A stretch of DNA of 23,234 bases, from the UHGV virus genome UHGV-0125203. One strand, 5' to 3'. Positions 1 to 23,234 of the stretch are shown here, one piece after another (position 1 is the first letter of the stretch; each line of letters opens with the position of its first letter). Source of the DNA: a virus. The position numbers were made by a program, and so were the translations under genes. The notes beneath the pieces are model-generated. The model saw nothing but the letters and a program-made list of their open reading frames with translations. It was not told the origin of the DNA and ran no database searches.

Positions 1-9954: not shown

Positions 9955-10907
9955 TGGCTGATTCGAATCTCAACACCCCTGTTATTGTGCAGGCTACACG
10001 ACTCGACACATCAGTACTTCCACGCAATATCTTCTCGCAGTCGTATCTGCTTTACGTTATTGCACAGGGTACTGATGTTGGTAACGTGGCGAACAAGGCC
10101 AACGAAGCAGGGAAGGGAGCTTATGATGCACAGGTGAAGAATGATGAGCAGGATGTCACCCTTGCAGACCATGAATCCAGAATTGCTGCTGCTGAAGCAA
10201 CTCTCGTCAATCATGAACATAGAATCGCAGCAGCGGAAAGCACTCTTGCAGATCATGAAACAAGGATTACGGCTGCCGAAACAGAGCTGGCTGATCACGA
10301 GACGCGAATTGCTGCCAATGAATCTGAGTTAGCAGACCATGATGCGCGCATAACTCAGAATACAACCGATATCGACGCACTTGATACCAGGCTCGCAGCG
10401 GCAGAGGGAAGTATTTCGACGCTACAAAGCACAGTTGGTGATCACTCAACAAGAATATCTGCGCTTGAGTATGCCACCACGCGCAAGAAATCAGAGGTTG
10501 TTTACTCAGGAGTATCTGTAACCATCCCGACAGCGCCGACCAACCTTGTTAGCCTGCTGAAAACGCTCACGCCGTCATCCGGAACGTTGGCACCATTCTT
10601 CGACACCGTTAACAACAAGATTGTTGTGTTCAACGAGAACAAAACCTTGTTCTTCAAGCTGTCGATTGTCGGGACGTGGCCCAGCGGAACCGCCAACAGG
10701 TCAATGCAGCTAACCTTTTCCGGTTCTGTTCCTGACACACTTGTGAGCAGTCGTAACTCGGCGACAACAACCGATAACATCCTGTTAGCTACGTTCTTCA
10801 GCGTGGATAAAGACGGCTTTCTTGCCACAAATGGCAGTACGTTAACCATTCAGTCAAATGGTGCGGCGTTTACTGCCACAACCATCAAAATCATTGCGGA
10901 GCAGTGA
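9954..10907 (+). CDS. Tail needle protein (P22 gp26-like) with C-terminal knob domain
   Basis: 317 aa; central trimeric coiled-coil-like region with five 14-aa repeats ([16 protein letters not shown]) and a beta-rich C-terminal extension, as in Sf6/HK620-type needles. Start ATG overlaps the gp10-like stop (TAATG). Confidence 0.85.
10158..10367 (+). repeat. Five tandem 42-bp (14-codon) repeats inside the tail-needle gene
   Basis: Protein repeats [14 protein letters not shown] / [14 protein letters not shown] / [14 protein letters not shown] / [14 protein letters not shown] / [14 protein letters not shown] read directly from the translation (residues 69-138). Confidence 0.8.
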
Positions 10908-11374
10908 TGAAAATAAAGCTCATCGATAATCCGGTGAAGCTTGCAGAATTCCTCAACAACCCGGCAAACACGGGAAATATCGTAGACAGTGGAGATAAAT
11001 ACTACATCAAGCCTGATGCGGTATATCTCGGCATCTACGAAGGATTAATGCTGGCTGGCGTTCATGAAGTGCGTAACTTCTGGCATAGCGTTGTTGAATG
11101 CCATGCGGTGTATGACCCCGGATTCCGTGGAGAGTATGCACTGCAAGGGCATCGATTATTCTGCAAATGGCTTCTCGAAAACTCACCATTCCTTAACAGC
11201 ATCACCATGGTTCCTGACACCACCAAATACGGACGGTCAATTATCCGTTTGCTTGGCGCTACCCGTGTTGGTCACCTTGATGATGCGTACATGAGTAACG
11301 GAAAACCGGTAGGAATCACCCTCTATCAATTACCTCGTTCGAAATATGAGGAGCTAATAAATGTTAGTACTTAG
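10907..11374 (+). CDS. Internal virion / ejection-associated protein (P22 gp14-like by position)
   Basis: About 155 aa ORF immediately after the needle gene (stop and start overlap, TGATG), preceding the gp7/gp20/gp16-like genes. Assignment is by synteny. The track start at 10904 is a GTG; ATG at 10907 is preferred. Confidence 0.6.
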   Translation: MKIKLIDNPVKLAEFLNNPANTGNIVDSGDKYYIKPDAVYLGIYEGLMLAGVHEVRNFWHSVVECHAVYDPGFRGEYALQGHRLFCKWLLENSPFLNSITMVPDTTKYGRSIIRLLGATRVGHLDDAYMSNGKPVGITLYQLPRSKYEELINVST

Positions 11375-12020
11375 CGAAAGCTTCAAGAATAAATTGCTTC
11401 CCATGAATGGGTATATGAAAGGCGGCAGCGACTCCGGCTCTAAAGCCCAGGCACGCGCAACTGAAAAGGGCATCGAATTGCAGCGTGAAATGTGGCAAAC
11501 GAACATGCAGAACCTTGCACCGTTCACACCACTCGCTCAGCAGTACGTATCACAGTTGCAAAATCTTTCCTCTCTTCAGGGGCAAGGTCAGGCGCTTAAC
11601 CAGTATTACAACTCCCAGCAGCACAAAGACCTTGCAGGGCAGGCGCGTTACCAGAGTCTGGCAGCAGCAGAGGCAACGGGTGGATTAGGCTCTACAGCAA
11701 CAGGAAACCAGTTAGCAGCAATCGCACCTACACTAGGTCAAAACTGGCTGTCAGGTCAGATGAATAACTACAACAATCTGGCAAATATCGGCCTTGGTGC
11801 TCTTACAGGTCAGGCAAACGCCGGGCAGAACTACGCTAACAACGTCAGCCAATTGTATCAACAGCAGGCGGCGGCAGCGGCAGCAAATGCCAATAAACCG
11901 TCTGGTTTTCAGAGTGCTCTCGGTGGAGCTGCGGCAGGTGCTGCGATGGGTACTGCAATCATGCCTGGTTGGGGTACAGCAATTGGTGCTGGCGTCGGCC
12001 TTCTTGGTTCACTGTTTTAA
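11361..12020 (+). CDS. DNA ejection protein (P22 gp7-like)
   Basis: 219 aa, Q/N-rich with a Gly/Ala-rich hydrophobic C-terminal segment (GGAAAGAAMGTAIMPGWGTAIGAGVGLLGSLF); GAGGAG RBS; conserved position. Confidence 0.75.
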   Translation: MLVLSESFKNKLLPMNGYMKGGSDSGSKAQARATEKGIELQREMWQTNMQNLAPFTPLAQQYVSQLQNLSSLQGQGQALNQYYNSQQHKDLAGQARYQSLAAAEATGGLGSTATGNQLAAIAPTLGQNWLSGQMNNYNNLANIGLGALTGQANAGQNYANNVSQLYQQQAAAAAANANKPSGFQSALGGAAAGAAMGTAIMPGWGTAIGAGVGLLGSLF

Positions 12021-12032
12021 TGGAGGTGTCTC

Positions 12033-13427
12033 TTGGCTACATGGCAACAGGCTGGTAATTCAGGCGCGCTTCTTGCCGGGTTAGGCGGCATGAACTCCAA
12101 CGCTCCAAGAGCAAGTGATGCAGACGCCACGCTTGCATACATTCGACAGAATAACGAGATGGAGCGTTCAGGACGTAATAACGTTGGCTTGCAGGCTTTG
12201 CAGGGCATTTCATCTGTCATGGATATGTACAAGCAGATGGATCAGCAGAAGCGGCAGCAAGAGTTTCAGCAGGCTTATGCTGATGCATATACATCTGGTG
12301 ACCGCGATGCAATGCGAAAACTGGCATCACAGTATCCTGAGCAGTTTGACGCTGTAAGAAACGGCATGAAATTTGTCGATGAAGACCAGCGTTCCACTGT
12401 CGGTACACTGGCAGCAAGTGCCAGACTCGCAGCTTCATCTCCAGAAGCCATGATGTCATGGTTGCAGAACAACTCATCTGAGCTTACTCGTGCCGGAGTA
12501 GACCCTCTGGATGTGGCGAAAATGTATCAGCAAAATCCACAAGGTTTCACAGAGTTTGTTGATCACCTTGGAATGGCTGCTCTTGGTCCAGAACAATATT
12601 TTCAGGCGCAAGACAGAATCGTTGGGCGTGAGATTGATCGCGGAAAACTTGCAGAGACAATCCGCAGCAATCAGGCTGGCGAGGCGCTAACAGCACGAGG
12701 TCAGAACATCACGATGCGCGGTCAGGATTTATCTGCTTCTACTGCGCGACGCGGGCAGGATTTGGCAATGCAGCGAGCGTCAACAAGAGGAACCGCTGGG
12801 AATGATGAGCGTACAGTTCAGTTATCAGATGGCAGAACTGTAACGGTTGGCGGGAAACTTCACGGCGCTGGGGCAAATGCGTTCTACGAAGGCATCGACA
12901 ACGAGGGGAATATGGTTCGCGTTCCTGCCAGTTCAATCGCAGCGCCTGCAACATCGTCTGCATCAGCACAAAACTATGCCATGAAGAAGGATATCGACGC
13001 GATCGCAAATGCAGACGCTTCTGCTCTCGATTTCATGACAGGAATGACCGGCGGCGCAGGTAACCCGGCAATTGGTGCTGATGTTCGCAGCCGATTAACA
13101 GGAAAAGAGCAGCGCCAGTTATATAACTCAGCACAACGTATTCAGGGCAGAATGCAGAATCAGGGTGTGGCGGCAGCAAGGGACATGGGTGCCAGTGGTA
13201 TTAACACCGTTGCAGAAGCGAAGATGTATTTTCAGGGGATGCCGCAGGTTGACTATTCAAGCCCGGAGGCTATGCAGCAGTCGATTCGTGAGATTCAGGA
13301 ATACACCAACAATTACAACCAACAATATAACGTTAATGTTGGTAAATCTCAGCGGCAGCAATCTCAACCTGCACAGGTATCACAGCCAGCAGCCAGCAGT
13401 AACTTTTCTTCACTATGGGGTGATTAA
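12033..13427 (+). CDS. DNA ejection protein (P22 gp20-like)
   Basis: 464 aa, conserved position after the gp7-like gene. The frame begins at TTG 12033 with GGAGG at 12022-12026; no in-frame ATG near the 5' end. Confidence 0.75.
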
Positions 13428-15424
13428 TGGCTAAAGCATGGAAAGATGTTATCGCCTCTCCACAGTATCAGGCGTTAGCACCAGAACAAAAAGCGCAGGC
13501 TCAGGAGCAATACTTCAATGAAGTCGTGGCCCCGCAAGCCGGAGAAAATGCAGAGCAGGCTAAGCAAGCTTTCTATGCTGCCTATCCATTGCCATCTGTG
13601 CAGCAAGTGGAGACACAGCAACCAGTAGCACAGCAACAACCACAGCAAAGTGGATTTATGTCTGATCTTGGCGAAGCAGTAAAAGAGACTGGTCGCGGAA
13701 TTGTGCAGGCTGGCGTGAACGTGGCAAACATACCTGCATCAATTGCCGATGCTGTAACAAGCGCGGCGGCTTGGGCTGGCGGTAAACTCGGCATTGGCGA
13801 TGGTACATATCAACCAGCGCCACGAGTAACAACGCAGGGATTAGAGCAGGACTTTGGCCTTCAGCAAGGCGCGCTGACTCCACAAACGACAGAGGGCAGG
13901 GTATTTGCTGAGGCATTGCCTTACCTCACTCCTGCTGGCATTGAGAGAGCGGCGGCACAGGCACCAACACTTGCTAGTCGAATTGCTCAGGGGGCAACTC
14001 GCCTTCTCGCTGAAAACGCAGTTGGATCACTTGCTGCAAATAGTGCGAAAGATGATGCGGAAGCACTCGCCACCGATTTAGGCGTTGGTGTACTGGCTGG
14101 CGGTGCTATTAACGCTGCCGGACGTGGATTAGGTGCTGCTTATCGTGGCGTTCGTGGTGCTATCGCGCCAGAAGCGCAGCAGGCTATCAGATTTGCAGAG
14201 CGTGAAGGAGTTCCTCTGCACACCACAGACCTGTTACAACCAACTTCCCGCGTCGGGAAAATGGCGCAGACTACAGCAGAAAATATTCCTCTGGCTGGCA
14301 CAAGCGGAATGAGAGCAACGCAACAGGAAGCGAGAAGTCAGTTGGTGCAGAGATTTGCTGATAAATTCGGCGAGTACGATCCGGCAGTTGTTATTGACAG
14401 CCTTAAAGCGAAAACATCAGGAATTCGGCGTGCTGCAGGAAATCGACTGGAGCAGGTTCAGAATGCTATGGCGGGAATAAACATTCAGCCTGCAAGAGCA
14501 ATTCAGCAGATTGATACAGAAATATCTAACCTGCAGAAGCTTGGTAAGGTTGCTGATAACGAGACTATTTCAAAACTTCAGTCCTATCGTGATGAGCTTG
14601 TTCGCAATGCTGGTCCTGATGGTCCGGTAAATCTGGATTTGAAGCAATTAAGCGATCTGCGCAGCCAGTTCAGAATGGACGTGAAGGGGGAGCGACCAGT
14701 GTTACCAAACCGTTCCGATGCTGCCATTCAGCGCGTTTACAAGGCAATGACAGACGATATCAATGGTGCCATTGGTCAGAATCTTGGCAACGATACTCTC
14801 CGTAAATATCAGCAGGCCAATGCCGTCTACGCTGACGAAGCGGCGAAACTAAAGAATACCAGGCTGAAGAATGTTCTCATGAAAGGCGACCTGACGCCGG
14901 AAGTTGTCAACAACATGCTATTCAGCAAGAACAAATCGGAAATTAAGACGCTGTATAACTCAGTTGGTCGTGTTGGCAGGGCGCAAATGCGCAATGGCAT
15001 CATTGGAAAGGCGATGGAGAAATCAGGTGGTTCCCCTGACCAGTTCCTTCGACAGCTTAACATCCTGCAAAACCAGACTGGCATCACATTTAAAGGTCAG
15101 GAAGCCGCTTATCTGAAAGGATTAAAAAACTACCTGCAATCCACGCAGCAGGCTGCAAAAGCGGCAGTAACAACACCCACAGGGCAGCAAACTATCCCGT
15201 TCATTATTGGGTATGGGACGGCAATGAACCCGGCGACAACTGGCGCAGCAGTAAGCTACGGACTTCTTACTCGCGCCTATGAGAGCGAGCCATTCAGAAA
15301 TGCAATGCTCCGAATGGCAAACACCCCACGCGGATCAACAGCGTTTGAGAAAGCCATGCAGCAGGCACAAAAGGCAATTAACGCTCTGACGCAGGGGGCT
15401 AAGTCTGATGCGTTGTCAGAATAG
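13427..15424 (+). CDS. DNA ejection protein (P22 gp16-like)
   Basis: 665 aa, Ala/Gly/Gln-rich; last large gene of the ejection-protein block; start overlaps the gp20-like stop (TAATG). Confidence 0.75.
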   Translation: MAKAWKDVIASPQYQALAPEQKAQAQEQYFNEVVAPQAGENAEQAKQAFYAAYPLPSVQQVETQQPVAQQQPQQSGFMSDLGEAVKETGRGIVQAGVNVANIPASIADAVTSAAAWAGGKLGIGDGTYQPAPRVTTQGLEQDFGLQQGALTPQTTEGRVFAEALPYLTPAGIERAAAQAPTLASRIAQGATRLLAENAVGSLAANSAKDDAEALATDLGVGVLAGGAINAAGRGLGAAYRGVRGAIAPEAQQAIRFAEREGVPLHTTDLLQPTSRVGKMAQTTAENIPLAGTSGMRATQQEARSQLVQRFADKFGEYDPAVVIDSLKAKTSGIRRAAGNRLEQVQNAMAGINIQPARAIQQIDTEISNLQKLGKVADNETISKLQSYRDELVRNAGPDGPVNLDLKQLSDLRSQFRMDVKGERPVLPNRSDAAIQRVYKAMTDDINGAIGQNLGNDTLRKYQQANAVYADEAAKLKNTRLKNVLMKGDLTPEVVNNMLFSKNKSEIKTLYNSVGRVGRAQMRNGIIGKAMEKSGGSPDQFLRQLNILQNQTGITFKGQEAAYLKGLKNYLQSTQQAAKAAVTTPTGQQTIPFIIGYGTAMNPATTGAAVSYGLLTRAYESEPFRNAMLRMANTPRGSTAFEKAMQQAQKAINALTQGAKSDALSE

Positions 15425-15514
15425 CTTTGCAAACACCAGGAAAGTGCAAAAACCAAATATGTAGAACGCGAGGTTTATCGTATCCCTCTGCATAGGCGAT
15501 ACCTTTGCTGATTG

Positions 15515-16000
15515 TTATCTGATGTTACTGCTACTGTTGCATGTGACTGTATTTACAAACCCTGAATTGCAGTTTGTGTAAGTGTCAACGCGTGTTGGAT
15601 AGGGTTGAGTTATAACAGGCTGTCTCGCTTTTTGCTCGATCGCTTGCATTGTGTTTACAGCCTGATAATTCAATAAAGCCTGCTGGAATGCTTGGCTTTG
15701 CGCTATTTGTTGGGCTTGTTCTTGGCTTTGTAATTGAACATAAAGATTCTGAAGCTCAAGTCTTGCCTGTGCGTCACTTATCTTGCCTTCATCGACACTT
15801 TGCCCGAGCATCTTTGCAGCAAGGACATACAGCTTAGGTGTTGGTGCTGATGCCATGCGTGAGTCGTTCTTCACACTGGCATCAAGGCAATTAGCCATAT
15901 CGCTAAGCTTTGGATAGCGTTGTTCGCAACTTGCCTGATAGTCGCTAACCTTTGCACACCCTGCCAGCAGAAGCGGGATAATTAACAGTGATTTTTTCAT
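15515..16000 (-). CDS. Predicted lipoprotein (moron; candidate superinfection-exclusion or host-modulating protein)
   Basis: Minus-strand ORF; preferred start is the ATG at 16000 with AAGGAG 10 nt upstream, giving MKKSLLIIPLLLAGC (signal peptide with LAGC lipobox). Q-rich predicted helical region and six Cys. The track's longer 171-aa form starts at 16030. Confidence 0.7.
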   Translation of the reverse strand: MKKSLLIIPLLLAGCAKVSDYQASCEQRYPKLSDMANCLDASVKNDSRMASAPTPKLYVLAAKMLGQSVDEGKISDAQARLELQNLYVQLQSQEQAQQIAQSQAFQQALLNYQAVNTMQAIEQKARQPVITQPYPTRVDTYTNCNSGFVNTVTCNSSSNIR

Positions 16001-16134
16001 ATGATTAACTCTCCTTATCTTTGCCATCATGGCACTGTTGGGTGTAAATGAGTTATTAACTCAATCGACAATATCTTCACGAAAATACTTTTTATTATTA
16101 AGATCTTTCTGATTCTAACAAAACGGAAAGTAAT

Positions 16135-16554
16135 ATGAAGAGGATTATCGGCGTCGTTGCTGGCGCTATATTGTTATCTGGGTGCGCAACTATTGTTGGT
16201 GACGAAACACAGCTTGTGCAAGTGAACAGCAATCCTTCCGGTGCGAGCTTTAAGGTAAAAGACGAATCAGGCGTGATTGTTGCGCAAGGTAAGACCCCGC
16301 AAGGAGTAACTCTTGCCAAGTCAGATGGTAGTTATTTTGGCAAAAAGAGCTATCAGATCACTATGGAAAAGGATGGGTACGAGCCAGTAACCTTGCCAAT
16401 CAAAGCCAATGCTAATGGTTGGTATATTGGTGGAAACCTTGTGTTTGGTGGGTTAATTGGTTGGCTTGCTGTAGATCCATTTAATGGTGGGATGTATACC
16501 TTGAAGCCAAAAGAGGCAAACGCATCTCTTATACCATCAACAAAGCAAGACTAA
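16135..16554 (+). CDS. Predicted lipoprotein with PEGA-like beta-sandwich motif and Gly-rich hydrophobic C-terminal segment
   Basis: 139 aa; MKRIIGVVAGAILLSGC (signal peptide with LSGC lipobox); NPSGASFKV...GKTPQGV resembles a PEGA-type motif; GGNLVFGGLIGWLAVDPFNGG is Gly-zipper-like; followed by a strong terminator. Confidence 0.7.
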   Translation: MKRIIGVVAGAILLSGCATIVGDETQLVQVNSNPSGASFKVKDESGVIVAQGKTPQGVTLAKSDGSYFGKKSYQITMEKDGYEPVTLPIKANANGWYIGGNLVFGGLIGWLAVDPFNGGMYTLKPKEANASLIPSTKQD

Positions 16555-16562
16555 TAAATAGG

Positions 16563-16585
16563 ACCCACCTTCAGGTGGGTTTTTT
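16563..16585. terminator. Bidirectional intrinsic terminator between the lipoprotein gene and mnt
   Basis: Stem ACCCACC (16563-16569), loop TTCA, stem GGTGGGT (16574-16580), then T5 on the plus strand and a T-rich run on the minus strand; the mnt stop codon lies within the hairpin. Confidence 0.75.
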
Positions 16586-16822
16586 GTACAAATCCTTCAG
16601 CGTATCAAACACCATCTTCTTAACAAGCTCTGATTGCTCATCAGCGATGCGTTCCGCATCGTCTCGATAGCCTGAAATTTTGGATGGCTTTGATACAGCA
16701 TCAGTCACTATCTGAACTAATTCTGAATTAAGAGAGCGGCCATTGGATTTGGCTCGCTGTTTTAGTTTTTCCTTTAATTCGTAAGGTAGCCGCAGATTAA
16801 ATTGCGGGTCATCTCTTCCCAT
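16571..16822 (-). CDS. mnt: Mnt repressor (ribbon-helix-helix, P22 immI maintenance repressor homologue)
   Basis: 83 aa; MGRDDPQFNLRLPYELKEKLKQRAKSNGRSLNSELVQIVTDAVSKP...DAERIADEQSELVKKMVFDTLKDLYKK matches recalled P22 Mnt almost residue for residue. Confidence 0.9.
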   Translation of the reverse strand: MGRDDPQFNLRLPYELKEKLKQRAKSNGRSLNSELVQIVTDAVSKPSKISGYRDDAERIADEQSELVKKMVFDTLKDLYKKPT

Positions 16823-16885
16823 TCTTGATGCCTCGCTTTTGTGAGTGGATCGGCATCTTATTATCTGCTGGTTGCATCCTCAATA

Positions 16886-16900
16886 AGACCACAGTGGTCT
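16886..16900. promoter_or_regulatory. Mnt-operator-like 15-bp perfect palindrome AGACCACAGTGGTCT
   Basis: Perfect inverted repeat about 64 bp upstream of the mnt start and about 69 bp upstream of the tailspike ATG; resembles the recalled P22 Omnt core (..CCACGGTGG..). Confidence 0.6.
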
Positions 16901-16968
16901 CTTTGTTTGATTAATAATGCATCACTGTGGCAATGCTGCGGCGATTCCTTGTATCTGGAGCAAATTAA

Positions 16969-18405
16969 ATGACAGACATTACAGCTAATGTTGTAGTGAG
17001 TATGCCTTCGCAACTCTTCACTATGGCGCGTTCTTTTAAAGCCGTAGCCAATGGCAAAATTTATATCGGTAAAATTGACACTGACCCTGTAAATCCTGAA
17101 AACCGGATTCAGGTTTATGTAGAGAACGAAGACGGCTCTCACGTTCCTGTTGCACAGCCAATCATCATTAACGCTGCTGGATATCCGGTATATAACGGAC
17201 AGATTGCCAAATTCGTAACTGTGCAAGGCCATTCTATGGCTGTATATGATGCGTACGGTTCTCAGCAGTTCTATTTTCCGAATGTGCTGAAGTATGACCC
17301 GGATCAGTTAAGAGTAGTTTTGACTGGACAGTCTGGTGATGGACTTAATAATTTTTATGCTGGCTCAGGATGGACTGGTTCAGATGCAGCTGGTGACAAT
17401 ATTTATAACAATGAAACTATCATATATAAAAATGCTACACGACAGAGATTCTCCATACCAGAAACACCAATTCCAGATCCCATTATTTGGCTGGAAAAAA
17501 TTAGTTCTGCAACTAGGGATGACGGCATCAAACGATGGGATCAGGGGGTAATTTATAACTCTTTGCGCAAGGTGTCAGGAAGTGCATATACATGCACAAC
17601 TACAAGTGTTGCTAAGCATGAGGGCGGGAATGGGCATTCAATTGGTCACCACATGCGTGGAGAATCAAGAAATCCGCAAGCCGAAACATGGGGGGGGTGG
17701 TCATATGGTGCAGTATTAGGAGATGCAGTGCAGAATGGAGCGATTAGCACTATTGCACATGAATTTAATCTGAATAATCGAGGTCCCGATAAAGGATGGA
17801 TGGAGAATACACTGCAAGGATCTGTAAGAGGGTTGGTATGTGTAACTCAGGATAAAAGCAATCCAGTAACACAGATGATTACCATCGGAAGAGGGAGTAA
17901 AGCTCCAAATGGTTATATCTGGACAGGAATGTTGTTTAGAGGTAATTCTATTTCCACTCCAACAGAGGAACTAACCGAGGTAGGTAATGGCGAATACATC
18001 AGACTTGAGGGATCTCTATCATCTAGAGCTGCAAACGGCATTAGATTTAGAACAAATTATTTTAGGAGTGGAATTTCATTTTCTGAAGCTGGATTTTCAA
18101 ACAACTGCGCAATTTTGATGGGCGACAATCAACGAATTACGGTAGGAACGGGCCCGGCAAATACAACACATTTGAGTTTCAACAGGTCTGAAAACTGGGC
18201 TAACTTCAACAACTTAAGAATACGACTTAATGGCAATCAAGTTATTTCAGAGAGGAGGACGGGATGGGGATCGCCAACCGGCACCGTATCCCGAGCAGCA
18301 TTTAACTCTGGAACAATAACTCACGAAGATTTAGCAAAGGTGGTTGCAGCATTAATTCAGGACTTACATGCTTCAACCGGGCATGGATTAATTGGTTTAA
18401 CTTAA
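16969..18405 (+). CDS. Tailspike protein: P22 gp9-type head-binding domain fused to a divergent receptor-binding domain
   Basis: Residues 1 to about 113 ([13 protein letters not shown]...NVLKYDPDQ) match the recalled P22 gp9 N-terminal domain; the remaining ~365 aa are unrelated to the P22 beta-helix and are encoded by visibly AT-rich DNA. Total 478 aa, shorter than P22/Sf6/HK620 tailspikes. GGAG RBS. Confidence 0.85.
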
Positions 18406-18417
18406 CAGGACAATAAA

Positions 18418-18603
18418 ATGGATAAGCAAACTATTCAAAATATCATGCAGTTTATGCTTCGCGTAAATCTTAGCGGTCATGAAGTTCCTGCTTTTAATTC
18501 TTCAATGAATGCATTACAGGCTGAATTAGATCGCGAAAATGACCAGCCACTCCAGCGAGTACTAAATGCTGCTCACAATGAACCTGTTACGGAGAATGAT
18601 TAA
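18418..18603 (+). CDS. Hypothetical small protein linked to the tailspike
   Basis: 61-aa ORF starting 12 nt after the tailspike stop with AGGA RBS; same AT-rich composition as the tailspike C-terminal domain. No family recognised. Confidence 0.45.
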   Translation: MDKQTIQNIMQFMLRVNLSGHEVPAFNSSMNALQAELDRENDQPLQRVLNAAHNEPVTEND

Positions 18604-19101
18604 AATGAAAACAGAAAGCGGTGCTTTCAAATTTGACGGTGGAGAGGTTAAATGAATTAACAGCATTGCCATTATTGAAGTGCGCGGTAACGGGTGGGGC
18701 GCTGGTTTTTATTTTAAGCCAAATACTGCCGTTAAAGTCGATGGTAATAAGCCTGATCTGAACGAGTTTCGTGATTCCTGCGCATTGTCGGTAATGACTC
18801 CAACTTACTGATAGTGTTTTATGTTCAGATAATGCCCGATGACTTTGTCATGCAACTCCACCGATTTTGAGAACGACAGCGACTTCCGTCCCAGCCGTGC
18901 ACCAGGCTGGTTCAGAATCAGGTTCTGCTGATTTTGTCCGGCGGCAGAACGCAATTTGCCAGAGTGATGGGAAGGGCATTAATCACGGATGATGGTGAAG
19001 CGATCGAAGTGGAGGCGGCGGAAGAGGTGGAGGTGATGGGGCGTGTTACGTACTTCATCAACAGCGCGCTGCAGGATGGCGTGGTGGTGTGATGGGTGGC
19101 A

Positions 19102-20259
19102 TTACTCCACCTTTTCATCAATCCAATCTGCCCACCACTGCATCATTTCTCTGCGCTTATCGAGATACTGTGCATGGTTGTAAATCCCACGCACAGATCC
19201 GCCGTTGGCATGTGCCAGTTGCACTTCAATGGCGTCGGCAGGCCATTCGTGCTCGTTCATAATCGTGCTGAATTCATGCCTGAATCCGTGACCGCTTTCC
19301 AGACCTTCATAGCCGATTTGTTTAATCACAAGCAGTACCGCGTTCTCGCAGATTGGCTTCTTCTTATCGTTGCGCCCGGCAAAAACAAACTCTGATACTG
19401 GTTTGGTGATTGAGCTTAGCGTAGTGAGAAGTTCAACCACCTGGTCTGACATCGGCACTACATGAATCTTGCGGCCCTTCATCACACTGGCGTCGATGGT
19501 GATAATCCTGTTTTCAAAATCGACGTTCTTCCATAGCATGGAACGAAGCTCTTTCGTTCTTAGGGCTGTGTAGCGTAAAACCTTGGTGGCAATGAGCGAT
19601 ACGATACTTCCTGAAAATGTTGCCAGTGCTTTGTTAAATGCCGTGATCTGGTCTGCAGGAAGAAACGGGAAGTTCTTCTTGCGGTATCCCTTCATGGCGT
19701 CAGCAAGGTCAGGTGCTGGGTTATATTTAGCCCTGCCGGTGACAATAGCGTAACGGAAAACCTCTCCGCATCTTCTGCGGGCTTTATTGGCTCTCTCCAT
19801 TGCCCCGCGCTCTTCAAATCTGCGGATTACTTCCAGCAGTTGCATCGGCTCAATATCTTGAATTTCAAGGCCGCCGATGATAGGTAAAATGTCGTCATCA
19901 AACATTCTGGCAAGTTCAGTAGCATAACCTACAGACCAGACTTGCTTCTTGTGCTCGTACCATTCCTTGTAAATGGCGCTAAAGGAATTGTTGTTAGACG
20001 AAGCCTTTTTTGCTTTTACCGGATCGATGCCAACCGAGATGTCTTTCCTCGCAGTCCATGCTTTATCCCTTGCCTCCTGCAAAGTCATAAGCGGATATTT
20101 TCCGACGGTCAGGATTTTCTCCTTACCGTCAATCTTGTAGCGAAGCTGCCATACCTTTTTCCCTGATACAGGGACATAAAGGTACAGGCCATTACCATCG
20201 AGAAGGCGGTATGGTTTTTCTTTCGGCTTTGCTGCTTCAATCTGCTTAACGGTGAGCAT
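19102..20259 (-). CDS. intS: Tyrosine integrase, P4 type (IntS-like)
   Basis: Sequence from MLTVKQIEAAKPKEKPYRLLDGNGLYLYVPVSGKKVWQLRYK... onward matches recalled E. coli CPS-53/KpLE1 IntS; 5' end lies about 160 bp from the tRNA-Arg gene. The track ORF starts at a GTG at 20295; ATG at 20259 is preferred. Confidence 0.92.
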   Translation of the reverse strand: MLTVKQIEAAKPKEKPYRLLDGNGLYLYVPVSGKKVWQLRYKIDGKEKILTVGKYPLMTLQEARDKAWTARKDISVGIDPVKAKKASSNNNSFSAIYKEWYEHKKQVWSVGYATELARMFDDDILPIIGGLEIQDIEPMQLLEVIRRFEERGAMERANKARRRCGEVFRYAIVTGRAKYNPAPDLADAMKGYRKKNFPFLPADQITAFNKALATFSGSIVSLIATKVLRYTALRTKELRSMLWKNVDFENRIITIDASVMKGRKIHVVPMSDQVVELLTTLSSITKPVSEFVFAGRNDKKKPICENAVLLVIKQIGYEGLESGHGFRHEFSTIMNEHEWPADAIEVQLAHANGGSVRGIYNHAQYLDKRREMMQWWADWIDEKVE

Positions 20260-20420
20260 GGGTAAAAATCCGGTGGGTAAAATTATTTTATCCACTTTTT
20301 ACCCGTCATGGAGTGCGGCTGTCAACGATCTGACGCGAACCATTACGAACTGTGCATCTACAGAAGGCTTGATATTCAGGGGATTTTGCGGACTGGTACG
20401 GATGGGAGCGAACTGATAAA

Positions 20421-20495
20421 TGGTGTCCCCTGCAGGAATCGAACCTGCAATTAGCCCTTAGGAGGGGCTCGTTATATCCATTTAACTAAGAGGAC
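20421..20495 (-). tRNA. argW: tRNA-Arg (CCU anticodon; argW-type), prophage attachment site
   Basis: Reverse complement reads GTCCTCTTAGTTAAATGGATATAACGAGCCCCTCCTAAGGGCTAATTGCAGGTTCGATTCCTGCAGGGGACACCA (75 nt), with anticodon-loop CUCCUAA, T-loop GGTTCGATTCC and 3' CCA. Confidence 0.93.
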
Positions 20496-20570
20496 AATGC
20501 GGCATGAGTATACCCGCTAATGGACTGCGGGGTAAGTACGCTGCCGCTCGATTGCTTAAACCCTCGCCAT

Positions 20571-21503
20571 TTATGCCGGGTTTTTATCATTTTTCTTAAT
20601 GTTTTCCGCACGTTCTGCTTTTTGGCGTGCTTCTGCTTTGCGCTTGTTGCTCATGTCGTTACGAATCTGTGCATGACTCATTAACGCGAAGATAAAGGTG
20701 CCGCCGCAGATGTTCCCCGCTAAAGTAGGTAGTGCGAAGGGCCAGATGAAATCGCTCCAGTGCAGCGTACCGTTAAACACCAGATAGAGGATTTCAACAG
20801 AACCGACAACGATGTGAGTGGTGTCACCCAGGGCAATAAGCCAGGTCATCAATATAATCACCACAATCTTTGCCGCACCCGCTGCAGGAAACATCCATAC
20901 CATAGTGGCGATCAGCCAGCCGGAAATGATCGCGTTGGCAAACATCTCGCTGGGGGTGTTCTTCATCACATCCATGCCGATTTTGACAAATGCATCGCGA
21001 GTTTCTTCATTGAAGATTGGCATATATTCAAATGCCCACGCCGCAATACCTGTCCCGAGAATATTACCCAGCAGCACGACGCCCCATAACCGTATAAGTA
21101 AGCCGACGTTGCTCATTGTCGGTTTTTGCATGACGGGTAGTACCGCAGTCACGGTATTTTCGGTAAATAATTGCTGGCGGGCCATAATGACGATAATAAA
21201 ACCAAAGGTATAACCGAGATTCTCCAGCAAGAAGCTGCCCGGCACACCTTCCAGTTCGACTTGAAATATCCCTTTTGCCAGTAACGAAGCGCCCATCGAC
21301 AGACCCGCCGCAATGGCTGACCACAGTAGCGCCATTGCGTCGCGTTCCAGCTCTTTTTCACCATCCTGGCGGATATGCTCATGAATTGCCATCGCCCGGG
21401 AGGGGAGTCGATCTTCATCTATTTCTATTTTTTTGCCGCGCTCTTTTTCTTCGCTCTCAACTTCAATTTCGTCGCTGTGTTGATCAATTTTGTCGTTGTC
21501 CAT
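20571..21503 (-). CDS. yfdC: Formate/nitrite transporter family inner-membrane protein YfdC (host gene)
   Basis: 310 aa, multiple hydrophobic helices, acidic N-terminus; size and position next to argW and mlaA match the E. coli yfdC locus. Confidence 0.85.
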   Translation of the reverse strand: MDNDKIDQHSDEIEVESEEKERGKKIEIDEDRLPSRAMAIHEHIRQDGEKELERDAMALLWSAIAAGLSMGASLLAKGIFQVELEGVPGSFLLENLGYTFGFIIVIMARQQLFTENTVTAVLPVMQKPTMSNVGLLIRLWGVVLLGNILGTGIAAWAFEYMPIFNEETRDAFVKIGMDVMKNTPSEMFANAIISGWLIATMVWMFPAAGAAKIVVIILMTWLIALGDTTHIVVGSVEILYLVFNGTLHWSDFIWPFALPTLAGNICGGTFIFALMSHAQIRNDMSNKRKAEARQKAERAENIKKNDKNPA

Positions 21504-21796
21504 GGTCTCTTCTCTTGAATTAGCACGTATAGCTAAAGCGTAGCGGCTTTTTTGCTCGCAACTGACGGGAGTTACTCTGAAAATGTAGAAAAGGCTGCGT
21601 TTGCCTTTTTCTGTTTCTATAGAATCAAGTAGCCTACAGGGCGGCGATTACCAGGCTATGATCAAATCAGCAAATCAGGGCGTCTGGACATCAGTTGACG
21701 TGCTGTTACAATCGCCCACACCTAAACAGGCGGATACGGTATCGTTCCGTCATGGATGGCAAACTGCATAAGCCATAAAAAAACAGGGAGACATTT

Positions 21797-22552
21797 ATGA
21801 AGCTTCGCCTGTCGGCGCTTGCTCTGGGAACTACGCTTCTGGTGGGGTGTGCGAGTTCCGGTACAGATCAGCAAGGGCGTTCTGACCCGTTAGAAGGGTT
21901 CAACCGCACCATGTACAACTTCAACTTCAATGTATTAGACCCGTATATTGTTCGACCGGTCGCTGTCGCCTGGCGTGATTATGTTCCGCAACCGGCGCGT
22001 AACGGTTTGAGCAACTTTACTGGCAACCTTGAAGAACCTGCGGTGATGGTTAACTACTTCTTGCAGGGCGACCCTTATCAGGGGATGGTCCACTTTACCC
22101 GCTTTTTCCTGAACACCATTTTGGGGATGGGCGGCTTTATTGATGTTGCAGGGATGGCGAACCCGAAACTGCAACGGACTGAACCTCACCGCTTCGGTAG
22201 TACGCTTGGTCATTATGGCGTGGGTTATGGGCCTTACGTCCAGTTACCGTTCTACGGTAGCTTCACGCTGCGTGATGACGGTGGTGATATGGCGGATGGT
22301 CTTTACCCGGTTCTTTCCTGGCTGACCTGGCCGATGTCTGTGGGTAAATGGACGCTTGAAGGGATCGAAACCCGCGCACAGCTGCTGGATTCCGATGGTC
22401 TGCTGCGTCAGTCGTCCGATCCTTATATTATGGTGCGCGAAGCGTACTTCCAGCGTCATGATTTCATCGCTAATGGCGGCGAACTCAAACCGCAGGAAAA
22501 TCCGAACGCGCAAGCGATTCAGGATGATTTAAAAGATATCGATTCTGAATAA
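21797..22552 (+). CDS. mlaA: Outer-membrane lipoprotein MlaA (VacJ), phospholipid asymmetry maintenance (host gene)
   Basis: 251 aa starting MKLRLSALALGTTLLVGCASSG (lipobox); sequence matches recalled E. coli MlaA/VacJ; conserved neighbour of yfdC and argW. Confidence 0.92.
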   Translation: MKLRLSALALGTTLLVGCASSGTDQQGRSDPLEGFNRTMYNFNFNVLDPYIVRPVAVAWRDYVPQPARNGLSNFTGNLEEPAVMVNYFLQGDPYQGMVHFTRFFLNTILGMGGFIDVAGMANPKLQRTEPHRFGSTLGHYGVGYGPYVQLPFYGSFTLRDDGGDMADGLYPVLSWLTWPMSVGKWTLEGIETRAQLLDSDGLLRQSSDPYIMVREAYFQRHDFIANGGELKPQENPNAQAIQDDLKDIDSE

Positions 22553-22565
22553 GAAACAAATAAAA

Positions 22566-22594
22566 AAGGTGAGTCACAAAACTCACCTTTTTTG
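22566..22594 (+). terminator. Rho-independent terminator downstream of mlaA
   Basis: 9-bp perfect stem AAGGTGAGT (22566-22574) / ACTCACCTT (22581-22589), 6-nt loop, then T-run to 22594; A-run upstream makes it potentially bidirectional. Confidence 0.8.
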
Positions 22595-22733
22595 TTGTTA
22601 TCCCTCAATTACCCCAAGTAAAAGAAGATAAACCGACAATGACCTGAACATAATTATGTAAAAATACTGATGTTCGTCACTGACTATTTCCGATATTCAG
22701 GCGTTGAAAAATCAAAAAACTGGAAAAATAATT

Positions 22734-23234
22734 TTAAATATCATCAAAATTAACACCTGGCGCAGATAGTTGATTAATTTCATTTTGATATTTCGCCTGG
22801 CGATTTTGAAGTCTTTTTTCAACGTTATCTTCGAGATCCTTAAAGTCTTTGTATTTATTTTCAGGATGGTCAACGTCAACTTTGTTAGCGAATAAATTAG
22901 AAATTATTTCTTTTACATTATCGCGTCTAAATTTTGCATCGTCCACTTGAAAATTATATCTTATTGCTCGACCTAAACGTTTAAAAACTTCGTTTGGCTC
23001 TCTCAGTCTTTCCCCGTTGAGCTCGTTTACAACCTGATGATCGGAACCTGTTGCAAATGATTCTGCCATGATAGCTTTACTGCTTTCAAACCACGCTGAA
23101 GCATTCCTGGCTTTTTCACTACAATATTGGGTGAGACTATCACCATTAATACGAATTCCTCTTTGAATGTGGTAGTCGTCCTGATCGTAGTAACCGAGAG
23201 ATAAGTAATCATTTCCGTTTTTATTTTTAATTAC
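22734..23234 (-). CDS. 3' part of an AT-rich host-flank gene, 5' end beyond the window (possibly yfdF-like by synteny)
   Basis: Hand translation shows the minus-strand frame of the 111-aa track ORF stays open from 23069 to the window edge, so the gene is truncated by the window rather than starting at 23069. Convergent with mlaA; the yfdF assignment is from recalled K-12 gene order only. Confidence 0.5.
   Translation of the reverse strand, partial: VIKNKNGNDYLSLGYYDQDDYHIQRGIRINGDSLTQYCSEKARNASAWFESSKAIMAESFATGSDHQVVNELNGERLREPNEVFKRLGRAIRYNFQVDDAKFRRDNVKEIISNLFANKVDVDHPENKYKDFKDLEDNVEKRLQNRQAKYQNEINQLSAPGVNFDDI

What the first reader, a model, noticed from the sequence alone, without database searches (positions are those of the whole stretch)
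15515..16554. Divergent pair of uncharacterised lipoprotein genes in the hotspot where P22 carries sieA
Between the last ejection-protein gene and mnt are two divergently transcribed genes that both encode lipobox signal peptides (LLAGC and LLSGC), separated by an AT-rich ~130-bp region likely to hold divergent promoters, and closed on the right by a strong bidirectional terminator. Neither resembles a virion protein. One is Q-rich and helical; the other has a PEGA-like beta-sandwich motif and a Gly-zipper-like hydrophobic tail. Their position and orientation fit lysogen-expressed morons, and envelope lipoproteins of this kind (as with Cor or Llp) can block phage receptors or DNA entry. They are the best candidates in this window for an undescribed superinfection-exclusion or envelope-modifying function, and they may act as a pair.
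Basis: partly seen in the sequence, partly recalled or inferred. Interest (0 to 1): 0.6.

Follow-up and report, generated by a model that had tools for sequence, protein, structure and literature searches.

The report
Two independent prophage lipoprotein morons
Two small envelope-lipoprotein genes sit where phage P22 keeps its exclusion gene sieA; published data on a near-identical prophage show both are switched on in the dormant state, but they are separate mobile add-ons of unknown function, not a pair.

Summary
ORF A (15515-16000, minus strand, 161 aa, lipobox LAGC) and ORF B (16135-16554, plus strand, 139 aa, lipobox LSGC) diverge from a 134-bp spacer with 31% GC. A hairpin terminator shared with mnt closes the right side.

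The spacer is 100% identical to that of E. coli LF82 prophage Gally. Published LF82 RNA-seq shows both genes transcribed in the lysogen while the adjacent ejection gene stays at background. ORF B reaches near-repressor levels in DMEM and macrophages. They just missed that paper's 5-fold "moron" cut-off.

They are not a pair. Only 25 of 5,426 complete E. coli genomes carry the whole block, against 186 with ORF A and 129 with ORF B.

ORF A belongs to a narrow Enterobacterales family. In every context examined it sits directly after the last ejection gene of a P22-like prophage, which is the sieA slot and orientation. It is not homologous to SieA.

ORF B is a phage-borne copy of a very large, unnamed proteobacterial lipoprotein family with a beta-sandwich and a conserved glycine-rich hydrophobic loop. 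Relatives sit in classic moron slots of lambdoid prophages.

Superinfection exclusion is plausible for ORF A and untested for both. Neither matches Cor, SieA or any PADLOC model.

The parts
13427..15424 (+). Last ejection-protein gene (P22 gene 16 position), left border of the variable 'ant moron' region
   Evidence: 665-aa ORF. Annotated 'injection protein, similar to P22 gp13' in Gally. It follows an ORF with the Inj_translocase domain. GC is 51%.
15515..16000 (-). ORF A: 161-aa lipoprotein precursor with a helical N-terminal domain, a Gln-rich linker and a C-terminal Cys-Cys hairpin; it occupies the sieA slot
   Evidence: ORF and SD sequence. phrog_6067, function unknown. 108 homologues, all Enterobacterales. 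Always directly after the gp16 homologue and convergent with it. AF2 model pLDDT 62, helices over residues 18-97 at about 80. Four further Cys, three of them invariant.
15956..16000 (-). ORF A signal peptide and lipobox (MKKSLLIIPLLLAGC, Cys15)
   Evidence: Lipobox rule match, Ala at +2. Cys15 invariant in 34 sequences.
16001..16134 (.). AT-rich divergent control region (30.6% GC) that should hold back-to-back promoters for ORF A and ORF B
   Evidence: GC. Promoter-like sites TTCATA-16-TAGAAT (16139-16112) and TTGTTA-16-AATAAT (16121-16094) on the - strand. 100% identical to Gally, where both genes are transcribed and their neighbours are not. This spacer is not part of either mobile gene cassette.
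16135..16554 (+). ORF B: 139-aa lipoprotein precursor, a beta-sandwich plus a conserved Gly-rich hydrophobic loop; equals epsilon34 gene 15 and Gally GALLYPH_14
16135..16185 (+). ORF B signal peptide and lipobox (MKRIIGVVAGAILLSGC, Cys17), followed by the invariant ATI-G motif (ATIVG in this protein)
   Evidence: Invariant C17 A18 T19 I20 G22, with V21 nearly invariant.
16414..16494 (+). ORF B conserved Gly-rich hydrophobic loop (residues 94-120, NGWYIGGNLVFGGLIGWLAVDPFNGGM)
   Evidence: Invariant N94 G95 W96 Y97 N101 G109 D114 P115 G118 M120. Hydropathy peak at residues 97-116. Low AF2 confidence, with a flanking hairpin that rejoins the sandwich.
16561..16585 (.). Intrinsic terminator shared by the convergent ORF B and mnt
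   Evidence: -14.5 kcal/mol with U6 on the + strand; -12.0 kcal/mol on the - strand. Found by the scan. Annotated as a terminator in epsilon34.
16571..16822 (-). mnt (Arc/Mnt ribbon-helix-helix repressor), right neighbour; ORF B + terminator + mnt travel together in most P22-like contigs
   Evidence: Pfam Arc 2.8e-22 and Repressor_Mnt 2.2e-18. B+ MNT- architecture in most of the 80 IMG/VR contigs carrying ORF B.
16969..18405 (+). Tailspike gene (P22 gene 9 position), right border of the variable region
   Evidence: Head_binding domain 1.6e-66.

Best explanation
These are two separate accessory ('moron') genes of a P22-like prophage. Each encodes a small lipoprotein that is probably sorted to the outer membrane. 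They happen to be adjacent here and are transcribed outward from a shared AT-rich spacer while the prophage is repressed.

Shown:
- Both have conserved lipoprotein signal peptides.
- Both are under purifying selection.
- Both are transcribed in lysogens independently of the late operon and rise strongly in cell-culture medium and inside macrophages.
- Each moves among phages on its own.

Inferred for ORF A: it is a lineage-specific alternative occupant of the sieA slot. Every occupant of that slot examined is an exported or membrane protein. ORF A most likely protects the lysogen by interfering, from the periplasmic side, with DNA delivery by incoming P22-like phages. Its helical domain would sit on the outer membrane, and the Gln-rich helix plus Pro-rich linker would hold a disulfide-bonded hairpin out into the periplasm.

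Inferred for ORF B: it is a phage-captured copy of an ancient proteobacterial envelope lipoprotein. A beta-sandwich is held flat on the membrane by the lipid anchor and a conserved glycine-rich hydrophobic loop. It most likely changes outer-membrane properties of the lysogen in a general way (stress or host-environment fitness, possibly with side-effects on phage adsorption or entry), rather than blocking one specific receptor.
For: Genes and signal peptides.

Expression (LF82 Gally, PMC9928086 S1 and S4 tables), in log2(fpkm+5):
- ORF A homologue: 6.3/6.0 in LB, 7.9-8.2 in B1/B6, 10.3 in macrophages at 1 h.
- ORF B homologue: 6.2/4.8 in LB, 9.8-10.5 in B1/B6, 11.0 in macrophages at 1 h.
- C2 repressor: 8.9-12.0.
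- Flanking ejection gene: 3.6-4.2.
- Macrophage 6 h versus LB: log2FC 2.55 (q 4.7e-27) for ORF A and 3.84 (q 1.4e-31) for ORF B.
- The spacer is 100% identical.

Moron traits: lower GC; own terminator; presence/absence among syntenic relatives; the region was described as the 'ant moron' (PMC2629481).

Independence: ORF A in 186, ORF B in 129 and the whole block in 25 of 5,426 E. coli genomes. 16 of 80 IMG/VR contigs with ORF A also carry ORF B, and 17 of 80 with ORF B also carry ORF A.

ORF A slot fidelity: E. coli, Salmonella, Serratia, Proteus, Morganella, Yersinia and Klebsiella. It is the same slot and strand as P22 sieA. No P22-type sieA was found in 94 ORF A loci. Only 22 of 66 P22-like phages carry sieA (PMC10883804). 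Other occupants of the slot are also envelope proteins: SieA, the TM plus coiled-coil hkcB homologue, and a 129-aa Sec-signal protein.

ORF B origin and mobility:
- 5,339 clusters in the profile search.
- Homologues at 50-60% identity in Halomonas, Shewanella, Pasteurellaceae, Nitrosomonas and others.
- A conserved non-phage neighbourhood in Erwiniaceae.
- A non-phage context beside an M1 aminopeptidase gene.
- Prophage copies between the tail chaperone and tape-measure genes in E. coli, and just upstream of the tape-measure gene in Proteus, with their own terminators. The E. coli position is the HK97 gp15 moron slot (PMC3594210).
- Prophage copies between the gpI and gpJ homologues in Pseudescherichia.
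- One family member is fused to an OmpA-like beta-barrel.
Against: No functional datum exists for either protein.

Expression in LB stationary phase was only 3-4.5 times the prophage background. The authors of the RNA-seq analysis concluded that Gally carries no morons.

The whole right end of Gally (mnt, tailspike, GALLYPH_17) also rises in macrophages, so part of the induction may be regional rather than gene-specific.

No promoter of consensus quality faces ORF B.

Outer-membrane sorting rests only on the +2 rule.

The ORF A model is of low confidence (pLDDT 62) and has no informative structural neighbour.

Slot identity with sieA is positional only: there is no sequence similarity.

ORF B's high conservation in free-living bacteria argues that its core activity is cellular, not anti-phage.
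Confidence: 0.55

Rival explanations
1. Both genes are lysogenic-conversion or fitness factors for the bacterial host (in the manner of Bor/Iss or Lom). They would improve envelope robustness or survival in host-like environments and have no role against phages.
For: Strong rise in DMEM and in macrophages. The authors note the same behaviour for the Bor lipoprotein of prophage Perceval. ORF B's family is mainly chromosomal and ancient. ORF B occurs in phages with quite different entry routes, podoviruses and siphoviruses.
Against: ORF A is confined to one slot of one phage lineage, the slot that holds the exclusion gene in P22. That pattern fits a phage-directed function better than a general host benefit. 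No fitness phenotype has been reported for either gene. The LF82 CRISPRi study highlights other Gally genes.
Confidence: 0.3
2. ORF B (or ORF A) is a Cor/Llp-type receptor blocker: an outer-membrane lipoprotein that binds and inactivates a specific outer-membrane receptor protein.
For: Small phage-borne lipoproteins predicted to be outer-membrane sorted. Weak PHROG and NCBIfam hits to Cor. ORF B homologues sit in lambdoid prophages next to porin morons.
Confidence: 0.1
3. The two lipoproteins form a two-component system that works only as a pair.
For: Adjacent, divergent, and sharing one control region here and in Gally and vB_EcoP-720R6. Both are induced under the same conditions.
Against: Only 25 of 186 (ORF A) or 129 (ORF B) E. 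coli genomes carry both. epsilon34 has ORF B alone; VSe13 and Brookers have ORF A alone. Mosaic breakpoints fall at the start and stop of ORF A. ORF B pairs with at least three other left-hand neighbours.
Confidence: 0.04

Closest known systems
P22 SieA (superinfection exclusion A)
   Same: ORF A lies at the same genome position and on the same strand: directly after the last ejection-protein gene, pointing leftward, between genes 16 and 9. Both are prophage-expressed and both are envelope proteins.
   Different: SieA is a hydrophobic inner-membrane protein with no lipobox (sequence). There is no detectable sequence similarity. An exclusion phenotype has not been tested for ORF A.
Salmonella phage epsilon34 gene 15 / 'ant moron' of P22-like phages (Villafane et al. 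2008)
   Same: ORF B is 97.8% identical to epsilon34 gp15. It lies in the same variable region, which that paper called the ant moron.
   Different: In epsilon34 the left neighbour is an hkcB homologue, and arc and ant are present. Here the neighbour is ORF A, and arc and ant are absent. Function is unknown in both.
HK97 gp15 moron (YebO-derived exclusion protein)
   Same: ORF B homologues in E. coli lambdoid prophages occupy the same slot, between the tail assembly chaperone and tape-measure genes, and carry their own terminator (PMC3594210). Both derive from a bacterial envelope protein family.
   Different: gp15 is a small inner-membrane protein, whereas ORF B is a lipoprotein with a beta-sandwich. 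Sequence relationship was not tested, and the architectures differ.
Cor (phi80/N15/HK022) and T5 Llp receptor-blocking lipoproteins
   Same: Small phage-encoded lipoproteins of the outer membrane, expressed to alter the cell surface.
   Different: Similarity to Cor is limited to the signal peptide and is below the family cut-offs. No FhuA-using phage is involved. No structural match was found. Llp was not compared directly.
Lambda Bor / Iss lipoprotein
   Same: A lysogen-expressed outer-membrane lipoprotein moron. The Bor lipoprotein of LF82 prophage Perceval is also induced in DMEM.
   Different: No homology was detected in the Pfam, PHROG or NCBIfam scans.
PEGA / transthyretin-like (carboxypeptidase-regulatory-like) beta-sandwich domains
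   Same: The ORF B core fold. Sub-threshold PEGA hit. PGAP names some copies 'peptidase associated/transthyretin-like domain-containing protein'.
   Different: The invariant post-Cys ATI-G motif and the NGWY...D-P...G-MY glycine-rich loop define a distinct family that none of the libraries searched names.

Membership tests
Bacterial lipoprotein precursors (Lgt/LspA substrates) | Positively charged n-region, hydrophobic h-region and lipobox [LVI][ASTVI][GAS]C | tested here: met
   ORF A: MKK + SLLIIPLL + LAGC (Cys15). ORF B: MKR + IIGVVAGAIL + LSGC (Cys17). The Cys is invariant in 34 and 40 homologues.
Bacterial lipoprotein precursors (Lgt/LspA substrates) | Actual lipid modification and membrane localisation | not testable with these tools
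   Needs globomycin sensitivity, palmitate labelling and fractionation. Ala at +2 predicts Lol-dependent outer-membrane sorting (established +2 rule).
Moron (Juhala/Hendrix sense) | Present or absent between otherwise syntenic phage genomes | tested here: met
   and the literature.
Moron (Juhala/Hendrix sense) | Autonomous transcription from the repressed prophage (own promoter and terminator) | tested here: met
   Published RNA-seq on Gally, whose spacer is 100% identical: both genes sit well above the flanking late gene in every condition. Terminator. The promoter motifs themselves are weak.
Moron (Juhala/Hendrix sense) | Base composition differing from the surrounding genes | tested here: met
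   44.4% and 44.5% GC, with a 30.6% spacer, against 51% for the ejection gene. The tailspike is also about 44%, so the contrast is with the left flank only.
SieA family | Sequence homology to SieA types A-C | tested here: not met
   BLASTP of ORF A against P22 SieA gave no alignment at E<=100. Types B and C were not tested directly.
SieA family | Location between genes 16 and 9 of a P22-like prophage, leftward | tested here: met
   The same holds in seven genera.
SieA family | Blocks DNA entry of superinfecting P22-like phages | not testable with these tools
   Requires plating and potassium-efflux assays.
Cor exclusion lipoprotein (NF047972 / phrog_1119) | Profile match above the curated cut-off over the mature protein | tested here: not met
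   ORF B: 11.7 bits against a cut-off of 31, residues 1-30 only. PHROG hits cover residues 1-20 or 1-29.
PEGA domain (PF08308) | Score at or above the gathering threshold | tested here: not met
   17.6 bits against 20.8. The fold is compatible.
Glycine-zipper lipoproteins (SlyB/Pcp, Gly-zipper Pfam families) | Profile match to the Gly-zipper families | tested here: not met
   No such family was reported at E<=1. The resemblance is limited to a GxxxG-containing hydrophobic segment.
Known anti-phage defence systems (PADLOC-DB v2) | Match to any model | tested here: not met
   Zero families for both proteins at E<=1.

The most novel reading that the evidence does not exclude
ORF A defines a new, non-SieA class of entry-exclusion protein for P22-like phages: an outer-membrane-tethered periplasmic lipoprotein that intercepts the ejection-protein conduit before it reaches the inner membrane. 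This would explain how many of the two-thirds of P22-like phages that lack sieA protect their lysogens. Independently, ORF B would be the first handle on a very large unnamed proteobacterial lipoprotein family (about 5,300 clusters at 50% identity). Phages repeatedly capture this family, and lysogens induce it inside macrophages.
Probability: 0.25. Interest if true: 0.7.

Novelty: new member of a known kind. Interest (0 to 1): 0.45.

Why it matters
P22-like prophages are common in E. coli and Salmonella, yet only about a third of sequenced P22-like phages carry sieA. What the other occupants of that slot do is unknown.

ORF A is a conserved occupant across at least seven genera and is expressed in lysogens. 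That makes it a directly testable candidate for a second exclusion mechanism aimed at the ejection-protein machinery.

ORF B links an abundant, uncharacterised envelope-lipoprotein family to phage-mediated spread and to strong induction in host-like conditions in a Crohn's-associated strain. The published conclusion that prophage Gally has no morons deserves revisiting in that light.

If neither gene shows a phenotype, the locus is simply one more pair of hypothetical morons.

Tried and rejected
- Fold search against AFDB (afdb50) was unavailable.
- BFVD gave nothing for ORF A.
- PDB sequence-profile searches gave nothing significant.
- PADLOC gave no hits.
- Cor similarity turned out to be signal peptide only.
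- ORF A against SieA showed no similarity.
- A profile search for distant ORF A relatives did not extend the family beyond Enterobacterales.
- I considered that ORF A might inhibit a lytic-transglycosylase domain in the adjacent ejection protein. This window's protein has no Pfam SLT hit, so I dropped the idea.
- I looked for a conserved gene neighbour of ORF B across 80 bacterial genomes. None is universal; only an Erwiniaceae-specific syntenic block appeared.
- Domain fusions among long family members yielded one OmpA-like barrel fusion and otherwise nothing.
- Literature searches for the LF82 and Gally locus tags found no paper discussing these genes.
- A first 'epsilon34 lipoprotein' search returned mostly APOE papers.
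- The pair hypothesis was rejected on distribution.
Full report
**What is there**

The window is a P22-like (Lederbergvirus) prophage. Positions 15400-16900 are 98.1% identical to Escherichia phage Gally (OV696608) and 97.7% to vB_EcoP-720R6. Two ORFs lie between the last ejection-protein gene (13427-15424, +) and mnt (16571-16822, -; Pfam Arc 2.8e-22 and Repressor_Mnt 2.2e-18).

- ORF A is listed as 15515-16030 on the minus strand. An AAGGAG lies 7 nt upstream of the internal ATG at 16000, and that start gives MKKSLLIIPLLLAGC. I therefore take ORF A as 15515-16000, 161 aa.
- ORF B is 16135-16554 on the plus strand, 139 aa, beginning MKRIIGVVAGAILLSGC.

Both N-termini fit the lipobox rule and have Ala at +2. 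The lipid Cys is invariant in 34 and 40 diverse homologues.

The 134-bp spacer has 30.6% GC. The two ORFs have 44.4% and 44.5%, the ejection gene 51% and the whole window 47.7%.

A hairpin at 16561-16585 folds at -14.5 kcal/mol with a U6 tail on the + strand, and at -12.0 kcal/mol with a weak U tract on the - strand. epsilon34 annotates the same element as a terminator.

Differences from homologues concentrate at third codon positions. For ORF A against Serratia the counts are 33/8/99. For ORF B against Pseudescherichia they are 21/14/77. Both are therefore real genes under purifying selection.

**Position**

In P22 itself, sieA lies on the minus strand directly after gene 16 and is followed by orf59a, mnt, arc, ant and gene 9. 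ORF A has exactly the sieA position and orientation. The window has no arc or ant. Villafane et al. (PMC2629481) named this variable region the 'ant moron'. [quoted passage not shown] ORF B is 97.8% identical to that protein.

**Expression**

The stretch 15990-16145, which covers the spacer, is 100% identical between the window and Gally. ORF B is 100% and ORF A 97.5% identical at protein level. Misson et al. 2023 (PMC9928086) re-analysed LF82 RNA-seq. Their S1 and S4 tables give log2(fpkm+5) as follows:

| Gene | LB stationary | B1/B6 | Macrophage 1 h | Macrophage 6 h |
|---|---|---|---|---|
| GALLYPH_13 (ORF A) | 6.29/5.96 | 7.87-8.22 | 10.29/10.30 | 8.70/8.54 |
| GALLYPH_14 (ORF B) | 6.22/4.79 | 9.82-10.49 | 11.03/11.00 | 9.39/9.50 |

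- B1 and B6 are bacteria alone. From the S1 caption I infer they are the DMEM cultures.
- The C2 repressor ranges from 8.9 to 12.0. The adjacent ejection gene stays at 3.6-4.2 throughout.
- For macrophage 6 h against LB, log2FC is 2.55 (q 4.7e-27) for ORF A and 3.84 (q 1.4e-31) for ORF B.
- In LB the normalised values, 70 and 51, are 4.5 and 3.3 times the prophage median of 15.6. That is just under the authors' 5-fold cut-off of 78. This is why the paper states that Gally carries no morons.

So both genes are transcribed from the repressed prophage, independently of the late operon, and are strongly condition-dependent.

Two caveats apply. The scan finds two promoter-like sites facing ORF A and none at that threshold facing ORF B, and the count is no better than in shuffles. 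Also, mnt, the tailspike gene and GALLYPH_17 rise in macrophages too, so part of the induction may be regional.

**Not a pair**

- epsilon34 carries ORF B with an hkcB homologue instead of ORF A.
- Salmonella phage VSe13 and Proteus phage Brookers carry ORF A without ORF B.
- Of 80 IMG/VR contigs with ORF A at 97-99% identity, 16 carry ORF B.
- Of 80 IMG/VR contigs with ORF B, 17 carry ORF A and 12 carry hkcB. The rest have something else, for example a 129-aa protein with a Sec signal peptide.
- In 5,426 complete E. coli genomes, ORF A occurs in 186, ORF B in 129 and the whole block in 25.
- Recombination breakpoints fall at 15515/15516, the ORF A stop, and at 16001, 16017 or 16024, its start and RBS.
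- The epsilon34 match begins 10 bp before the ORF B start and runs through the terminator into mnt.
- The shared spacer is therefore a junction specific to this arrangement. The more constant module is ORF B + terminator + mnt.

**ORF A**

The family is narrow. A single-sequence search finds 94 proteins and a profile search 108, all from Enterobacterales. It is phrog_6067, function unknown. There are no Pfam, NCBIfam or PADLOC assignments of substance.

In every context examined, the gene lies directly after the gp16 homologue of a P22-like prophage and is convergent with it. This holds for E. coli, Salmonella, Serratia, Proteus, Morganella, Yersinia and Klebsiella. In Yersinia and Proteus it sits immediately downstream of an Arc/Mnt-family gene on the same strand.

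None of 94 ORF A loci carries a P22-type sieA. ORF A shows no similarity to SieA.

Leavitt et al. (PMC10883804) report that only 22 of 66 P22-like phages have sieA. SieA sits in the inner membrane and blocks DNA transport across it. Resistance mutations lie in the ejection-protein genes 16 and 20.

The other occupants of the slot that I inspected are also envelope proteins. These are SieA, the hkcB homologue with an N-terminal TM segment and coiled coil, and the 129-aa Sec-signal protein.

My inference is that ORF A is an alternative, non-homologous exclusion factor acting from the periplasmic side. I put this at about 0.35-0.4.

**ORF B**

It is phrog_6823, function unknown. A profile search finds 5,339 clusters at E<=1e-3 and 1,992 at E<=1e-10.

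Homologues at 50-60% identity occur in Halomonas, Chromohalobacter, Marinobacter, Shewanella, Pasteurellaceae, Nitrosomonas, Gallionellaceae, Mariprofundus and Syntrophaceae. In 13 Erwiniaceae loci the gene sits in a conserved non-phage neighbourhood. A 168-aa relative lies in another non-phage context, beside an M1 aminopeptidase gene.

In contrast, the E. coli, Proteus and Pseudescherichia copies lie inside lambdoid siphovirus prophages:

- In E. coli they lie between the tail assembly chaperone (gpT) and tape-measure genes. This is the HK97 gp15 moron slot (PMC3594210).
- In Proteus they lie just upstream of the tape-measure gene.
- In Pseudescherichia they lie between the gpI and gpJ homologues.
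- The E. coli and Proteus copies carry their own terminators.

The invariant residues are C17 A18 T19 I20 G22 immediately after the lipid Cys (V21 is nearly invariant), and N94 G95 W96 Y97, N101, G109, D114 P115, G118, M120 Y121 in the loop. This suggests a domain held flat on the membrane by two attachment points, with a conserved functional loop rather than a simple anchor.

One family member is fused to an OmpA-like beta-barrel, a hint at outer-membrane action.

ORF B is highly conserved outside phages, and its phage carriers use different entry routes. I therefore favour a general envelope-modifying or fitness role (about 0.5) over a specific receptor block (about 0.1-0.2). HK97 gp15 shows that a bacterial pedigree does not exclude exclusion.

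**Comparison and verdict**

These are new members of a known kind: prophage morons encoding envelope lipoproteins. Both families are already catalogued as hypothetical proteins, and the region has been described as variable.

They are not members of the Cor, SieA or Gly-zipper families, nor of any PADLOC family. ORF B reaches PEGA only as a fold.

Three points add to what was known:
- Re-reading the published LF82 expression data shows that both genes are lysogen-expressed and strongly induced in host-like conditions.
- ORF A keeps to the sieA slot across genera.
- ORF B represents a very large unnamed lipoprotein family that phages capture repeatedly at classical moron slots.

Function remains untested. 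I set interest at 0.45.

Noticed in passing
window 19102-22552: The right end of the prophage is an integrase (19102-20295, -), followed by tRNA-Arg(CCT) at 20421-20495 (-), a formate/nitrite-transporter-family gene (20571-21503, -) and mlaA (21797-22552, +). This prophage therefore appears to be integrated at the tRNA-Arg(CCT) gene, which from memory I take to be argW. Gally in LF82 sits in front of torS. So this is a Gally relative rather than Gally itself..
   Followed up: partly
window 16969-19100: The tailspike ORF is only 478 aa, against about 800 aa in Gally. It shares just the N-terminal head-binding domain with Gally: nucleotide similarity stops near 17310. About 700 bp with only small ORFs follow, for example a 61-aa ORF at 18418-18603. 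This is either a different, short receptor-binding module or a truncated tailspike.
   Followed up: partly
window 16571-16968: mnt is present without arc or ant, so it is an 'orphan' maintenance repressor. In LF82 Gally the same gene rises about 40-fold in macrophages, yet its deletion had no effect on survival. What Mnt controls in phages lacking ant is unclear.
   Followed up: no
L190 4494-4883 (-); L123 4073-4438 (-); L110 4661-4975 (+); L002 2569-2892 (-): The region between gene 16 and mnt holds a varied set of genes in related prophages. I saw a 129-aa protein with a Sec signal peptide, a 121-aa protein with an HExxH-like motif (AHECAHM) and no Pfam hit, a 104-aa secreted protein upstream of ORF A, and the hkcB homologue with an N-terminal TM segment and coiled coil. 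Most are exported or membrane proteins..
   Followed up: partly
L006 12261-13424 (also L005, L007, L008): The E. coli lambdoid prophages that carry the ORF B homologue between gpT and the tape-measure gene also carry a porin gene (Porin_1/Porin_4) inserted between the minor-tail genes M and L. This is a second outer-membrane moron in the same tail operon.
   Followed up: no
P0257 (365 aa, metagenomic representative): One member of the ORF B family is a single ORF that fuses the lipoprotein domain (residues 16-137) to an OmpA-like eight-stranded beta-barrel (residues 165-363).. I could not rule out a gene-calling artefact.
   Followed up: partly
PMC9928086, S1 Table versus main text: The paper states that Gally is 'devoid of any moron'. 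Its own table shows GALLYPH_13 and GALLYPH_14 as the most expressed Gally genes after the C2 repressor in LB (comparable with integrase). They are far above every other non-repressor Gally gene in the B1/B6 cultures and in macrophages at 1 h..
   Followed up: yes
window 16098-16319 (-): A 73-aa antisense ORF overlaps the start of ORF B. The equivalent antisense ORF recurs in 26 of 80 bacterial loci only because it shadows the conserved ORF B sequence. I treated it as a non-gene.
   Followed up: partly

Follow-up and report, generated by a model that had tools for sequence, protein, structure and literature searches.

The immI region of bacteriophage P22 is ordered as mnt, Pmnt/Oarc/Pant/Omnt, arc, sar, ant, and t_ant, and it lies before the tailspike gene (gene 9), which antiterminated late transcription reportedly serves (Berget, Poteete and Sauer 1983). 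An mnt-only arrangement has appeared in comparative maps of P22-like phages since 2008, when Villafane et al. named the region the "ant moron" and described ST64T, ST104, and Para1 as carrying only mnt and one unknown gene (PMC2629481). For the mnt-like gene, the phage L paper (Zaworski et al. 2020) allows either a different function or remnant status (PMC8022706). The locus described here has already been published in the Gally prophage of Escherichia coli LF82 (98% identity over 801 bp), together with a delta-mnt mutant and RNA-seq of the prophage (Misson et al. 2023, PMC9928086). In another P22-like prophage, BTP1, an antisense RNA over the tailspike gene's 5' end is expressed in the lysogen and gives immunity to BTP1 (PMC7067206). 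The mnt-only arrangement is common and already described, it is not peculiar to the DNA studied here, and the observation as such adds little. The question it leaves is a modest one: an intact, selected Mnt and its operator persist, with no antirepressor to be controlled, in many phages of the P22 type from E. coli, Shigella, and Salmonella.

We analyzed a stretch of 23,234 nucleotides (UHGV-0125203, hereafter the window), which comprises the late half and the right end of a P22-like (Lederbergvirus) prophage in E. coli, the early half lying outside. The prophage is integrated at an E. coli tRNA-Arg gene, beside yfdC, and beyond the tRNA the right end of the window carries yfdC- and mlaA-family genes of the host. 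Its features, by position, are as follows.

162-722: Rha-family gene, with an exact positional counterpart in P22
16135-16554: moron gene upstream of mnt
16561-16585, both strands: bidirectional intrinsic terminator; on the plus strand, a 9-bp G+C-rich stem followed by U6
16571-16822, minus strand: mnt, an 83-amino-acid open reading frame
16831-16834, minus strand: GAGG, the mnt Shine-Dalgarno, read from the sequence and lying 8 nt ahead of the start codon ATG
16850-16878, plus strand: apparently decayed equivalent of P22 Pant, with TCGGCA at the -35 position (16850-16855) and TGCATC at the -10 position (16873-16878)
16855-16883, minus strand: predicted leftward mnt promoter, with -35 TTGAGG (16883-16878), a 17-nt spacer, and -10 TAAGAT (16860-16855)
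16886-16900: perfect 15-bp palindrome AGACCACAGTGGTCT, the predicted Omnt-homologous operator AGACCAC-A-GTGGTCT, with the core GACCAC-N-GTGGTC at 16887-16899
16901-16936: variable junction segment, the site of arc-sar-ant-t_ant in P22-type phages
16937-16968, plus strand: "boundary" sequence with the Shine-Dalgarno GGAG (16957-16960), directly before the tailspike gene
16969-18405, plus strand: tailspike gene, 478 amino acids
19102-20295, minus strand: integrase, IntS by annotation in related genomes
20424-20495, minus strand: tRNA found by Rfam, tRNA-Arg by annotation in related genomes

The tailspike gene directly follows mnt, as the preliminary description stated, with a gap of 146 bp calculated from the open reading frame coordinates; the positions given there for mnt, the gap, the tailspike start, and the palindrome are all right. 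The mnt stop codon sits within the loop of the terminator at 16561-16585, which has fold energies of -14.5 kcal/mol on the plus strand and -12.0 kcal/mol on the minus strand, the minus-strand site also being listed in a sequence scan. On the plus strand this terminator is predicted to end the moron gene at 16135-16554, and on the minus strand to end mnt; epsilon34 has an annotated terminator at the matching place. The block at 16823-16854, which holds the Shine-Dalgarno of mnt, is 96% conserved. The junction segment is T-rich here and has a mean conservation of 75%, with 2 of its 36 positions invariant. The boundary block is 95% conserved and homologous to the P22 sequence immediately 5' of gene 9, and a "bsq1 boundary sequence" is annotated at this position in CUS-3. 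Gap lengths of 135, 146, and 147 bp occur among Mnt-carrying loci. Residues 1 to 113 of the tailspike form a P22-type head-binding domain (Pfam Head_binding, 1.6e-66), and the receptor-binding part beyond residue 113 gave no sequence match to known structures. The identical 478-amino-acid open reading frame is present in two IMG/VR loci (L010 and L018).

The product of the 83-codon gene is a Mnt repressor, as had been proposed. Residues 3 to 50 match Pfam Arc (PF03869, 2.8e-22), the N-terminal ribbon-helix-helix DNA-binding domain, and residues 53 to 80 match Repressor_Mnt (PF11423, 2.2e-18), the C-terminal tetramerization domain; the corresponding solved structures of Mnt are also recovered (1MNT for the N-terminal part, 2.8e-34; 1QEY for the C-terminal part, 3.1e-12). 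The description of this protein as near-identical to P22 Mnt was too strong, since its identity to P22 Mnt is just 76% (100% to Gally Mnt and 92% to ST160 Mnt). The C-terminal half is nearly identical to that of P22, and the differences gather in the N-terminal DNA-binding half, where the recognition strand is MGRDDPQFNLRLPY here versus MARDDPHFNFRMPM in P22, with His6 replaced by Gln. Mnt proteins with Gln6 (MGRDDPQFNLRLPY) are referred to as the Q6 class, and P22 belongs to the His6 (H6) class. Knight and Sauer reportedly assigned the operator contacts of the Mnt β-strand to Arg2, His6, Asn8, and Arg10; at these positions the window protein keeps Arg, Asn, and Arg and has Gln in place of His6. 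One residue change in Mnt has been reported to shift its preferred site (PMC1184061), and a link between residue 6 and an operator position may be drawn from this secondary statement taken together with the reported contacts. The window mnt and that of ST160, which are orphan genes from E. coli and Salmonella, differ by 22 synonymous and 9 nonsynonymous changes, corresponding to a dN/dS of 0.088, and all 67 Q6-class mnt genes in the sample are intact. By this purifying selection, the orphan mnt is judged to be functional.

An Omnt-like palindrome had been noticed in the gap, and this part of the preliminary description is upheld, although on other grounds than the perfection of the repeat. The window has three palindromes whose arms reach 7 or more, versus 3.05 expected from shuffles, so perfection was rejected as evidence, and register and conservation were used instead; the probability of such a palindrome falling inside the 146-bp gap by chance is about 0.02. 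In the P22 record, Omnt is annotated at 14822-14844, directly after the -35 of Pmnt, and has the arms AGGTCCAC-G-GTGGACCT. In an alignment anchored on CTCAATA, ATAGGTCCACGGTGGACCTGT of P22 and ATAAGACCACAGTGGTCTCTT of the window fall in one register, and the differences between the two operators are symmetric (T:A to A:T and G:C to A:T in both half-sites), the half-site GTCCAC of P22 being GACCAC here. The window operator begins 2 nt from the -35 of the predicted mnt promoter, with its center at about -45. For comparison, 80 IMG/VR loci with this Mnt were collected. GACCAC-N-GTGGTC is centered 70 nt from the mnt ATG in 65 of 65 Q6 loci, and GGTCCAC-N-GTGGACC is found at offset 65 in 14 of 19 H6 loci; the other five (the CUS-3-like L070-L073 and L089) have no GGTCCAC-N-GTGGACC in the scanned interval. 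Across 31 distinct Q6-class intergenic sequences the operator arms are 98 to 99% conserved and the center base varies (A in 8, C in 4, G in 10, and T in 9), and operator arms and mnt promoter together are 93 to 99% conserved versus 75% for the adjacent 36 bp. The distance of the operator from mnt is fixed (offset 70), and that to the tailspike start varies. There is one copy in the window and one in the whole Gally genome, with no second copy in either when up to 3 mismatches are allowed; over all of IMG/VR, about 150 chance matches are expected for a motif with 14 specified bases. Because of its register with P22 Omnt and its conservation, the palindrome is taken as a real homologue of Omnt, with a half-site that tracks the class of Mnt.

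It is very improbable that the palindrome instead works as an RNA hairpin, that is, as a weak terminator or attenuator before the tailspike gene rather than as a protein site. One scan lists a terminator-like 6-bp stem followed by CTTTGTTTGA, a T-rich tract follows the palindrome in several variants, and the fold energy is -8.7 kcal/mol; the z-score of this fold is, however, only -1.9, and on these two values the hairpin was rejected as weak. The T tract is missing from the Salmonella variants, and the palindrome shares its register with an operator that has been defined biochemically; it also follows the repressor class. Moreover, the rare arm substitutions among the Q6-class intergenic sequences are never compensated, which argues for a protein site.

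The absence of arc and ant, which had likewise been claimed, is confirmed. Searches with P22 Arc and Ant (tblastn) and with sar (blastn) found none of them in the window or in the complete Gally genome, the sole tblastn match being the ribbon-helix-helix domain of Mnt itself. Rfam gave no match to sar above the gathering threshold in the window, where it reports only the tRNA. A related prophage in EF5-18-41 has the same tRNA site, the same tailspike, and an orphan mnt, and no arc or ant is annotated anywhere in this full prophage. The locus is not a complete P22-type immI region: it is without arc and ant, a strong Pant, and sar. The Rha-family gene had been put forward as the one antirepressor-like function of the window. 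That suggestion loses its force, because P22 carries both rha, at the same position, and ant, and Rha is thus no substitute for Ant.

Promoters in the gap were scored with a position weight matrix (PWM) whose scores are relative only; P22 Pant and Pmnt, used as controls, score 15.5 and 13.1, respectively. The predicted leftward mnt promoter scores 10.5, within the top 0.003% of the window, with 9.3 and 8.0 at the matching position in ST160 and IME10, respectively. It is positionally homologous to P22 Pmnt (TTGAGA-17-TATCAT), and a leftward mnt promoter, presumably active, seems to have been retained. In the rightward direction, an alignment by eye anchored on CTCAATA places TCGGCA and TGCATC at the positions of the P22 Pant hexamers TTGACA and TATATT; the -10 position of the Salmonella relatives reads TGTATC or TATATC, akin to the P22 TATATT minus its final T. 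This Pant equivalent was recovered by neither the consensus scan nor the PWM scan. No sigma-70 promoter was found in the gap by the consensus scan, and the best rightward site in the gap has a PWM score of 4.9, which is matched or exceeded at 0.15% of window positions. A rightward sigma-70 promoter was rejected as a candidate, with none convincing in the two scans; judged from these hexamers, the Pant equivalent appears to have decayed, and the gap seems to hold no credible rightward promoter.

The published RNA-seq of Gally provides expression values for this locus (PMC9928086). They are given below as log2(fpkm+5) in LB stationary phase, medium at 1 h, medium at 6 h, macrophages at 1 h, and macrophages at 6 h, in this order.

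Last injection gene: 3.8, 3.7, 3.6, 4.0, 4.1
Gally homologue of the moron gene at 16135-16554: 5.5, 10.0, 10.4, 11.0, 9.4
mnt: 3.7, 5.7, 7.0, 9.0, 8.4
Tailspike gene: 3.9, 4.9, 5.65, 6.7, 7.8

In stationary phase in LB the mnt mRNA does not exceed background, and it increases 40-fold in macrophages, and the tailspike mRNA climbs with it, by about 20-fold, as the late genes remain at background (PMC9928086). Across the five conditions the two mRNAs are positively correlated, and this common rise speaks against tight repression of the tailspike gene by Mnt. The increase of tailspike mRNA while the late operon is silent indicates that some rightward transcription reaches the gene independently of the late promoter; it could come from read-through from the homologue of 16135-16554 or from a nonconsensus promoter in the gap. 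The ratio of tailspike mRNA to that of this upstream gene, calculated from the same values, ranges from 0.02 to 0.31 across conditions, indicating that constant leakage through the terminator at 16561-16585 is not the full explanation. The delta-mnt lysogen of Gally is viable and survives normally in macrophages (PMC9928086); its viability indicates that Mnt is not a maintenance repressor here, as expected for a prophage without ant.

Taken together, we consider it likely that the locus represents an immI region in reduced form, namely an mnt-only "ant moron" in which Mnt autoregulates and the tailspike gene is served by late read-through. The arc-sar-ant-terminator cassette, which in P22 lies between the operator and the boundary sequence before the tailspike gene, appears to be absent, and mnt, its leftward promoter, and the Mnt operator appear to be retained, with Pant, which Mnt represses in P22, probably decayed. 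The Gln6-class Mnt and the operator half-site would have changed together and symmetrically (GTCCAC to GACCAC). A Mnt tetramer would bind GACCAC-N-GTGGTC, which lies immediately 5' of the -35 of the mnt promoter, and with Pant gone, this promoter region would be the sole target of Mnt in cis. The tailspike gene would have no Mnt-controlled promoter of its own and would most likely be served by antiterminated late transcription, as in P22, which would cross the terminator at 16561-16585 and then run antisense over mnt. Such P22-style read-through is consistent with the remark of Villafane et al. on late transcription into the tailspike gene (PMC2629481). Bound Mnt, or convergent transcription of mnt, could at most modulate the late flow into the tailspike gene, and Mnt is probably no on/off switch for it. 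Selection would not maintain a loop that did nothing but autoregulate, indicating that a further output of Mnt is missing from this account; our candidates for it are, in order, a modest roadblock or interference effect on read-in and immunity in trans against relatives with the same operator.

The preliminary description went further, in that Mnt was predicted to gate read-in transcription of the tailspike gene. Mnt at its operator would do so either by repressing a weak residual promoter in the gap or by blocking the read-in polymerase, so that tailspike would be held down in the lysogen and set free once lytic growth begins. The operator does lie between every upstream source of rightward transcription and the tailspike gene. 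At 16859-16864, TATTAT is a weak -10-like hexamer whose -35 is poor; relative to a start from it, the operator would fall at about +15 to +30, and ST160 has TATGAT as its equivalent. Because the Gally prophage transcribes its tailspike gene while the late genes are silent, gating would have something to act on (PMC9928086), and Mnt and Arc may, according to Villafane et al., affect how late transcription passes across the moron to the tailspike gene (PMC2629481). We nevertheless regard gating as unlikely. The score of 4.9 of the rightward candidate is a common one (0.15% of window positions), the candidate overlaps the -10 of the mnt promoter, so its conservation is not independent, and the Pant hexamers are degenerate; in addition, mnt and tailspike mRNAs rise together over the five Gally conditions (PMC9928086), and the operator is fixed relative to mnt rather than to the tailspike gene. 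That mnt and the palindrome are a nonfunctional, decaying leftover of immI after deletion of arc and ant, a possibility raised by the phage L authors (PMC8022706), is scarcely credible. Both the target promoter and the target gene are gone, and the delta-mnt lysogen had no phenotype in the one assay done (PMC9928086). However, the selection signature largely refutes it: the dN/dS is 0.088 with full-length genes in 67 of 67, operator arms and mnt promoter stand at 93 to 99% conservation against 75% in the adjacent 36 bp, and the layout persists over E. coli, Shigella, and Salmonella phages and three Mnt classes.

Immunity in trans, to which strong purifying selection without any target gene in cis would lend itself, is quite unlikely as the main explanation. 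Here, Mnt from the prophage or the leftward mnt transcript would act on superinfecting relatives with the same operator or sequence, so that an incoming antirepressor promoter is repressed or an incoming late transcript into the tailspike gene is disturbed, and the specificity classes would reflect diversification of immunity types. At least three classes (H6, Q6, and IME10 type) are swapped as cassettes, as is typical of immunity modules; the BTP1 antisense RNA over the tailspike 5' end gives immunity (PMC7067206), and mnt is inducible 40-fold in the prophage state (PMC9928086). On the other side, no Q6- or IME10-type operator is found before arc/ant among about 140 IMG/VR loci and the GenBank phages inspected, and LB stationary-phase cells show no more than background mnt mRNA (PMC9928086). 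A broader proposal, which we hold to be a long shot, is that the repressor-operator cassette is a conserved, specificity-diversified control of tailspike supply, in which Mnt or the convergent transcript throttles late read-through in any genome with the same operator. If this were true, tailspike synthesis in the prophage state would be limited and superinfecting relatives would be starved of tailspikes, and a conflict between phages would account for the swapping of at least three Mnt/operator classes at this position without an antirepressor.

The mnt-only layout is widespread. Besides Gally, the layout is present in 720R6 (vB_EcoP-720R6), ST160, SE1, SW-70, ST64T, IME10, Sf101, and VSe13, as well as in about 140 IMG/VR loci (approximately 65 plus 72), a sample biased toward close relatives of the queries, and the exact junction of the window occurs in 86 of 5,426 complete E. 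coli genomes. The gene sits between the last injection gene and the tailspike gene in the late operon and comes as mnt without arc or ant, the position and content by which ant morons are recognized. IME10, Sf101, and VSe13 carry a third Mnt class, in which the tailspike gene is 121 or 135 bp away in at least 72 of 78 IMG/VR loci; at least three repressor/operator classes (H6, Q6, and IME10 type) have been exchanged as cassettes at one position. Among the approximately 140 IMG/VR loci, biased as stated, and the GenBank phages inspected, none has a Q6- or IME10-class Mnt beside arc and ant. In E. coli CFSAN061770, tailspike and tRNA site are as in the window, but the mnt-arc-ant set is complete and of His6 type; mnt-only and full forms are exchanged by recombination at the boundary sequence before the tailspike gene. 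The natural split between His6 and Gln6, with matching symmetric changes in the operator, is an evolutionary counterpart to the classic genetics of Mnt specificity change, and the pair could be used for testing recognition rules.

Among described phages, Gally (OV696608) is the closest. Its GALLYPH_15 is Mnt, 100% identical to the window protein, and its GALLYPH_16 is the tailspike; the intergenic DNA, operator included, is unchanged between the two, which also share the flanking moron genes and terminator. The two differ in the receptor-binding part of the tailspike (799 amino acids in Gally versus 478 here) and in the integration site, which is next to torT in LF82 versus the tRNA-Arg gene beside yfdC here. 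The ant morons of ST64T/L, ST104, SE1, and ST160 resemble the window in having mnt divergent from gene 9 without arc or ant, and they share the Q6 N-terminal DNA-binding sequence, GACCAC-N-GTGGTC, and the position of the mnt promoter. Unlike the window, the Salmonella mnt-only phages have a gap of 135 bp rather than 146 bp and different neighboring moron genes; Mnt of ST160 and SE1 is 92% identical to the window protein, whereas that of ST64T/L has a different C-terminal half.

The immI region of P22 has a homologous Mnt and mnt promoter, the same operator register, and the boundary sequence before gene 9. In contrast to P22, the window is without arc, Oarc function, sar, ant, and t_ant, and its Pant appears decayed; the recognition strand of Mnt is different (His6 to Gln, along with other changes), as is the operator half-site at two symmetric positions. 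STnc6030 of BTP1 is comparable in another respect, since it too is a leftward transcript at the junction of the injection genes and the tailspike gene of a P22-like prophage; that of BTP1 is expressed in the lysogen, with the late transcript as its target (Owen et al. 2020, PMC7067206). Whereas STnc6030 is noncoding and overlaps the tailspike gene's 5' end, the window transcript would encode Mnt and start upstream of the tailspike gene, and an antisense role for it is, by this analogy, speculation. STnc6030 nonetheless shows that leftward transcripts expressed in the lysogen at the tailspike junction can matter.

The operator in the 146-bp gap between mnt and the tailspike gene (16886-16900) varies at its centre. 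All four bases, A, C, G, and T, are nearly equally frequent at the central position (window 16893) across 31 sequences, and elsewhere conservation is 98 to 100%; the centre base of the P22-type operator is likewise G or C. The extent of scrambling at this single operator position is in itself striking. Such a free central base fits an operator centre that is left uncontacted.

A third class of Mnt, MYSKYDEAQFHLRLP, shared by IME10, Sf101, and VSe13, is found in L087, L088, L090, and L091 to L170 of the compared loci; it is also an orphan, lacking arc and ant, and adjoins the tailspike gene. Its gap contains two candidate operator dyads:

TACC-N5-GGTA, at the register of Omnt
GCAATCA-N5-TGRTTGC, about 15 bp to the right of TACC-N5-GGTA

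The phage CUS-3 locus (L089, 1980-2509) has two mnt-like genes in tandem, one divergent and one of the His6 type, with a putative antirepressor gene upstream on the opposite strand and without arc.

To the left of mnt, a second perfect 15-bp palindrome separates the two divergent moron genes:

15515-16030, minus strand, moron gene
16049-16063, perfect palindrome TGAGTTATTAACTCA
16135-16554, plus strand, moron gene

This palindrome may be the operator of another regulator. Homologues of both moron genes are the most strongly induced genes of the Gally prophage (E. coli LF82) in macrophages (PMC9928086). The moron, mnt, and tailspike genes (window 15300-18900) have a G+C content of 0.39 to 0.46, compared with 0.47 to 0.55 in the structural genes leftward; together with the coordinated induction of divergent genes in Gally, this low G+C suggests, speculatively, that a nucleoid protein such as H-NS silences the entire block.

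The tailspike is short (478 amino acids), and the part beyond its head-binding domain (17310-18405) gave no sequence matches in Pfam or PDB. An identical open reading frame is present in two IMG/VR loci (L010 and L018), and RefSeq annotation of two related genomes that were examined marks the head-binding part alone and labels it incomplete; the 17310-18405 portion may represent either a receptor-binding module that is still uncharacterised or the remains of a degraded gene. An insertion sequence remnant follows, annotated in related genomes as a partial IS1 transposase:

about 18532-18892, IS1 remnant between tailspike and integrase, matching thousands of E. coli records

On the upstream side of the tailspike, the boundary motif ACCGTAGCCAYGCT occurs twice in P22 (L004, 16041-16190), on either side of an insert of about 110 bp that separates gene 9 from the ant terminator, and the same insert follows the IME10-class orphan mnt of locus L158. 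The doubled motif and the shared insert suggest that this small segment is mobile or prone to recombination. A prophage of E. coli CFSAN061770 (L171, 509-2120) shares its tRNA-Arg site and tailspike with the window and carries a complete mnt-arc-ant set of the His6 type, with an immunity gene of the Rap1a/Tai family lying downstream of its mnt; this comparison shows that cassettes are exchanged at the boundary sequence.

Follow-up and report, generated by a model that had tools for sequence, protein, structure and literature searches.

An argW junction of the KplE1/HK620/Sf6 recombination module at the probable attL end of a P22-like prophage

The window, by which we mean the whole analysed stretch of 23,234 nucleotides (UHGV virus genome UHGV-0125203), very probably carries the argW-proximal end of a P22-like (Lederbergvirus) prophage of the Sf6/HK620 type, at a junction equivalent to attL in the nomenclature of KplE1. 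The junction belongs to the KplE1/HK620/Sf6 argW recombination module, a known system, and is not novel; the KplE1/IntS/TorI/argW module has been characterised both biochemically and genetically (Panis et al. 2010, PMC2951348; Panis et al. 2012, PMC3509656). An earlier, sequence-only reading of this DNA had recognised the integration site of K-12 CPS-53/KpLE1, and comparison of argW and of the att arm with K-12 bears this out. Every element of the junction was identified in the window by its sequence identity, beginning with the tRNA, the core and the integrase:

20421-20495, minus strand: argW, an intact tRNA-Arg(CCU) gene (ARAGORN, Rfam, K-12 identity)
20420-20435, minus strand: 16-nt att core CTGCAGGGGACACCAT, the crossover region (exact match to the published core)
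19102-20259, minus strand: intS, a tyrosine integrase of 385 aa (identity to K-12 IntS, Sf6 Int and P4 Int; Pfam)

ARAGORN detected a single tRNA gene in the window, a tRNA-Arg with the anticodon CCT at 20421-20495 on the minus strand, which scored 63.4 bits against the Rfam tRNA family (RF00005; gathering score 29). This gene is identical base for base to K-12 argW, and its upstream flank is identical or nearly so to that of K-12; the tRNA-Arg(CCU) that had been called intact from the letters alone is thus indeed intact. The core of KplE1 is the 16-nt sequence CTGCAGGGGACACCAT, present at both ends of the prophage (PMC2951348). In the window it consists of the final 15 nt of argW and one further base, in the region (around 20421-20440) in which the core had been anticipated, and the attP core of Sf6 is the same.

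The edge of the phage DNA could be placed to the base. Megablast alignments of the window to the free phages Sf6, HF4s, N7 and IME10 all end at 20435. In IMG/VR, a search for contigs with an uninterrupted attP (P arm, core and P' arm) gave 14 viral sequences, generally of 37-41 kb, every one of which aligns to the window up to exactly 20435; in the 10 that reach far enough, the alignment starts at 19095-19116, the position of the intS stop codon. Since phage homology ends exactly at 20435, this position marks the boundary between prophage and host, and the two limits together define as the conserved unit a cassette of 1.33 kb (19101-20435) that comprises int and the P' arm and is flanked by host DNA at one end and by a variable slot at the other.

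Begun at a GTG, the intS open reading frame would run from 19102 to 20295. That codon precedes the transcription start published for intS, so the true initiation codon is the ATG at 20259, the one annotated both for K-12 and for RefSeq relatives. From the 3' end of the tRNA (20421) to this ATG (20259) the gap measures 161 nt, in agreement with the distance of about 160 bp given previously. The match to E. coli IntS was likewise confirmed; 381 of 385 residues (99%) are identical to K-12 IntS, the differences being K118R, D150E, P206T and L380I, and identity to Sf6 Int is 98%. Threonine-206 is also found in the copy of strain EF5-18-41 and is absent from that of Sf6. Three Pfam domains, Arm-DNA-bind_3 (DUF4102), Phage_int_M and Phage_integrase, were recognised with E-values of 2e-25, 3e-28 and 7e-39, respectively, and BLASTP aligned the protein to P4 Int over its full length at 35% identity (E 2e-76); these domains and this similarity place IntS among the P4-type tyrosine integrases, a label that was fairly given. 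Both argW and intS lie on the minus strand with the tRNA first, the arrangement termed STI.

The sites of KplE1 were reportedly first mapped by Panis, Mejean and Ansaldi in 2007 (J Biol Chem 282:21798). Their counterparts in the window were positioned from the coordinates and motifs in PMC2951348 and by motif searches on the window, and the primers attL-SpeI and attL-KpnI were matched to the sequence by eye:

20237-20456 (about), minus strand: counterpart of the 220-bp attL fragment (primers attL-SpeI and attL-KpnI, PMC3509656)
20388-20415, minus strand: TorI block I1;2, consisting of CAGTTCGC, a 12-nt spacer and CAGTCCGC, the same as in K-12
20325-20352, minus strand: TorI block I3;4;5, CAGTTCGT-AA-TGGTTCGC-GT-CAGATCGT
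20287-20325, minus strand: PintS promoter, with -35 TTGACA at 20320-20325, -10 TAAAAA at 20296-20301 and start at about 20287/20288
20260-20304, minus strand: candidate IntS arm-type (P') sites, assigned from their TAAA motif

All five TorI boxes of the attL P' arm are as in K-12 (I1 at 20408-20415 and I2 at 20388-20395, 12 nt apart; I3 at 20345-20352, I4 at 20335-20342 and I5 at 20325-20332, with spacers of 2 nt), as are the four TAAA motifs and the -35 and -10 boxes of PintS, and the motifs sit at the published offsets from the intS ATG. The TAAA motif of the IntS arm-type sites has been described (PMC2951348); candidates for such sites are GGGTAAAA at 20297-20304 and GGATAAAA at 20286-20293, together with the inverted motif TTTTACCC at 20275-20282 and at 20260-20267. 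PintS and its start site were determined experimentally in K-12 by primer extension (PMC2951348), and the promoter sequence in the window, which overlaps arm-type site P'1, is identical to that of K-12. A generic sigma-70 scan of the window did not report PintS, because the -10 box TAAAAA is without the T that the scanner requires at the last position. Six substitutions separate the arm from that of K-12, none of them in a mapped box, a promoter hexamer or an arm-type motif; two fall in the 2-nt spacers I3/I4 and I4/I5, two just upstream of I3 and two between the box blocks. The substitutions span 20333-20344 and 20353-20375, a variation consistent with the published box assignments. Binding sites, promoter and regulation are carried over from the published K-12 experiments, and by analogy would be expected to operate in the same way at this junction.

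The recombination mechanism has been shown for K-12 and HK620 substrates, and the near-identity of the sequences suggests that it would apply here. IntS would recombine the phage attP with the last 15-16 nt of argW to integrate the prophage, and argW would stay intact because the phage copy of the core would rebuild the 3' end of the tRNA. Phages of the Sf6/HK620 group have attP between int and xis (torI), so that integration would leave intS beside the tailspike and cargo genes and torI at the opposite end of the prophage. Being separated in the prophage from the early operon, intS would be transcribed away from argW by its own sigma-70 promoter, PintS, within the P' arm of attL. PintS would be repressed by IntS, acting at the arm-type site that overlaps the -10 box, and also by TorI, acting at I4 and I5 beside the -35 box; this would keep the integrase at a low and constant level, and excision would depend on IHF and on TorI expressed at the opposite end of the prophage. 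The catalytic domain of IntS binds the core and its N-terminal domain the arm-type sites; the efficiency of excision has a narrow optimum of IntS concentration, with TorI expression as the control, and in K-12 the repression of PintS by TorI goes through I4 and I5 (PMC2951348). TorI binds the attL boxes and directs excision, IHF is required in vitro, and the 220-bp attL fragment recombines in vitro with IntS, TorI and IHF (PMC3509656).

A second core was sought in the window with up to 3 mismatches to CTGCAGGGGACACCAT allowed, and a second att copy by general direct-repeat finding; neither search found one, which excludes that the window itself contains a tandem or composite arrangement. The expectation that the second copy lies to the left of the window agrees with this result and with relatives of the same layout, which would put the second core there. 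In strain WCHEC115106 the cores are at 6469-6484 of locus L005 (beside torI) and at 45927-45942 (in argW), 39,458 bp apart; these are the only two, and they bracket one P22-like genome, as do those of EF5-18-41. By the layout of these relatives, a second core, CTGCAGGGGACACCA, should lie about 19 kb left of window position 1, and is predicted about 39-40 kb left of 20435, after torI and the P arm (...GGGTAAAATAGCGGGTAAAATATT...AAGTAGATGT). The predicted attP junction is GTAGATGT-core-TTATCAGTTCGC, and the predicted attB is argW-core-host flank. In strains with the csc sucrose genes at the argW flank, the core at attR reads CTGCAGGGGACACCAG and differs at the 16th base, so that the identical segment there is 15 nt, exactly the 3' end of the tRNA (in related complete genomes, at L005 6469-6484 and L002 17825-17840). 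In EF5-18-41 a fragment of a DUF4942 gene lies just past attR.

To the right of argW the window continues into host DNA:

20571-21503, minus strand: yfdC, host gene (Pfam Form_Nir_trans; RefSeq annotation)
21797-22552, plus strand: mlaA, host gene (Pfam MlaA; RefSeq annotation)
22734-23234, minus strand: gene beyond mlaA, the C-terminal part of a 415-aa hypothetical protein

The host genes yfdC and mlaA named by the sequence-only reading are thus both present, by Pfam and by the RefSeq annotation of matching genomes. The gene at 22734-23234 is not K-12 yfdF; it has a counterpart in EF5-18-41 and in a 108-kb metagenome contig, and at 91% protein identity is noticeably more diverged than the neighbouring host genes. 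A disruption of this right-end gene was considered and rejected, as it reads through in frame to the edge of the window.

The block intS-argW-yfdC-mlaA, at a coverage of at least 80%, is present in 1505 of 5426 complete E. coli genomes (~28%). Precise recombination at the core predicts uninterrupted empty sites. Synthetic empty sites were built in which the argW side continues directly into the host flank on the far side of attR; single, uninterrupted matches of 99.4-100% identity were obtained for the dsdC type in 911 and for the csc type in 1412 of the 5426 genomes. The comparison with empty argW sites that had been proposed thus agrees with this prediction, the reconstructed sites being common among E. 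coli genomes; free attP forms of the module are common as well, which lends indirect support to its recombination activity. An exact-protein look-up with the tailspike led to four independent contigs, from metagenomes or assemblies and one of them of 108 kb, in which prophage and junction are present again with 99.5-100% identity.

On the other side of intS are a cargo slot, a tailspike gene and a virion module:

1683-15424, plus strand: P22/Sf6-like virion assembly genes, all full-length ORFs
16969-18405, plus strand: tailspike of 478 aa, a P22-type head-binding domain with a heterologous receptor-binding part
18406-19101, unstranded: variable cargo slot from tailspike to int, in which homology to relatives stops at the intS stop
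18418-18603 (61 aa) and 18934-19092 (52 aa): small cargo-slot ORFs (ORF calls)
18790-18928: IS1 end fragment of 139 nt, 93% identical to the IS1A end

The virion genes encode homologues of the small and large terminase, portal, scaffold, coat, gp4, gp10, needle, gp14, gp7, gp20 and gp16, with full profile coverage in Pfam or sizes equal to those of annotated relatives, and the needle carries an Sf6-type knob. The small terminase and gp16, without Pfam matches, were assigned by position and size; a gp16 of identical length in a relative (L007) has a precomputed Phage_P22_gp16 match. The genes follow the canonical order of the P22-like (Lederbergvirus) virion module, with DNA matches to Sf6 and HK620, and the late region that had been called apparently complete does contain the full late gene set. 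In the tailspike, residues 1-113 correspond to Pfam Head_binding and are ~90% identical to those of HK620, CUS-3 and Gally. Residues 114-476 match a siphovirus protein (Kagunavirus LM02P1) at 64.5% identity and nothing from a P22-like phage in the collection searched; that similarity reaches residue 476 speaks against truncation.

Several further observations concern the left part of the window. Two ORFs at 15515-16030 (minus strand) and 16135-16554 (plus strand) have lipoprotein-like signal peptides (LLAGC and LLSGC) and no Pfam match; they lie between gp16 and a full-length Mnt/Arc-like repressor gene (16571-16822), the position of the P22 immI/sieA region, and may be exclusion or moron genes. 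A Rha-family regulatory gene (162-722) has the lysis region on one side and the genes for the gp49-like and DUF2560 proteins on the other, and segment 1-728 is missing from several otherwise closest relatives, marking another mosaic joint. For the gp49-like protein, the product of the leftmost specific gene, an exact-protein look-up gives unrelated phages because the protein is very common.

Homology to K-12, Sf6 and WCHEC115106 ends at the stop codon of intS, and each of these carries its own cargo in the slot beyond: Sf6 has oac, K-12 gtrABS and WCHEC115106 a wzy-like gene. Neither the 61-aa nor the 52-aa ORF of the window has a match in Pfam or NCBIfam. The 61-aa ORF accompanies this tailspike in all four near-identical contigs. 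The 52-aa ORF was considered as a remnant of the 99-aa gene upstream of intS in SCZE5, and this was rejected for want of a DNA match. The IS1 scar beside intS shows some decay of the cargo slot. In a relative the fragment is annotated as a partial IS1 transposase, and in other strains a whole IS1 occupies the place; a Logan contig 100% identical to the window terminates within it.

Decay of this kind bears on whether the element is still mobile. We infer that the prophage is whole and still able to excise; it is possible, if on balance doubtful, that the junction is real and belongs to a defective element fixed in place, a remnant comparable to K-12 CPS-53/KplE1 that would have lost the ability to produce phage through deletion or mutation of attR or of the early region. 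Besides the IS1 fragment, that explanation can draw on the position of the early genes, torI and attR outside the window and on the state of two relatives, EF5-18-41 with pseudogenised gp20 and tailspike and WCHEC115106 with a split DnaB-like helicase gene. It is opposed by the virion genes, which are full-length ORFs throughout the window, by the intact attL and intS, and by the near-identical copies in several independent samples, which suggest recent mobility. KplE1 itself is still able to excise.

A more ambitious interpretation, which we consider rather improbable, would make the element an active and so far undescribed Sf6-like phage with a mosaic short tailspike and small cargo proteins in place of O-antigen modifiers. 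If it were true, the 61-aa and 52-aa proteins could be new lysogenic-conversion or exclusion factors, and the att junction would still be the known module.

That the integrase is joined to the late region, the point on which the sequence-only reading had laid weight, is correct; it is not remarkable, this being the standard layout of Sf6, HK620 and CUS-3, with attP between int and xis (PMC2951348). These phages share with the window the order late genes, tailspike, cargo, int, attP, xis; the annotation of the Shigella phage Sf6 (AF547987) gives tailspike (gene 14), oac (15), int (16), attP core, gene 17 and gene 18 in that order. Sf6 gene 18 is a homologue of TorI (PMC3509656). Large parts of the virion module are ~95-97% identical in DNA to these phages, the attP core is the same and the Int of Sf6 is 98% identical; the Sf6 group differs in the receptor-binding domain of the tailspike, and Sf6 carries oac where the window has small ORFs and the IS1 scar. 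The late region is partly mosaic, any one phage covering 40-64% of the window.

This shared layout also weighs on a composite origin, in which intS and attL would be what remains of an earlier element at argW, with a second phage, inserted next to it, as the source of the P22-like late region. The IS1 scar between tailspike and intS speaks for such a structure, and in the P22 prophage int is not adjacent to the tailspike; it lies at the end opposite the tailspike, beside xis. Against it, neither a core nor a core-like sequence (up to 3 mismatches) occurs between intS and the late genes or elsewhere in the window, the free phages Sf6, HF4s, N7, IME10 and CUS-3 have the same order of tailspike, cargo, int and attP, and in the complete relatives only two cores bracket one genome of 39.5 kb; we regard a composite as very unlikely. 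A coincidental or non-phage integrative island, with an integrase functionally unlinked to the tRNA, has nothing in its favour but the general frequency of tRNA-linked islands and is refuted by 99% identity to an experimentally characterised IntS and by an attL identical at all mapped sites, which leaves it a negligible probability; a chance match as the source of the junction features is excluded.

The integrated Sf6/HK620-type prophage, as the reading we prefer, can also be set beside better-known systems. KplE1 (CPS-53) of K-12 has the same tRNA, 16-nt core and STI orientation, an IntS of 99% identity and identical sites in the 161-nt arm; the K-12 element is, however, a remnant of 10.2 kb that lacks virion genes and has gtrABS after intS, whereas in the window intS adjoins a decayed cargo slot, with a full late region of P22 type beyond. 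P4 resembles the module in the architecture of its integrase, in the transcription of int away from an upstream att core, in arm repeats over the 5' region of int and in integration at the 3' end of a tRNA, but it targets leuX, has a different core, uses the excisionase Vis and is a different kind of element. With lambda and P22 the module shares a heterobivalent tyrosine integrase (arm- and core-type sites), dependence on IHF and an excisionase that sets the direction; in those phages int and xis lie together and are co-transcribed from pL towards att, whereas here att splits int from xis and int has its own autoregulated promoter inside attL.

With the boundary at 20435 and the mapped attL elements, this end of the prophage can be annotated at base level, and it also predicts the other end, where a second core would be found beside torI, ~39-40 kb away. 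Beyond annotation the significance is small. The junction is mildly useful as a copy of the IntS/argW module on a seemingly whole virion module, and as a case in which the natural variation of attL spares the mapped protein-binding boxes, in line with the published site assignments.
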